DNA of 64,000 nucleotides from Haloferula sp. (GCA_044372775.1 JBIPNO010000006.1:60207-124206), one strand, 5' to 3'; shown: positions 1-64,000, counted from the stretch's first letter. Notes: generated by a model not told the origin, from the sequence alone. A program made the numbers and translations.

Positions 1-1257
1 CGCGCCGGGCGGGAAGGTTATCCATTGGTCGAAGGCGGTGAAATCCGCGCCCGGGGTGGCGGTGCCGCCGTTCCTGCTGGTCACGCGCACTTTCACCGTG
101 GCCGCGGAAGGCCGGTCGAGCCGCACTTTCACCGGCAGCACGCCGCTGATCTCCGGGCTGCGGCTTGGAATCAGAAAGGCCGTCGGCAAGGTGCCGGGGT
201 CGGCGTCCGCGATCAGCAGCGGCTCGTTCCAAGCCCTGCGGGTCACGACCCGATAGCCGTTGAAGAAAATCGCGCTGCTATCGATGCCCAGGCTCCACCC
301 GGGCGTGTCGCCGGAGAGATCGAAATGCATCAGCGCCCCTTGGTTCTGCTTTTCCGCCGGCAGGTTCAGCCACACCCCGGTGGGTGTGCGGGCGGCGGGA
401 TTCGGATCGCTGAGGGTATCGGCGGTGAGCATCCGCGAGCCGGGTTGGGCGGCTTCCGGCAGCACCAGCGGCTCCATGGCGGCGACACCCACCCGGGCCA
501 GCAGCGGCCGGAAGGATCCCCATTGCTCGTACTCCGCAACCAGGATCTTGCCGGCATGGAAAGCGTAGATCCCCGAGCGGGGCGGCAGCGTCCATGAATC
601 GAGGACTTCGCCGGTGTCGATGCTGCGACGTTCCAGCCATCCCGACCCGCGATCCAGACTATCGTAGGAAAAAACCACCAGTTCGCGCCCGTCGAGAATC
701 ACGTCTCTCGACGAGGACCCGCGAACCGGGATCGAGCGGCGCTCCCCGTCGTGCGGGTAAACTTCGACCGGTCCGAAGCCGCGGGTCACGGCGATCGCGT
801 GCTCGTTGATGTCGAAATGGTAGGGATGATAGATCGAACCCTCCGTGCGTCCGCGGACCTCGCCCGTGGCGGCGTCGAGGAACTCGGTGAAAACCGCGGA
901 CGTCTCCGGATCCTGGAACTGATAAGCGAGGTAGCCGCGGCGGACGTGTTGGGGCCAGCGGTCGGCGGGCAGCCACGGGACGCCTGTCTGCCAGGCCCCG
1001 TTTTCCCAGCGGTAGGCGGCTTCGACGCCGTAGGGAATTCCCCAGGAGGTCCTGGCTGCCACCAGGGCCACCGGGCCGGCGAGGATCCCGTTCAGGAAAA
1101 TGTCGTCTTTGGTGACAAAAGTCGCCGGCGCATGTCGCGCCGGTTCCGCGAGATAGGGGATGAATCCATCATCCGCGCCGACGGGGAGTTCTGCCGCGGG
1201 AAGGGCGGCCAGCCCGCCAAGGAGAGCGAGAAACGAAGCGATCCGTTGAGGCAGCAC
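1..1257 (-). CDS. Secreted protein with a Calx-beta-like domain; partial, continues past the left edge
   Basis: Hand-translated stop-free minus frame from GTG 1257 to base 1, absent from the ORF track. N-terminus MLPQRIASFLALLGGLAALPAAE resembles a signal peptide. Last residues VKVRLDRPSAATVKVRVTSRNGGTATPGADFTAFDQWITFPPG match the Calx-beta pattern. Confidence 0.7.
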   Translation of the reverse strand, partial: MLPQRIASFLALLGGLAALPAAELPVGADDGFIPYLAEPARHAPATFVTKDDIFLNGILAGPVALVAARTSWGIPYGVEAAYRWENGAWQTGVPWLPADRWPQHVRRGYLAYQFQDPETSAVFTEFLDAATGEVRGRTEGSIYHPYHFDINEHAIAVTRGFGPVEVYPHDGERRSIPVRGSSSRDVILDGRELVVFSYDSLDRGSGWLERRSIDTGEVLDSWTLPPRSGIYAFHAGKILVAEYEQWGSFRPLLARVGVAAMEPLVLPEAAQPGSRMLTADTLSDPNPAARTPTGVWLNLPAEKQNQGALMHFDLSGDTPGWSLGIDSSAIFFNGYRVVTRRAWNEPLLIADADPGTLPTAFLIPSRSPEISGVLPVKVRLDRPSAATVKVRVTSRNGGTATPGADFTAFDQWITFPPGA

Positions 1258-1452
1258 GGGGAGGATACTGAAACTTCGGCCCGGTGGAAGCAAGCGGCGG
1301 GTGATCGGAGCTTTCGACCGGATGACGGACCTTTCTGATCGTGCGGCGTGACGGATCCCTGACTTTGTCAGACCGCGGATTCGACAGGTGCCACGACGCT
1401 CTTGTCGTCTTGGACGGATGGCTCACGACAGGAGTGTCGTGGCTCCTTAAGT

Positions 1453-3963
1453 TCACGCCAGCGTGCCTTCGGTCACGCCGAGTTTTTCGAAGGCCTTGAC
1501 GTTGTCGAGCAGGGTGGCGGCACCGGTTTTTCCGGAGAGAAGGTCCTGGTAGGCGGTGATGGTGCGGAGGGCGCCGAGGTCGTCCTCGTCGAGGAGTTCG
1601 ACGCGGAATCTCGACAGGCCGGTGCTACGAAGGTCCTCGTAGAAGCGGGCGCCGGTCTGGGCGCGGCCGTTGAAGAGGGTGTTGCGGCAGCCGACGTCGG
1701 CGGTGAGGCGGTGGAGCTGGCCGACGCGGTCGCGCAGGTGGACGACGTGGCTTTCGCAGGGCCGGCCGCAGTCCTTGTACGTGGTGCCGCTGCTGAGGAA
1801 GGTGCAGAAGACGCAATGCTCCATATGGAACATCGGCATGTGCTGGTGGAGCGTGAGCTCGAACCACTCCGGCGGCGCGGCTTCGAGCAGGTCGAGCACC
1901 TGGCCGATGTTGAGGTCGTAGGAAATGGTGAGCGTGTCGAGGTTCGCGGCTTCCTTGAGGAGCTTCGCGGTGATCGGGTTGGCGACGTTGAGGGAGAAGT
2001 CGGCGACCTTTCGCAGGTCGCTACGATCTTTGTAGTAGTCGAGCGCGGCGAGGTTGCGGAGCAGGATGCCGTCGGGTTCCGCGCGTTCGATGAGCTTGAG
2101 GTAGCCGGTCTCGCCGGGCTTCATGATTCTTGGCGTCGCCAAGAAGATGGTGGATGGTGGATGGTGGATGGCAGATGATTTGAGGGCAACCGCTTCGCGG
2201 TAGCGGCGGGGGTCTTCGAAGTCGCAGTAGATGGTGGCGACGTTCCGGTCGAGGGCGGCCTGGACTTGCGGCAGGGTGCGGCAGAGGACGGACAATTGAG
2301 GAACCGGGTCAATCAGGTCATCGGGGTCAATCCGGTCGATGGAGGGAAGCAGGTCGTGGACGGTGATGGAAGAGGGGCTGCGGGCGAGCCGCCCGCGCCC
2401 CTCTTCTTTGGGCAGGGCATCGACCAACTCGCGGCGGAGACGGTTGAGCTCGGAGAGGGGGAGGTGGCAGTCGCCTTCGAGCTGGAAGTCGAGGGATGCG
2501 AGCTCGTAGGAGGTTTCGCCGAGGCGGCCGAGCTGGGCGCGGAGGGTTTCGGCGGTGAGGGGGTGCTTGGCGGCGGGGGCGAGCGGGATTTCGCTGAGGA
2601 CGGAATGCGGGCCGCTGGTGAGTTTGAGCGGCTCGCCCGGCTGGCCGGTGGCGGTGAGGTGGAGGGCTTGTTTGACCTCGCGGAGCTTGGCGGTCTGCCA
2701 GAAACGGCGGATGTCGGACTCGAGCTTTTCGTCGGAGGTCTTGTAGAGCGTCTGGCCGGGCTTGAGGCGGCTGAAATTGATGCCGCTGAAGGTGCGGTGG
2801 AAGACGATGCGTTCGCCTTCGATTTTCCAGATCTTGGCGCCTTGCTCGAGATCGCGGTTTTCACCGGCGTCGAAGACCACGCCGTCGCCGGGCTTGATCG
2901 GGATGCCGGTGCGGTCGCTGAGTTCGATCCAGGTGCCGCCGCAGGCGGAGATGGTGCCGAGCAGCGGGCCGCGTTTTTTACCGAAGCGGCCGTGGGTGAG
3001 ATACGGGTGGTTGGTGCCGGCGAGCCAGCCGGTGGTGAGGCCGCGGGAGAAGGTCATCTCCAGTTCGTAGCGGTCGGCGGGGGTGATTGCCGATTGTCGA
3101 TTGTCGATTGTCGATTGATGATTGTTGAGCGTGGCGTCGAGGGCTTTGCGGTAGACCCGCGTGACGGCGGCGACGTATTCGGGGGTTTTGAGGCGGCCTT
3201 CGATTTTGAAGGATTTGACGCCGGCGCGGACGAGATCGGGGATGAGGTCGACGGCGGCGAGGTCCTGGGGGCTGAGGAGGTAGCGGTGCTCGCCGAGGTC
3301 GCGGGTTTCGCCGTCGACGACGAGTTCGTACGGCATGCGGCAGGCCTGGGCGCATTCGCCGCGGTTGGCGGAGCGCTGGCCGAGGGACTCGCTGGTGAGG
3401 CATTGGCCGGAGTAGGCGACGCAGAGGGCGCCGTGGACGAAGACTTCCAAAGGGGTGGAGATGGGAGATGGCAGATGGGAGATGGCAGATGAGGAAAAGC
3501 GCTCGATCTCTTTGACGGAGAGTTCGCGGGCGAGGACGGCGCGTTCGAGGGGGAAGAGGGACTCGATGAAGCGGAGGCCTTCGGGGGAGGTGATGGTCAT
3601 CTGGGTCGAGGCGTGGAGCTCGACGTCCGGGGCGATCTCGCGGGCCATCTTGGCGAGGCCGAGGTCCTGGATGATGAGGGCATCGACGCCGGCTTCGGCG
3701 ATGAGGCGGAGCTGGCGTTCGGCGGATTCGAGTTCGCCGGTGAAGATCAGCGTGTTCATCGCGACGAAGCCCTTCACGCCATGCTTGTGGAGGAAGGCCA
3801 TCAGCTCGGGGAGGTCGGCTTCGGTGAAATTGTCGGCGCGCAGGCGGGCGTTGAATTTCGGCATGCCGAAGTAGATCGCGTCGGCCCCGGCGGCGACGGC
3901 GGCGCGGGCGCAGTCCCAGTTGCCGGCGGGGCTGAGGAGTTCGGGCGTGAGGTCGGCGTGCAT
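1453..3963 (-). CDS. Peptidase U32 family protein with DUF3656-type middle region, RlhA-like (putative 23S rRNA 5-hydroxycytidine synthase)
   Basis: 836 aa; PELLSPAG start, GADAIYFG, EVFVHGALCVAYSGQC, NRGECAQACRMPY, SFKIEGRLK; second Cys-rich U32 half EHCVFC...CGRPC...GCRNT. Confidence 0.9.
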   Translation of the reverse strand: MHADLTPELLSPAGNWDCARAAVAAGADAIYFGMPKFNARLRADNFTEADLPELMAFLHKHGVKGFVAMNTLIFTGELESAERQLRLIAEAGVDALIIQDLGLAKMAREIAPDVELHASTQMTITSPEGLRFIESLFPLERAVLARELSVKEIERFSSSAISHLPSPISTPLEVFVHGALCVAYSGQCLTSESLGQRSANRGECAQACRMPYELVVDGETRDLGEHRYLLSPQDLAAVDLIPDLVRAGVKSFKIEGRLKTPEYVAAVTRVYRKALDATLNNHQSTIDNRQSAITPADRYELEMTFSRGLTTGWLAGTNHPYLTHGRFGKKRGPLLGTISACGGTWIELSDRTGIPIKPGDGVVFDAGENRDLEQGAKIWKIEGERIVFHRTFSGINFSRLKPGQTLYKTSDEKLESDIRRFWQTAKLREVKQALHLTATGQPGEPLKLTSGPHSVLSEIPLAPAAKHPLTAETLRAQLGRLGETSYELASLDFQLEGDCHLPLSELNRLRRELVDALPKEEGRGRLARSPSSITVHDLLPSIDRIDPDDLIDPVPQLSVLCRTLPQVQAALDRNVATIYCDFEDPRRYREAVALKSSAIHHPPSTIFLATPRIMKPGETGYLKLIERAEPDGILLRNLAALDYYKDRSDLRKVADFSLNVANPITAKLLKEAANLDTLTISYDLNIGQVLDLLEAAPPEWFELTLHQHMPMFHMEHCVFCTFLSSGTTYKDCGRPCESHVVHLRDRVGQLHRLTADVGCRNTLFNGRAQTGARFYEDLRSTGLSRFRVELLDEDDLGALRTITAYQDLLSGKTGAATLLDNVKAFEKLGVTEGTLA
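2146..2180. repeat. Heptamer tandem repeat (GATGGTG x3, GATGGCA, GATGATT) inside the U32 CDS
   Basis: Read directly; encodes SSAIHHPPSTI on the minus strand. Confidence 0.9.
2306..2341. repeat. 9-nt tandem repeat (GGGTCAATC-like x4) inside the U32 CDS
   Basis: gggtcaatc aggtcatcg gggtcaatc cggtcgatg; encodes IDRIDPDDLIDP. Confidence 0.75.
3085..3126. repeat. Heptamer tandem repeat GATTGNN x6 inside the U32 CDS
   Basis: gattgcc gattgtc gattgtc gattgtc gattgat gattgtt; encodes NNHQSTIDNRQSAI. Confidence 0.9.
3460..3494. repeat. Heptamer tandem repeat GATGG(G/C)A x4 plus one degenerate unit inside the U32 CDS
   Basis: gatggga gatggca gatggga gatggca gatgagg; encodes SSAISHLPSPIS. Confidence 0.9.
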
Positions 3964-4069
3964 GGAGGGGAGCTAGACGGGGAAAGGGGGAATGTCGAAT
4001 GCGGGGATGGGATTTGCTGAAGCGATGAAGGGCGGTCCCTGCTTCTCGGGAAGGGAGAATGGATCGAAC

Positions 4070-4158
4070 CGCGGAGGCGCAGAGGTCGCGGAGAGAGCGC
4101 GAAGTTTGGGGAGGTAGGACGACGGGAACAACGAAAGGGGCGAAACGAGCGAAATTTG
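4070..4158. repeat. Two clusters of about 9-nt-period repeats (CGC(A/G)GAG and CGAAA units) upstream of the U32 gene
   Basis: cgcggagg cgcagaggt cgcggagag at 4070-4095 and cgaaagggg cgaaacgag cgaaatttg at 4132-4158. Confidence 0.65.
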
Positions 4159-4316
4159 AAGAAGAAGGGGAGGAGGGTTTTTGGTGCTGATTTTCGGGGA
4201 GTTTCGTTTCTTTCGTTGTTCCAAGCTGCCTTCCGGAGTCGGGTGCGATTTGGTGCGGCCGCGTGGTAAGGGAATCCGGCGACAAGGAGGCGTTGCGGTG
4301 GCTTTTCTAATGTGAA

Positions 4317-4733
4317 TTGATTAGGAAGATCACTCTCACCTCCTTGTTCGGGTTCGCCTTGGTGGTCGTCCTGCTGCTGCCTTTCGTGAGCTTTGGAGTC
4401 TCAAAGGAAGAAATGAAAATCCGGCGAGCGGGAATGGACTGCGCGTCCATCGTTTCGGCGCTAAAGGCCTGCGCCGAGAAAGGGGCTCGTCCGCCTACGA
4501 CCGGGCAAGGACTCGAAGCTCTGGTCGAGCGACCGACCGTTGAGCCTCTTCCGGAGGATTGGGCCCGGATTGCGATCCAGGTGCCACTGGATCCTTGGAG
4601 GCAGGCTTATCGCTATCGCGAGCTTGCCAGAGACGGGATCCTGTTCCGATGGGAAGTGAGAAGCATCGGGCCGGATGGGATCGCGGGGAATGAGGATGAT
4701 ATTGCCCGGGAGTTCGAGTGGGAGGGTCGATGA
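4317..4733 (+). CDS. Type II secretion GspG-like pseudopilin (T2SSG C-terminal domain)
   Basis: N-terminal hydrophobic segment then PTTGQGLEALVERP...VPLDPWRQAYRY...VRSIGPDGIAGNEDDI, the GspG signature. Confidence 0.8.
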   Translation: MIRKITLTSLFGFALVVVLLLPFVSFGVSKEEMKIRRAGMDCASIVSALKACAEKGARPPTTGQGLEALVERPTVEPLPEDWARIAIQVPLDPWRQAYRYRELARDGILFRWEVRSIGPDGIAGNEDDIAREFEWEGR

Positions 4734-4807
4734 GGTGGGAGCATTGAAGAAGAAGCGGGAGGCTCGGACATTTCCACAAGGTGAGGCGGGCCGCTTGGGA
4801 CCGTTCC

Positions 4808-4834
4808 GGACGACCGAGTGCGGATCGTCCCTAC
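4808..4834 (-). repeat. GTAG-type REP palindrome
   Basis: Minus strand reads GTAG GGACGA T CCG CACT CGG TCGTCC: GTAG foot followed by a hairpin. Confidence 0.65.
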
Positions 4835-4926
4835 CCTTGAGGCCGAGGGCGATCGACGCTACCTTTCGCTCGACAGGGGGCGCGGGGATTTCTTCCCTTG
4901 CGGGCGATGAAGGGAATCTTGGCGTG

Positions 4927-5313
4927 ATGGACAGCGTGCGCGTGGACAAGTGGATGTGGGCGGTGCGGCTGTTCAAGACGCGCGGGCTGGCGGCGAAGGC
5001 TTGCGAGAGCGGGCGGGTGCGGACGGGGGAGCGGGTTTTCAAGGCGTCGTCGGAAGTGAAGGGCGGGGAGCTGTTGGAGCTGCCCTTTCCCGAAGGTCCG
5101 GGGACGCGGGTGGTGCGGGTGCTCGGGCTGATCGACAAGCGGGTGGGCGCGCCGGAAGCGCGGGCGGCTTGCGAGGAGATCACACCGGCCGAGGTGATCG
5201 AGGCGCGGAAGATCTGGAGCGAGGGCCGGGCGCAGCGGTTGATCGGCGAGCAGGGGCGGCCGACGAAGAAGAACCGTCGCGCGATGGACGAGAAGCGCGG
5301 GTTTTTCGAGTGA
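4927..5313 (+). CDS. hslR: Ribosome-associated heat shock protein Hsp15 (S4 RNA-binding domain)
   Basis: MDSVRVDKWMWAVRLFKTRGLAAKACESGRV and C-terminal GRPTKKNRRAM; start reset to ATG 4927 within track ORF 4675..5313. Confidence 0.9.
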   Translation: MDSVRVDKWMWAVRLFKTRGLAAKACESGRVRTGERVFKASSEVKGGELLELPFPEGPGTRVVRVLGLIDKRVGAPEARAACEEITPAEVIEARKIWSEGRAQRLIGEQGRPTKKNRRAMDEKRGFFE

Positions 5314-5336
5314 GGGGAGGCGGGCCGCGAGAAGCA

Positions 5337-5359
5337 CGCAACTTGCAAAGTTGCGCTAC
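5337..5359 (-). repeat. GTAG-type REP palindrome
   Basis: Minus strand reads GTAG CGCAACTT TGC AAGTTGCG, a perfect 8-bp stem. Confidence 0.7.
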
Positions 5360-5511
5360 TTCGCCTGCGGCGGAAGGGCTGGTGGCTGGACGCCGCAGCC
5401 ACTGAGGAGCGTCGGACAGGAAGTCGGGGCTCCCCGCTCAGAAGCGGCGGCGCAGGATGACACCCCGAGCATGCCGATATTCGGGCGATTCATCATTTGC
5501 GGCGAGCGGGC

Positions 5512-5545
5512 AAGAAAAAGCCGCCCGGGATGGCCCGGGCGGCTT
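5512..5545 (-). terminator. Rho-independent terminator of the large repeat-protein gene
   Basis: AAGCCGCCCGGG-CCAT-CCCGGGCGGCTT followed by TTTCTT on the minus strand, about 25 nt after the stop. Confidence 0.85.
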
Positions 5546-5571
5546 GAGGAGTCGGATTCGCGGTGGCCGGA

Positions 5572-8500
5572 TCAAGGGATGTCGATCCGGAGGCGGGCGA
5601 ACAGCTTCGAACCGGTGGCCAGCGCGCGCGGGATACGCACGGTGACGCGGTCGATGTCGGTGCCGAAGAAGTCATCGTCCTCGTTCACAATCACGCCGTT
5701 GACTCCGGCTTCCGCCGCGGTCCAGCCGGCGAGGGTCGAGCCGTATTCCACGAAGGGATCGTAGGAAGCCGAGTCGTCGGTGCGGCGGAACACGAAGTTG
5801 AGGTAGGTGGCATCCGTGCTGAGGGTGGGCAGCAGGGCACTGGAGTCCGAGCCGGGACCGGAGGGGTCGCCGCCGATGACGAACTCGATACCGTTCGGGA
5901 TGCCGTCGCTGTCGGAGTCGGTGTCGGAGCCGGCGCCGGTGATGCCGTTGGCGAGTTCCCAGGCTCCGTAGACGTCGGCCACCACGTTGGTGATTTCGAT
6001 CCGCTTGTTGGCGTCGTCGTAGTTCACCGAGTAGCCGGCGGGGAGGCCGGTGACGGTGCCGAAGCTGCCGCTGCGGGTACCGGTGAAGGAGGCGATGATG
6101 TAGGTCGGCAAGGTGGCACCGCCGCCGAGGGTGGTGATCGCCAGGGTGCTGGTGGCACCGAGGGTCAGGTCGCCGGTGACGGCGAGGCTGTCGGCGGTGG
6201 CACCGTCGATTTCGCAAGCGTAGGTGCCATCGATGGCGGAGGCACCGGCGGCGAAGGAGCCGGCGGAGGCTCCGGGAGCCAGGGTGCCGGCGCTTTGCAC
6301 CGTCAGGGTGCCGACGATGGAACCGGAGGCGAGCAGCACGCCGCCGCTGACCGTGGTCGCGCCGCTGTAGGAGTGGGCGATTCCGCCGGCGAGTTGCACG
6401 GTGCCCGGGCCGGCCTTGGTCAGGGCTCCGGTGCCGTTGTCGGGATTCTCCAGTTCGGTGGAGATCACGAGGTCGGGCGCGGGGCTGCCGGTGACATCGG
6501 CCACCGTGAAGACCTTGGCGCCGTTGAGGATACCGAGGGCCAGACCGCTGTTGGCGGTGGTGCGGGAGGCTTCGCGGGTGATGACGGCGGCGGTGCTGCC
6601 ACCGGAGACCGTCACGTTGCCGTTGAGCTGGTAGTTTTCACCGTTGTAGCTGCCGGTGCCGGAGCCGGTGGTCACCGTGGCACCGCCGCTCAGGTTCAGG
6701 GTGCCGATGTGGGCGTGGGCGCTGGTGCCGGTATTGGTCAGGGTGGCTCCGGCAGCGATGTTCATGACCGGGGCGTTGGCGGCGGTTCCGGTCGGATTGG
6801 TCGCACCGAAGACCAGCGAGCCCTGGTTGATGTTGATGACACCCGAGAAGCCGGCGTTGGCACCGGCCAGGGTGAGTGCGGTGGTGGCGTTCCCGTTGAT
6901 ATTGAGGGTTCCCGCTCCCGCGGCGGCACTGCCGAGCAGGCCTTCGAGGGTGACGGCTCCGGTCCGGTTGTAGGTCAAGTTGGCACCGGCCGACAGGGTG
7001 ACATTGCCAGAGCCGATATCGCCGGTGGCACCGCCGTTGCCGGCCTGGATGGTGCCGCCGGTGATGTTGGTGCCGCCGGTGTAAGTGCTGTCACCGCTGA
7101 TGATCTGGGTGCCAGCGCCGATCTTGGTGAGGGCGAGGATGTTCGGGCCGCCGGTGAGGAGACCGGAGAAATTGCCGTCGGCACCGCCGAAGCCGACCGT
7201 GAGGGTGGCCGTGCCGCCGGACGGGGCGTTGGTGTTGACGGTGCCCGCTCCGAAGAGACCGGCGATGGTCTCCGAAGTGGTGGAGAAGCGGAGCAGGCCG
7301 CCGGCCGTCACGGTGACATCGCTGGTATCCGGGATCCGGTTGCCGCCGGTGCTGGCGATGCCGATCTGGACGGCTCCGTTCGCACCGGTGGTGGAGATGG
7401 TCAGATCGCCGACCCAGTTGGCTGGAGTCGTCGGGAAGATCGAGCGGCCGGTGCCGGTGACGGTGATGCCGCCGGTGCCGGTGATGTTCTCGTAGTCGGT
7501 GCGGTCGTTGGCGTTGGAGTCGAAGATGACATCCCGCTGGAGCACGATGTTGGTGAACTGGTTGTTGTCCGCGGCGCCGCCGATATTGGCGCGGCTGCCG
7601 AGGGTGGCGGTGCCGGTGCCGTTGTTGGAGACGACGACCTGACGGCCGAAGTTGACGCGGTTGGTGTCGAGGTAGAGCGCCACGTTCGAGGTGCCGGTGG
7701 CGGAGTCGCCGAGGGTGACGGTGCCGGTGCCGAGGGCTTCCGCGCGGCGGATGTTGATGCTGCCTTCGCTGATCACGGTGCCGCCGGTGTAGGTGTTCGG
7801 CGCGTTGATGGTGAGGATCGAGCTGCCCTTCTTCACGAGATTGCCGCTGCCGCCGATGAAGGAGGTCGGGTAGCCCGCGGTCGTGTCGGCGCTGGTCGGG
7901 TTCGGGGTGATGCCGGGGTCCGGGCTACCGTTGGCTAGGTCGATGTTGAGCGTCGCGTCGTTGGCGAAGAAGCGGTTGTTCACGGCCTTGCGGGTGAGCA
8001 CGAGGTTGGCGTCGGTGCCACCGATGGTGAACAGGTTGCTGACATCGAGATTAGCCGAAAGAGCGGTGCGCACCTTGCCGGCCCAAGTGCTGGCGGTGTC
8101 GCCGGTGAGGGCGGCCACCGGGATGGTGAGCGGGGAGCCGGGGAGGTCGGCACTGGTGAGGGTGACGATCACTTCGCCGTCGGTCGCGACGTTTCCGAGC
8201 GCGAGGGCGGTTTCGACCTGGGCTTGGCCGGCGTTGTTGAAGACGAAGTTATTGGTGTCGGAATCGACGACGACCTGTCCGGGCTGGAGTTCGCCAAAGA
8301 GGCCGACATTGGTGACAGCGGCGGTGTCGTCGAAGGTCACGAGGTCGCCCCAGAAGAAGCCCGACGGCGCGCCGTCGCTCCAGTTCGAGGAGCTGGTGAC
8401 GTCCCAGAGACCGCCGGTGCCGTCCCAGGTCAGGGCCTTGGTGTCGATGCTCAGGAGGACGCGGGAATTGAAGGAGTCATCGCTGAAGCTGGCACTGCGG

Positions 8501-10719
8501 TAGAGGGATTGGCCGACGAGGAGCAAGCCGGAGGCCGGGTTCCCGGTGAGAGTGCCGTATTGGAGGACTTCGATGACGGGGTCGATGGTGGTGAGCGGGC
8601 TGGCCAGGCTGACGCTGCTGGTGCCGGTGAGGGTGACATTGCCGGTCACTGCCAGACTGCCTGGGGTGGCGGGATCGACCAGCAGCTGGGTGCCGGCCGC
8701 ATTGCCGAGGGTCAGATCGCCGCCGATGGAGCCTTCACCGGAGAGGTTGCCGAGGTCTTCGGCGATGACGTTGCCACCGAAGGAGCCACTGATGGCGAGC
8801 GTGCCGGCGGCAAGCGAGAGGGTGCCTGTGTAGGGGCTGGTGCCGGAGAGGTTGACGGTGCCGCTGCCGGTTTTGAAGATCGGCACGGAACCGGAGAGCG
8901 CGGCGGAGATGGAAGTGCTGGCGGCTCCACCGCCGAGACCGAGGCTGCCGCCGCCGAAGGTGTCGATCACATTGATCTCGGCGCTGCCGGTGATGTTGCC
9001 ACTGAGGTTCGGATTGAAGCCGTCGACGTCGAAGGCGGAGGCGGCAGCTGCGACCATGGGCGCGTTCCATGACGAATCGGCCGTCGCTTTGATGGTGCCG
9101 CCGTTGAGGATGACGGTATCGTTACCGGCTTGGGCGATCGTTCCGCGGTTACCGATTTCGACCACGCCGTTCGGCGAGATGGTCAGACTGGAGGCGTAGG
9201 TGGCGGTGCCGGCGCGATTTCGGTCGAGCATGATGCCGACGGCCTTCAAGGTGGCAGTGCCCGTTCCGCCACCGACGACCATGGTTCCCAGGCCGTCCCA
9301 GCCAATGTTGATGAGCTGGGCGTCGCCGGCATTGGCGGAGAGTGCGGAGGCGTCGAGGGTGCCGCCGGAGAGGTTGTAGACGGATCCGGGAGTCAGGGCA
9401 CCTTGGTTCCAGTGGCCGATGCGGAAGCCGTTGCCACCGGCATCGACCACGACGCTGCCGCCGGTTTGGTTGACCGCGCCGGCGGTGTTCCCACCGTCGC
9501 CGATATTGAAATAGCGGCTGGCGATCCCGGCGCCGGCTTCGATGTTCAGTGTGCCGATGAGCGCGCTGGCGCTGTTGGCGGGAGTCGAGGTCAGCGACAC
9601 GGAGGCGACGTTGACGTTGGCACCGGTGGCCAGCGTGATGGCACCGGAGTTGACGCGGAGGTTGCCGATTGCGGTGTCGGTGCCGAGGACGGAGTTGATC
9701 GTCATCACGTCATCCGCGCCGGTTCCCTGCCATTGGATGCTGGAGCCTGCGTTGCCGAAGCTGATGGCAGTGGGCAGGGTGAACGAGGTGTCGAGCTGGT
9801 AGCGCAGGGTGGCCCCGGCACCTGCGTCGCCGAGGGTCGCGGCGGTGGCGTTGGGAAGGAGGTTGGTGGTCGCGGTGCCGGCGCCGATCTGGGTGGTGCC
9901 GCGGAGGAGATTGAGGGAGCCGGTGAAGCCGGTGCCGTCGCCGGTGAGAATGGTGAGGCCGCCGTCGGTGCGGGTGAGCGTGCCGCTGCCGCTGAGCGTT
10001 CCCTGGAGACGGAAATTGTTCACGCTGCCCCAGTTCCGGATGGTCCCGCCGGCGGGCCCGATCTCGAGGTTGCGGGCGAAGGCGACGTTGACGTTGGGAT
10101 CGATCAATCCGCCGCCGTCGAGAAGGACCTCATTGGCGGCGTCACCGAAATTGGAAGCCGCGTGGACGACTCCGGAGGTGATGGTGACCTGGCCGGTGAA
10201 GGTGCTGGCACCTGTCAGGTTGAGGAAGCTGTTGGAGCTGCCACCGCCTGCGGAAAGATCGCCGTGGGCGGCGAGGGTGAGGTCGCCGGTGCCGATGATA
10301 GCCGGATTCCAGGTGAGCTGGAAGCCGCCGGTTCCTCCAAGAACCGAAGTGTTGAAAATCGAGCCACCGCTGATGTCGATGGAGCCGCCGGAGAGGGTCA
10401 CGCCCCCGGCTTCTTCGAGAAGGATCGACGGAGTCGCGACGGTGCCGGCGATGGTGACGGTTTTCGCCGCGGTGGCATCGGTGCTGGCGGAGAAGACCGC
10501 GGACTCACCGTTGACCCAGCCCACCGTGGCGGAGGATCCGGTGGAGTCGGTGCTCCAGTTGGTGCCGCTATCCCAAGTGCTTCCGGCGGTGCCCGCGCCC
10601 GGGGTGGGGCCGTTGACATCCCAGTAGAGATTGGCTGCCTGCACCGATGGAGCTGCGGCGACAGCGGTTAGAATGGCGGCGTTGAGGAGGGAGCTTCGCA
10701 AGTTCGTCGGCTTTTTCAT
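5572..10719 (-). CDS. Large secreted autotransporter-associated beta-strand repeat protein (1715 aa) with a verrucomicrobial C-terminal domain and no beta-barrel
   Basis: Signal peptide MKKPTNLRSSLLNAAILTAVAAAPSVQAANLYWD; repeats such as LVKKGSSILTINAPNTYTGGTVISEG, LTKIGAGTQIISGDSTYTGGT, LTKAGPGT; ends DSDSDGIPNGIEFVIGG...KLFARLRIDIP. Start reset from 10773 to ATG 10719. Confidence 0.85.
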   Translation of the reverse strand: MKKPTNLRSSLLNAAILTAVAAAPSVQAANLYWDVNGPTPGAGTAGSTWDSGTNWSTDSTGSSATVGWVNGESAVFSASTDATAAKTVTIAGTVATPSILLEEAGGVTLSGGSIDISGGSIFNTSVLGGTGGFQLTWNPAIIGTGDLTLAAHGDLSAGGGSSNSFLNLTGASTFTGQVTITSGVVHAASNFGDAANEVLLDGGGLIDPNVNVAFARNLEIGPAGGTIRNWGSVNNFRLQGTLSGSGTLTRTDGGLTILTGDGTGFTGSLNLLRGTTQIGAGTATTNLLPNATAATLGDAGAGATLRYQLDTSFTLPTAISFGNAGSSIQWQGTGADDVMTINSVLGTDTAIGNLRVNSGAITLATGANVNVASVSLTSTPANSASALIGTLNIEAGAGIASRYFNIGDGGNTAGAVNQTGGSVVVDAGGNGFRIGHWNQGALTPGSVYNLSGGTLDASALSANAGDAQLINIGWDGLGTMVVGGGTGTATLKAVGIMLDRNRAGTATYASSLTISPNGVVEIGNRGTIAQAGNDTVILNGGTIKATADSSWNAPMVAAAASAFDVDGFNPNLSGNITGSAEINVIDTFGGGSLGLGGGAASTSISAALSGSVPIFKTGSGTVNLSGTSPYTGTLSLAAGTLAISGSFGGNVIAEDLGNLSGEGSIGGDLTLGNAAGTQLLVDPATPGSLAVTGNVTLTGTSSVSLASPLTTIDPVIEVLQYGTLTGNPASGLLLVGQSLYRSASFSDDSFNSRVLLSIDTKALTWDGTGGLWDVTSSSNWSDGAPSGFFWGDLVTFDDTAAVTNVGLFGELQPGQVVVDSDTNNFVFNNAGQAQVETALALGNVATDGEVIVTLTSADLPGSPLTIPVAALTGDTASTWAGKVRTALSANLDVSNLFTIGGTDANLVLTRKAVNNRFFANDATLNIDLANGSPDPGITPNPTSADTTAGYPTSFIGGSGNLVKKGSSILTINAPNTYTGGTVISEGSINIRRAEALGTGTVTLGDSATGTSNVALYLDTNRVNFGRQVVVSNNGTGTATLGSRANIGGAADNNQFTNIVLQRDVIFDSNANDRTDYENITGTGGITVTGTGRSIFPTTPANWVGDLTISTTGANGAVQIGIASTGGNRIPDTSDVTVTAGGLLRFSTTSETIAGLFGAGTVNTNAPSGGTATLTVGFGGADGNFSGLLTGGPNILALTKIGAGTQIISGDSTYTGGTNITGGTIQAGNGGATGDIGSGNVTLSAGANLTYNRTGAVTLEGLLGSAAAGAGTLNINGNATTALTLAGANAGFSGVININQGSLVFGATNPTGTAANAPVMNIAAGATLTNTGTSAHAHIGTLNLSGGATVTTGSGTGSYNGENYQLNGNVTVSGGSTAAVITREASRTTANSGLALGILNGAKVFTVADVTGSPAPDLVISTELENPDNGTGALTKAGPGTVQLAGGIAHSYSGATTVSGGVLLASGSIVGTLTVQSAGTLAPGASAGSFAAGASAIDGTYACEIDGATADSLAVTGDLTLGATSTLAITTLGGGATLPTYIIASFTGTRSGSFGTVTGLPAGYSVNYDDANKRIEITNVVADVYGAWELANGITGAGSDTDSDSDGIPNGIEFVIGGDPSGPGSDSSALLPTLSTDATYLNFVFRRTDDSASYDPFVEYGSTLAGWTAAEAGVNGVIVNEDDDFFGTDIDRVTVRIPRALATGSKLFARLRIDIP

Positions 10720-10968
10720 CAGTTTTGAGGCAGTGATCGGTTTCAATATGTGGAATCCCCAACGGCCTTGCAAATATTTTAAACTTTACGGCAGAAAAAT
10801 GAGGTAAAATGCCATTTCGAGCGTTTTTGATGGAGGTGAACCCGATAAAGCCAAGGATTTGGGGAAGCGCTACGGGCGCAGAAGGTCAAGAACGCCGCCG
10901 GAAGAGGCGCTCGATCGAGCCTTTCGGGCGAGATCGTCGGATCGAAAGGGAGGGGCACCCGGTGGCCT

Positions 10969-11271
10969 TTAAGCCGACGGGGAGAGAGCTTCGGCGATCT
11001 GCCGCCATTCCTCGTCCAGGCTCAGGTCCCGGGCTGGAACCGGCTGGCGAGCCCGGGAATACCAGTAGGCGGCATTCTCCAAGTCGCCCTCCTCGCGATG
11101 CAGCCAGGCGTGGATCCACGCGCCGGCGGGATCCGGAAGGTCCTGGCAGGCATCGTGGGCCCCATGCCAGCGGCCGGCCAGGGCCAGCCAGAGCACCCGC
11201 TGCTCCGCGGTCAATGCGGCGGGCGGGTTGGCGTCGTGGCGGGCGGATAGGGCAAGGGCGGCGGCATCCAT
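10969..11271 (-). CDS. Conserved small hypothetical protein
   Basis: 100 aa with WHGAH...GAWIHAWLHREEGDLENAAYWY, a motif recalled from a widespread uncharacterised family. Confidence 0.75.
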   Translation of the reverse strand: MDAAALALSARHDANPPAALTAEQRVLWLALAGRWHGAHDACQDLPDPAGAWIHAWLHREEGDLENAAYWYSRARQPVPARDLSLDEEWRQIAEALSPSA

Positions 11272-11324
11272 GGGCGAGAAACGACTGGCAAAGCCCGGGG
11301 CTTCCGTCTTTCTTCATTCCTGTC

Positions 11325-12134
11325 ATGAAAAGAAGCCCCCTGTTCCTTCTCTCCGTCCTGTCGCTGCTTCCTCCTCTTCCGGCTGGCGAGCTTCCCCAAC
11401 TCAAAGAAAACCCCTGGATCGGCTACTATGTCGGCTACGAGCGGCGGAACTACCATTTCATGGTCAGCAGCTCCGGCGAATGCCTGCTCTCTCCGATCAG
11501 CACGAAGGGTTCCCCCCTGAGCAGCCGTCTCTCCATCAAGATCCGTCCGGTGGTCGAGGATGTCCTGCCGGGCGGCCAGATCGTCGCCAAGGCGGCGGTC
11601 GACGACGGGTGGGAAGCGGTCACACCGGCCTCCGTCGATCCGGAATCCGTGGTTTACCGCGGAACCGTGACGGGCGGGGCGCGCTTCGAGGTGAAACTTG
11701 AGTTCGACGGCGACCAGATCAGCGCGGGCGGCCGCCTTTTGGAAAAGGGAACTTTGGCCAACCCGCGGTTCATGATCCGCATCCAGGTTCCGGATGTTTA
11801 CTATCACGAGAACGATGCCGGAAAGAAGGCGGAGAAGGCCAAGAAGGACCGGATTGATCTCGTCCGGACCGATGGCAAGAAGCTGAAGCTCGATCTGATG
11901 ACCCCGCTCGACGCGGAGTCCGCGGAGTTCAATGGTCCGGGAGTCCAGCAGGCCCGCGTCGATATCGAAGGCTACCGGGGGCTTCGGCTGGACCTCGATG
12001 CCGGCAAGGACGCCTTCTTTGAATTCTGGAACAAGGGCGAGGTCGCGCTGGTCGAGGGCTTCACCCTGGGTTGGCGGCCGGATCCGGTGAAAGACCCCGA
12101 AGGCAAGGGGCGGGTCGTGCTGAAAGCCCGCTGA
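11325..12134 (+). CDS. Secreted hypothetical protein
   Basis: ATG 11325 gives MKRSPLFLLSVLSLLPPLPAGE (signal-peptide-like) and a normal-composition 269-aa body; the upstream part of track ORF 10809 is Arg/Pro-rich noise. Confidence 0.7.
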   Translation: MKRSPLFLLSVLSLLPPLPAGELPQLKENPWIGYYVGYERRNYHFMVSSSGECLLSPISTKGSPLSSRLSIKIRPVVEDVLPGGQIVAKAAVDDGWEAVTPASVDPESVVYRGTVTGGARFEVKLEFDGDQISAGGRLLEKGTLANPRFMIRIQVPDVYYHENDAGKKAEKAKKDRIDLVRTDGKKLKLDLMTPLDAESAEFNGPGVQQARVDIEGYRGLRLDLDAGKDAFFEFWNKGEVALVEGFTLGWRPDPVKDPEGKGRVVLKAR

Positions 12135-12157
12135 AAACCGCGGGTTGAGGGGTTTCA

Positions 12158-12193
12158 GTACACCGGAGAACACTTGGTGGACTCCCAGTACAC
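12158..12193 (-). promoter_or_regulatory. Distal set of 10-bp-periodic putative MraZ boxes, inverted orientation
   Basis: gtacac 12158, gaacac 12168, gtacac 12188 (GTGTAC/GTGTTC on the minus strand); mirrors the proximal boxes. Confidence 0.45.
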
Positions 12194-12376
12194 TTCATGG
12201 TAGGATTCTGCCCGGAAATCGCCCGAGGCTTCATTTTCAGGGGACTTCTCCTGCGAAACGCAGGCGAAATTTATTTAAAATTCTGAATTGAAGAGGCTTT
12301 CTGGATTCGGTTTTTGATCTTTAAGTCTCTGAAAAACAAGGGATTAAAATTTTGTTACGGTAGTCCTGAATTTAAA

Positions 12377-12414
12377 TTGACGATTTCGGTGTACTTTGGT
12401 GTAGTTCGAGGCAC
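12377..12414 (+). promoter_or_regulatory. Putative dcw promoter (-35 TTGACG, -10 TGTAGT, 17-nt spacer) overlapped by 10-bp-periodic MraZ-type boxes
   Basis: ttgacg 12377-12382, tgtagt 12400-12405; ggtgtac 12388, ggtgtag 12398, gaggcac 12408. MraZ is known to bind three direct repeats with 10-nt period at its own promoter. Confidence 0.55.
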
Positions 12415-12436
12415 TTCAGCGGCTTGACCGCATCCG

Positions 12437-12889
12437 ATGTCCTCCTCCACCAAAGTTCACGAGAGTCACTTCGACTACAAGATGGACCCGAAATTCCGGG
12501 TTTCCATCCCTGTCGAATGGCGTCCCGAGACGGAGGAGACCGCGATCCGGCTCCAGCTCTCGAAGGAGCACGATCTGCCGGTGATCAAGGTTTTCACGGA
12601 GGAAGAGTTCGACCTGAAGTTCGAGCAGGTGGCCAACAGCAACCTGACCCCCGCCAAGAAGCAGCAGATCGTCGGTCACCTCCGCATGATGTCGAAGAAG
12701 GCCTTCGTCAGCGGCCAAGGCAAACTGACCGTCCCGAAGGATTGGAGCGAGCAAGTCGGCATCCAGTCGGAAGGCCAGGTCATCCTCGCCGGCCGCGGAC
12801 CGTTCTACATGCTCTGCACCCCGGACACTTTCGAGCGCATCAAGCAGATCGAGCTCGGCATGGACGACGGCGACCTCGGCGTCCTCTAA
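12437..12889 (+). CDS. mraZ: Transcriptional regulator MraZ
   Basis: YKMDPKFRVSIPVEWR and VSGQGKLTVPKDW SpoVT/AbrB-like repeats; first gene of the dcw cluster. Confidence 0.85.
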   Translation: MSSSTKVHESHFDYKMDPKFRVSIPVEWRPETEETAIRLQLSKEHDLPVIKVFTEEEFDLKFEQVANSNLTPAKKQQIVGHLRMMSKKAFVSGQGKLTVPKDWSEQVGIQSEGQVILAGRGPFYMLCTPDTFERIKQIELGMDDGDLGVL

Positions 12890-13019
12890 CCAAAGATTTC
12901 ACCCGCCCACACCTGATAGAAGCGACAACATGCTGTTCGCCCAACCAACTCCTGCATCCGCACAAACCGGCTCCGCGACACCCATCGCGGCGTTCGGCAA
13001 GGTGTGGGAGTTGGGCTGC

Positions 13020-13572
13020 ATTTTCCAATCCGAACGGACCGGCGCACTCGGGACAGCGCTCCGCTCCGTTCACTTCAAGACGGCTGTCCGTCCTGCATTC
13101 CATGGCTGGTTGGCAGGACGGCGGCCGGAGAATTTCCTGGCTGGGCGGAAGGGGTCACTCGGGACAGTACCCCTTTCGCTTTCAAACCCGGTGGTCCGTG
13201 CAGCTTCTGGCTGGTTGTCTGGACGGACCCCGGGACATTTTCCATGCGAACGGACCGGCGCACTCGGGACAGCGCTCCTTTCCGTTCATTCCCAAACGGC
13301 TGTCCGACCTGCGTTCCATGGCTGGTTGGCAGGGCGGCGGCCGCTGAATTTCCTGGCTGGGCGGATGGGGTTACTCGGGACAGTACCCCTTTCGCTTCTT
13401 AACTCGGTGGTCCGTGCGGCTTCTGGCTGGTTGTCCGCACGGCCCCCCGAAAATTTTCCATGCGAACGGACCGGAGCACTCGGGACAGCGCTCCGCTCCG
13501 TTCATTCCCAAACGACCGTCCGACCTGCATTCCATGGCTGGTTGGCAGGGCGGCGGTCGTTGGATTTTTTCA
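13020..13572 (+). repeat. Five-unit tandem array (A-B-A-B-A; 111/105 nt, 216-nt period) of double-hairpin elements; candidate structured RNA repeat
   Basis: Core (C/T)ACTCGGGACAG at 13045, 13156, 13261, 13372, 13477; TGGCTGGTTG in every second hairpin; long inverted repeats with compensatory changes between copies. Confidence 0.9.
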
Positions 13573-14534
13573 GTGCCCAGGCGGCACCCGGCGAGTCGTC
13601 CGGCTACCATCTCTCCGTGCTCCCTTGCGAGGTGAGCGAGTGGATGCGCGCGGGCGAGGGGATGGACCTGATCGACGGCACGCTCGGCGGCGGCGGGCAC
13701 AGCGAGGCCTTTCTGAAAGCCGGCGCGCGGGTGCTCGGCGTCGACCGCGACCCGGAAGCGCTGGCCTTCGCGTCGCAGCGGCTGGCCGCCTTCGGCGAGC
13801 GCTTCCGCACCTGGCAGGGGAATTTCGCAGATCTCCGGGACATCCCCGAGGTCCGGGGGGAAAAGGGGGCCGATGGCTTGCTTTTGGACCTCGGGGTCTC
13901 GTCCCGGCAACTCGACGCCGCGGAACGGGGATTCTCGTTCCGCGGCGCCGGCCCTCTCGACATGCGGATGGGCCCGGCTTGTCCCTTCGATGCGGCCGAG
14001 GTGGTCAACACCTGGCCGGAAGAAGAACTCATCCGCATCTTCCGCGAACTCGGCGAGGAGCCGCGCGCCCGCCGGATCGCCGCGGCGATCGTGAAGCGCC
14101 GCGCGACCCGCGCCTTCGACACCACCACCGATCTCGCGGACTGCATTGAAAAGACCATCGGCCGCACCGGCCGCATCCACCCGGCGACGAAAGCCTTCCA
14201 GGCGATCCGCATGGTGGTGAACGACGAGCTCGGTTCGCTGGAGCGCGCCTTGGAGGCATCGGTCGATGTCCTCAAGCCCGGCGGCCGCCTGTTAGTGATT
14301 ACTTTCCACAGCCTCGAGGACCGGATGGTGAAGCGCTTCATGCAGCACCGCTCGAAGCCTTTCCTCGACCAACCCGGCTGGCCCGAACCGCGGCCGAATC
14401 CCGACTGGTGCTTCCGGCTGCCCGTTCGAAAAGCGATCGCCGCGAGCGACGCAGAGATCCGAGTCAACCCGCGGGCCCGCAGTGCGAAACTGCGGGTCGC
14501 CGAGCTTCTGGACCCCACCGTTTCACCCCGATGA
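13560..14534 (+). CDS. rsmH: 16S rRNA m4C1402 methyltransferase RsmH (start uncertain: TTG 13560, or ATG 12930 with a 210-aa repeat extension)
   Basis: YHLSVLPCEV, IDGTLGGGGHS, GVDRDPEA, LLDLGVSSRQLD, GFSFRGAGPLDMRM, HPATKAFQAIRMVVNDEL, ITFHSLEDRMVK, NPRARSAKLRVAE. Confidence 0.95.
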   Translation: MDFFSAQAAPGESSGYHLSVLPCEVSEWMRAGEGMDLIDGTLGGGGHSEAFLKAGARVLGVDRDPEALAFASQRLAAFGERFRTWQGNFADLRDIPEVRGEKGADGLLLDLGVSSRQLDAAERGFSFRGAGPLDMRMGPACPFDAAEVVNTWPEEELIRIFRELGEEPRARRIAAAIVKRRATRAFDTTTDLADCIEKTIGRTGRIHPATKAFQAIRMVVNDELGSLERALEASVDVLKPGGRLLVITFHSLEDRMVKRFMQHRSKPFLDQPGWPEPRPNPDWCFRLPVRKAIAASDAEIRVNPRARSAKLRVAELLDPTVSPR

Positions 14535-14875
14535 ACCGCCTCCGCTCCGAACCGAAGACCCACTCGTCCGTCTTCATCACGCTGATCCTCGCCGCACTGG
14601 TGGTGGTGACCGGCGGCATCATGCACGCGGTTTACAAGAACTCGCAGGTCCGCACCGCCCGCCTCATCGACCAGGCCGAGCAGCGGATCGACCAGACCCG
14701 CGTCAGGATCCGCATGATCGAGGTCAACACCGACGAGCTGCTCGACCGCTTCGACATGCGGGAGCGACTCCATGAAAACGGCACCCAAATGATTGAAGTG
14801 ACCCCGGCCGACATCGAGGAGATCAAGGCCGCCCGCCCCGAGCCCGAAGTGGCTTCCCTCCGCGATTCGACATGA
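14531..14875 (+). CDS. ftsL: Cell division protein FtsL-like (bitopic, coiled coil)
   Basis: Located between rsmH and ftsI with ATGA overlaps at both ends; short cytoplasmic N-terminus, one TM helix, then a coiled coil. Call rests on position and topology. Confidence 0.65.
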   Translation: MNRLRSEPKTHSSVFITLILAALVVVTGGIMHAVYKNSQVRTARLIDQAEQRIDQTRVRIRMIEVNTDELLDRFDMRERLHENGTQMIEVTPADIEEIKAARPEPEVASLRDST

Positions 14876-16818
14876 CCTCCCGCGCCTTCCAAACCCGCTG
14901 CCTCCTGCTGTGCTCGGTCCTGGTGACCGGGCTCAGTTTGCTTTCGGTCCGCCTGATCCAGATCCAGGCATGGGACCGCAAGCACTACGCCGACAAGGCG
15001 CGGCTGACCTTCGAGCGGCGGGAGATCCTGACCGGCTTGCGCGGCAAGATCGTGGACCGCAACGAGGAGGTGCTGGCCAAGAGCATGCCGGTCGCGACGA
15101 TCCACGTGAACGTCAACCATTTGACCGATCCGCTGGTGATTTCCTATCCGCTGGCTCATGAACGGGTGAGTTTCGTCCCGGGCTGGGAAGCGCTCGATCC
15201 CCAGGCGCGGAAACGCCGCGTCCTCGCGGAGCGCAGCGTGATCCTCAAGGAGTTTGAGGAGATGCCGGCCGATGCGATCTTCGAGAAAGCGCTCGCCCAG
15301 GCGGTGAACATCCTCGCCCGGCCGCTGGGACTCCGGCGCGAAGTGATGAGGGAGCGGATCAAGAAAGCGATCCGCGGCGGTGTCCAGGAGTTCGCCCTGG
15401 TGAAAGACCTCAAGGCTGATGCGGCGGAAGGAGTCCGTGAACTGATCGCCAAGCATTGGCTCGAAGGATTCTTCCTGCGCGAGTCGTCCAAGCGCTGGTA
15501 TCCCTCGCCGGATCTCGCGACCCACGTCATCGGCTACACCGGCGAAGTGGAAGGCCGCGACGAAGATGGCGGGAGGATTTTCCGCCAGGTCGGCAAGTTC
15601 GGCATCGAGGCGACGGTGGAAGAATACCTCGCCGGCAGCGACGGCTGGCAAGAGCACCGCCGCGCGCCGAACGGTGCCCGCATCCCCGGCGACTCGTCCA
15701 GCCTCAAGCCGCCCCGCGCCGGGCTGAACGTCCAGCTCACGCTCGACATGGGCGTCCAGGCGATCATCGAGGAAGAGCTCGACGCCGGGCTGAAAGAGTT
15801 CGAGAGCCAGCGTGGCTGCGTGATCGTCATGGATCCGAAGACCGGCGAAATCCTCGGGATGGCCAGCCGGCCGGACTTCAACCTCAACCTGCTCGAGGAC
15901 CTCGACAAGTCGGCGGCGAACTTCGCGCTGCAGGCGAACTACGAGCCGGGTAGTACTATCAAGATCGTCGCCGCCGCCGGCGCGATCAACGAACGCCTCG
16001 TCAGCCCGCAGACCTCCATCTTCTGCCACAACGGCCTCTATCAAGTGGGCAAGGTGCGGGTGCCCGATCATCATCCTTACGGCTACCTCACGGTCGAAGG
16101 CGTGCTTGCCAAGTCCAGCAACATCGGGGCCTACAAGCTCGGCCTCCAGCTCGGCTCCAAGCGCTTCTACGACTACATGGACCAGTGGGGATTCGGCGTG
16201 AAGACTGGCATCCAGCTCAGCGGCGAGAGCCGCGGGGTGGTACGTGACACCGGCAACGCGGTCGATTTCTCGCGCGCCACCTACGGCTACGCGCTCGCCG
16301 TGACGCCGCTCCAGATGGCCTCCGCCTACTGCGTGATCGCCGGCGACGGCAAGCTGCGCAAGCCGCACATCGTCAAGTCGGTGATCGCCAACGACGGCAC
16401 CGTGGTCGAACGCTTCGAGCCTGAAATCGTCCGCAGCGTCCTCCGCCCGGAAGCCGCCAAGGCGATGCGCGGGGCGCTGGAGAAGGTGGTCGACATCAAG
16501 GGCACCGCGCTGCTTGCCAAGGTCCCCGGCTACCGCGCCGGCGGCAAGACCGGCACCGCCATCCGCATCAAGGACGGCCGCTACCAGCCCGGCCACTACA
16601 CCGTGTCCTTCGCCGGCATGCTGCCCGCCCAGGATCCCGCCTTCGTCTGCATCGTGGTGATCGACGATCCGCTGACCAACAAGGTGAAGCGCTACGGCGG
16701 CACCATCGCCGCGCCGGTCTTCGGCAAGATCGGCGCGCGGCTCGCCGCCCACATGAATCTCACTCCCACCGAACCGGTGGAAGACAAGGACAAGCTCGCC
16801 GGAACCCTGGAACCGTGA
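14872..16818 (+). CDS. ftsI: Class B penicillin-binding protein (FtsI/PBP3)
   Basis: RGKIVDRNEEVLA, YEPGSTIK (SxxK), KSSNIG (SxN), GGKTGTA (KTG). Confidence 0.9.
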   Translation: MTSRAFQTRCLLLCSVLVTGLSLLSVRLIQIQAWDRKHYADKARLTFERREILTGLRGKIVDRNEEVLAKSMPVATIHVNVNHLTDPLVISYPLAHERVSFVPGWEALDPQARKRRVLAERSVILKEFEEMPADAIFEKALAQAVNILARPLGLRREVMRERIKKAIRGGVQEFALVKDLKADAAEGVRELIAKHWLEGFFLRESSKRWYPSPDLATHVIGYTGEVEGRDEDGGRIFRQVGKFGIEATVEEYLAGSDGWQEHRRAPNGARIPGDSSSLKPPRAGLNVQLTLDMGVQAIIEEELDAGLKEFESQRGCVIVMDPKTGEILGMASRPDFNLNLLEDLDKSAANFALQANYEPGSTIKIVAAAGAINERLVSPQTSIFCHNGLYQVGKVRVPDHHPYGYLTVEGVLAKSSNIGAYKLGLQLGSKRFYDYMDQWGFGVKTGIQLSGESRGVVRDTGNAVDFSRATYGYALAVTPLQMASAYCVIAGDGKLRKPHIVKSVIANDGTVVERFEPEIVRSVLRPEAAKAMRGALEKVVDIKGTALLAKVPGYRAGGKTGTAIRIKDGRYQPGHYTVSFAGMLPAQDPAFVCIVVIDDPLTNKVKRYGGTIAAPVFGKIGARLAAHMNLTPTEPVEDKDKLAGTLEP

Positions 16819-18317
16819 TTTTACGCGATCTCATCGCCTCTTTAAACCGCCCGCTTGCCGTGGGCCCGCTCGACGTCGAGATCCTCGCCGTCACGGCGGA
16901 CTCGCGCCTGGTCGAACCCGGCACCGCCTTCGTGGCGATCCGCGGCGACGACCGCGACGGCCGGATGTTCATCCCGATGGCCCTGGAAAACGGAGCCTCC
17001 GTGATCGTTTCCGACAGCGCCGCCGAGACCGGGCATCCGGAGGACGTGCCCTACATCCAGGTCGGCGATGTCCGCCACGCGCTCGCCGCCTTGGCCCGTG
17101 CCCTCGCCGGCGAGCCGTCGAAAAAGCTCAAGCTGGCCGGCGTCACCGGCACCAACGGCAAGACCACCACCGCGTTCCTGCTCCATCACCTGATGAAGCG
17201 CGTCTGGCACCGCGCCGGCCTGCTCGGCACCGTGCTGGTCGACGATGGCGAGGAGTCCAAGCCCACCACCTTCACCACGCCCGGCCCGGTCGAACTCAAC
17301 CGCCTGCTGGCCCGCATGGCCGACCACGGCTGCCGCGGCGCGGCGATGGAAGTGTCGTCCCACGGCATCGACCAGAAGCGGATCGACGGCATCGCCTTCG
17401 ACGTCGCGATCTTCACCAATCTCACCCAGGACCACCTCGACTACCACGGCACGCTCGACGCTTATGCCGCGACCAAGTTCTCGTGGTTCGAGTCGCTTGC
17501 CGCCGATCCGCTCGGCAAGAAGCCGGTCGCCGTGGTGAATCTCGACGACGGCCATGGCGAGAAGCTGGTGGCGCTGCTCGGTGGCGGCCTGCCGATCCTC
17601 CGATACGGCTTCAACGTCCACTGCGACTTCCGCGCGAACAACTTCAAGCAGAACGCCCGCGGCATGGAGTTCGAACTCACCGCCAAGGGGAAGAACTATC
17701 TGGTCCGCGCGCCCTTGATCGGCCGCTTCAACGTTTACAATTTGCTCGCCGCGCTCGCCGCCGCCAGCGCGCTGAAGATCCCGCTGCGCGATGCCGTGGC
17801 CGCGCTGGCCGATGCCCCGCAGGTCCCCGGCCGGATGGAACTCTGCGGCGCCCGCGATGGCGTCACGGTGTTCGTCGACTACGCCCACACTCCGGACGCC
17901 CTGGAAAATGTCTGCCGCACGCTCAAGGAGCTGAAGCCCAACCGCCTCATCACCGTCTTCGGCTGCGGCGGCGACCGCGACAAGACCAAGCGCCCGCTGA
18001 TGGGCAAGGCGGCATCCGAGCTGAGCGACGTTTGCATCCTGACCTCCGACAACCCCCGTAGCGAGGAACCCGAAGCCATTCTCAAGGACATCGAGGCCGG
18101 CATGACCGGTGCGCGATACAAGACGGTGGTCGACCGCACCGAAGCGATCCGCATCGCGATCCACGCCGCCAGCAAGGGTGACATCGTGCTGATCGCCGGC
18201 AAGGGCCACGAAACCTACCAGCAGTTCGCCGACCGCACCATCGACTTCGACGACCGCCGCGAAGCCCGCCGCGCCCTCGACGAACGCCCCGAAGAACCGC
18301 AACGCAACAAGCGATGA
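16815..18317 (+). CDS. murE: UDP-MurNAc-tripeptide synthetase MurE
   Basis: GVTGTNGKTTT, MEVSSHG, FTNLTQDHLDYH, VDYAHTPDALE, VFGCGGDRD, SDNPRSE (DNPR suggests meso-DAP), LIAGKGHETYQ. Confidence 0.95.
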   Translation: MILRDLIASLNRPLAVGPLDVEILAVTADSRLVEPGTAFVAIRGDDRDGRMFIPMALENGASVIVSDSAAETGHPEDVPYIQVGDVRHALAALARALAGEPSKKLKLAGVTGTNGKTTTAFLLHHLMKRVWHRAGLLGTVLVDDGEESKPTTFTTPGPVELNRLLARMADHGCRGAAMEVSSHGIDQKRIDGIAFDVAIFTNLTQDHLDYHGTLDAYAATKFSWFESLAADPLGKKPVAVVNLDDGHGEKLVALLGGGLPILRYGFNVHCDFRANNFKQNARGMEFELTAKGKNYLVRAPLIGRFNVYNLLAALAAASALKIPLRDAVAALADAPQVPGRMELCGARDGVTVFVDYAHTPDALENVCRTLKELKPNRLITVFGCGGDRDKTKRPLMGKAASELSDVCILTSDNPRSEEPEAILKDIEAGMTGARYKTVVDRTEAIRIAIHAASKGDIVLIAGKGHETYQQFADRTIDFDDRREARRALDERPEEPQRNKR

Positions 18318-19681
18318 ACCCGATCGACGCCAGCACCCTGGCCCGACATGCCGGAGGCGAACTCGCCGCCGGCCGGGGCAGCGTGTTCGCGAATGCGGTC
18401 TCGACCGACACCCGGAGCATTCCCGCCGGCTCGGTCTTCTTCGCCCTGCGCGGCGAACGCTTCGATGCGAACGACTTCGCCGCCGCGGCCATCGTCGCCG
18501 GAGCCTCGATCGTCGTGGTCGAACGCTGGGACGGCGATTGCCCGGACCACGCCGCCGTTGTGAAGGTCGCCGACAGCCTGTCCGCGCTCCAGCGCTTCGC
18601 CGCCTGGTACCGCCGCCAGCGCGAGCTGCCGGTCGTCGGGATCACCGGCTCGAACGGCAAGACCAGCACCAAGGATTTCACCGCCGCCGTGCTCGGCCGC
18701 GCCTATTCCGTCTGCGCGACCCGCGGCAATCTCAACAACCACATCGGCGTGCCGCTCAGCGTCCTTTCGCTGGAGGATCACCATGGTGCCGCGGTCATCG
18801 AAATGGGCATGAACCACGCCGGCGAGATCGCCCCGCTGTGCGAGATCGCCAAGCCGAACCTCGGCATCATCACCAACATCGGCACCGCCCATATCGAGTT
18901 TCTGGGCACCCGCGAGGCGATCGCCGAAGAGAAAGGGGCGCTGGCCCGCTTCCTGCGGGAAGACGGGGCCTTGTTCGTGACCGCCGGCTGCGATTTCCAC
19001 GACTACTTCAAACGTCGTACCAAGGCGCGCGTCATCACCGTGGGCAACGGCCGCGGCGCGGTCCGGGCCGAAAATCTCCAGCAGGAGGACGGCCGCTCGA
19101 CCTTCACGCTGGTGATCGACGGTGCCCCGTCCGCCCGGGTCGACCTGCCGGTCACCGGCCGCCACATGGTGAACAACGCCCTGCTCGCCGCCGCCGCCGG
19201 CTGGTTCCTCGGGATGGCACCGGAAGTGATCGCGGCGGGACTCTCCTCCACCGAGCTGACCAGCGGCCGGATGCGCCGCTACACGTCGGGCGGGATCACG
19301 GTGTTCGACGATACCTACAACGCCAATCTCGAGTCGATGACCGCGGCGATCGACACCTTGGCCGAAACGCCGGTGCGAAACGGCAGCGGCCGCCGCTTCG
19401 TCGTGCTCGGCCGGATGGGCGAACTGGGGATTCACGGCCCCGAAGCGCACCTCAAGGTCGGACGCCTCGCCGCGGCACGCGGGCTGCACGTCATCGCCGT
19501 GGGTGATGGCTCCGAAGGCATCGCCGAAGGGGCCGGCAACGCCGAACATTTCCCCGACGGTGCCGCCGCCGCCGCTTGGCTGACCGGCCACGTCAAGGCG
19601 GGCGACGTGGTCCTTTTCAAAGCCAGCCGCAGCGCGGCGATCGAGCGCGTGATGAACGAGGCATTTCCTTCCCAAGACTGA
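18314..19681 (+). CDS. murF: UDP-MurNAc-pentapeptide ligase MurF
   Basis: GITGSNGKTSTKD, GNLNNHIGVPLS, EMGMNHAGEI, DDTYNAN, VLFKASRS. Confidence 0.95.
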   Translation: MNPIDASTLARHAGGELAAGRGSVFANAVSTDTRSIPAGSVFFALRGERFDANDFAAAAIVAGASIVVVERWDGDCPDHAAVVKVADSLSALQRFAAWYRRQRELPVVGITGSNGKTSTKDFTAAVLGRAYSVCATRGNLNNHIGVPLSVLSLEDHHGAAVIEMGMNHAGEIAPLCEIAKPNLGIITNIGTAHIEFLGTREAIAEEKGALARFLREDGALFVTAGCDFHDYFKRRTKARVITVGNGRGAVRAENLQQEDGRSTFTLVIDGAPSARVDLPVTGRHMVNNALLAAAAGWFLGMAPEVIAAGLSSTELTSGRMRRYTSGGITVFDDTYNANLESMTAAIDTLAETPVRNGSGRRFVVLGRMGELGIHGPEAHLKVGRLAAARGLHVIAVGDGSEGIAEGAGNAEHFPDGAAAAAWLTGHVKAGDVVLFKASRSAAIERVMNEAFPSQD

Positions 19682-20904
19682 TGCTCTATCTGATTTACGA
19701 ATGGTGGCAGGCGGCCTTCGACGCCGAGAAAGCAAGAGGCGTCCAGGAATGGGCGCACACCTTCAGCTTTTTCAACCTGCTGCAGTACATCACCTTCCGC
19801 GCCGCCGTCGGTTGCCTGCTCGCGTTCTTCCTCAGCATCGTGGCCGGCCCGCGGGTGATCCGCCGCCTGATCTCGCTGAAAGTCGGCCAGCCGATCCGCA
19901 CCGCCGCCGAAGTCCACAAGCTCGCCGAACTCCACGGCGGGAAAGTCGGCACCCCGACCATGGGCGGCGTGCTGATCATCGGCTCGGTGTTGATCGCCAC
20001 GCTGGTCTGCGCCCGGCCGCTGAATCCTTTCGTCGCCGTCTGCGCCTGCACCATGACCGCGCTCGGCCTGCTCGGCTTCTGCGACGACTACAAGAAGGTG
20101 AAGCAGAAGAAATCCGACGGCGTCAGCGCGCGGACCAAGCTGTTCTGGCAACTCGTGGTCGCGGTGATCGCCGGTTGCTTCATCTACTTCAAGAAGGAGA
20201 TCTCCGGCTTCGGCGCGACGCCGGAAGAACTGCAGAAGGGCTTCGCCGGCTTCCGCCTCGGCAGCGATCCGATCGGCATCGGTTCGATCTGTTTCCCGCT
20301 GACCAGCGCCCCCAAAGCGCCCATCATCGACCTCGGTTGGCTGTGCATCCCGTTCTTCGCCATGGTTATCATCGGCTGCTCGAACGCGGTGAACCTGACC
20401 GACGGCCTCGACGGCCTCGCCACCGGCTGCACCATCACTGTCGCGCTGGCCTACGGCATCCTCGCCTATCTCGCCGGCCACTTTTACATGGCCACCGACT
20501 ACCTGGTCATTCCGCACAACCGCTTCGTCGGAGAACTCACCGTCTTCGTGCTCGCCCTCGCCGGCGCGGGCTTCGGTTTCCTCTGGTTCAACTGCCACCC
20601 GGCCAAGGTCTTCATGGGCGACACCGGCTCGCTGGCCATCGGCGGCGCTCTCGGCACCGCGGCGATCTGCGTGAAGCAGGAACTGCTGCTCGTCATCATC
20701 GGAGGTGTCTTCGTGATGGAGGCGCTCTCGGTGATGCTCCAGGTCGGCAGCTTCAAGCTCCGCAAAAAACGCATCTTCGCGATGGCCCCCATCCACCACC
20801 ACTTCGAACTCCGCGGCTGGCATGAAAGCCAGGTGATCATCCGTTTCTGGATCATCTCCATCATGCTCGCCCTCGCCGGTCTCGCCCTTCTCAAAATCGC
20901 CTGA
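19681..20904 (+). CDS. mraY: Phospho-N-acetylmuramoyl-pentapeptide transferase MraY
   Basis: KVGTPTMGG, FCDDYKK, SNAVNLTDGLDGLA, VFMGDTGSLAIG, MAPIHHHFEL; ATG 19681 overlaps the murF stop. Confidence 0.95.
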   Translation: MLYLIYEWWQAAFDAEKARGVQEWAHTFSFFNLLQYITFRAAVGCLLAFFLSIVAGPRVIRRLISLKVGQPIRTAAEVHKLAELHGGKVGTPTMGGVLIIGSVLIATLVCARPLNPFVAVCACTMTALGLLGFCDDYKKVKQKKSDGVSARTKLFWQLVVAVIAGCFIYFKKEISGFGATPEELQKGFAGFRLGSDPIGIGSICFPLTSAPKAPIIDLGWLCIPFFAMVIIGCSNAVNLTDGLDGLATGCTITVALAYGILAYLAGHFYMATDYLVIPHNRFVGELTVFVLALAGAGFGFLWFNCHPAKVFMGDTGSLAIGGALGTAAICVKQELLLVIIGGVFVMEALSVMLQVGSFKLRKKRIFAMAPIHHHFELRGWHESQVIIRFWIISIMLALAGLALLKIA

Positions 20905-22208
20905 TGAGCCTCGCTGGAAAAACCGTCGTTGTCCTCGGAGCCGGCCGTAGCGGCCGCGCCGCCGCCGCGCTCGCGCTGCGCGAAGGCGCGACCGTGCACG
21001 CCCACGACGCCGCCGACAGCATCGGCGGCATGCCGGACGGCACGCTGCTCCACCCGTCCGCCGACGAAGCGAGCGGCCGCGCCACCGCCTGCGACCTGCT
21101 GGTGGTGAGCCCGGGCATCGACACCTACGGACCGCTGGTCGCCGCCTACTCCGCGGGAGCCGGCCAGGTGATCGGCGAGACCGAGTTCGCCTCCCGCTAC
21201 TACAAAGGTCGTATCATCGGGATCACCGGCACCAACGGCAAGACGACGACCACCGAGCTGGTCGAGCGGATCCTCCGCGCCGGCGGCTACGACGCCGCGC
21301 CCTGCGGCAATTACGGCGTGCCCCTCAGCGAGGTCGTCATGCGCGATCCCGTGCCGACCGCCCTTTCGCTGGAGCTCAGCTCGTTCCAACTCGAGACCAT
21401 CGTCACCCTCCGCCCCGACGTCTCGATCTGGCTGAACTTCGCGCCCGACCACATGGACCGCTACCCGACGGTCGAGTCCTATTTTCACGCGAAGCTCCGC
21501 ATCTTCGAAAACCAGAACGCCGCCGACACCGCGGTCATCCGCGCCGGCGAGAAGCTGCCGCCGATCCAGCCCCGCGTCGTGACCTTCTCGACCGAGGACG
21601 CCTCCGCCGACTGGTTCTCCGACGGCCGCATCATCACCCGCAAGGGCGAGACGGTGCTCGACCTCGAAGCCTCGACCCGGATGCGCGGTTTGCACAATGC
21701 GGAGAACGCCATGGCCGCGATCGCCGCCTGCGAGGCGCTCGGCATTCCCGTCGATGTCGCGGGCAAGGCGCTCGATGGCTACGCGCCGCCACTCCACCGC
21801 TGCGAGCTGGTCCGCACGCTCGACGGCGTCGAATACCTCAACGATTCCAAGGCTACCAACCTGCACGCCTTGGAAAGCGCGCTCCGTTCGCAGACCCGCC
21901 CGGTTGTGTTGATCGCCGGCGGCAAAGAGAAGGGTCTCGACTACGCGCCGGTGGTCCCGCTGCTCGAGAAGAAAGCCGTCGCCGCCGTGACCTACGGCCA
22001 GATCGCCGTGCCGTTGGCCGCGGTGTTTTCCGCGGCCGTGCCGGTTGAGCAAGTCACCACGCTCGCCGAGGCCATCGCCGCCGCCCGCCGTCTCGCGCCG
22101 CGTGGCGCCACCGTCCTGCTCTCTCCTGGCACCTCCTCTTTCGATCAATTCTCCGGCTATGAACAGCGCGGGGATGTCTTCCGTGAACTCGTTCTCAACC
22201 TTCGCTGA
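20904..22208 (+). CDS. murD: UDP-MurNAc-L-Ala:D-Glu ligase MurD
   Basis: VVLGAGRSG, VVSPGI, GITGTNGKTTTT, LELSSFQLE, NFAPDHMDRY, LNDSKATN, LLSPGTSSFDQF. Confidence 0.95.
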   Translation: MSLAGKTVVVLGAGRSGRAAAALALREGATVHAHDAADSIGGMPDGTLLHPSADEASGRATACDLLVVSPGIDTYGPLVAAYSAGAGQVIGETEFASRYYKGRIIGITGTNGKTTTTELVERILRAGGYDAAPCGNYGVPLSEVVMRDPVPTALSLELSSFQLETIVTLRPDVSIWLNFAPDHMDRYPTVESYFHAKLRIFENQNAADTAVIRAGEKLPPIQPRVVTFSTEDASADWFSDGRIITRKGETVLDLEASTRMRGLHNAENAMAAIAACEALGIPVDVAGKALDGYAPPLHRCELVRTLDGVEYLNDSKATNLHALESALRSQTRPVVLIAGGKEKGLDYAPVVPLLEKKAVAAVTYGQIAVPLAAVFSAAVPVEQVTTLAEAIAAARRLAPRGATVLLSPGTSSFDQFSGYEQRGDVFRELVLNLR

Positions 22209-22217
22209 TTTGCACTC

Positions 22218-23057
22218 ATGAAACTGTCCAGCTTGTCCGTCAAACGCCGCCCGGTGAAGAAGGGCGCCTTCCGTACCTTGTTCGCCAACGTCGCGCGCAA
22301 GAAGCACCGCGCCGCCACCGCCGCCGCGCCGATGCCCGAGATGGAAGGCGACGTGCCGAACCTCGGGATCGCCCGCGCTTTGGTCGTCATCCTGATCATC
22401 CACGTCGTCGCCATCGCCGGCATCTTCGCCCACAGCCACTTCTTCGAAGGTGACGCCGCCAAGGCCGCGGCCGCGGAACCGGAGCTGCTGGAGCCCGTCA
22501 AGCAACAGCCCAAGGCCGACAAGCTCCCGCAGATCGCCGTCGGCGAGGACTTCCATGTCGTCAGGACCGGCGACACCTACGAGAAGATCGCGATGGCCAA
22601 GGGCGTCGAGGTCGCCGATCTCCAGGCGGCCAACAACCACGCCTCCTTGGAAGCCGACCTGATCCTCCGCATTCCGGCCCGCACCTTCGTCGCGTCCGAG
22701 CCCGAGGAACTGACCCGCCTCCGCCAGGGCAGCGTGGTGCTGGAAAGCCCGGTCGAAATCGCCGACACCCTGCCGGCCGATGAACTCCGCAGCGCGCCGA
22801 TGGTCGAGACCGAAGCCGCCGCGCAGCTCGTCCGCCCGAACGTGACCCGCGACGTGGAAGCCGGCCGTCCGGTCGAGCAAGCCGGTGCCGCCGCCGCCAC
22901 CTCGCCCTCCGCAGGGACCAAATACACCGTCAAGAACGGCGACACCTTCTGGAAGATCGCGAAGAACAACGGCACCACTCCGGAAGCCGTGATGAAGGCC
23001 AACCGCATCACCGACCCGCGGAAGCTCCGCCCCGGCATGCAGTTGGTCATTCCTTGA
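22218..23057 (+). CDS. Membrane-anchored protein with two LysM peptidoglycan-binding domains
   Basis: One TM helix; HVVRTGDTYEKIAMAKGVEVADLQAAN and KYTVKNGDTFWKIAKNNGTTPEAVMKANRITDPRKLRPGMQLVIP. Confidence 0.85.
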   Translation: MKLSSLSVKRRPVKKGAFRTLFANVARKKHRAATAAAPMPEMEGDVPNLGIARALVVILIIHVVAIAGIFAHSHFFEGDAAKAAAAEPELLEPVKQQPKADKLPQIAVGEDFHVVRTGDTYEKIAMAKGVEVADLQAANNHASLEADLILRIPARTFVASEPEELTRLRQGSVVLESPVEIADTLPADELRSAPMVETEAAAQLVRPNVTRDVEAGRPVEQAGAAAATSPSAGTKYTVKNGDTFWKIAKNNGTTPEAVMKANRITDPRKLRPGMQLVIP

Positions 23058-23087
23058 ACATTCCCGTTTCCCCATCCCCCCACCGTC

Positions 23088-24236
23088 ATGAACCGCAGCG
23101 CCTCCATCATCCTTTGCACCGCCGTCGCCGCCCTGGTGACGCTCGGCCTCATCATGCTGGCCAGCACCAGCGCCTGGGTGAAGAACGTGGAGGACCCGTA
23201 TTACTTCCTGACCCGCCAGGGCTGGATGGTCGGCGTGGGATTGATCGGTGCCTGCCTGCTCGCGCGGCTGGATCCCATCTGGCTGCGCCGCGGCTGGCCC
23301 TGGGCGCTCGCCGGAGCCTGCGTGCTGCTCGCTCTCTGCTTCGTGCCCGGCGTCGGCGTCGAGATCTTCGGGTCCAAGCGCTGGATCAAGTTGCCGGGAA
23401 TCGGCCAATTCCAGCCGTCGGAGCTGGCGAAGATGGTCGGCGTCATCGCCCTCGCCGGTTGGTTCGCCCGCTGGCAGACGGAAACCCACACCTTCTGGCG
23501 GGGCTTCGTGCTGCCCGGCATGATCATCGGCCTGCCGCTCGGCCTGATCGCGATCGAGACCGATGTCGGCTCCGCCCTCGCGCTGGCCGTCACCGCCGGG
23601 GCGATCTTCTTCTGCGTCGGCACCCGCCTCATCTACATGGTGCCCGTCGCGGTGGCCGGCATGGTCGGCGCGGCGATGTTCATCCACTCCAACGAGAACC
23701 GCTGGTCGCGCATCGTCGCCTGGCTGAACCTCGAGGACCCCGTCCACCAGCTCGGCAAGGGCATGCAGCAGTGGCGCGCCCTGCTCGCCTTCGGCAACGG
23801 CGGCCCGATGGGCGTCGGTCTTGGCAACGGCTCGGAGAAATTCGGCACGCTGACCTTCGCCCACATCGACTTCATCTTTCCGGTCGTCGGCGAGGAACTC
23901 GGCCTGCCTTTCACTCTCGGCACCGTCCTTTGTTATGTCCTGATCGCCGTCAGCGGCTGCTCGATCGCCGTCCAGGCCTCGAATCTCTTCGACCGTTGCC
24001 TCGCCCTCGGCCTGACCTGCGTGATCGTGGTTCCGGCGATGGTCAACATCGCCGTCACCACCGCCGTCCTGCCGAACGACGGCCTGCCGCTGCCCTTCGT
24101 CAGCTTCGGCGGCACCAGCCTGGTCTTCTCGCTCGGCGCGGTCGGCCTGCTCTGCGGCATCCACCGCCGCTCCCGCGTCACCGACGAGCGGCCCATGCCG
24201 GTGGCCGGAGTGAAGTCGTACGCGGTGAAGCTGTAG
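23088..24236 (+). CDS. ftsW: SEDS peptidoglycan polymerase FtsW
   Basis: GSKRWIKL...FQPSELAK, HIDFIFPVVGEELG, GLPLPFVSFGGTSL; polytopic; dcw position. Confidence 0.9.
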   Translation: MNRSASIILCTAVAALVTLGLIMLASTSAWVKNVEDPYYFLTRQGWMVGVGLIGACLLARLDPIWLRRGWPWALAGACVLLALCFVPGVGVEIFGSKRWIKLPGIGQFQPSELAKMVGVIALAGWFARWQTETHTFWRGFVLPGMIIGLPLGLIAIETDVGSALALAVTAGAIFFCVGTRLIYMVPVAVAGMVGAAMFIHSNENRWSRIVAWLNLEDPVHQLGKGMQQWRALLAFGNGGPMGVGLGNGSEKFGTLTFAHIDFIFPVVGEELGLPFTLGTVLCYVLIAVSGCSIAVQASNLFDRCLALGLTCVIVVPAMVNIAVTTAVLPNDGLPLPFVSFGGTSLVFSLGAVGLLCGIHRRSRVTDERPMPVAGVKSYAVKL

Positions 24237-24260
24237 GCGCGGACCGCTCCTGCGGTGCGG

Positions 24261-24638
24261 CTAATGGAACTTGCCGCCGATGAATTCCACCAGCCGTTCG
24301 TCGCTCATCTTGTTGGAGGTGCATTCCCGGGCCGCGGTGTTCTTGAACTGCGGCGTTTCGGCCAGGTAGCGGAGGAACTGCTCCTGGGCGGTGCCGGTGC
24401 CGGTCACGTGGACCTCTTCGGCGTTCGTCATGAAACCGGCGATCTTCTTGAAGAACTGTTGAAGCTGGGTCTTCTCCTGATTGTGGGCGATGTTCTCGTT
24501 CGAATTGCCGCCGGCCGCCGGATTTTCGGCATGGCCGAGGACGGAGAATTCGCTGCCGGGCGCGTCGGCGCGGCCCACGATCGTGGCGTGGCGGGTATCC
24601 ATCCAAACGCCGAACTGTTTCTTGTGATTGACTGACAT
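24261..24638 (-). CDS. Small eRF1-domain-2/AtsE-like hypothetical protein
   Basis: ATG 24638 gives MSVNHKKQFGVWMDTRHATIV...QFFKKIAGFMTNAEEVHVTGTGTAQEQFLRYL; GVWMD and V.G.G.A motifs typical of this fold family. Confidence 0.6.
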   Translation of the reverse strand: MSVNHKKQFGVWMDTRHATIVGRADAPGSEFSVLGHAENPAAGGNSNENIAHNQEKTQLQQFFKKIAGFMTNAEEVHVTGTGTAQEQFLRYLAETPQFKNTAARECTSNKMSDERLVEFIGGKFH

Positions 24639-24813
24639 CCGGTGACCTGCGGCCGGACCGGCCGAATAGCGAATGATCTTTTTCGCAATCGCGGCGACCC
24701 GGGTCCGCTCCGGGCTTGACGGATCCGGTTGCGATCGCCCCGGTCCGATCTCATGTTCCCGCCGGGGCGCATGAAAGACATCGCCCTTCCGCCGCGTCCA
24801 ACAGGTCGAACTC

Positions 24814-27567
24814 ATGCGCGTCCCCGTTCTGCTGCTCGCCCTGCTTTCCTGCGTCACCGCGGAGGAGAAGCACTGGGCCTACGTGCCGCCGGCGAAAGCG
24901 GAAACGGCCGGTCATCCGGTGGACGCGCTGCTCGATTCCGCCTGGAAGCAGGCGAAGCTCGTGCCGGCCGATCTTTCCGCCCCGCGGCAGTGGCTGGAAC
25001 GCGCGGCCTTCACGCTGACCGGGCTGCCGCCGTCGGACGAGCAATTGCGGCGGATCGAGGGCAGCCCGGACGAGGGCACCTGGAAAGCGCTGGTCGACGA
25101 GCTGCTGGCCAGCCCGGCGTATGGCGAACGCTGGGCGCGGCACTGGATGGACGTGGCGCGCTATGCCGACACCCGCGGCTACCATTTCGACCAGGACAAC
25201 CGCTACCCCTTTGCCTACACCTACCGCGACTGGCTGATCCAGGCCTTCAATGCGGACCTGCCCTACGACCGCTTCGTGAAGCTCCAGGTCGCGGCGGACC
25301 AGCTGGTCGACCGGCCGGATCATCCGGACCTCGCGGCGCTCGGCTTCCTCACCGTCGGCCTGCGCGGCGGGCCGGTGGAAACGATCGACGACCGGGTGGA
25401 CGTGGTGACCCGCGGCTTCCTTTCCAGCACCGTCTCCTGCGCCCGCTGCCACGATCACAAGACGGATCCGATTTCGACCAAGGACTACTATTCCCTCTAC
25501 TCGATCTTCGACCACACGGTGGAGCCCGAGGACAAGCCGGTGATCGGCAAGCCGGCCGACGAGGCGGCATTCCAAGCCTATCAGGCCGAGGTCGCGAAGC
25601 TGGACGAAGCCGATCGCGCGGCGCGCCAGCAACTCGTCGATCACCTGCGCTCGAAGGAGGCTCTTCCCAATTACCTCGAGCTCGCCTGGCGGGCGCGGAA
25701 AGACAACTGGGACCAGCGGCAGGCGACCAGCGAAGGCTTCAAGCGCGGACGGCTGCGGCCGAACGCGCTGATGCGCTGGAAGGACTTCCTCAACGAGCAC
25801 GCCGGAGTGGAGCGGGTGAAACGCTGGCTCGGCGAGATGGACTCGGCGGCCGATGATGCGGCGCGTTCGGGCCTGTGCGCCGCGCTGGCGGCCGAATGGA
25901 CCACGGCGGCGGAGGGCAGCGAGCTCGCCTTGCTTTCGGCGAAAGGCGGCTGCCCGCTGAACTACGGGGTCGACCGCGTCCACGAGTTCATGGACGTGGA
26001 GGACGGCAACCAGAACCGCCAGCGGCTCAGCGCGATGAGCAAGCTGATGGCCGAGCACGCCGGCTCACCGCCGCGGGCGATGAGCCTGCATGACAAGGCG
26101 CAGTGGGGAAAAGCGGTGGTGTTCGAGCGCGGCAATCCGGCGGCGCGCGGCGAAACCTTCGACCGCCATTGGTTGTCTTTCCTCGGCGGCGGCAGCTTTG
26201 AAGAAGGCAAGAGCCCGCGGCTCTCGCTGGCGGAAAAGATCGCCGCTCCCGCCAACCCGCTGACCGCCCGGGTGATCGTCAACCGCGTGTGGGCCTGGCA
26301 TTTCGGTGCGCCGCTGGTGGATCCGGGCGACTTCGGGCCGCAGACGCCGCGGCCACCCTTGCTGCCGCTGCTCGATACGCTGGCGGTCGCGTTTCAGGAG
26401 AAAGGCGGATCGCTGAAGGAGTTGCACCGTCTGCTGCTCACTTCCCAAGCGTTCCGGCTCGCCGCCGAAGGGGCGGAGGGGAACGATGCGATCGATCAGG
26501 CCAACACGATGTTCTGGAAGTGGAACCGCCGGAGGCTCGACTTCGAGTCGATGCGCGACCGCGTGCTGGCCGGCGGCGGCGCGCTCGACGCCCGCACGAC
26601 CGGCGGCCGCTCGGTGCGGCTGGAAGAGCCCTCGTCGGACGCGCGGCGGAGCGTGTATGCCTTCGTCGACCGCTACGCCCTGCCCGGCACTTTCGTCTCG
26701 TTCGACTTGCCGCATCCGGACCATCACAGCGCGAAGCGGGTCGAAACGACGGTGCCCCAGCAGGCGCTGTATTTCCTCAACGGTCCGCTGGTCCTGCGGC
26801 AGGCGTCCCGTCTGGCCGGTGATCCGGCGTTCCGCGGACTGCCGGACGACCGGGCGCGGACCCACTGGATCTATCAGAAGCTCTTCCGCCGTGCGCCGTC
26901 GGACGAGGAAGCGCTGGCCGTGCTGGACTGGATCGGCAGCGCCCAGTCGGCCGACTACGCGCCAGCGTTGCGCGGTCATTGGGAAGTCCTGCACGGCCCC
27001 GACGAAGGCAAGCCGTCCACCGCCCTCAGCCCCTTCCCGGTGTTCGCCGACAACGTGTGGAAGATCACGGCCGATCCCGCGACCTCGCCGATCCGATGGC
27101 TCAACGTCGGGCCCGGCGGCGGCCATGCCTCGGCGCGGCACACGATGGTGCTGCGCTGGCGCTCCCACGGGGCCGGCCAGGTGCGGATGGCGGGCCAACT
27201 GACCCGCACCCAGAAGGGCGGCAACGTCCTCGCGTGGCGGATCGACGGCAAGGGCGCGCCGCTCGCCGAAGCCCGGCTTTCGCCGGATGCCTCGGCCGAC
27301 ATCGCAGGAACCTGGATCGACGTGGCGCCGGGAGATACGATGGATTTCGTACTTCGCGCGCCCGACGGCGATGCCTGCGGCAACGTCGCCTGGAACCTCC
27401 GGATCGAGGGCCGCGAAAGCGAGGCGGGTCCGGTGACGGAGGTCGGCGAGTTCACGCGCGAGTTTCCCACTTCGAACGATCCCGTGCCGGCCGCGGTCGC
27501 CGCCGATCCCTGGGCCGATCTGATCCAGATGCTCTGGGCCTCCAACGAGTTCCACTTTGTCGACTGA
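24814..27567 (+). CDS. DUF1549/DUF1553 (PSD1) planctomycete-type protein
   Basis: HWAYVPP, RAAFTLTGLPPS, YGERWARHWMDVARYADT, CARCHDHK, NPLTARVIVNRVWAWHFG, RRLDFESMRD, QQALYFLN, SNEFHFVD. Confidence 0.9.
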   Translation: MRVPVLLLALLSCVTAEEKHWAYVPPAKAETAGHPVDALLDSAWKQAKLVPADLSAPRQWLERAAFTLTGLPPSDEQLRRIEGSPDEGTWKALVDELLASPAYGERWARHWMDVARYADTRGYHFDQDNRYPFAYTYRDWLIQAFNADLPYDRFVKLQVAADQLVDRPDHPDLAALGFLTVGLRGGPVETIDDRVDVVTRGFLSSTVSCARCHDHKTDPISTKDYYSLYSIFDHTVEPEDKPVIGKPADEAAFQAYQAEVAKLDEADRAARQQLVDHLRSKEALPNYLELAWRARKDNWDQRQATSEGFKRGRLRPNALMRWKDFLNEHAGVERVKRWLGEMDSAADDAARSGLCAALAAEWTTAAEGSELALLSAKGGCPLNYGVDRVHEFMDVEDGNQNRQRLSAMSKLMAEHAGSPPRAMSLHDKAQWGKAVVFERGNPAARGETFDRHWLSFLGGGSFEEGKSPRLSLAEKIAAPANPLTARVIVNRVWAWHFGAPLVDPGDFGPQTPRPPLLPLLDTLAVAFQEKGGSLKELHRLLLTSQAFRLAAEGAEGNDAIDQANTMFWKWNRRRLDFESMRDRVLAGGGALDARTTGGRSVRLEEPSSDARRSVYAFVDRYALPGTFVSFDLPHPDHHSAKRVETTVPQQALYFLNGPLVLRQASRLAGDPAFRGLPDDRARTHWIYQKLFRRAPSDEEALAVLDWIGSAQSADYAPALRGHWEVLHGPDEGKPSTALSPFPVFADNVWKITADPATSPIRWLNVGPGGGHASARHTMVLRWRSHGAGQVRMAGQLTRTQKGGNVLAWRIDGKGAPLAEARLSPDASADIAGTWIDVAPGDTMDFVLRAPDGDACGNVAWNLRIEGRESEAGPVTEVGEFTREFPTSNDPVPAAVAADPWADLIQMLWASNEFHFVD

Positions 27568-27571
27568 AACC

Positions 27572-28987
27572 ATGTCCCACCACCGACTCACCGCCAACGA
27601 CATCGTCCTCGACCGCCGCGACTTCCTGGAGCGCTGCGGGATGGGCTTCGGCGGGTTGGCGCTCGGAGGCCTGCTGGCGGGAAATGCCTCCGCGTCCACG
27701 GTTTCCCAGCCGCACTTCGCGCCGAAGGCCAAGCGGGTGGTGCATCTGTTCATGAACGGCGGGCCGTCGCAGGTCGACACCTTCGACCCCAAGCCGAAGC
27801 TCCAGGAGTTCCACGGCAAGACAATGCCGCTCGACGGTCTCAAGACCGAGCGCCCGACCGGGGCCGCGCTGCGTTCGCCGTTCAAGTTCCAGCGCTACGG
27901 CAAGAGCGGCCTCGAGGTCAGCGAGTTGTTCCACCACACCGCGCAGCACGCCGACGATCTCTGCGTGATCCGCTCGATGACCGCCGACGTGCCGAACCAT
28001 GAGCCGTCGCTGATGCTCATGAATTGCGGCGACGGCCGGCTGTCGCGACCCTCGATGGGTTCGTGGATCAGCTACGGACTCGGCAGCGAGAACGAGAACC
28101 TGCCGGCCTACGTTTCGCTCTGCCCCGGCGGCATGCCGATCAAGCGCGCCGAGAACTGGCGCTCGTCGTTCCTGCCCGGGAACTTCCAAGGCACCTACCT
28201 CGACAGCTCGATCGAGGACGTCAACCGGATGATCGAGAACCTCCGCAACCCCACCGCCCGGGAGGGCCGGCAGGCGCGGCAGCTCGAGTTCCTGCGCCAG
28301 GTCAACGAGCGCCACCTCGCCTCGCGCGGCCACGACCCGCAGCTCGAGGCCCGGATCCGCAGCTTCGAACTGGCCTACCGGATGCAAGGCGAGGCGACCG
28401 ATGCCTTTGACGTGAAGAAGGAGCCGCAGCACGTCCGCGACCTCTATGGCCCCGGCGCTTTCGCCCGCCAGTGCCTGATGGCCCGCCGCCTGTTAGAGCG
28501 GGGCGTCCGCTACATCCAGCTCTGGCACGGCAACGGCCAGCCTTGGGACAGCCATGACAACATCGAGGACCACCGTCGCCTGGCCAAGGAATGCGACCAG
28601 GGCATCGGCGCCTTCCTTGCCGATCTCAAGATGCGGGGTTTGCTCGACGAGACGCTGGTCCTCTGGGGCGGTGAATTCGGCCGCACCCCGGCAGTCGAGC
28701 TGCCGCAGGCGGGATCGAACCAAGGTGTGATGAAAGGCCGCGACCACAACCACTACGGCTTCACCGTCTGGATGGCCGGCGGCGGGGTGAAAGGCGGTCA
28801 CGTCCACGGCGCGACCGACGAGTTCGGCTACAAGGCGGTCGAGAAGCCGGTTCACGTCCACGATCTTCACGCGACGATGCTCCACCTGTTAGGCTTTGAT
28901 CACGAGCAGCTCACCTACCGCTATTCCGGCCGGGATTTCCGCCTGACCGACGTCCACGGCAAGGTGGTGCGCGACGTGTTGGCATGA
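27572..28987 (+). CDS. DUF1501 domain protein with Tat-like leader
   Basis: DRRDFLERCGMGFGGLAL, AKRVVHLFMNGGPSQVDTFDPKP, LERGVRYIQL, WGGEFGRTP, GRDHN, HATMLHLLG. Confidence 0.92.
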   Translation: MSHHRLTANDIVLDRRDFLERCGMGFGGLALGGLLAGNASASTVSQPHFAPKAKRVVHLFMNGGPSQVDTFDPKPKLQEFHGKTMPLDGLKTERPTGAALRSPFKFQRYGKSGLEVSELFHHTAQHADDLCVIRSMTADVPNHEPSLMLMNCGDGRLSRPSMGSWISYGLGSENENLPAYVSLCPGGMPIKRAENWRSSFLPGNFQGTYLDSSIEDVNRMIENLRNPTAREGRQARQLEFLRQVNERHLASRGHDPQLEARIRSFELAYRMQGEATDAFDVKKEPQHVRDLYGPGAFARQCLMARRLLERGVRYIQLWHGNGQPWDSHDNIEDHRRLAKECDQGIGAFLADLKMRGLLDETLVLWGGEFGRTPAVELPQAGSNQGVMKGRDHNHYGFTVWMAGGGVKGGHVHGATDEFGYKAVEKPVHVHDLHATMLHLLGFDHEQLTYRYSGRDFRLTDVHGKVVRDVLA

Positions 28988-29064
28988 TCCGGGGTGGGTG
29001 ATCGGCAATCTTTGATATTTCGTTTTGACGTAATACTGCGGTCTTCGTAGCGTAAGCGGGTCCC

Positions 29065-29718
29065 ATGAAGTGCCCCCGCTGCGTGCAAGTGATCCACCGA
29101 GGAGCGGGTCTGTGCCCGCACTGCGGATTCGGCATCGCGGAAATGGATGCGCGGCACGGCACGGACAATGTTTCACTGCGCCGGCTGGCCGATGTCGCCG
29201 GCCTGATGAAAAGCCGCGAGCGGACCAAGGTGCAAGCCGCGCTGGACGACTTCGCGCGGCGTTTCCCGCAGTTGTTCTTCGCGGTTTACACCGGCTCCGG
29301 CAAGGGCGGCGGGAACGTGCGTCAGTTCGGGTTCTGGCTGCTCAATCGCGCCGCCTTTGAAGACGTGCCGGTCGACCGGCCGAATGAGGCGGGCATCCTG
29401 CTGGTCATCGATGCCGAGTCGAAGTCGGCCTCGGTCACCTGGGGCTACCTGCTCGATCCCTTCCTGACCGAAGAGGACACCTTTCTCTGCCTCAGCCGGG
29501 CTCATGCGTATTGGCTCGAGGGCCGCTTCGCCGAGGGCACGGTCCGCATGATCGCCCAGCTCGGGAAGATCCTGCGCAAGCGGGCGGCCCAGGCGCGGCG
29601 GGACCCGGAGCGCTTCGAGCGCAAGGTCGCCCCGCCTCCAAAAACCGGCGAGATCGCCCGGCGGATCCGCGAGGGGCACCGGCAGGCGACTCCGAAAAGC
29701 ACGGAGGTGATGCCGTGA
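29065..29718 (+). CDS. TPM (DUF477)-like protein with an N-terminal zinc ribbon
   Basis: CPRC...CPHC then LADVAGLM, GILLVID, WGYLLDPFL, GRFAEG, the pattern of TPM domains. Confidence 0.6.
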   Translation: MKCPRCVQVIHRGAGLCPHCGFGIAEMDARHGTDNVSLRRLADVAGLMKSRERTKVQAALDDFARRFPQLFFAVYTGSGKGGGNVRQFGFWLLNRAAFEDVPVDRPNEAGILLVIDAESKSASVTWGYLLDPFLTEEDTFLCLSRAHAYWLEGRFAEGTVRMIAQLGKILRKRAAQARRDPERFERKVAPPPKTGEIARRIREGHRQATPKSTEVMP

Positions 29719-30716
29719 AGTTTCTTGCTTGGATGCTCGGTGCCGGACTGGCCGCGGGTGCCGTGGAGCCGCCGATGCCGGCTTGGCGCGATGAAGACCG
29801 GGAGGCCTTGGAGAAGGGCGAGCTGGTGCCGGGCTTGACCCTGCTCACCGAGGAAATCCCGGACGAATCCGCGGAGGAACCCGAAGTGCCCTCGCCCACC
29901 GCGGAAGAAATCGCCAACGCGGATTCATCGTCGCCGGAAGTCGCGGAGAGCTACCTGGAAGCCTACTTCGGCGCGCGTCCGGACGATTTCCTGGTTGATC
30001 CCCAGAACCTGCTCGGCAGCAAGGATGCCCGCGACCGGCAGAGCTTCCTGAAATACCACTCCGGGGATTCGGAGGTGGATCTCTTCGTTTACCTTTTCGA
30101 CGGCCATCAGGTGATCCCTTCCGAAGTCCGCGAGGAGGAAGTGGTGGAGCGCTTCTTCTCCGAAGGAAAGCCGGCGGTGGTGGTCTACTACTACCTGGGT
30201 GCGCCGGAGAAATCCGACATCTACCTCAGTCCCTTTCTCAGTGACACCGTGTCGGCCCCGGAGCAGCGGCGGGCTTTGAACTCGTCGGTCGAGGAAGCCA
30301 TGGAGAAGCCCGACGCGATGTCCCAGTTCGAGGCATTCTGCGTCCAGCTTTCGATCCGCATCTACTGGATGGAGCGCGCCGCCGGACTGGTGAAGGACGC
30401 GCCCGCCACCCCGCTGGCACGCCGGGTCGAGGCGGCGGAAACGAAGAAGGCGGAGTCGCCGGCCGTCGTCCAGGCGAAGGAATGGGGTCATCGCTACGGC
30501 GTGCCCGGCGGCATCATGGCGGGGGCCATCCTCGTCGTGGTCGGCGGGCTTTCGGTCGCCCGGCACCGCGCGCGCTATCGCTTTCCGGCCTTCGACGTCT
30601 CGCCGCGGCTGGGCGGTTCCCATGCGGCGGGGATCGGTGCGGTGATTTCTTTCGGAAGCACCACGCAGTCTCCGTCCTCCCAGAGGAACGAGGTGCCGAA
30701 CTACCTCGGACTCTAA
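29715..30716 (+). CDS. Exported/membrane hypothetical protein with a degenerate TPM-like domain
   Basis: GTG 29715 overlaps the upstream stop; signal-like KFLAWMLGAGLAAGA, LVDPQNLL segment, C-terminal TM helix GGIMAGAILVVVGGLSV. Confidence 0.6.
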   Translation: MKFLAWMLGAGLAAGAVEPPMPAWRDEDREALEKGELVPGLTLLTEEIPDESAEEPEVPSPTAEEIANADSSSPEVAESYLEAYFGARPDDFLVDPQNLLGSKDARDRQSFLKYHSGDSEVDLFVYLFDGHQVIPSEVREEEVVERFFSEGKPAVVVYYYLGAPEKSDIYLSPFLSDTVSAPEQRRALNSSVEEAMEKPDAMSQFEAFCVQLSIRIYWMERAAGLVKDAPATPLARRVEAAETKKAESPAVVQAKEWGHRYGVPGGIMAGAILVVVGGLSVARHRARYRFPAFDVSPRLGGSHAAGIGAVISFGSTTQSPSSQRNEVPNYLGL

Positions 30717-30721
30717 TTGCG

Positions 30722-31360
30722 ATGACCGACTGGGACGACCTCTGGCAGAAAGAACAAACACCCTGGGACAAGGGCTACCCTGCACCGCCGTTGACGGAAT
30801 ATCTCGACGGCATCGGCGAGGAACTCCTCCGGGCGCGGCGGGTGCTGGTGCCGGGCTGCGGCAGCGGCCACGATGTCCGGGAGCTGGCGCGCCGCGGCGT
30901 CGGGGCGACCGGGCTCGATCTTTCGGAGACCGCCATCGAGCGCGCCCGGGCCCACCCGCCGGCCGGCCGGGAGGACTACATCTGCGGCAGCCTGTTCGAC
31001 GCGGAATGGCGGATCGGCCGGGAGTTCGACGCGGTCTGGGAGCACACCTGCTTTTGCGCGATCCATCCATCGCTCCGCCCGGCCTATGCCCGCGCCCTGT
31101 CCGAGATTCTGCTGCCGGGCGGGCACCTCGTCGGTTTGTTTTTCCTGACGCCATGGGATCCGGGCGAGGAGGCGCAGGGGCCGCCTTTCGAGTCCACCCG
31201 CGAGGAAATCGTGGAGCTGCTGGCGCCGTGGTTCGAGTTGCGGAAAGACCGGGTGCCGGGCCAGGCGTATCCCGGTCGCGAAGGGCGGGAGTGGCTCACG
31301 GTCTTCGAGCGCCGCAATCGCCCCAACCCGGGTGTTGCGGAATCGTTTCCGCCTGCCTAG
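30722..31360 (+). CDS. Thiopurine/thiol S-methyltransferase family SAM-dependent methyltransferase
   Basis: DWDDLWQKEQTPWDKG, VLVPGCGSGHDV, FDAVWEHTCFCAIHP, GPPF. Confidence 0.85.
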   Translation: MTDWDDLWQKEQTPWDKGYPAPPLTEYLDGIGEELLRARRVLVPGCGSGHDVRELARRGVGATGLDLSETAIERARAHPPAGREDYICGSLFDAEWRIGREFDAVWEHTCFCAIHPSLRPAYARALSEILLPGGHLVGLFFLTPWDPGEEAQGPPFESTREEIVELLAPWFELRKDRVPGQAYPGREGREWLTVFERRNRPNPGVAESFPPA

Positions 31361-31380
31361 ACTATGATGTGATCACCCGC

Positions 31381-32373
31381 ATGAGGGAATTTCCCACCGC
31401 CGCGTTCGCCGGAGTTCTGGCGTCCCTGTTTGCCTTTCCGCTCCAAGCGGACGTCGCCCGGCCCACGGTGAACGACAAAAAGGCCCCGGAAGGCCGGCAC
31501 GACCTCGAGGTCATCCAGAAGCACCTCGTCGATGCCTTGCCCGCCAGCCGCAAGGCCACGGTGTGCATCGACCTCGGCGAGGGCTCCGGCAGCGGCGTGG
31601 TGATTTCGCCCGACGGCCTGATCCTGACCGCCGCGCACGTGACCGGCGGTGTCGGCAAGGAGTTCACGGTGATTTTCGAAGACGGCAAGAAGGTCAAGGC
31701 CGAGTCGCTCGGGCTCGTGGCATCGAGCGATTGCGCGATGGCGAAGATCACCGAGGAAGGTACTTGGCCGTATGTCGAAGTCGACCGCGGCGACACGTCC
31801 AAACTCGGCGACTGGGTCTATTCGCTCGGCCATTCCGGCGGCTTCGACAAGGAACGCGGTGTCAACGTCCGGCTCGGCCGGCTGGTGCAGGTCAAGGACG
31901 ACACGGTGCAGTCGGACTGCTCGCTGATCGGCGGCGATTCCGGCGGCCCGCTGTTCGACCTGACCGGCAAGCTGATCGGCATCCATTCCCGGGTCGACGG
32001 CAGCCTCCAGGTCAACATGCACGTGCCGGTCCGCGAGTTTGTCAAGAACTGGGACGGCATGCTGAAGAGCGAGTTTATCGGCGAAGGCCCTTTTGCGAAA
32101 AAGCCGGAGAAGGGCAAGGGCTTCCTCGGGATCGGCACCGGCCCGCGTTCGGAAGGCGGGCTCAATGTCGAGAAGGTCGGTCGCGAATCGCCTGCCGAGA
32201 AGGCCGGCCTGAAGAAGGGCGACGTGCTCCTCAAAATGGACGGCACCGAGCTCACCACCAAGGAACAGTTCCAGGACTTGCTGAAGGAAAAGGCCCCCGA
32301 CGACCGGGTGGCGCTGGAACTGCTCCGCAACGGCAAGACCGAAACCCTCACCCTGCGACTCGGTGAACGCTAA
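31381..32373 (+). CDS. Trypsin-like S1C serine protease with a C-terminal PDZ domain, intact triad
   Basis: Signal peptide, GSGSGVVIS, LTAAHV (His), SDCAM (Asp), GGDSGGPLF (Ser), SPAEKAGLKKGDVL (PDZ). Confidence 0.9.
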   Translation: MREFPTAAFAGVLASLFAFPLQADVARPTVNDKKAPEGRHDLEVIQKHLVDALPASRKATVCIDLGEGSGSGVVISPDGLILTAAHVTGGVGKEFTVIFEDGKKVKAESLGLVASSDCAMAKITEEGTWPYVEVDRGDTSKLGDWVYSLGHSGGFDKERGVNVRLGRLVQVKDDTVQSDCSLIGGDSGGPLFDLTGKLIGIHSRVDGSLQVNMHVPVREFVKNWDGMLKSEFIGEGPFAKKPEKGKGFLGIGTGPRSEGGLNVEKVGRESPAEKAGLKKGDVLLKMDGTELTTKEQFQDLLKEKAPDDRVALELLRNGKTETLTLRLGER

Positions 32374-33370
32374 GCGATCCATTTCATCCGCCCTTTTGCT
32401 GCTGGCCTCCACCGGCATGCTCCCGGCCGCCCAGACCCTCGAGGCGACCTACCGCACGACCGGTCCCGCCGTCCATGCCTCCTTCGAGTCCGTCCGCGGC
32501 GTGTTGCAGACCAGCAGCGCCGTGATCCAGCGCGGCCGCAAGGAGATCGTCTACGGCACGGTGGTTTCCGCCGACGGCCACATCCTGACCAAGGCCAGCG
32601 AACTCGGCGACCTTGAGGGCCTCAGCATCACCGTCGGCGACAAGATCTACGAACGGCCGGTCAAGCTGGCGGAAGATCCCGCGTGGGACATCGCGCTTCT
32701 CAAGATCGACGCCACCGGCCTGGTCCCGGTCTCGCTGGCTTCCGACGCCGCGGACCCGGAGCGCGGCCACTGGGTGGTGGCCAACGGGGCGACCAGCAAG
32801 ACCCGCCGGCGCACCCAGATCGGCATCATTTCCGCCACCGCCCGGGAGATCGAACCCGCGGGCGGCGCGGTGCTTGGGGTCACGCTCGAGGAGAAATCGA
32901 AGAAGCTCATGGTCACCGAGATCCACGAGAAGAGCGGGGCGGAGGCGGCCGGCATGAAAGTCGGCGACCGCATTCTCGCCGCCGGCGGCGAGACGGTCGA
33001 GGACCGCGAGGCCCTCGGCAAAGTGGTCAAGAAACTCCGGGTCGGCGACGACCTTGATCTGACGGTCGAGCGCAAGGGCGAGAAGCTGGATCTCAAGGTG
33101 CGGCTCGCCGGACGGGTGGACCTTTTCGGCGAGGAGATGACCCGCAACGACATGATGAGCGGCCGCGTTTCCAAGCGCCGCAGCGGATTCCCGCGGGTCA
33201 TCCAGCACGACGTCATCGGCAACGCCAGCACCATGGGCGGACCCCTACTTGACCTCGACGGCCGCTGCCTCGGGATGAACATCGCACGCGCCACCCGCTG
33301 CGAGACCTTTGCGATTCCGGCGGCCGATCTCAAAGTCCTAGCGGACCGGATGATCTCGCAGGCGCCGTGA
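32363..33370 (+). CDS. S1-fold protein with an internal PDZ domain, catalytic His and Ser lost
   Basis: ILTKASE in place of TAAH, DIALLKI, PDZ (SGAEAAGMKVGDRI), then NASTMGGPLL in place of GDSGGP. Confidence 0.75.
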   Translation: MNAKRSISSALLLLASTGMLPAAQTLEATYRTTGPAVHASFESVRGVLQTSSAVIQRGRKEIVYGTVVSADGHILTKASELGDLEGLSITVGDKIYERPVKLAEDPAWDIALLKIDATGLVPVSLASDAADPERGHWVVANGATSKTRRRTQIGIISATAREIEPAGGAVLGVTLEEKSKKLMVTEIHEKSGAEAAGMKVGDRILAAGGETVEDREALGKVVKKLRVGDDLDLTVERKGEKLDLKVRLAGRVDLFGEEMTRNDMMSGRVSKRRSGFPRVIQHDVIGNASTMGGPLLDLDGRCLGMNIARATRCETFAIPAADLKVLADRMISQAP

Positions 33371-33374
33371 CGGC

Positions 33375-34790
33375 TCACCGCTCGCGGTGCTTCTTGAAAA
33401 TCGCCAGCGTCCGGTCGCGCTCGGCCGCGTGATCGACGCAGGGCAGCGGGTAGCCCGGCGCGATCGGCAGGCCGTTCTTCGGCGGATCCAGCAGTTTGAT
33501 GGCCGGCACGGACGCGAGTTCCGGCACCCAGCGCTTGGTGTAGATCCCCTGTGGATCGTAGCGTTTGGCCTGCGACCAGGGGTTCTGGATGCGGAAATAC
33601 GGCGCGGCGTCCGCCCCGGTGCCCGCGCTCCATTGCCAGCCGCCGTTGTTCGAGGCAATCTCCGCATCGATCAGGTGCTGGTGGAAAAACTGCTCGCCGA
33701 GGCGCCAGTCGATGTGCAGGTCCTTGGTCAGGAACATCGCGACGATCATCCGGACCCGGTTGTGCATGTGTCCGGTGGCCAGCAGTTCCCGGATCCCGGC
33801 GTCGACGATCGGGAAGCCGGTGCGCCCCTGCTTCCATGCCTCGAATTTTTCGTCCGGCTCCGCCCACCACAGTCCCCGCCAATCGGCGTTGAACTCCTCC
33901 TCCAGCACGTTCGGGAAATGCCAGATCAGGGCCATGTAGAATTCCCGCCAGGCGAGTTCCTTGATGAAGGTGTCGATGCCGGATCGCGCGCTTTCGGAAG
34001 TGGCGGACTCCCGGGCCTTGATCGCCTTCGCATAGACCGTGCGGGGGGAAAGCAGGCCGAAGCGCAGGTCCTGCGAAAGACGAGAGGTGCCGGACTCGGC
34101 CGGGAAATCGCGCTTCAATCCGTAGTTCTGGACCTTGCCGCCGATCGCCGTTTTCAGGCGTTCGTGGGCCGCCCGTTCGCCGGCCTCCACCAGGTCGGCG
34201 TCCGTCTCCGGCAGCCCCCAGTGGCTGTTGTCCGGCAGCGGCAGCGATGAAACGTCGGCCGGAGTATGCAGCGGGCCGGGCTTGGGAAGGGGCAGGGGCT
34301 TTTCCAGCGAAAGCCAATTCCGGCTGTAGGGCGTGTAAACCCGGTAGGGCCTGCCGTCCTGGGTCAGAGCTTCGCCTGCGCCATGCAGGGTGACGTCGTG
34401 GAAGCCGTGGCAGGCGATCCCGAGTCGCTTCGCCATCGCCTCGACCTTCGCCTCCATCGCCCGGCCGAAGGGATCGGGGTCCCGGTTGAAGTAGAGCGCG
34501 TCGGCCCCGCTCTCGGTGATCAAGCGCTCGAGCTCTTGGTCGGCCGCGCCGGACCGGATCACCAGCCTGCCTTCCAGCGTCTCCAGATTGCGGTCCAGCG
34601 AAGCGAGGCAGCGGCACAAGAAGGCCTGCCGCTTCGGCCCGGTCCAGAGGTGGGATCCTTTCCAATCGCTGACCACGTAAACCGGCAGCACCGACGCCGA
34701 TGCGGCCGCGGCGGCATGCAGCGCGCTGTTGTCGAGAATCCGCAGGTCGCGGCGGAACCAGTGGATCGCAAGTCGGGCAGGGGAAGGCAT
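33375..34790 (-). CDS. phr: Class I deoxyribodipyrimidine photolyase (alternative start 34808)
   Basis: WFRRDLRILDN, TSRLSQDLRFG, ELAWREFY, GRTGFPIVDAGIREL, MHNRVRM, NNGGWQWSAGTG, YFRIQNP. Confidence 0.92.
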   Translation of the reverse strand: MPSPARLAIHWFRRDLRILDNSALHAAAAASASVLPVYVVSDWKGSHLWTGPKRQAFLCRCLASLDRNLETLEGRLVIRSGAADQELERLITESGADALYFNRDPDPFGRAMEAKVEAMAKRLGIACHGFHDVTLHGAGEALTQDGRPYRVYTPYSRNWLSLEKPLPLPKPGPLHTPADVSSLPLPDNSHWGLPETDADLVEAGERAAHERLKTAIGGKVQNYGLKRDFPAESGTSRLSQDLRFGLLSPRTVYAKAIKARESATSESARSGIDTFIKELAWREFYMALIWHFPNVLEEEFNADWRGLWWAEPDEKFEAWKQGRTGFPIVDAGIRELLATGHMHNRVRMIVAMFLTKDLHIDWRLGEQFFHQHLIDAEIASNNGGWQWSAGTGADAAPYFRIQNPWSQAKRYDPQGIYTKRWVPELASVPAIKLLDPPKNGLPIAPGYPLPCVDHAAERDRTLAIFKKHRER

Positions 34791-34839
34791 TTCCCCTACC
34801 AACGCCATCCGCGGACACCGCGCAAGCCGGGTGACGCGA

Positions 34840-35100
34840 TCAAACGCCGCCGAGCACCTTCTCCGCTTTCTTGACGGTCACGTTGCTGAGGCGGCCGTTC
34901 ACGCGTTTGGCCCCGTCCAGCAGGGTTTTCAGGTCCGCGAGGGTGGCTTCCGCCACTTCCAGAGCCTTTCTTCCTCCTCCATACTGTTTGTCGGAGAAGT
35001 ATTTCGTGAACGTCACACCGCCGCGGCTGAGGCACAAGCGCCAGCCTTGGAAGGCGGTGTTTTCGTAGGTAAATCGAGTCAGGTTGCGCTTCGATTTCAT
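34840..35100 (-). CDS. Small basic protein resembling a stand-alone AP2-like DNA-binding domain (alternative start 35142)
   Basis: RNLTRFTYENTAFQGWRLCLSRGGVTFTKYFSDKQYGGGRKALEVA; W...K.FS...YG...AL pattern recalled from bacterial AP2 domains. Confidence 0.55.
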   Translation of the reverse strand: MKSKRNLTRFTYENTAFQGWRLCLSRGGVTFTKYFSDKQYGGGRKALEVAEATLADLKTLLDGAKRVNGRLSNVTVKKAEKVLGGV

Positions 35101-35381
35101 GGAGGGGGCATTTTCGAGAGCATTCATTTGGGAAGATGCCACGGGATCAGCCTCATGGCCACTCGATTTTTGTTTGGGAAATGTTAGAGACCGCCCGGAA
35201 GCCCCTGTTTCAAGGGATTTCAGGCCACTTCATCGCCCGAAAAAATTCGTTGCCAAGGTCCGGACGATCCCGTTAAGTCCCCGCCCCGCGAGCCCCGCAA
35301 AGCCGCCGTCGGTCCTCCAGACACCCCGCGAGAGCGAGGTGCCACGCTCGCAGGAGGGAAACCCGGCTACTGAAATACCGC

Positions 35382-36464
35382 ATGTCCGCTACCAAACTCG
35401 CTCGATTCGAGCTCCCGAACCGCCTCGTCAAACACGAGGACACCGCCACCGAGACCTTCGCCCAGTTCACCGCCGAGCCTTTCGAGCGCGGCTACGGGCA
35501 CACCCTCGGCAACTCGCTCCGCCGCGTTTTGCTCGGCTCCCTCGAAGGTGCCGCCATCACTTCGGTCCGCATCGCCGGCGTGCAGCATGAATTTTCCAGC
35601 CTCCCCGGCGTGGTCGAAGATGTCACCGACATCGTCCTGAACCTGAAGAAGGTGAAGTTCCTCCACCACGACAAGGAGCCCCGCATCCTCACGATCAAGG
35701 TCGAGAAGGAAGGCGTCGTCACCGCCGGCGACATCCAGGGCGACAACATTTACGACGTGGTCAACAAGGACCAGGTCATCTGCACCCTCGACAAGAAGGT
35801 GAAGTTCGACTGCGAGTTCGAAGTCCGCGTCGGCCGCGGCTTCTTCACCGGCGACGAGAACAAGCGCAAGGACCAGCCGATCGGCGTCATCGCCATCGAC
35901 TCGATCTTCTCGCCCGTCACCCGCGTCAAATACGCCGTCGACACCACCCGCGTCGGCCAGATGACCGACTACGACAAACTGGTGCTCGACATCTGGACCG
36001 ACGGCCGGATCACCCCGCAGGACGCGCTCCTCCAGGCCTCCGCCATCCTCCGCCATCACCTGGACGTGTTCGTCAACTACGACGAGAACGCCGTGGACTT
36101 CGAGGAAGCACCGACCGAATCCAACGAGGAGAACGCCGCCCTCAAGAAGCTTCTCAACATGTCGGTCAACGAAATCGAACTCTCGGTTCGTGCCGCCAAC
36201 TGCCTCAACAACGCGAACATCACCTCCGTCGGCCAGTTGGCCCTCAAGTCGGAGGCCGAGATGCTCAAGTACCGCAACTTCGGCAAGAAGTCGCTCAACG
36301 AGATCAAGGACAAGCTTTCCGAACTCGGCCTCGGCCTCGGAATGTCCCTCGATCCATCGCTCCTCTCGGGCCCGGCTCCGGCCGTGCGCGGACCGCGCCT
36401 CGGCGTGGAGGACGATGCTCCGGTGGGCCTTGCCGACCTGATCGCCCAGAACCTCGACGACTAA
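35382..36464 (+). CDS. rpoA: RNA polymerase alpha subunit
   Basis: EPFERGYGHTLGNSLRRVLL, HEFSSLPGVVEDV, IAIDSIFSPV, ELSVRAANCL, RNFGKKSLNEIK. Confidence 0.98.
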   Translation: MSATKLARFELPNRLVKHEDTATETFAQFTAEPFERGYGHTLGNSLRRVLLGSLEGAAITSVRIAGVQHEFSSLPGVVEDVTDIVLNLKKVKFLHHDKEPRILTIKVEKEGVVTAGDIQGDNIYDVVNKDQVICTLDKKVKFDCEFEVRVGRGFFTGDENKRKDQPIGVIAIDSIFSPVTRVKYAVDTTRVGQMTDYDKLVLDIWTDGRITPQDALLQASAILRHHLDVFVNYDENAVDFEEAPTESNEENAALKKLLNMSVNEIELSVRAANCLNNANITSVGQLALKSEAEMLKYRNFGKKSLNEIKDKLSELGLGLGMSLDPSLLSGPAPAVRGPRLGVEDDAPVGLADLIAQNLDD

Positions 36465-36485
36465 TTAAGAAAGGGACCGCACCCG

Positions 36486-36986
36486 ATGAGACATCGACGC
36501 AACACCACCAAGCTCAAGCGCACCGCCGCCCACCGGCGCTCGCTGCTTGCCAACCTCGCCTGCAGCCTGATCGAACATGGTCGCATCCGCACCACGCTCG
36601 CCAAGGCCAAGGCCCTCCGCCCGGTCGCCGAGAAGATGATCGGCCTCGGCAAGCGTGGAGACCTCCACGCCCGCCGTCAGGCTGTCGCCTTCCTTCGCCA
36701 GAAGGACATCGCCAAGAAGCTTTTCGACGAAGTCGCCCCGCTGTCGAAAGACCGCCCGGGTGGCTACTGCCGGATCACCAAGCTCGGCGCCCGCATGACC
36801 GACTCCGCCTCGATGGCCATCATCGAGTGGGTCGACCAGCCGGCTGAAACCGAAGCCGTGGACACCGAAGCAACCGCGGCCGCCGAGCCGGTGGTTGCCG
36901 AGGAAGCTCCTGCTGCCGAAGAGCCCAAGCCCGCCAAGAAGAAGGCGACCAAGAAGGCCAAGGAAGAAGTCGCTGAAGCCGAGTAA
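36486..36986 (+). CDS. rplQ: 50S ribosomal protein L17 with an Ala/Glu/Lys-rich tail
   Basis: [43 protein letters not shown]. Confidence 0.97.
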
Positions 36987-37015
36987 TCGCTTCCCCGATC
37001 CAACGTTTCTGAAAG

Positions 37016-37048
37016 CACCCGCCGGAGCGATCCGGCGGGTGTTTTGTT
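37016..37048 (+). terminator. Rho-independent terminator after rplQ
   Basis: CACCCGCCGGA-GCGA-TCCGGCGGGTG followed by TTTTGTT. Confidence 0.9.
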
Positions 37049-37049
37049 A

Positions 37050-38117
37050 TCAATAGTCCGCCACCGGCGAGTTCGGTAGGGTGGCGCCGGCTTCGGGGAC
37101 TTTTGCGGCCAGTTCGGCGATCTCCTCGTTGAGCTTGTCCCATTTCGCGGGGTCCCACTTCAGCGGGGCCTGGAGCTTCTTGCGGAAGCGCTTCAGGCGC
37201 TTTTCCACGTCGGCGACGAGGAAGGGCGAGAGCTCGCCGAGCCGGGCAGCGGCGTCTTCGGCGCGTTCGGTGCGGTGGCAGATCATGGCGAGGTCGTTGC
37301 CGGCCTCGATCGCGGCGACGACGTCGCTGTTGTCGGGGTAGCGGTCGGCGATGGCTCCCATGTCGAGGTCGTCCGTGAGGACGAGGTGCTGGTCGAAGCC
37401 GAGTTGATCGCGGAGGAAACCGGTGATCATCCGTTTCGACAGGGACGACGGGCGTTCGGGGTCGATGGCGGGAAACAGCACGTGGGCCAGCATCACGGCA
37501 TCGAACTCCGGCATCAGCGCGGTGTAGGGGATGATGTCCTCTTTCAGGAGGTCGGTGATGGTCGCGTCGCTGCTGGGCAGGTCGAAGTGGGGATCGGACA
37601 GCGCGCGCCCGCAGGCTGGGAAATGCTTGGCGCAGGAAAGGATGCCACGTTTCCGCATCCAGCGGTTCCACTGGCCGGCGTGGTCGATGACCTTTTGCGG
37701 ATCGCGGCCCCAGCAGCGACCGCGGAGGGAATTCTGGAGTTTCGGATGGTGGTCGAGGTCGAGCACCGGGGCGAAGTTCAGGTTGAAGCCAAGCAGGCGG
37801 AGCTGGTCGCCGGTCAGCACGCCGCCGCGGGCGGAGAGCAGCGGGTCGTCTTTCGCGGCGAAGGCATTGGCCGAGGGCAGGGACGGGGCGATGTCCTTGG
37901 TGCGGGTGACCCGGCCGCCCTCCTGGTCGATCGCGAGGATCGGCTCGTCGAGGCAGAGCTGCCGCAGACCGTCGGTGAGTTGGCGCGTTTGTTCCGCCGA
38001 GGCGATGTTCCGGCCGAAGAGGATGAAGCCGGCCGGTTGGAGCTTGCGGAACATGGCCGCTTCGTCCGGAGTGATTTCCGGACCGCGGACGCCGAGCAGG
38101 AGCAGTTGGCCGTTCAT
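37050..38117 (-). CDS. nagZ: GH3 beta-N-acetylhexosaminidase
   Basis: GFILFGRN, AIDQEGGRV, NFAPVLDL, KHFPACG...DPH, TDDLDMGA. Confidence 0.85.
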   Translation of the reverse strand: MNGQLLLLGVRGPEITPDEAAMFRKLQPAGFILFGRNIASAEQTRQLTDGLRQLCLDEPILAIDQEGGRVTRTKDIAPSLPSANAFAAKDDPLLSARGGVLTGDQLRLLGFNLNFAPVLDLDHHPKLQNSLRGRCWGRDPQKVIDHAGQWNRWMRKRGILSCAKHFPACGRALSDPHFDLPSSDATITDLLKEDIIPYTALMPEFDAVMLAHVLFPAIDPERPSSLSKRMITGFLRDQLGFDQHLVLTDDLDMGAIADRYPDNSDVVAAIEAGNDLAMICHRTERAEDAAARLGELSPFLVADVEKRLKRFRKKLQAPLKWDPAKWDKLNEEIAELAAKVPEAGATLPNSPVADY

Positions 38118-38157
38118 GGCGGCAGTGTGAAGCCAGAGACGCCGGTGAAAAGCCGGA

Positions 38158-39753
38158 TCAATCGGCCGCGCCGACCTTCAGGTCGCTGAAGCAGGCGTGG
38201 GTGTCGACCACGCGGAGTCCGACGCTGCCACGGGGGTAGGTGGCGTCGCGGGCTTGCAGCACTTCCTTGCCGTCGACCGAGACCACGAAGCGGTCCCCGC
38301 GGGCGCGGATGCCGAGGAGCAGCGGACGGGTCTTGTCGACTGCTAGATCGGCGCGGGCGATCTCCTTCCAGGATTTGCCGTCGGTCTTGCCGAAGATCAC
38401 GCGCTTGTCGTCCGGGAGGATCCCGGCGAAGTAGCCGTGCTGGGCATCGAAGCCGACGGCGTGCTTCGTCACTCGCACCAGCAGGCCGGCATCGCGGCCG
38501 CCCTCGACAAATCGGATCTTCACCGAGGCGTCGAGGTTCGCGATGTCGCCGCCGTCGAGCACCAGCTTCTCGCCGCTGCGGTAGTCGTTCACCGGATGGG
38601 CGGGCACGGTGCCGAGGTGGACGCCGTCCTTCTCCGCCGCGAGGAACTGCTGGTGGCCGAAGTACGAAAAGCCTCGTAGATCGGCCGGATCCTGAAGGCC
38701 GCGGCTGACGGGAAGTGCCGCGGCGGGGACCGTCTCGCCTTTCGGCCGAGGCATCGCCTGGCCGGCCTGGACCGGCGTGCCGAAGTCGGGGAAGCCGTCC
38801 GCCTTGAAATTCACCGGCTGCAGGAAAACCGCGCGCCGCCATCCGTCGCGGGCATCGACCTTGGCGTGGAAGACATGCCACATCTCCGATCCGTCGGGCG
38901 CGGGGACGAAGGTGCTGTGGCCCACGCCGATGGTCTTGCCGCCGGACTGGAAGACCGGCTTGGGGTGCTTGGTCCATGACGCGGGATCGAGCGGATCGGT
39001 GCCGGTCAGCTCTAACAGCCCCAGCTTGTAGGTGTCCTTCCACGACGCGCCGCAGGAGTAGGTGACGAAGGTGCGGTCGCCGCGCTTGAGCACCTGCGGG
39101 CCCTCGTTGAGGCCGCGTGATTCCGCGTTCTCATCGGTGCGCTCCCAGAGGTGGGTGGCGTTGTCGCACAGCAGCGTGCGCGGGGCGGCGAGCTTCAGCG
39201 GGCTGGCCATCGGGGCGATGTAGAGGAACTGCCTGTCGGTGCCCGGCTTGTCCCAGCCGGACCAGAGGGCGTAGCGCTTGCCGCCGTGGTCCAGCACCGT
39301 CATGTCGATGGCCCAGAGGTTCGGTGATTTCCCGTACGCACCGTCGCCGGTGGCGAAAGGTCCGTGGAGCTGGTAGGGTCCGAGCGGATCTCCGCCGGCG
39401 GATTCCAGCGCGTAGGCGAGGTGGTTCTCGTTCCTGCCGTCGGACGCGGCGAAGTAGATGTACCATTTCCCGTCGAGCCGGTGCATCTCGGGCGCCCACA
39501 CCTCCTTGGAAAAGGGTCCGCTTTCCGGGGCCTGCCAGACGACATGGCGGGTGCCGATCGAGGTCAGCCGGTCGGAGAGCCAGACGGAAATCCCGCGGTT
39601 TCCTTCGGAGAAGCACCAGACGTAGCGGCCTTCGTGGAAGGACACCCAGGGATCCGCACCCTCGGCGATCGGATTGACGAACTCGACCGCGCGGGCCGGC
39701 GTGGCGAAAAGCGCGATCAGCCCGAAGGACGCGGCGGCGAAGAGTGGCTTCAT
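38158..39753 (-). CDS. Secreted GH43 glycoside hydrolase (probable arabinofuranosidase) with a C-terminal beta-sandwich
   Basis: ATG 39753 MKPLFAAASFGLIALF; GADPW, EVWAPEMH, WAIDMTV, LNEGP, GVGHSTF. Confidence 0.85.
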   Translation of the reverse strand: MKPLFAAASFGLIALFATPARAVEFVNPIAEGADPWVSFHEGRYVWCFSEGNRGISVWLSDRLTSIGTRHVVWQAPESGPFSKEVWAPEMHRLDGKWYIYFAASDGRNENHLAYALESAGGDPLGPYQLHGPFATGDGAYGKSPNLWAIDMTVLDHGGKRYALWSGWDKPGTDRQFLYIAPMASPLKLAAPRTLLCDNATHLWERTDENAESRGLNEGPQVLKRGDRTFVTYSCGASWKDTYKLGLLELTGTDPLDPASWTKHPKPVFQSGGKTIGVGHSTFVPAPDGSEMWHVFHAKVDARDGWRRAVFLQPVNFKADGFPDFGTPVQAGQAMPRPKGETVPAAALPVSRGLQDPADLRGFSYFGHQQFLAAEKDGVHLGTVPAHPVNDYRSGEKLVLDGGDIANLDASVKIRFVEGGRDAGLLVRVTKHAVGFDAQHGYFAGILPDDKRVIFGKTDGKSWKEIARADLAVDKTRPLLLGIRARGDRFVVSVDGKEVLQARDATYPRGSVGLRVVDTHACFSDLKVGAAD

Positions 39754-39817
39754 GCCCACGATCCCAACCAAGCCCGGCCGCAGCGGCCAGCGGCAAGTGC
39801 GTTCCCGGTCGCCTGGA

Positions 39818-41125
39818 TCACTGCTGGCGCTGCTGGATTTCCTGAATCCGGCCCTGGAGACGCTCCTGCACGTTCTCCGGCAGGGCATTGCCGTTGATCC
39901 AGGTGGACGCGGCGTTGAAATCCCGGCGCAGCCAGCCATCGAGCATGCGGCCATACATCTGCTCCTGTTCGCGCGGGTCGGCGATCTTGCCGATGTAGCT
40001 GGCGGCGATGTCCGGCGCTTCGCCGAAGGAGTGCCAGACGAACTGCTGGTAAACGCGGTCGTTGGCGTCGGCCGCATTGGCATCGAGGAAATCCGCGGCC
40101 GCCCGCGGGTCTTCCATCGCCATGCTGTTGGCCACGCCGCGCAGGGCATTGGTTCGGATGTCACCGGCGGGGAGGCCCTGGTAGTAGGCGACCGCGCTGT
40201 CCTTGTCGGTTTCCATCCAGGCGGAAATCACGTTGTCCATCGAGCGGTCGGCCGCTTCGCCCGGATTGCGGGCCAGCCAGTCGGCGGTGCCGGCCGGGTC
40301 TTTCGTCGCCATCGCCTCGGCGACGCGGGCGATCGCGCCCTGCTTCAAAGCATCGTCGGTGATGCCCTCCGCCCACAACTTGGCCGCATCGTTACCTTGG
40401 GCGAGGATGCTCGGCAGCAGAACGCTCAAGGCTTCCCCGCGCTCCTCGGAATAGGGCATGCCGGCCAGAAGCTGCGAGGCGCGGGCCGGGTCGCTGGAGG
40501 CCAGGCCCTGGATGATGCCGATCATCCACGGGTTGCCTTCGCCTTCCTTGGCCTCGTGATTTTGCTCCGCCCACTGGATCGCGCCGGCGGGATCGTAGCT
40601 GGCCCAGGTGCTGAGAATGGTGGTGCGGGCGAAACGGTTGCCGGTGTTTGCCTGGGCGTAGGCGAGGGCTTGCAGCGGGTCCTTCTTGCCCCACGCGCTG
40701 AGCAGCATGGCGTATTCGGTCATCCGCGATTCGGTCATGCCGAGCGAGCGGAAGGAGGCGACCACGGACTCGAACTCCGACGGGTCGACCGAATTGACGA
40801 AGTCGAGCCAGGCCTGGGTCCGCGCGATCGGATCGGTGTTCCGCATCAGCTCCTCCATTTTCGCCAGAGCCTCGGCGCCCTTGGTGGCTTTCGGGGCCTT
40901 ATCCCGGAGTCCGGCGCGGTCGGTGAGCCGCCGCGAAGAGGTGCCGGAGCCGTCCCCCGCCTCCGTGCCCCGCGCTGAGACCTTGGCGGGCAGGCTCGAA
41001 TCCGGTCCACCGCCGGTTCCATCGGTCGCGGCGGAGGGCGCGGTCATGCGGCCGGCGAAGAAGGCTCCGGCGCTGGCGACGGCGATCGCGCCGGCCATGG
41101 TGAGGGTGCGGTTGGACGAGCTCAT
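39818..41125 (-). CDS. Membrane-anchored hypothetical protein with helical repeats (DP..A..WA motifs)
   Basis: N-terminal TM AGAFFAGR, low-complexity linker, repeated WGKKDPLQALAYA / WASYDPAGAIQWA / KDPAGTADWL. Confidence 0.75.
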   Translation of the reverse strand: MSSSNRTLTMAGAIAVASAGAFFAGRMTAPSAATDGTGGGPDSSLPAKVSARGTEAGDGSGTSSRRLTDRAGLRDKAPKATKGAEALAKMEELMRNTDPIARTQAWLDFVNSVDPSEFESVVASFRSLGMTESRMTEYAMLLSAWGKKDPLQALAYAQANTGNRFARTTILSTWASYDPAGAIQWAEQNHEAKEGEGNPWMIGIIQGLASSDPARASQLLAGMPYSEERGEALSVLLPSILAQGNDAAKLWAEGITDDALKQGAIARVAEAMATKDPAGTADWLARNPGEAADRSMDNVISAWMETDKDSAVAYYQGLPAGDIRTNALRGVANSMAMEDPRAAADFLDANAADANDRVYQQFVWHSFGEAPDIAASYIGKIADPREQEQMYGRMLDGWLRRDFNAASTWINGNALPENVQERLQGRIQEIQQRQQ

Positions 41126-41228
41126 GGGAAGATGGGGTGCGGGTGAAGCGCCGCCGGGGGCGCGATTCGTTCAGTTCGAGGGAGATCTAGTCACCCGGCC
41201 CGGCCGGCTTTTCAAGCGGCGATTCTTG

Positions 41229-42542
41229 TCAGCGGACGCGGGTGCCCGACGGGTGGACGATGATCCGGGCCTGAGGGTTGTCCCTCAAATAGGCGAAGGC
41301 CCAGCCGAGCAGCACCGCCAGCCGGTTGCGGAAGCCGATCAGGAAGGCGATGTGGATGAACAGCCAGGCGGCCCAAGCGAGCAAACCGCGCAGCTTCATC
41401 CTGCCGGCTTTCACCACGGCGAAGTTCTTGCCGATGATGGCCATGATGCCCTTGTCGAGATAGCGGAAGCGCGGCCGGAGCTCGTGCTTGCGGTCGGCGA
41501 AGCGGGTTCCTTCGAGTCGCTTTTCCTCCTTCAGGAGTTTCGCCACGTGGCGCCCCATCTGGGTGGCGGCGGGCGCGACTCCGGGCACCGGCTTGTCATC
41601 GGCGTCCTTCATGCGGACCAGGTCGCCGGCGACGAAGATGTCCGGCAAGCCCGGCAGTGAAAGGTCGGCGAGCGGGGCCAGCCGGCCACCGCGGTCGGCC
41701 AGCGGCACGCCGAGCATCGCGGTCAGCGGCTGGGCCTCGACCCCGGCCGCCCAGATAATGGCCCGGGCTTCGAGCTGGGTGCCGTCGGTGAAATGCAGCG
41801 CGCCCTCGCGGACCTCGTCGACCCGCATGCCGGTCCACACCTCCACGCCCAGCGACTTCAAGCGCTGGCGGGCGTATTCGCTCTGGTCCTCGTCGAAGGC
41901 TTCCAGCACCCGGGCCGATCCTTCGATCAGCACGACGCGCAACTTCGAGGTGTCGATCCGCCGGAAATTCGTCCGCAGCGAGCGATGAATCAGGTCCGCG
42001 AAGGCGCCGGAGAGTTCCACGCCGGTCGGTCCGCCACCGACGATCGCGATGGTCATCAGCCGCGTCCGCTCGGCCTCGTCGGTCGTCAGCTCCGCCTTTT
42101 CAAGATTCGACAGCACGTTGCGGCGGATCGCCTGGGCATCGGCCAGCGATTTCAAGCCGAGCGTGTGCTGTTCCCACTCGGCCTTGCCGAAGAACGAGGT
42201 CCGTGCGCCGGCGGCGAGCAGCAGGTAGTCGAAGTCGTAGCGGGTGCCGGACTTGCCGCTGGCGTACTTGGCGGTGGCGTCGATGCCGGTGATCTCGTCC
42301 ATCAGCACCGTCACGTTCGGCGCGTCGGCCAGGATCTGGCGGATGGAGCGGGCGATGTCGGGCGCGGCGAGCGAGGCGGTGGCGACCTGATAGAGCAGCG
42401 GCTGGAACAGGTGGTGGTTCGTGCGGTCCACCAGGGTCACTTCAAAGCGGGAGTCGCCGGACAGGGTGCGTGCGCATTCGAGGCCCGCGAAGCCTCCGCC
42501 GATGATCAGGACGCGGCTGGCGCTTGCAGGACGGGATGCCAT
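41229..42542 (-). CDS. ndh: Type II NADH:quinone oxidoreductase
   Basis: IIGGGFAG, HHLFQPLLYQVAT, IVGGGPTGVELSG, FVAGD, VAPAATQMG, FRYLDKGIMAIIG. Confidence 0.9.
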   Translation of the reverse strand: MASRPASASRVLIIGGGFAGLECARTLSGDSRFEVTLVDRTNHHLFQPLLYQVATASLAAPDIARSIRQILADAPNVTVLMDEITGIDATAKYASGKSGTRYDFDYLLLAAGARTSFFGKAEWEQHTLGLKSLADAQAIRRNVLSNLEKAELTTDEAERTRLMTIAIVGGGPTGVELSGAFADLIHRSLRTNFRRIDTSKLRVVLIEGSARVLEAFDEDQSEYARQRLKSLGVEVWTGMRVDEVREGALHFTDGTQLEARAIIWAAGVEAQPLTAMLGVPLADRGGRLAPLADLSLPGLPDIFVAGDLVRMKDADDKPVPGVAPAATQMGRHVAKLLKEEKRLEGTRFADRKHELRPRFRYLDKGIMAIIGKNFAVVKAGRMKLRGLLAWAAWLFIHIAFLIGFRNRLAVLLGWAFAYLRDNPQARIIVHPSGTRVR

Positions 42543-42887
42543 GTCAGGAGGGTCGCAGATCCCTGCTGAAACTCAAACCGAGCTTGTGAAAAATTTCACA
42601 AGCTTTCGCGGCGGGGATTCGCGCCCCACGGACTCCAGCGGCGGGGGGCAACCCGGGGAATCACCAAAACGCAGGATTCGGGGAACTAGCGCCCCGTTCA
42701 TCCGCCTGTTGTATTGACAATGGGTCTACACAAGGGACCCTTCCGGAACCGTTGGTCACGTCCCGCCGACGCTTCGTTGGCCGCAATGAATCCAGCGAAT
42801 GAAGGTGAAACCCACATCGAAGCGCTCCGGGACTTTTCGTCCGCAGGTTGGAGACTGCCCGCAGACCAGCTCTCAAAAAACCTCATC

Positions 42888-45800
42888 ATGAAAATCCGAT
42901 TGCATCCGAAACTTGTCGCTTGGCGCCAGGCTGGCGGTTTTGCCCTCGTGATCACGCTCACCCTGATGGTGCTGCTTACCTTGGTCGCGGTCGGCTTGCT
43001 TACCTTGTCGTCGATCACCCTGCGAGCCACCGGCCAGGGTGAAGCGATGGCCCTTGCCCGCAGCAACGCCCGGCTGGCCCTGATGCTGGCGCTGGGCGAA
43101 TTGCAGAAGCACGCCGGTCCCGACAAGAAGGTGACCGCTCCCTGCGAACTCCTTCGGCAGACGCCGAACATGCCGCGGTTGACGGGTGTCTGGGATTCCT
43201 GGGACGCCATCTCGTCCGCCTCTGCTTCAAGCCCGGATTACGACGGGAAGAAAAGGGACCTGTTCCGGTCCTGGCTGGTATCGGATGCCGAGCCGGAGGC
43301 CGTGCGGAACCGTGAATACGACGGCCCCCAGGGCGACACGATCCGGCTGGTGGGCCCCGGCACCCTCGGCATCGGATCGCCGGCTCCAGCGGACATGATC
43401 CTCGCCGGAAAAGTGCCGGTCGCTCGAAATGGAAAGGCGGACGGCGCCTACGCGTGGCATGTTGCGGACGAATCAATCAAGGCGCGCATCAACGCCTACC
43501 GGGATCCCTCCCAAAATCAGGAACCCTGGCAGAAGTCCGCACTCCTCGCCGGTCACCGGCCGGATGCTTCCGCAATCAGCGCTGCGGATGGGTCCGGACT
43601 TTCCTTCCTCCCCGGAGACGCCACCGCCGGCGACTTCAAGGCCTCCACCGAGCTTTCAGGCAAACTGGCCAGCTTGGACCAGTTCGAGTTGCTGCCGGAT
43701 GGCAAGCCGATCGGGCGATTCCGCCATCACGTGACCCCTTACTCTTACGGGCTGCTAGCCAACGTGCGCGAGGGAGGGCTCAAGCAGGACCTGACGTCGA
43801 TGTTCGAGATGTCCCCCACGACCTTGCCCAAGCCCTACGACAGCGCCAACGCCCGGCTCTACGAGACCACCCACAAGATCACGGGCACGTCGGATCCCTT
43901 CTGGTCCACGCTGAAGGGCTATTATGACGTTTACAAGGAGGCGACGATGAAGGCGGCCACTCCCGTCTACTACAAGGCCCCCCAGGAAACGGTCTCCCTC
44001 GCGAACGCGGCACGGGTCACCCCGCCCCGGAAATTCTACCCGGCCCCGGTGATCTCCCGCGTGGAAATGCTGTTCTCCGTGGTGGTCCGGGAGTCCCACG
44101 GTCCGTGGTCGGCCGCCAGCACCGGGCTCACCGAGCACACGCGGATGGTCCACCTGCTCTACGCGCCGGTCGTCACCCTCCACAACCCGTACAACGTCAG
44201 CCTCAAATTCGACAAGCTGGACCTCGACATCAACGGGATCCCGATCGCCTTCAATTTCATCGTAAACGGCCAGCCTCAGAACCGCGAGCCGGTATCCTAC
44301 AACCGGATGTATGTGAACCTTGCCGACCGCACCGCGAAGGCCTTCATGCTGTCCATTTCGGATTGGGGTTCCTTCGGCTCGAGCGCGCCGTCGCCGATCA
44401 CCATGAAGCCGGGCCAGAGCCTGGTTTGCGGCCCTTACATCGACGGGAACGCCATTTTCGGCAACGCGGGTCACGACGGGGCCGCGGTCTTCTTCGACTA
44501 CAGCAACAACCTCACCGGGAATGCCAACGCGCGCGCCAAGTGCAAGCCGGGCTTTCTGGGCAAACAGGTCTCGTTCGACGTCGACTGGATCACCCCGGAC
44601 AACGGTCCGTTCTCCACGGATGGCAACCGCGGGGTGCTGATCGTGAAACCGGCCGACCGCTTCTACATGGAGTACAAGATGAGGCCGAATGCCAACGACA
44701 ACGGCACCGCCACCACGGACAAGATGACCGTGTCGGCGAAGCTGACCTCCCAAGGCCGGGAAATGGAAATCGGCGGCTTGCAATTCGACTACGATACCAG
44801 CTCGATCGGCAAGAAATACCCCGACCTCTACCGCTATCCGGATGCCCGCAGCGTGCCGAACGATCTTCTCGTGGAAAACCTCTGGGAGCCCAATCTCACG
44901 CCGATCAAGAACCATGCGAAGGTGAAGTCCTTCGCCCTGCTTTCCGCCCGCGCCCGCACCGCCAACGGCGGTGTCTACGACCACGGGAGCCGGGACAAGC
45001 AGGCCCGGGGTGAGAACCTGCTCCACGACGGCAGCCTCGCGGGCGTGCCGCTGCTGCATCACAATCCGGCCAGAACCCCGACCGTCGTCGACCTCAAGAA
45101 GGATCTTCCCGGACGCTATTCGCATGAACTCAACCTCGATCCCCTCAAGGGTTCGGTGGACGACCTGTTCGACATCGATGCCTCCAACCGGGGCTACCTC
45201 CTCACGGCGAACAAGAAGCTCAAGGGAATCAAATCCGGCAGCTATCTGGAACTTCCCACCGGTCCGATGCAGACCATTGCGGACTTCCGCCGCTCCAACG
45301 CCATGACCAGCGCGCTGCTGCCGAACTTCGTCCAGCCGGTCGCCAATTCCTACCCGTCGCCCCTGATCCCGCCCGAAAAGTTCCTCCAGAGCGGCGTGGT
45401 CGCCTATCCCTTGCTCGACCACTCGGTGCTGGCCAATCACGCGCTCTACGACCGCTTCTATTTCTCGACCTTCGCCACCTACAGCAATTCCCGCACGCCG
45501 GAGAAGGTCTTCACGGGCTTCATGGACCGCAGCCAGCCGCTCGCCTCGCAGGCCTTCGAGCCCTATCTGCCGGAAGGGAAGACCGTCGATGAGGCCAAGA
45601 GCGAGCTGTTCAGCGGCGCCCGCGCTTCGGCCAATGCCCTGAACCTGGCGGCCGAATATCAGATGGTCCGCACCCCGTTCAACGTCAACTCGGTGGATGT
45701 GGAGGCATGGAAGGCCGTGCTGTCCTCGATGAGCGGCGAAACGGTGCAACTGCTGTGGGCCACCACGTCCGCCCGTGGTGAGAAGGAGGGACAGTCCATC

Positions 45801-46490
45801 CCGATGTTGCCGATGTCCCTGGTCAACGGCGGCGTGGTGGGGCGCTTCGAAGGGAACGACGTCCGCAACATCGACAACGCGCTGACCAACGATTTCAACG
45901 GACATCACCGGCTCGAGCCGGCGCAAATCGACTTGCTGGCCACCAAGATTGTCGAAGAAGTGCGGGAGCGCGGGCCCTTCCTCTCCATGTCGGAATTCGT
46001 CAACCGCCAGGTCCGGGCCGCTTCCGGCGGGGCGATGGCCGGTGCCCTGCAGTCCGCCATCGACGAGGCGGGAATCAACAACGGTTTCCTCGCCGGATCC
46101 GTCGAGCCGGTGCGCGGCACGGACGTGTCGGATCCCGCCACCTACGGGTTCCCGAACCCCGGGGCATCGGTCGGCAACCCCGCCGCCGGGGCTCCCGGCT
46201 GGCTCAGCCAGGGCGACCTGATGCGGGTGCTGGAGCCGGGGGCGACCGTCCGCGGCGATACCTTCGTGATCCGCACCTGCGGCGAGGCCTTCGATGCCGA
46301 TGGCAAGGTCGTGGCGCGGGCCTTTGCCGAAGCGGTCGTCCAGCGCGTGCCGGAATACGTCAACCCGGCCGACCGCCCGTCCGTCAACGTCTGGGACCCT
46401 GCGGTCGCGACCGCGGCGGAGGACAACAAGCGCTACGGCCGGCGTCTCAACCTCGTCTCATTCCGCTGGCTCTCCCCGGAGGAAATCTAA
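42888..46490 (+). CDS. Giant minor-pilin-like protein (Verru_Chthon cassette protein A / PilX-like N-terminus), 1200 aa
   Basis: ATG 42888; prepilin-type GG|FALVITLTLMVLLTL, ARSNARLALMLALGELQKHAGPD, AWHVADES, FNVNSVDVEAWKAVL, RERGPFLSMSEFVNR, VRGDTFVIRTCGEA, GRRLNLVSFRWLSPEEI. Confidence 0.8.
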   Translation: MKIRLHPKLVAWRQAGGFALVITLTLMVLLTLVAVGLLTLSSITLRATGQGEAMALARSNARLALMLALGELQKHAGPDKKVTAPCELLRQTPNMPRLTGVWDSWDAISSASASSPDYDGKKRDLFRSWLVSDAEPEAVRNREYDGPQGDTIRLVGPGTLGIGSPAPADMILAGKVPVARNGKADGAYAWHVADESIKARINAYRDPSQNQEPWQKSALLAGHRPDASAISAADGSGLSFLPGDATAGDFKASTELSGKLASLDQFELLPDGKPIGRFRHHVTPYSYGLLANVREGGLKQDLTSMFEMSPTTLPKPYDSANARLYETTHKITGTSDPFWSTLKGYYDVYKEATMKAATPVYYKAPQETVSLANAARVTPPRKFYPAPVISRVEMLFSVVVRESHGPWSAASTGLTEHTRMVHLLYAPVVTLHNPYNVSLKFDKLDLDINGIPIAFNFIVNGQPQNREPVSYNRMYVNLADRTAKAFMLSISDWGSFGSSAPSPITMKPGQSLVCGPYIDGNAIFGNAGHDGAAVFFDYSNNLTGNANARAKCKPGFLGKQVSFDVDWITPDNGPFSTDGNRGVLIVKPADRFYMEYKMRPNANDNGTATTDKMTVSAKLTSQGREMEIGGLQFDYDTSSIGKKYPDLYRYPDARSVPNDLLVENLWEPNLTPIKNHAKVKSFALLSARARTANGGVYDHGSRDKQARGENLLHDGSLAGVPLLHHNPARTPTVVDLKKDLPGRYSHELNLDPLKGSVDDLFDIDASNRGYLLTANKKLKGIKSGSYLELPTGPMQTIADFRRSNAMTSALLPNFVQPVANSYPSPLIPPEKFLQSGVVAYPLLDHSVLANHALYDRFYFSTFATYSNSRTPEKVFTGFMDRSQPLASQAFEPYLPEGKTVDEAKSELFSGARASANALNLAAEYQMVRTPFNVNSVDVEAWKAVLSSMSGETVQLLWATTSARGEKEGQSIPMLPMSLVNGGVVGRFEGNDVRNIDNALTNDFNGHHRLEPAQIDLLATKIVEEVRERGPFLSMSEFVNRQVRAASGGAMAGALQSAIDEAGINNGFLAGSVEPVRGTDVSDPATYGFPNPGASVGNPAAGAPGWLSQGDLMRVLEPGATVRGDTFVIRTCGEAFDADGKVVARAFAEAVVQRVPEYVNPADRPSVNVWDPAVATAAEDNKRYGRRLNLVSFRWLSPEEI

Positions 46491-46504
46491 TAGTTTCACC
46501 GCCC

Positions 46505-47212
46505 ATGACCCGGTTGCTCGCCTGCCTGCTTTCCCTTTCCCTTTTCCTGTGCCTGGCCGCCGCCGCCCAGGAAGCTCCCGCCGCCGGCAAGCTCCGGCTG
46601 CGGGCGGTGCTCCATGATCCGCTCAACCCCCAGGCCGAGCTGTATGTCCGCGACGCCAAGGGAGCCCTGGTCCGCCTCTACCTCGCACTGGAGGGACTCA
46701 CCGAGGCGCAGAACGTTTCCCTGACGGACGGATCCTTGCAGTTGTTCAGCTCCGCCACGGTCGATCCGGCCAAGCCGCTGGAGCATCTTGCCGCCACGGT
46801 CGCGGTGCCCGCCGACGTCAAGCGGGCGATCGTCCTGGTCTTTCCGGCCGCCGCCGAGGCCAAACCGCCTTACCGCATGGTGGTGATCGACGACGGCGCG
46901 ACCGCCTTCCCGAAGGCCGAGACCCGCGTGCTCAACCTGACCAAACTGCCGATGGCCATGAAAGCCGGCGAGCATTCCGTCAAGCTGCCGCCGTCCGCGC
47001 TGACCGCCGTGCCGAAAGTCACCAAGCTCAACGACCTCAACCAGGCCCAGACCGAATTCTACCGCAAGGGCAAGGGCGAGAACGAGTGGCTGCTTCTGGC
47101 CGAGCGGCCGATGCAGTTCACCGACACGATCCGCAATCTCATCCTCGTGTATCAAATGCCCAAGGTGGAGGAGCCCCAGTTGCGCACCCTGGTCGACACC
47201 GACCTGCCCTGA
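46505..47212 (+). CDS. Secreted hypothetical protein, likely partner of the giant pilin
   Basis: Signal peptide MTRLLACLLSLSLFLCLAAAAQE; starts 14 nt after the pilin stop; beta-rich body. Confidence 0.75.
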   Translation: MTRLLACLLSLSLFLCLAAAAQEAPAAGKLRLRAVLHDPLNPQAELYVRDAKGALVRLYLALEGLTEAQNVSLTDGSLQLFSSATVDPAKPLEHLAATVAVPADVKRAIVLVFPAAAEAKPPYRMVVIDDGATAFPKAETRVLNLTKLPMAMKAGEHSVKLPPSALTAVPKVTKLNDLNQAQTEFYRKGKGENEWLLLAERPMQFTDTIRNLILVYQMPKVEEPQLRTLVDTDLP

Positions 47213-47237
47213 GTGATGCCGGTCGGGTGAGGCAGAA

Positions 47238-47256
47238 TTAAATCAATCGTTTGACA
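47238..47256 (+). promoter_or_regulatory. Possible TetR/PsrA-type operator overlapping a TTGACA
   Basis: TTAAATCAATCGTTTGACA; the right half matches the GTTTG of the PsrA box, the left half is imperfect. Confidence 0.3.
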
Positions 47257-47287
47257 GCCGGAGGGGGCGATACCAGCTTCGCACGAA

Positions 47288-47992
47288 ATGAGTGCGGTCG
47301 CAGGAGATTCCAAGGTAGCCACCAAACAGCGGTTGATCGAAGCCGCCGAGGCCTTGTTCGCGGACGAGGGTTTCGACCGGGTTTCAGTCAGGGACATCAC
47401 CAACAAAGCCGGGGCGAACGTGGCGGCGGTGAACTACCACTTCGGCAGCCGCGAGGGACTGGTCGCCGTGGTGCTGGCCCGCTACATCAATCCGGTGAAC
47501 GAGGAGCGGCTGGCCCGGCTTGAGGCGTTGGAGCGCAAGGTCGGCGGCAAGCCGGTGCCGGTGGAAGAGGTGCTCGATGCCTTCGTGCGGCCCTTCGCCA
47601 CCCAGGTCCGCCGCTCGGAACTTTCCGAAAAACTCTTCTTCAAGCTGATGGGCCGGATGTTCGGTCAGGAAGGCTGCAACCTGCCGCCGGTGGTGGAGAC
47701 GCTCTTCGTCACCATGCTCAACCGATTCCAGAAGGCCTTCGCCAAGTCCCTGCCCGGACTGGCCGCGGAAGACGTCTGGTGGCGCATTCATCTGATGGCG
47801 GGCGCGATGATCCACACCATGGCCCACGCCGATACCCTCCAACGCTTTTCGGGCGGCGACTCCGGCAGCCCCTCGCTGGAGCAGACCCTTTCCCGCTTCA
47901 TCCGCTTCACCGCCGCCGGCATGCGCCAAGGCGCGGACGAGCCGCAGGAAGAAGAGAAGCCGAAGGGACCCCAGGTGGAGTTCCCGTTCTAA
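47288..47992 (+). CDS. TetR/AcrR family regulator, PsrA-like C-terminus
   Basis: TKQRLIEAAEALFADEGFDRVSVRDITNKAGANVAAVNYHFGSREGL; C-terminal WWRIHLMAGAM. Confidence 0.9.
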   Translation: MSAVAGDSKVATKQRLIEAAEALFADEGFDRVSVRDITNKAGANVAAVNYHFGSREGLVAVVLARYINPVNEERLARLEALERKVGGKPVPVEEVLDAFVRPFATQVRRSELSEKLFFKLMGRMFGQEGCNLPPVVETLFVTMLNRFQKAFAKSLPGLAAEDVWWRIHLMAGAMIHTMAHADTLQRFSGGDSGSPSLEQTLSRFIRFTAAGMRQGADEPQEEEKPKGPQVEFPF

Positions 47993-48002
47993 CAGGCTTG
48001 TC

Positions 48003-49400
48003 ATGAATCCCTCCCGTGCGAGCGCCCTGGCGGCGGTTCTGTTAGGCAGCTGCGCCTTGCAATCGCCCGCGTCCCGCAGCGGCGAGGCGGGGAGTGTCCC
48101 GGGTGCCTGGTCGACGACGCGCGAGGCGAAGGCCGGCGTTGACCGAAGGTGGGTGCGGACGATCGGCGGCGGGGAATTGGCATCGCTGGTGGACGAGGCC
48201 CTGCGTTCGAATCCCGACCTGCGGGCTTCCGCGGCGCGGGTCGATCAGGCCGCGGCGCTGGCGAAGATCGCCGGTGCGGACCGCTTTCCCAGCCTGGGCG
48301 TGGGAACCCAGGGCGGGCGGCAGAAGCAGAATTTCATCGGCTTCCCCGGCGGCGGCGGGAGCTCGACCAACAACAATTTCGGCGTTTCGCTGGAGGCGGC
48401 GTGGGAGGTCGATGTCTGGGGCAAGGTGAAGGCCGGCACCGAGGCGGCGATCGCCGACGCGCAGGCCCAGCAGCAGATCTACGAGGGAGCTCGTACTTCG
48501 CTGGCGGCCCAGGTGGCGAAGGCGTGGCTGGCGGTGGCGGAAGCCAACGAGCAAGTGGCGCTCGCGGAGCGGGCGGTGACCTCGCGGCAGGAATCCGAGG
48601 ACGCGGTGCGCAGCCGCTTCGAAGGCGCGCTGGAAGCGGAGGGCGGATCGGCCGCGCAGGTCCGGCTGAGCCAGTCGGACCTCGCGACCTCGCGCGCCCA
48701 GCTCGAGGCGCGGCGCGGCGACCGGGACCAGGTGCTGCGGCAGTTGGAGCTTTTGTTAGGCCGCTACCCGGCGGCGCGGATCCGCGATGTGGCGAAGCTT
48801 CCCCCGATGCCTTCGCGCCCGCCGGTCGGCCTGCCGTCGGAGCTGCTGCTGCGGCGACCGGACATTCTTTCGGCGGAGCGCCAGCTCGCGGCGGCAGGGC
48901 GGCGGCTGGACGAAGCGGAGAAGGCGCGCTTCCCGTCGATCCGCCTGACCGGCAGCATGGGCACGGCGACCGACCAATTGGGCGATCTTTTGAGCAGCGA
49001 CTTCGGCGTGTGGTCGCTGGGCGGCAGCCTGACCCAACCGATCTTCCAAGGCGGCCGCATCCAGGGCGGGATCGAGCGCGCGGCGGCGGTGGACCGCGAG
49101 TCGGTGGCGAACCTCCAGCGCGTGGTGCTCGGCGCTTTCGGCGAGGTGGAGCAAAGCCTGGCCGCCGAGCTTTATCTCCAGCGCCGCGAGGACGAGACCG
49201 CGTCCGCCGCGGCGCTGGCGAAGGAGGCCGCCAGCCGCGCCGCGGAGGAATTCCGCGGTGGCACGGGTGATGTCCTGACCTATCTGGCAGCCCAGCAGCG
49301 GGAAATCGACACCGCCGCGCAGGTCATCGCCCTGCGCCGGCTGCGGCTCGCCAACCGGGTCGATCTGCACCTCGCCCTCGGCGGGAATTTCACTCTCTAA
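48003..49400 (+). CDS. RND efflux outer membrane lipoprotein (NodT/TolC family)
   Basis: Lipobox LLGSC, AAWEVDVWGK, PVGLPSELLLRRPDI, LHLALGG. Confidence 0.92.
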   Translation: MNPSRASALAAVLLGSCALQSPASRSGEAGSVPGAWSTTREAKAGVDRRWVRTIGGGELASLVDEALRSNPDLRASAARVDQAAALAKIAGADRFPSLGVGTQGGRQKQNFIGFPGGGGSSTNNNFGVSLEAAWEVDVWGKVKAGTEAAIADAQAQQQIYEGARTSLAAQVAKAWLAVAEANEQVALAERAVTSRQESEDAVRSRFEGALEAEGGSAAQVRLSQSDLATSRAQLEARRGDRDQVLRQLELLLGRYPAARIRDVAKLPPMPSRPPVGLPSELLLRRPDILSAERQLAAAGRRLDEAEKARFPSIRLTGSMGTATDQLGDLLSSDFGVWSLGGSLTQPIFQGGRIQGGIERAAAVDRESVANLQRVVLGAFGEVEQSLAAELYLQRREDETASAAALAKEAASRAAEEFRGGTGDVLTYLAAQQREIDTAAQVIALRRLRLANRVDLHLALGGNFTL

Positions 49401-49413
49401 CATTTTCTAACGC

Positions 49414-50574
49414 ATGGAAACGGAACGGAAAACGGAGCTGCGGGCGGTGACCTCTTTCCTGGTCGCCCTCGGCATCCTGGTCGGTGCCGTCTTCGGAGCC
49501 ATCGTGCTGGTGACAAACGCCCGCAAGGCGAAGCAGGAGGAGACGCCGCGCGCCTTGCCGACGGTGGAGGTTTTCATGGCGCGAAAAGGCGGCCACGAGG
49601 TGATCATCCGCAGCCAGGGCGTGGTCGAAAGCCGCCGCGAGACGAAGCTCGCCAGCGAGGTCGCGGGGCTGGTCACCGAGATCTCGCCGAACCTCAAGCA
49701 GGGCGGGACGGTGGCCGAGGGCGAGGTGCTGTTGCAGATCGATGCCGCCGACTACCGCGCCGCGCTGGCCCGGGCGGAGGCGGCGCGGGCCGATGCCGAA
49801 CTCGCGCTGATCCAGGAGGAAGCGCGGGCCGCCCAGGCGAAGCGCGACTGGGAGCAGCTCGGCCGCGGCGAAGCGACGCCGCTGGTCCTGCGCGAGCCGC
49901 AGCTCGCCAGTATCCGGGCGCGGCTGGAATCCGCGGTGGCGGAGGTCGAGCGGGCGGCGCGCGATGTCGAACGCAGCACGGTGCGCGCGCCTTTCGCCGC
50001 CCGGGTCCGGCAGTCGCCGGTCGAAGTCGGCGTGGTGCTGGCCCCCGGCGGCATGGTGGCGGAACTTTACTCGGCGGAGGATCTGGAAGTGCGGATGCCG
50101 CTGTCGCTGGAGGACTTCGGCTTCATCGGCGAGGAGAGCCGGACAGGAATCAAGCTGCGCGGAAGCATCGGCGGCGAGGAACTCGAGTGGCCGGCCGAGG
50201 TCGCGCGGGTCGATGGCGAGGTGGACCGCCGCACCTTGTCCGCCTACGTGACGCTCAAGGTGCTGCCGTCCGGTGGCGCGCGGCCCTTGCCGCCGGTCGG
50301 GCTGTTCGTGCATGCCAGCGTGAAGGGCAAGGCGCTGGCCGATGTCTGCGAGATCCCGCGGACCGCGCTGCGCGGCGAGAACGAGGTGATCGTCGTCACC
50401 GCGAAGAACCGCTTGGAATTCCGCCGCGTGGAAGTCGCGCGGACCACCGGCACCCGCGTGATCGTTTCCAAAGGCATCGACGACGGCGACCGGCTCTGCC
50501 TGACCCGCCTCAATGCTCCCGTCAACGGGATGGAAGTCCTGGTCGAAGAGCCCGCCGAACCCGCCGCAGACTGA
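49414..50574 (+). CDS. RND efflux membrane fusion protein
   Basis: N-terminal TM, LASEVAGLVT, GEVLLQID, coiled coil, VRAPF, LPPVGLFV. Confidence 0.9.
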   Translation: METERKTELRAVTSFLVALGILVGAVFGAIVLVTNARKAKQEETPRALPTVEVFMARKGGHEVIIRSQGVVESRRETKLASEVAGLVTEISPNLKQGGTVAEGEVLLQIDAADYRAALARAEAARADAELALIQEEARAAQAKRDWEQLGRGEATPLVLREPQLASIRARLESAVAEVERAARDVERSTVRAPFAARVRQSPVEVGVVLAPGGMVAELYSAEDLEVRMPLSLEDFGFIGEESRTGIKLRGSIGGEELEWPAEVARVDGEVDRRTLSAYVTLKVLPSGGARPLPPVGLFVHASVKGKALADVCEIPRTALRGENEVIVVTAKNRLEFRRVEVARTTGTRVIVSKGIDDGDRLCLTRLNAPVNGMEVLVEEPAEPAAD

Positions 50575-50577
50575 ATC

Positions 50578-53796
<3,219 letters not shown>

Positions 53797-53929
53797 CGCC
53801 GATAGACGTCGTGATGCGGGTCCCTTGTGCCGTGAACCCCAGAGGAGAGGTCCTCCGGTCAGGTGTGAGTCCGACCCTGCCGGTTGAATCGCCTGCGATC
53901 CTGCTTTGAGGGGGAGAATGGGAATCGAC

Positions 53930-56900
53930 TCAAGGTCCGGTGACGCGGAGGCGGACGAACTTTTTCGCTCCGAGCGGTGCGGGGAAGGTGAAGGTGACGC
54001 TGTTGCCGGTGATGACGACGTTGCCGCTTAGGGTTTCGTCGGTCCAGGTGCCGGTGAGCGAGGCGGAGGTCTCGATCACGAAGTCGGTGCCGTGGACGCC
54101 GGGGTAGCTGGAGGACTTGGTCCAGGTGACGCTGAGGGTGCCGGCGTTGTGGGTGACGGAGGGCAGGGCGGTGTGGCCGGTGGTGTTGGTGGTGCCGCCG
54201 AGGAAGTATTCGATGCCGTTGGGGACGCCGTCGCCATCGTGGTCCTGGTCGAAGGCTCCGGCGGTGGCGTTGGCGGACTGCCAGGTGGCGTAGGAGTTCG
54301 GGGGAAGGCCAATGAGGTAGCCGTTGGCATCGAGGGTGAAGCTGGCGATGCCGGGAGCGGAGATGAGGGAAAGTTGGGTGGGGGTGAGTCCGCTGTTGGT
54401 CGTGCCAAAGCGCAGGGAAGAGCCGGAGACGAAGGTGCCGGTGAGGGCGAGGCTGCCGCCGGTCCAATTGACGGCGCTGCTGTTGGCGAAGGCGAGTGCC
54501 GCGCCGGGGCCGAGGTGGAGGGTGGCGGCGGCGGTGGGATCGAGGGTGCCGGCGGTGTCGCTGCGGGTGGTGGCGTCGAGCGTGGCGTTGCCGATGGTGA
54601 CGGGGGTGCCTGGCAGGACGTTGTTGGCTCCGAGGGCGAGGGTGCCGGCGAGGATGGTGGTGGGGCCGGCGTAGTTGTTGGACCCGGCGAGGGTCAGGGT
54701 GCCGGTGCCGGATTTCTCGAGGCCGCCGCTGCTGGTGCCGCCGGAGTTCAGGAGGGGATCGGCGAGGGTAAGGGAGAAGCCGTTGGTGTCGATCCTCGCG
54801 CCGTTGTTCCCGACGTTGAGCGTGAGGCCGGAGAAGGGCGGGAGGTTCGCGGCGGCGATGAATTGGCCGCCGTTGAAGTTGAGTTGCCTGGTGAGACCGC
54901 TGGTGACGGTGATGTTGGAGAGGGTGAGCGTGCCGCCGTCGAGGTGGACGATGGCGCTGGTCTTCGAGCCGGTGTTTCCGGCGTGATAGCGCAGGGTGTG
55001 GAGGGTGGCGGAGCCGCTGGCGAGGGTGAAGGTGCCGCTGGCCTGGCCGTTGCCGAGGTTGAGGGTGCCGGTGCTGGCGGTGTTGATGTAGGCGCCGCCG
55101 TCGACGATGAAGGTGCCGTCGCCGGCGCTGGCGGTCGCGCCGAGGACATCGGGGTTGGTGCTGCCGCCGGTCGACGTCAGGGATCCGCCGGCGAGGGTCA
55201 GGGTGCCGGTTCCGTTGTTGCCAACGAGCAGGCCGCGCTGGAAGGAGCCCGGGCCGCCGGACTGGAGGTCGCCGCCGGTGATCTGGTTGCCGCTGCCGAA
55301 GATGCTGAGGCGGGTGAGGGTGAGGGTGCCGGTGGCACTGAGCGTGGAGCCGCCGGTGGTGATGAGTCCGGTGGAGCTGCTGGTGGTGACGAAGCCGGTG
55401 GCACCGGTGGCGGTGAGGGATTGGTCGGCGGCGAGGATGAAGCCGCCGGTGCTCTCGAGGCTCGCCCCGTTGCCGATCGAGATGAGCGGCGAGGAGGGGA
55501 TGACATTGGATCCGACGAGCAGCGTGCCGGCGGCGATGGTGGTGTTGCCGGTGAAGGTGTTGGCGGCGGTGAGCCGCCAGGTGCCGGCGCCGCTCTTGGT
55601 CAGGCTGATGCGGCTGGCGGGGGCGGTGGCACCGTTGAGGGTGTTGTCGGCGATGACGCCGCGGATCTCGTTGGGCGTGGTGCTGTTTCCGAAGCTGCCA
55701 CCGAGGGCGAGGGTGCGGGCGGTGCTGCCGGTGGTGATGCCGACAGGAATGTTGAAGGCGGGGGCGGTGAAGACCAGCGCGCCGCTGCCGTTGTTGGAAA
55801 CGGTGGCGGTGACGCCCGCGGAGCTGGTCGGGCCGATCTGGAGGGTGCGGTTGGTGGTGTCCCCGCTGCCGGTGTAGTCAAGGGTGCTGGAGTTGGTGGT
55901 GGCGAGGGTGATGTCGCCCGAGGCGGGGGCGCCGAGGGAGGAGGCGCTGCCGAAGTTTCTCAGCGTGTTGATTTGAAGCGTGGACTGCCGGAGGTTGGTG
56001 ATGCCGGTGTAGGTGTTGAGGCCGTTGAGGACGAGGGTGCCGGTGCCCTGTTTGTTGAGGCCGAAGCCGCCGCTGACGGCACCGCCGATGGTGAGGGTGC
56101 CGCTGAGGATATTCTGGGTGGCGTTGGCTGTTAGAGCGACGTTGCCGGTGCCGAAGTCGAGGCCGTTGCCGCCTTGGCGGAAGTTGCCGGCCCAGATCAT
56201 CGGGTTGTTCGGAAGGGTGATGGCGGTGCCGCTGTCGTTGCGGAGCGTGGGGTTGTTCGAGCCGCCGAGGGTGAGGGTGCCGGTGCCGATGGCGTTGGCG
56301 TGATGGAGGGTGAGGGTGCCGTTCTGGAGGATGGTGCCGCCGGTGTAGGTGCTGGCGGCGGTGAGGACGAGGGTGCCGGCACCGGACTTGGTGAGGCCGG
56401 CGGTGCCGGTGATGGGGTGGTTGAGGGTGACGGTGTTGTTGACCACCTCGATGCCGGGGGCGGCGCCGGCGAGGGTCATGCTGTTGCCGGGATTGACGAT
56501 CCAGTTCTGGGTGCCGGAGGTGTCGCCGAACTTCCAGTCCTGGGCGGTGCGGTTGGCGGCGAGCGTGAGGGTGGTATCGGCGAGGAGGTCCACGGTGCTG
56601 AAGTCCGCGGTGTCGCCGGTCACCGGGGATGGCACGCTGTTGCCGATCCAGTTCGCGGCGGTGGACCAGCTTTGCGCGCCGCCCGCGGTCTGGGTCCAGA
56701 GGGTGGCGGGGGTGGTGGCGGCGAGGAGCTCGACCGCGGCGATGTTGATGCTATAACTGCCGCCGGTGCTGGTGGTGAAGGTCGGGGTGATGTTTCCCGG
56801 AGCGGCGACCTGCTGGTGGCCGGTGGCGAGGCTGCCCCATTGGCTGCCCCAGGCGGCACCGTGGGATGGGGTGAGCGGGGACGAGGCGGCGGGGGTGCCG

Positions 56901-59308
56901 GCGCTGTTCGGGCTGCCGGAGTTTTGGAGGGCCGCGATGACGAGGGAGTTCGGCGCGGAAGTGGTGAGCGGGACGGAGTTGGTATTGGTGCCGGTGCGGC
57001 TGTTTGACGCCCCGAAGCCCGGCCGGGTGCCGGTGAGGGCGTAGGCGGTGCCGAGGCCGCCGTTGGGATTGTAGCCGGAGACGGTGATGCCGGTGCCGAC
57101 GGGGCCGGGGTTGTCGAGATAGTAGATGGCGAGGGAGCCGGCGCGGTTGCTGCCGTTCTGTTGGACGGCTTCGATCATCTGGATGCCGTTGTAGCGGACG
57201 CCGTAGGTCATCGTGGCATCGTTGTTGGCGTTTTCCTGGCCGATGACGACGACGAGCTTGTCCGCGCCGGCGGCATTGAAGGTGCCGAGGTTGGTGGCGG
57301 CCTTGTAGCCGTTGCCGCTGGCGACGGTGAAGGGTTCGGTGGCGTTGACGGTGATGGCACCGGCAAGGTTGGCACCCTGGGTCGTGGCGGATGCGGGGGC
57401 GGAGGTGGCGGAGGAAAGCGCGCCGGCCCGCATGGAGACGGTGTAGGTGTAAGGGGTGCCGGGCTGGAGGCCGGTGTCGGTGTAGGAGCGTGAAGTTTGC
57501 CAGGCACTGGAGGTGGCACCGGGGTTGCCGGAGGTTTCGGTGAACTGGTATTCGACGGTGCCGCCGGTTTGGCCGAACTCCACCTCGCCGGGTTGCGCGG
57601 TCATGGTGACGGCGGTGGAGCCGTTGGCCGATGGTGGCGAGTCAAAGGCGGCGGTGGCGGGCATGAGCGGGGCCCAGGTGTAGAGGACGGCGGGGTTCGC
57701 GGGCAGGCCGTTGTCTTCGGCATTCGGGGTGGAAAGCAGTTCGATCCGGGTGACGGCGCCATCCGCGGCGGGGAGATTGATGGCTTCGGTTTCCAAGCTC
57801 GAGGCGGAGGTCAGCGACGGCGAGGTGAGCGCCGAGGCGGCGAGCATGTAGGTCTTGGTCACGCCGCCCTGGACGACGCGCACGCAGTAGTCGGAGCCGT
57901 TGGTGGGGCTGAAGATCGAGTTGGCCGCGGTGCGGTCGGCGGCGACGGCGGGATCGAAGAGACGGATCAGGCCGGAGGTGTAGGGGCCGATGGGCGGATA
58001 GACCATGTTGACGGCGGGCTTGGCGCCGGACATCGAGGCGAGGATGCTGATGACCTGGACGTCGCGCTGCTGGGGGAACTGGACGCCGTTGTTGCTGACG
58101 GTGGTGGTGTAGTCGCCGGCGGTCTGGTTCCACTGGGCGTAGCTGTTGAGGGCGGGGTTCCAGATGACGACGTGGCTGTTGAGATAACTGCGCATCTGGT
58201 TCACCGAGTAGTCGGAGAAATGGTTCATCAGGTAGGCAGGTTCCTGGTATCCGGTGCCGCCGCCTTGCATGGGATCGACCTTGTAGGTGCCGACGGGTTT
58301 GCCGGTGACATTGCCAGATTGAACGGTGGGCGGGATGAAGGCCTTGGTGCGGAGATCGAAGCCCCAGGCGGGTCCGGCGTGGGTTTCGTTGTAGTTGGAC
58401 GGAGCCTGGATCCCATGCATGTCGCCCTTGTAGGGATAGGCCGCGCTGTCGCCCCAGTGCGGGAGAGAGAGCGCGTGGCCGAGTTCGTGGTGGAGGATGC
58501 CGACCGAGGTGCCGTTGCCGACGCCGGCGAAGCCGCCGGCCTGGCCGCCGGCCGCGGCGTTGTAGACGTTCAGGTAGTAGAGGCTCCAGCGGCCCGAGGT
58601 GCCGGCGGCGCGCTTCAAGGCACCGTTCCATTCGAGGGCCGCGGCTTGTTCGCCATCGAAGCCGAGGCCGGTCTGGGCCTGGTATTCGGCTTTCGAGCGG
58701 ACTCGAACGGCCTGGGCGCTGACATCGGCGCGGGGTGGGATGACGAGTTCGCGGAATACGACGTTTCGAAGTCGGCGCAGTTCCAGGTCGGCGGTCGGCC
58801 ACTTCGCTTCGATCTCGGCGAAGGTGTTGGCCGGATAGTCGCCCGATGCCTGGGCAAAATAGTGGACGTCGGTCATGGTCATCACGACCTTGGAAGGCGC
58901 GCTGACCTTCATGTCGGTGATGGTGGTGCTGGCGGCACCCGCGTTGATGGTGACCCGCAGGCCTTTCTTCATCCAGGCGGCGGGGATGTAGCCGGTGAAG
59001 GTGTTGGCGAACGCATGCTGGACCACGCCGGGGCCGTCGGGGATGGAAGCGGGCAGGGTGGCCGGGCCGGTGAGGTTGACGACCAGGGTCTGGCTGTTGA
59101 GCGAGAGGGTGGCGGTGACTGCGGGCGCTGCGGGAGCGCCGGGTGCGGTGACGTGGGCCTTGATGAGGGCTTCCCGGTTTCCCACAAGACCGAATGAGGT
59201 ATCGGTGGTCTTGAGCACATGGGTCTGGGCGAAGTAGACGGCGTCGATGGACACCGCCTCCGCGAGCGACGTGAACAGGGCCAGGGCGAGGATGCAGAGG
59301 GATTTCAT
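53930..59308 (-). CDS. Secreted M66 (StcE/TagA-like) zinc metalloprotease fused to an FN3-like domain, autotransporter-associated repeats and a verrucomicrobial C-terminal domain (1792 aa)
   Basis: Signal peptide; YFAQTHV...LVGNREALIK, ILHHELGHALSLPHWG (HExxHxxxxxH), DPMQGG Met-turn; YTDTGLQPGTPYTYTV; LTKSGAGTLVLTAASTYTGGT-type repeats; ends KKFVRLRVTGP. Confidence 0.8.
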   Translation of the reverse strand: MKSLCILALALFTSLAEAVSIDAVYFAQTHVLKTTDTSFGLVGNREALIKAHVTAPGAPAAPAVTATLSLNSQTLVVNLTGPATLPASIPDGPGVVQHAFANTFTGYIPAAWMKKGLRVTINAGAASTTITDMKVSAPSKVVMTMTDVHYFAQASGDYPANTFAEIEAKWPTADLELRRLRNVVFRELVIPPRADVSAQAVRVRSKAEYQAQTGLGFDGEQAAALEWNGALKRAAGTSGRWSLYYLNVYNAAAGGQAGGFAGVGNGTSVGILHHELGHALSLPHWGDSAAYPYKGDMHGIQAPSNYNETHAGPAWGFDLRTKAFIPPTVQSGNVTGKPVGTYKVDPMQGGGTGYQEPAYLMNHFSDYSVNQMRSYLNSHVVIWNPALNSYAQWNQTAGDYTTTVSNNGVQFPQQRDVQVISILASMSGAKPAVNMVYPPIGPYTSGLIRLFDPAVAADRTAANSIFSPTNGSDYCVRVVQGGVTKTYMLAASALTSPSLTSASSLETEAINLPAADGAVTRIELLSTPNAEDNGLPANPAVLYTWAPLMPATAAFDSPPSANGSTAVTMTAQPGEVEFGQTGGTVEYQFTETSGNPGATSSAWQTSRSYTDTGLQPGTPYTYTVSMRAGALSSATSAPASATTQGANLAGAITVNATEPFTVASGNGYKAATNLGTFNAAGADKLVVVIGQENANNDATMTYGVRYNGIQMIEAVQQNGSNRAGSLAIYYLDNPGPVGTGITVSGYNPNGGLGTAYALTGTRPGFGASNSRTGTNTNSVPLTTSAPNSLVIAALQNSGSPNSAGTPAASSPLTPSHGAAWGSQWGSLATGHQQVAAPGNITPTFTTSTGGSYSINIAAVELLAATTPATLWTQTAGGAQSWSTAANWIGNSVPSPVTGDTADFSTVDLLADTTLTLAANRTAQDWKFGDTSGTQNWIVNPGNSMTLAGAAPGIEVVNNTVTLNHPITGTAGLTKSGAGTLVLTAASTYTGGTILQNGTLTLHHANAIGTGTLTLGGSNNPTLRNDSGTAITLPNNPMIWAGNFRQGGNGLDFGTGNVALTANATQNILSGTLTIGGAVSGGFGLNKQGTGTLVLNGLNTYTGITNLRQSTLQINTLRNFGSASSLGAPASGDITLATTNSSTLDYTGSGDTTNRTLQIGPTSSAGVTATVSNNGSGALVFTAPAFNIPVGITTGSTARTLALGGSFGNSTTPNEIRGVIADNTLNGATAPASRISLTKSGAGTWRLTAANTFTGNTTIAAGTLLVGSNVIPSSPLISIGNGASLESTGGFILAADQSLTATGATGFVTTSSSTGLITTGGSTLSATGTLTLTRLSIFGSGNQITGGDLQSGGPGSFQRGLLVGNNGTGTLTLAGGSLTSTGGSTNPDVLGATASAGDGTFIVDGGAYINTASTGTLNLGNGQASGTFTLASGSATLHTLRYHAGNTGSKTSAIVHLDGGTLTLSNITVTSGLTRQLNFNGGQFIAAANLPPFSGLTLNVGNNGARIDTNGFSLTLADPLLNSGGTSSGGLEKSGTGTLTLAGSNNYAGPTTILAGTLALGANNVLPGTPVTIGNATLDATTRSDTAGTLDPTAAATLHLGPGAALAFANSSAVNWTGGSLALTGTFVSGSSLRFGTTNSGLTPTQLSLISAPGIASFTLDANGYLIGLPPNSYATWQSANATAGAFDQDHDGDGVPNGIEYFLGGTTNTTGHTALPSVTHNAGTLSVTWTKSSSYPGVHGTDFVIETSASLTGTWTDETLSGNVVITGNSVTFTFPAPLGAKKFVRLRVTGP

Positions 59309-59377
59309 GAGAGGCCGGGTCGGGCGGGTGCGGCCTTGAAATGCGCAGAGGGGGGGCAGTTCGAGACGCTTGGGTTT

Positions 59378-60727
59378 TTAACGCGGTATAAAGTTGACCG
59401 CCTTCATTTGCTTGTCCAGTTCGGTCTTGAGGCGCGTGGCGAGGGGGCCGTCGGCCGGGAGGCGGTGCAATTCGTAGGGATCGTTCTTCAGGTCGTAGAC
59501 CTCGGTCCACTCGGGGCGATTCGGATAGACGATGAGTTTCGCGGTCTCGGTGCGGATGCCGTGGCAGGTCGGGGTGTCGCCGAGTTCCTTGCGGTAGTAG
59601 GCGAGGAAGGAAGTGCGCCAGTTGGCGGGCTTGTTGCCGAGGGCGAGGTCCTTGAAGCTGGCGCCGTGCATGCCGGGGTGGGCGGGCAGGCCGGCGAGGT
59701 CGAGGAAGGTGGGGGCGAGGTCCTGGTTGATGACCATTTCATCGACGAGCTTGCCCTTCGGGAAGAGGCGCGGGTAGCGGACGATGAAGGGAATGCGGAT
59801 GCCTTCCTCGTAGAGCGCGCGTTTGTCGCCAAGGCCGCGCTCGCCGAGGTAGTAGCCGTTGTCGCTGGTATAAACGACCACGGTGTCGTCGGTCAGTTGA
59901 AGCTGGTCGAGGGTGTCGAGCAGGCGGCCGAGGTTCTCGTCGATGCCCTTGATGTGGCGGAGGTAGTCGAGGTGGACGGGGTTGGCGGAGAGTCCGCGGT
60001 CCTGGCCTTTGGCGGCTTTGGCGCGCGGCTTGTGATAGACGGCGCCAAGGTCGCAGTTGGGGGTGCGGCGGGTGGTTTTGCCTTCGTAGAGACCGCGCAG
60101 GCGTTCGGGCAGGTTCGGTCCGCCACGGCGGTTGTGCGGGCTCTTGAAGCCGAGGACGAGGGAGAAGGGCTTGGCGTGGTTCTGCTTGAGCCAGTCGATG
60201 GCGAAGTCGGTGCTGACGTCATCGATCCAGCCCTTCGTCGAAGTACGGACGCCGTTCACCAGGACCGGGCAGTCCTGATAGACGCCCTGGTCGACGAAGC
60301 TTGCGAAATGGTCGAAGCCGGGGCGGGTGCGCTGGTTGCCCATGTGCCACTTGCCGAAGTAGGCGGTCCGGTAGCCCTCGGCGCGGAGGAGGGTGGCGTG
60401 GGTGACGGAGTCCTCCGGCAAGGGGGTGCTGTTGTCCATCACGCCGTTCACGTGGGTGTACTGGCCTGTTAGAAAGCCGGCGCGGCCGGGGGAACAGATC
60501 GAGTGGGTGATGAAGGCGTTGCGGAAGCGGACGCCATCGGCGGCGAGGCGGTCCATGTTCGGCGTTTCGAACCACGGGTAGCGGGCCTTCCCGCCGTGTT
60601 CCTTTTGCACCGTGCCCATGGCGTCCCAGCGCTGGTCGTCGGCGATGACGAAGATGAAGTTGGGCTTCTTCTCCGCCGCGCGGGTGGCGAAGGTGAAGGC
60701 GAAGAGGAGGATGAGGGTGCGGAGCAT
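59378..60727 (-). CDS. Formylglycine-dependent sulfatase (S1 family, Cys-type)
   Basis: KPNFIFVIADDQR, ICSPGRAGFLTG (CxPxR), YFGKWHMG, YTSDNGY, YEEGIRIPF, YDLKNDPYE. Confidence 0.93.
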   Translation of the reverse strand: MLRTLILLFAFTFATRAAEKKPNFIFVIADDQRWDAMGTVQKEHGGKARYPWFETPNMDRLAADGVRFRNAFITHSICSPGRAGFLTGQYTHVNGVMDNSTPLPEDSVTHATLLRAEGYRTAYFGKWHMGNQRTRPGFDHFASFVDQGVYQDCPVLVNGVRTSTKGWIDDVSTDFAIDWLKQNHAKPFSLVLGFKSPHNRRGGPNLPERLRGLYEGKTTRRTPNCDLGAVYHKPRAKAAKGQDRGLSANPVHLDYLRHIKGIDENLGRLLDTLDQLQLTDDTVVVYTSDNGYYLGERGLGDKRALYEEGIRIPFIVRYPRLFPKGKLVDEMVINQDLAPTFLDLAGLPAHPGMHGASFKDLALGNKPANWRTSFLAYYRKELGDTPTCHGIRTETAKLIVYPNRPEWTEVYDLKNDPYELHRLPADGPLATRLKTELDKQMKAVNFIPR

Positions 60728-60827
60728 GGCGGTGGTGGGTGAGGGGGTGGGGAGAAATGGCGACGGATGATGGCGCTAAAGGGGGTGTGGCGTGGGCTTT
60801 CGGACGGGGTGCTGGCACGCGAAGACT

Positions 60828-60849
60828 CGCCGACTAAAGTCAGCGCTCC
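60828..60849 (-). repeat. GGAG-foot REP-like palindrome overlapping the esterase stop codon
   Basis: Minus strand GGAG CGCTGACT TT AGTCGGCG, 8-bp stem with one T-G pair. Confidence 0.6.
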
Positions 60850-63728
60850 GCCGGATAGAGCGCGTCGAGGAGGATCTGGTGCTGGCCGGCCCAGTCGGGG
60901 ATTTCGATGGAACGGTGGTCGCCCTTGATGGCGGTGGGGGCGATGATCCGCGGGGCGAGTGGCTTGGCGGGGATGGTGTGGATGAAGGTGGCCTTGCCGC
61001 CCATGCCGGTGATGAAGCTGTTGGCGAGGGCGGACATTTCGCTGCCGAAGTGGAGGCCTTGGTCGGTGGCGACGGAGGCGGGAGCGGGGAGGAAGATGAT
61101 GCCTTTGAAGCTGCCGGGGATGAAGGACGCGGCACAGACGTTGTGGGTCTGGGAAGCCTTGCTGGTGACTTCACCGGCGAGCTGGGGGAAGGTGCCCCAG
61201 GGCTCGCCGGTGGGCACGGCGCGGGTGGCGATCATCCGCGGGATGAAGTCGCTCCAGTAGGATTTCCAGGCGCCGATGTAGCGGCGGACGTTGGCGTCGT
61301 AGATCGGGTTGCCGGGCTGGAGCTGGGCGAGGTTCTCGTAGTCGGCCTTGAGGCTGGGGGCGTTCTGGAGGCCGTCGAAAGGGATCCAACTGGCGAGCGG
61401 GACGTCTTCGCCGGTCATGTGGATGATGCCGGTGGGGCGGCCGGATTTCTTCGCGAGGCGGTGGCCGATGGCGGCGGCGAAGTCATCGGCGGCTTCCTCC
61501 CAGAGCGACGAAAAGCGGGTGTTGGGGTCGTAGGAAGTCGAGACGCTGAAGCGGGCGGGCCGCGGGGCCGAGGAGCGCTTGGCCTTGCGGGTCATGACGC
61601 GGACGGTCTGCCCCGACTTTTCGATCGCGAAGGCGGCGGGGTTCTTCACGACGGGGCTGGCGACATACCACACATCGCCGATCAGGATGTTTTTGCAGAC
61701 GCGTTCATGGATCAGCTCGCCTTCGATGTGGAAGGAAACGCGGAGGGTCTTCGGCTCCTTGCTCGCGGGCATGGGCGGCACGGTGACGCTCCATTCCTGC
61801 ATGTCCTTGGTGACCGGGATGACTTGCTTGATGCCTTCGAACTCGAATCGGATCTCGGCTTTTCCTTCGTAGTCGGGCGGGTAGCCGGGCCAGACGACGG
61901 CGGAGCCGAAGATGGCGAGGGGCATGTCGGCCTGGAGGATGGCGTTGTCGCGGAACTGCGAGCTGAGCAGCGGCATCTTGCGGTAGTCGTTGACGCGACC
62001 GACGGAGTTCGGATCGACCACGAGCCCGGCGATTTTCATCGGCTGGTCCGGCCAGGTCGCATGGGTGACGGGCTGGTGGTCGTATTCGATGAAGGGTGTG
62101 GCGGGGAGCAGGGAGGAGTTGTAGAGGGCGGGGCGGAAGCCGATGCCGCCGGTGCCGTAGGAAACGCCGCGCGGATTTTTGACGGCGGGGGACGTGGCGA
62201 AGACCTTTGAGCCATCGATGCGGATGGTGGCGGGGTGCCAGACGCGGTCTTCACCCGCGAGCCAGAAGTGGTTCACCTGCGAGGCACCGTCGGGGATGAT
62301 TTTCGGGGTGGCCAGGCCGTCGCAGGTTTCGGTCGGCTTGGGTCCGGAGTTGGTGGCGGTTTCCGCGACGACGAGGCCGCCGTCGGCGTGGTCGAACTCG
62401 ATGACGAGCTGGTCGCCTTGGACGGAGTAGGATTTGAAGATCGGTCCATCGGCGACGAGGTCCTTTTTGCCGTATTGGTGCTTCAGTGCGTGAAGCGCGA
62501 GGCGCTGGCCGGGCAGGGCTTTCTGGTAGTAGTGGATAGCGCCGGCGATATCGATCTGGCTGGCCATGCCGCTGTGCGGGATGTCGCGGGCCATGCGGGT
62601 GCCAAGGCGCATCTCGGCCATGGGATCGATGCTGGGGAAGGTGTCGGTGTAGATGCCGCCCTGGGGACTCGGGCAGTAGAACTGGTGGAAGTAGACGGGC
62701 AGTTCGGGGTTGTTCCATTTCATCCGCCAGCCGCGGATCAGGCTGTGGAGGTTCTGGTAGTAAAGAATGCCGCCGTTGATGTTGGCGTAGCCTTGGTTCC
62801 AGATCGCGCCGCGGATGGCGTAGGGAACGACCGGGCTCATGCGGCCGTTGAACATCCAGGTGGCGTCGCGGTTGTCGTTGAGGTTGCCGGGGGGCTTGCT
62901 GGAGACGGGCAGGGCGGGCTTTCCGGCGGCTGTTAGACGGGCGTTTTCTTCGAGCGTGCTTTCGAGCGACCGGTAAAAGGAGTCCCAGGCCGTGCGGTGC
63001 TCGGGAGTCGTCGGGTCGGTCTCGAGGATCTTGCGGTGGAGCGACTTCGTGTATTCTTCGGTTCCGGCGGCGAAGCCCTCGCGGGGGACCCACGACTCGA
63101 TGCTGGTCTGGCTGAAGGAGCAGTTGAGGATGCCGACGGGGACGCCGGTCTCCTGATGGATCTTGAGGGCGAAGGCGAAGGCGACGGCACTGTAGTTGCC
63201 GAAGTCGTCCACCTTCCACGAACCGGTGGCGCGTTCGACGGGGTGGAGGGCGGCATAGACGCTCTTGATTTCGAACTCGCGGATGGGCGGGGACTGGCCC
63301 TTTTCCTTGAGCTGGAGGATGAGGTTCTGGACGGAGCTTTTGGAAGCGATCCACTGCATGTTCGACTGGCCGGACGCCATCCAGACCTCGCCGACGAGGA
63401 GGTTGTTCAGGGTCATCGATGCGCCGCCTGTTTCCGAGATGGTCATCGGCCGGCCTTCGGCGCTGGCTTCCAGCGGGGCGAGGTTGAGGGTCCACTTGCC
63501 ATTCTCCGCGGCGGTTGCGGATTGCTTTTGTCCGGCGAACTCGACGGTGACCGCGGTGCCGGGTTTGCTCCAGCCCCAGACGGGAACGGGGAGTCCGCGT
63601 TGGAGGACGGCGTGATCGGTGAAGGGCGCGCCGAGTTCGATCGATGGGGCTTCCGCCTGTTGCGCGAAGGTGGGCGTGAGGGACAAGAAGGCGGCGGCGA
63701 GCGCCGCGGCGAAGGTGCTTCTTTTCAT
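60840..63728 (-). CDS. Secreted sialate O-acetylesterase-like (SGNH/SASA) protein with two tandem modules, the second degenerate
   Basis: ATG 63728 MKRSTFAAALAAAFLSL; FTDHAVLQRG, GEVWMASGQSNM, GAIWNQGYAN, FHQFYC; second module FRDNAILQAD...GDVWYVASP lacks GQSN. Confidence 0.8.
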   Translation of the reverse strand: MKRSTFAAALAAAFLSLTPTFAQQAEAPSIELGAPFTDHAVLQRGLPVPVWGWSKPGTAVTVEFAGQKQSATAAENGKWTLNLAPLEASAEGRPMTISETGGASMTLNNLLVGEVWMASGQSNMQWIASKSSVQNLILQLKEKGQSPPIREFEIKSVYAALHPVERATGSWKVDDFGNYSAVAFAFALKIHQETGVPVGILNCSFSQTSIESWVPREGFAAGTEEYTKSLHRKILETDPTTPEHRTAWDSFYRSLESTLEENARLTAAGKPALPVSSKPPGNLNDNRDATWMFNGRMSPVVPYAIRGAIWNQGYANINGGILYYQNLHSLIRGWRMKWNNPELPVYFHQFYCPSPQGGIYTDTFPSIDPMAEMRLGTRMARDIPHSGMASQIDIAGAIHYYQKALPGQRLALHALKHQYGKKDLVADGPIFKSYSVQGDQLVIEFDHADGGLVVAETATNSGPKPTETCDGLATPKIIPDGASQVNHFWLAGEDRVWHPATIRIDGSKVFATSPAVKNPRGVSYGTGGIGFRPALYNSSLLPATPFIEYDHQPVTHATWPDQPMKIAGLVVDPNSVGRVNDYRKMPLLSSQFRDNAILQADMPLAIFGSAVVWPGYPPDYEGKAEIRFEFEGIKQVIPVTKDMQEWSVTVPPMPASKEPKTLRVSFHIEGELIHERVCKNILIGDVWYVASPVVKNPAAFAIEKSGQTVRVMTRKAKRSSAPRPARFSVSTSYDPNTRFSSLWEEAADDFAAAIGHRLAKKSGRPTGIIHMTGEDVPLASWIPFDGLQNAPSLKADYENLAQLQPGNPIYDANVRRYIGAWKSYWSDFIPRMIATRAVPTGEPWGTFPQLAGEVTSKASQTHNVCAASFIPGSFKGIIFLPAPASVATDQGLHFGSEMSALANSFITGMGGKATFIHTIPAKPLAPRIIAPTAIKGDHRSIEIPDWAGQHQILLDALYPAER

Positions 63729-63738
63729 CGGCGTGGGT

Positions 63739-64000
63739 TTACTTACTGGCCTGCGGTTTTGAGACGGGGAGGACGGGGGCGGCCTTGATGCCGGCCATGA
63801 TTTCCGCGGCGCGGGCGGTGAGAGTTTCGACCTGTGCGGGAAACTTGGCGGAGAGGTCGACGGTCTCGCCGGGGTCGTCACCGGGCCTGACGAGGAAGGG
63901 GGAGTCATCCCGTCCCAGGGCATCCCGGTAAGGTGCGAGCTTGGCGGCCTGGTCGGCGGTGGAAAGGTCGGTGCCGGGGCCTGTGAGGGCGTCGCCGCGC
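63739..64000 (-). CDS. 3' end of a probable sulfatase; partial, begins beyond the right edge
   Basis: Hand translation ...DSPFLVRPGDDPGETVDLSAKFPAQVETL...PQASK*; DPGE..DL...P..V is the usual sulfatase C-terminal motif. Not in the ORF track. Confidence 0.55.
   Translation of the reverse strand, partial: RGDALTGPGTDLSTADQAAKLAPYRDALGRDDSPFLVRPGDDPGETVDLSAKFPAQVETLTARAAEIMAGIKAAPVLPVSKPQASK

Follow-up and report, generated by a model that had tools for sequence, protein, structure and literature searches.

The DNA analysed here, called the window throughout, is a 64,000-nt stretch from Haloferula sp. (GCA_044372775.1, JBIPNO010000006.1:60207-124206) in which an array of tandem hairpin units lies at the junction between a divergent mraZ-like gene and the methyltransferase core of rsmH. 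The mraZ-like gene (12437..12889, plus strand) encodes 150 amino acids, of which residues 10-136 match NCBIfam NF001477 at E 2.5e-8, below the curated cut-off; in Pfam the MraZ family appears only at E 0.15 and nothing matches at E 0.01. A gene of this kind is found upstream of the array in all related loci that reach that far, and in the metagenome set it evolves faster than RsmH, with 25-53% identity versus 64-79%. Further upstream lies an ORF of 441 amino acids (10809-12134) that matches no Pfam family; conservation in related loci is limited to the C-terminal ~250-290 residues, and the first 150, rich in Arg and Pro, give the impression of an ORF called too long in GC-rich DNA. On the other side of the array, the RsmH core (13605..14534, plus strand) is identified by PF01795 at E 6e-98 and by TIGR00006 over ORF residues 226-525. 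It is followed on the same strand by an ftsL-like gene (14531..14875), whose ATG overlaps the rsmH stop codon (ATGA, 14531-14534) and whose own stop codon overlaps the start of ftsI by 4 nt (ATGA, 14872-14875); ftsI and murE, both identified by Pfam, overlap by 4 nt according to their ORF coordinates, with murE starting at a GTG at 16815 (16815-18317). The same 4-nt overlaps are called in two related loci (L134 and L136). This arrangement suggests that the chain from the extended rsmH ORF described below through ftsL-like, ftsI and murE is translationally coupled.

The array occupies positions 13020-13572 of the plus strand and consists of five units of alternating type with a 111/105-nt layout, A1 (13020-13130), B1 (13131-13235), A2 (13236-13346), B2 (13347-13451) and A3 (13452-13572); A and B units are homologous along their whole length and abut directly. 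Tandem Repeats Finder describes the region as 2.5 copies of a 216-nt period (89% matches, score 872), with a sub-period of ~105 nt over 13019-13567. The sequence ACTCGGGACAG occurs exactly five times (13046, 13157, 13262, 13373 and 13478) and is absent from the rest of the 64 kb, a copy number reached in 0 of 100 shuffles, and TGGCTGGTTG likewise has exactly five copies in the window (13103, 13208, 13319, 13424 and 13535), all inside the array. These counts, the repeat analysis and the folds confirm the five-unit array of double hairpins that an earlier note had read from the sequence, and the unit starts and the stem differences between A and B quoted there are indeed present. The array is also, as had been held, not a CRISPR, given that its units abut and that no unique spacers separate near-identical repeats. 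An assembly artefact, which the earlier note had allowed for, is ruled out, since at least 20 independent lake or wastewater metagenome runs carry about half or more of the array 31-mers (more than 90% in four runs) and an independent MAG (locus L002) carries a near-identical five-unit array.

Folding gives a pair of hairpins in each unit, with energies of -46 to -59 kcal/mol and z-scores of -1.7 to -5.7, and in the five window units the loops bear invariant motifs, CUCGGGACAG in hairpin 1 and UGGCUGGUUG in hairpin 2. In unit A1, hairpin 1 (13032..13071, plus strand) has a 17-position stem and a CGGGAC hexaloop closed by C-G and U-A; its counterparts in B1, A2, B2 and A3 fold at 13143-13181, 13248-13287, 13359-13397 and 13464-13503 of the same strand, the stem closing the hexaloop having 13-17 positions among the window units. 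Hairpin 2 of A1 (13081..13127, plus strand) has a stem of 6+9 bp with a 1-nt bulge on the 5' side and a 16-nt loop that includes UGGCUGGUUG, and with the corresponding plus-strand hairpins of the other units (13187-13234, 13297-13343, 13404-13450 and 13513-13559) the range is 14-16 bp, always with the 1-nt 5' bulge, and a loop of 15-16 nt containing the same motif. The CGGGAC hexaloop is present in all five window units and in nearly all aligned copies of hairpin 1, and a linker of the type UUUCC(U/A)GGCUG forms a third conserved single-stranded motif.

The stems, for their part, change in sequence while remaining paired. Both compensatory changes that had been reported within the window are present, CGGCTG/CGGCCG of A1 and A2 becoming CGACCG/CGGTCG in A3 and GTGCAG/CTGGAC of B1 becoming GTGCGG/CCGCAC in B2, and hairpin-1 stems form a series in which pairing is kept (GGGGT/ACCCC, GAGGC/GCCTC, AGGAT/ATCCT, AGCGG/CCGCT, AGAGAG/CTCTCT). 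A joint alignment of A and B units allowed RNAalifold to recover the structure in part only, because the stems of the two types lie one column apart, and pairs were therefore counted in four separate gapless, register-homogeneous alignments, which hold ~110 distinct units from ~30 loci, a number that overstates the independent events since the units of one genome are partly homogenised. For hairpin 1, 88.9% of the cells are paired in the bulged register (46 distinct rows; 45-56% when slid), with 14 of 16 pairs changed on both sides, and 80.1% in the unbulged register (58 distinct rows; 33-48% when slid), with 16 of 17 pairs so changed. For hairpin 2 the figures are 84.5% in the B/C type (71 distinct rows; 34-48% when slid; 12 of 14 pairs changed on both sides) and 95.4% in the A type (33 distinct rows; 26-68% when slid; 6 of 15). 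The observed share of paired cells or covariation score was reached in 0 of 500 shuffles in all four alignments, which had been sorted beforehand, hairpin 1 by stem register and hairpin 2 by the type of loop and by looking at the folds, and are to that extent biased towards structure. As to homogenisation, a comparison of the arrays of the window, L009 with L003, L005 and L010 found that units of one genome are sometimes closer to each other than orthologous units are, at 0.98 for units 3 and 5 of L009 and L003 versus 0.74-0.90 between genomes; on these sequences this indicates gene conversion or recent re-duplication by one A+B pair (216 nt).

The covariation of a sense-strand structured RNA is thus real, with compensatory change in both stems. 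The earlier claim that G-U wobbles favour folding of the plus strand is sound overall (247 G:U versus 97 A:C in the stems) and fails for hairpin 1 of the A type, which has no strand bias (54 versus 61) and in which a conserved A.C mismatch, three pairs down from the loop, occupies the position of the bulged C found in the B type; in A-type units the minus strand folds equally well. The GTCC of hairpin 2, formerly called invariant, varies in the wider family (GCCT, GCGC and other forms) and is not conserved across lineages, and hairpin 2 itself supplies the compensating changes, for which reason the proposed alternative pairing with the GGAC of loop 1 was rejected. The same patterns bear on whether the palindromes act in DNA, as an operator array or cruciform for MraZ or another DNA-binding protein. 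The adjoining mraZ-like gene, the 105/111-bp period, 105 bp being ~10 helical turns, and repeated TGGN motifs would suit such an element; compensatory changes in the stems and the sense-strand excess of G:T point instead to a single-stranded fold, and the array sits downstream of mraZ in a transcribed and translated region. Known MraZ boxes are located upstream, in the promoter. We regard a DNA-level role as highly improbable.

Similar arrays occur at the same position in thirty-odd related Luteolibacter/Haloferula-like loci, with 1 to ~7 units; the closest named relatives are Luteolibacter and Haloferula (order Verrucomicrobiales). In an exact search for the two motifs in one genome per species, 14 stretches were found, of which all those extending into a flanking gene adjoin the mraZ-like gene or rsmH; by the exact pattern there is one array locus in the complete chromosome of Luteolibacter sp. 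Populi (NZ_CP161812). A looser scan of metagenomes added 19 real arrays, all adjoining the mraZ-like gene or rsmH, while ~100 single matches with neither mraZ nor rsmH nearby were discarded as chance. Two covariance models, R1 for hairpin 2 and R2 for hairpin 1, match only the array in the 64-kb window, R1 exactly at the five hairpins; across 281 kb of sequence from related loci and controls R1 has 79 matches, all of them inside mraZ-rsmH arrays. A weak hairpin-2 match on the minus strand inside ftsI (16519-16569; 20 bits, E 0.003) is probably a chance GC-rich hairpin. More distant lineages have 1-3 units, in which GGGACA is what is left of loop 1 and loop 2 retains UGGCUGGUU. Individual arrays show local peculiarities: in L016 (212-726) several loop motifs are degenerate, the usual MLF start is missing and the rsmH frame is open after an early stop, so that the array looks to be decaying, and units 2-3 of L074, a metagenome contig, are separated by a 168-nt spacing with an in-frame QFQFQFQF insertion, apparently a hexanucleotide microsatellite. 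Among orthologues only the copy number varies, and the site is always the mraZ-rsmH junction.

Searches of Rfam yielded no match to the array: with Rfam 15 and E-values up to 10, window positions 12000-14500 gave four chance-level matches (E 1.8-6.4), none of them bacterial cis-regulatory, and at the gathering threshold four homologous loci gave one tRNA elsewhere and nothing for the array. A scan for tRNA and tmRNA found none. One rsmH-linked RNA is already catalogued there, the mraW RNA motif upstream of mraW/rsmH in Actinobacteria, which is likewise a candidate cis-regulatory RNA; it does not match the array even at E up to 10, and it differs in phylum, in architecture and in its position with respect to the ORF. 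Literature searches combining RsmH or mraZ with Verrucomicrobia or Luteolibacter returned nothing. The array is a genuine, locus-specific structured RNA, and the family to which it belongs has been described neither in Rfam nor in the searchable literature.

The confinement to one locus also speaks to the view, entertained in the earlier note, that the array is a BIME-like mobile palindrome. Dispersed copies, the check proposed there, are absent from the window, from the 281 kb of related loci and, for the exact motif, from one complete Luteolibacter genome, and this reading is rejected on the grounds of a single locus without dispersed copies in the sequence examined. REP/BIME elements do resemble the array as imperfect palindromes lying between or within operon genes that may affect mRNA stability; REPs, however, lie outside genes and number in the hundreds, whereas the array is translated and restricted to one locus, and its pattern of conserved loops and variable stems is the reverse of theirs. 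Closer in one respect are the Rickettsia palindromic elements, in-frame palindromic repeats of protein-coding genes (reviewed in PMC10969869), which form hairpins, preserve the frame of the host gene and are translated as an extra peptide. They are mobile and dispersed over many genes, while the array is a tandem structure at one orthologous locus with purifying selection on its loops and pairing. A selfish in-frame palindromic repeat of this kind (RPE- or MITE-like), which landed in rsmH, expanded in tandem and was tolerated, would fit the palindromic, in-frame units, the disordered peptide, the partial homogenisation and a copy number of 1 to 7, but each genome has a single orthologous locus and no dispersed copies, the loops are essentially unchanged where the dS of the core exceeds 1.5, the array changes less at synonymous sites than the core does, and the stems are compensated. 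We accordingly give a selfish origin of this type very little credence.

The rsmH frame is open from an ATG at 12930, 40 nt past the stop codon of the mraZ-like gene, across the array and as far as 14534, which defines an extended rsmH ORF of 534 amino acids (12930..14534, plus strand) that begins MLFAQPTP and comprises a leader, the array and the RsmH core. From the mraZ-like gene to the core, this frame contains no stop codon in 12 complete genome loci, versus 24-43 in each other frame, and it is open from the start codon in all 13 metagenome loci examined, the start of L016 differing from MLF. Short database RsmH calls of 296-297 amino acids were rejected as a sign of an interrupted frame, the upstream frame being open in all three loci with such calls (L137, L138 and L139). 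The distances from one loop 2 to the next are multiples of three in 81 of 81 cases, with 11 distinct lengths from 105 to 219, and the sole departure from the frame is a -1/+1 pair inside the last unit of L004 and L074. At least 140 residues precede the core in 87 of the 120 listed database homologues, 71 of these 87 beginning M[LWQ][FS], and the start MLF(A/T)xPT is conserved. The spacer ahead of the conserved start codon (12890..12929, plus strand) is C/A-rich and G-poor and has no Shine-Dalgarno-like motif; in an alignment of 25 loci the ATG is preceded by a CACCCACCCACACC-type sequence, and the 30-58 nt before it are C/A-rich and G-poor and look like a Rho-loading or S1-type leader. The sister lineage L134 (2963-3000) differs in having a canonical Shine-Dalgarno motif, AAGGAG, 8 nt before the ATG. 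In 6 of 19 loci the stretch from the last loop 2 to the core has no ATG, GTG or TTG, and where such a downstream start exists it lies mostly in the 3' arm of the last hairpin. The open frame, the spacings in multiples of three, the conserved ATG and the missing downstream starts argue that translation from the upstream ATG is under selection.

As far as can be judged from the sequence, then, the array belongs to an N-terminal extension of rsmH that is translated, in a frame that is kept open in every complete locus, and not to a spacer. The earlier placement of the array in the dcw operon is borne out in that it lies at the operon head; the attribution to an mraZ-rsmH spacer is not, since the ORF is continuous with rsmH. 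A practical consequence concerns annotation: RsmH start sites are inconsistently assigned in public Luteolibacter and Haloferula genomes and MAGs, with annotated proteins ranging from 296 to ~590 amino acids and starting inside the array or the core (the inconsistently sized ones include P0008, P0015, P0017, P0024, P0025 and P0027).

Translation of the array raises the question of whether its product is what selection maintains. The extension could provide RsmH with a basic, disordered tail of ~36-residue repeats that helps to bind pre-30S particles or rRNA, the hairpins being secondary, for instance as stabilisers; a frame that is always open, indels that are all multiples of three and a conserved start would follow from this. 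By the Nei-Gojobori method, dN/dS is 0.35-0.92 in the array versus 0.06-0.21 in the RsmH core. Changes in the array are spread near-equally over the codon positions (11/11/11, 33/33/41 and 69/63/67), whereas the core has a strong third-position excess, and array dN is ~1.7-3 times that of the core and array dS ~1/4 to 3/4 of it, depending on the pair. Since the dN/dS of the array stays under 1 and its changes lean modestly towards third positions in several pairs, some protein-level selection on the extension is possible. A search of 1.84 billion representatives found the extension only on RsmH, plus two spurious repeat proteins, which is a further point for a tail with a function of its own. 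The pI of ~11.8 would be another, but all three DNA frames are equally basic (pI 11.3-11.9); the charge therefore follows from base composition and was rejected as a sign of peptide function. AlphaFold, given a 59-sequence alignment, predicts residues 1-221 with a pLDDT of 25-39 and no secondary structure, compared with ~85-98 over most of the RsmH core, and neither Pfam nor NCBIfam has a family for the extension; together with the dN/dS values, these results led to the rejection of a folded protein repeat domain.

The frame also changes within units. In ~33 of the 87 extended homologues one unit, usually the first, encodes GSGQHA instead of ALGTA from identical nucleotides, TCGGGACAG, read in another frame, ~10 residues being replaced. 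The cause is a one-base shift before loop 1 that is compensated before loop 2 (in the last unit of L004 and L074, in L022 and L088, and in the ~33 database proteins), so that GGGACA is read as SGQ and not as LGT, with loop 2 always back in frame; the shift is fixed in a large subclade in which the nucleotide motif is kept. The loops are invariant even at synonymous sites where the choice is free (CTC GGG ACA; GGC TGG TTG). This synonymous-site constraint and the stem covariation are left unexplained by a function of the protein, which we consider unlikely to be the primary role of the extension. Comparisons at this level suggest that the encoded peptide is weakly constrained, selection being mainly on the RNA, in its pairing, loops and synonymous sites.

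Among metatranscriptome contigs, the mraZ-like gene, the leader, the array and rsmH appear at similar depths, and one contig spans the mraZ-like gene into unit 1; the evidence for transcription is weak, since it consists of contigs that may include DNA. A scan for promoters and terminators found no such site within the array, whose hairpins lack the U-tract of intrinsic terminators and are followed, 3-5 nt after the stems, only by UUUU(C). An RNA that is structured and transcribed with its operon might also act away from it, the array releasing one or more stable ORF-internal RNAs from the dcw mRNA to serve in trans as a multivalent sponge for a protein or a small RNA. In E. coli, ORF-internal, decay-generated non-coding RNAs likewise place structured RNA within genes of this operon, with stable stem-loops and a lowered rate of synonymous change. 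Those fragments come from mraZ, ftsL, ftsI and murE, not from rsmH, and share no sequence similarity with the array, which differs from them in its tandem multi-module layout, its invariant loops and its location in an added 5' extension of rsmH; a separate RNA is here only hypothetical. The reduced dS and the very stable terminal stem-loops would be in keeping with such a sponge, as would the GGA at positions 3-5 of the CGGGAC hexaloop, repeated 3-7 times as in CsrA-type sites. CsrB/RsmZ sponges and CsrA sites similarly have several hairpins with GGA in the apical loop, although the array lies inside an ORF, is no independent sRNA and has a second, unrelated invariant motif, UGGCUGGUU. The loop context agrees only partly with A(N)GGA or CAGGAUG, most units having C-G-GGA-C and divergent lineages, with AAUGGGACA and AAAGGGACA, fitting better. 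In the contigs, the array is no deeper than the flanking mRNA and shows no processing, as far as contigs in which DNA may be present can tell, and a role in trans leaves the requirement for an open frame unexplained. A sponge is thus, in our judgement, distinctly unlikely.

The reading that we prefer, and on which our confidence is evenly balanced, is that the array is a family-specific structured RNA within the translated extension of rsmH, read through by ribosomes, that gates expression of rsmH and the dcw genes, with the encoded basic, disordered peptide largely a passenger. As rsmH has no conserved start after the array, ribosomes making RsmH would have to initiate at the upstream AUG and open 2-14 stable hairpins on the way, and through the 4-nt overlaps of rsmH, ftsL, ftsI and murE the same ribosome flux would also feed the downstream division genes, so that the array probably gates rsmH together with the translationally coupled ftsL-ftsI-murE. 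Docking sites for a putative trans-acting factor would be provided by GGGACA, UGGCUGGUU and the linker UUUCC(U/A)GGCUG; candidates are an RNA-binding protein, possibly RsmH itself or a binder of GGA loops, or a small RNA. Multivalent binding of such a factor may slow or block the transit of ribosomes or alter mRNA stability; alternatively, the gate might simply be the energy that ribosomes must spend to open so many hairpins (-46 to -59 kcal/mol per unit). Either way, the output of RsmH and the dcw genes would be set relative to that of MraZ. The earlier proposal of a multivalent protein- or ligand-binding cis-element therefore holds as regards a structured RNA in cis at a single locus, and a platform for multivalent binding is the best functional guess.

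A more specific form of gating can be envisaged, in which RsmH or the m4C1402 state of the ribosome controls the synthesis of RsmH and of FtsL, FtsI and MurE by translated feedback through the invariant loops. Autoregulation of translation by binding to its own mRNA is known for the ErmC rRNA methyltransferase, and the two mRNAs are alike in that both encode an rRNA methyltransferase and carry a structured element, binding by RsmH being hypothetical. By one route, RsmH would bind the hairpins of its own mRNA. The array loops, compared by eye with 16S rRNA near C1402 or h45, presumably share with it only the hexamer GGCUGG and otherwise bear no resemblance. By another route, the in-frame UUG that every hairpin-2 loop displays could serve as a non-AUG start, used more when C1402 is unmethylated; in E. 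coli, loss of RsmH raises non-AUG initiation (PMC2831307). We consider feedback of this kind very unlikely, but if true it would link ribosome maturation to cell division.

The array would represent a new family of structured RNA, made of tandem covarying hairpins that are also read by the ribosome. Selection at the level of the RNA and selection at the level of the frame are superimposed in it and can be cleanly separated, which makes it a natural test case for the interplay of ribosome, structure and factor inside ORFs. The array stands at the head of the operon for division and the cell wall, flanked by MraZ and RsmH, which act antagonistically, and it may therefore reveal how a group of Verrucomicrobia adjust rRNA methylation and the dosage of division genes.
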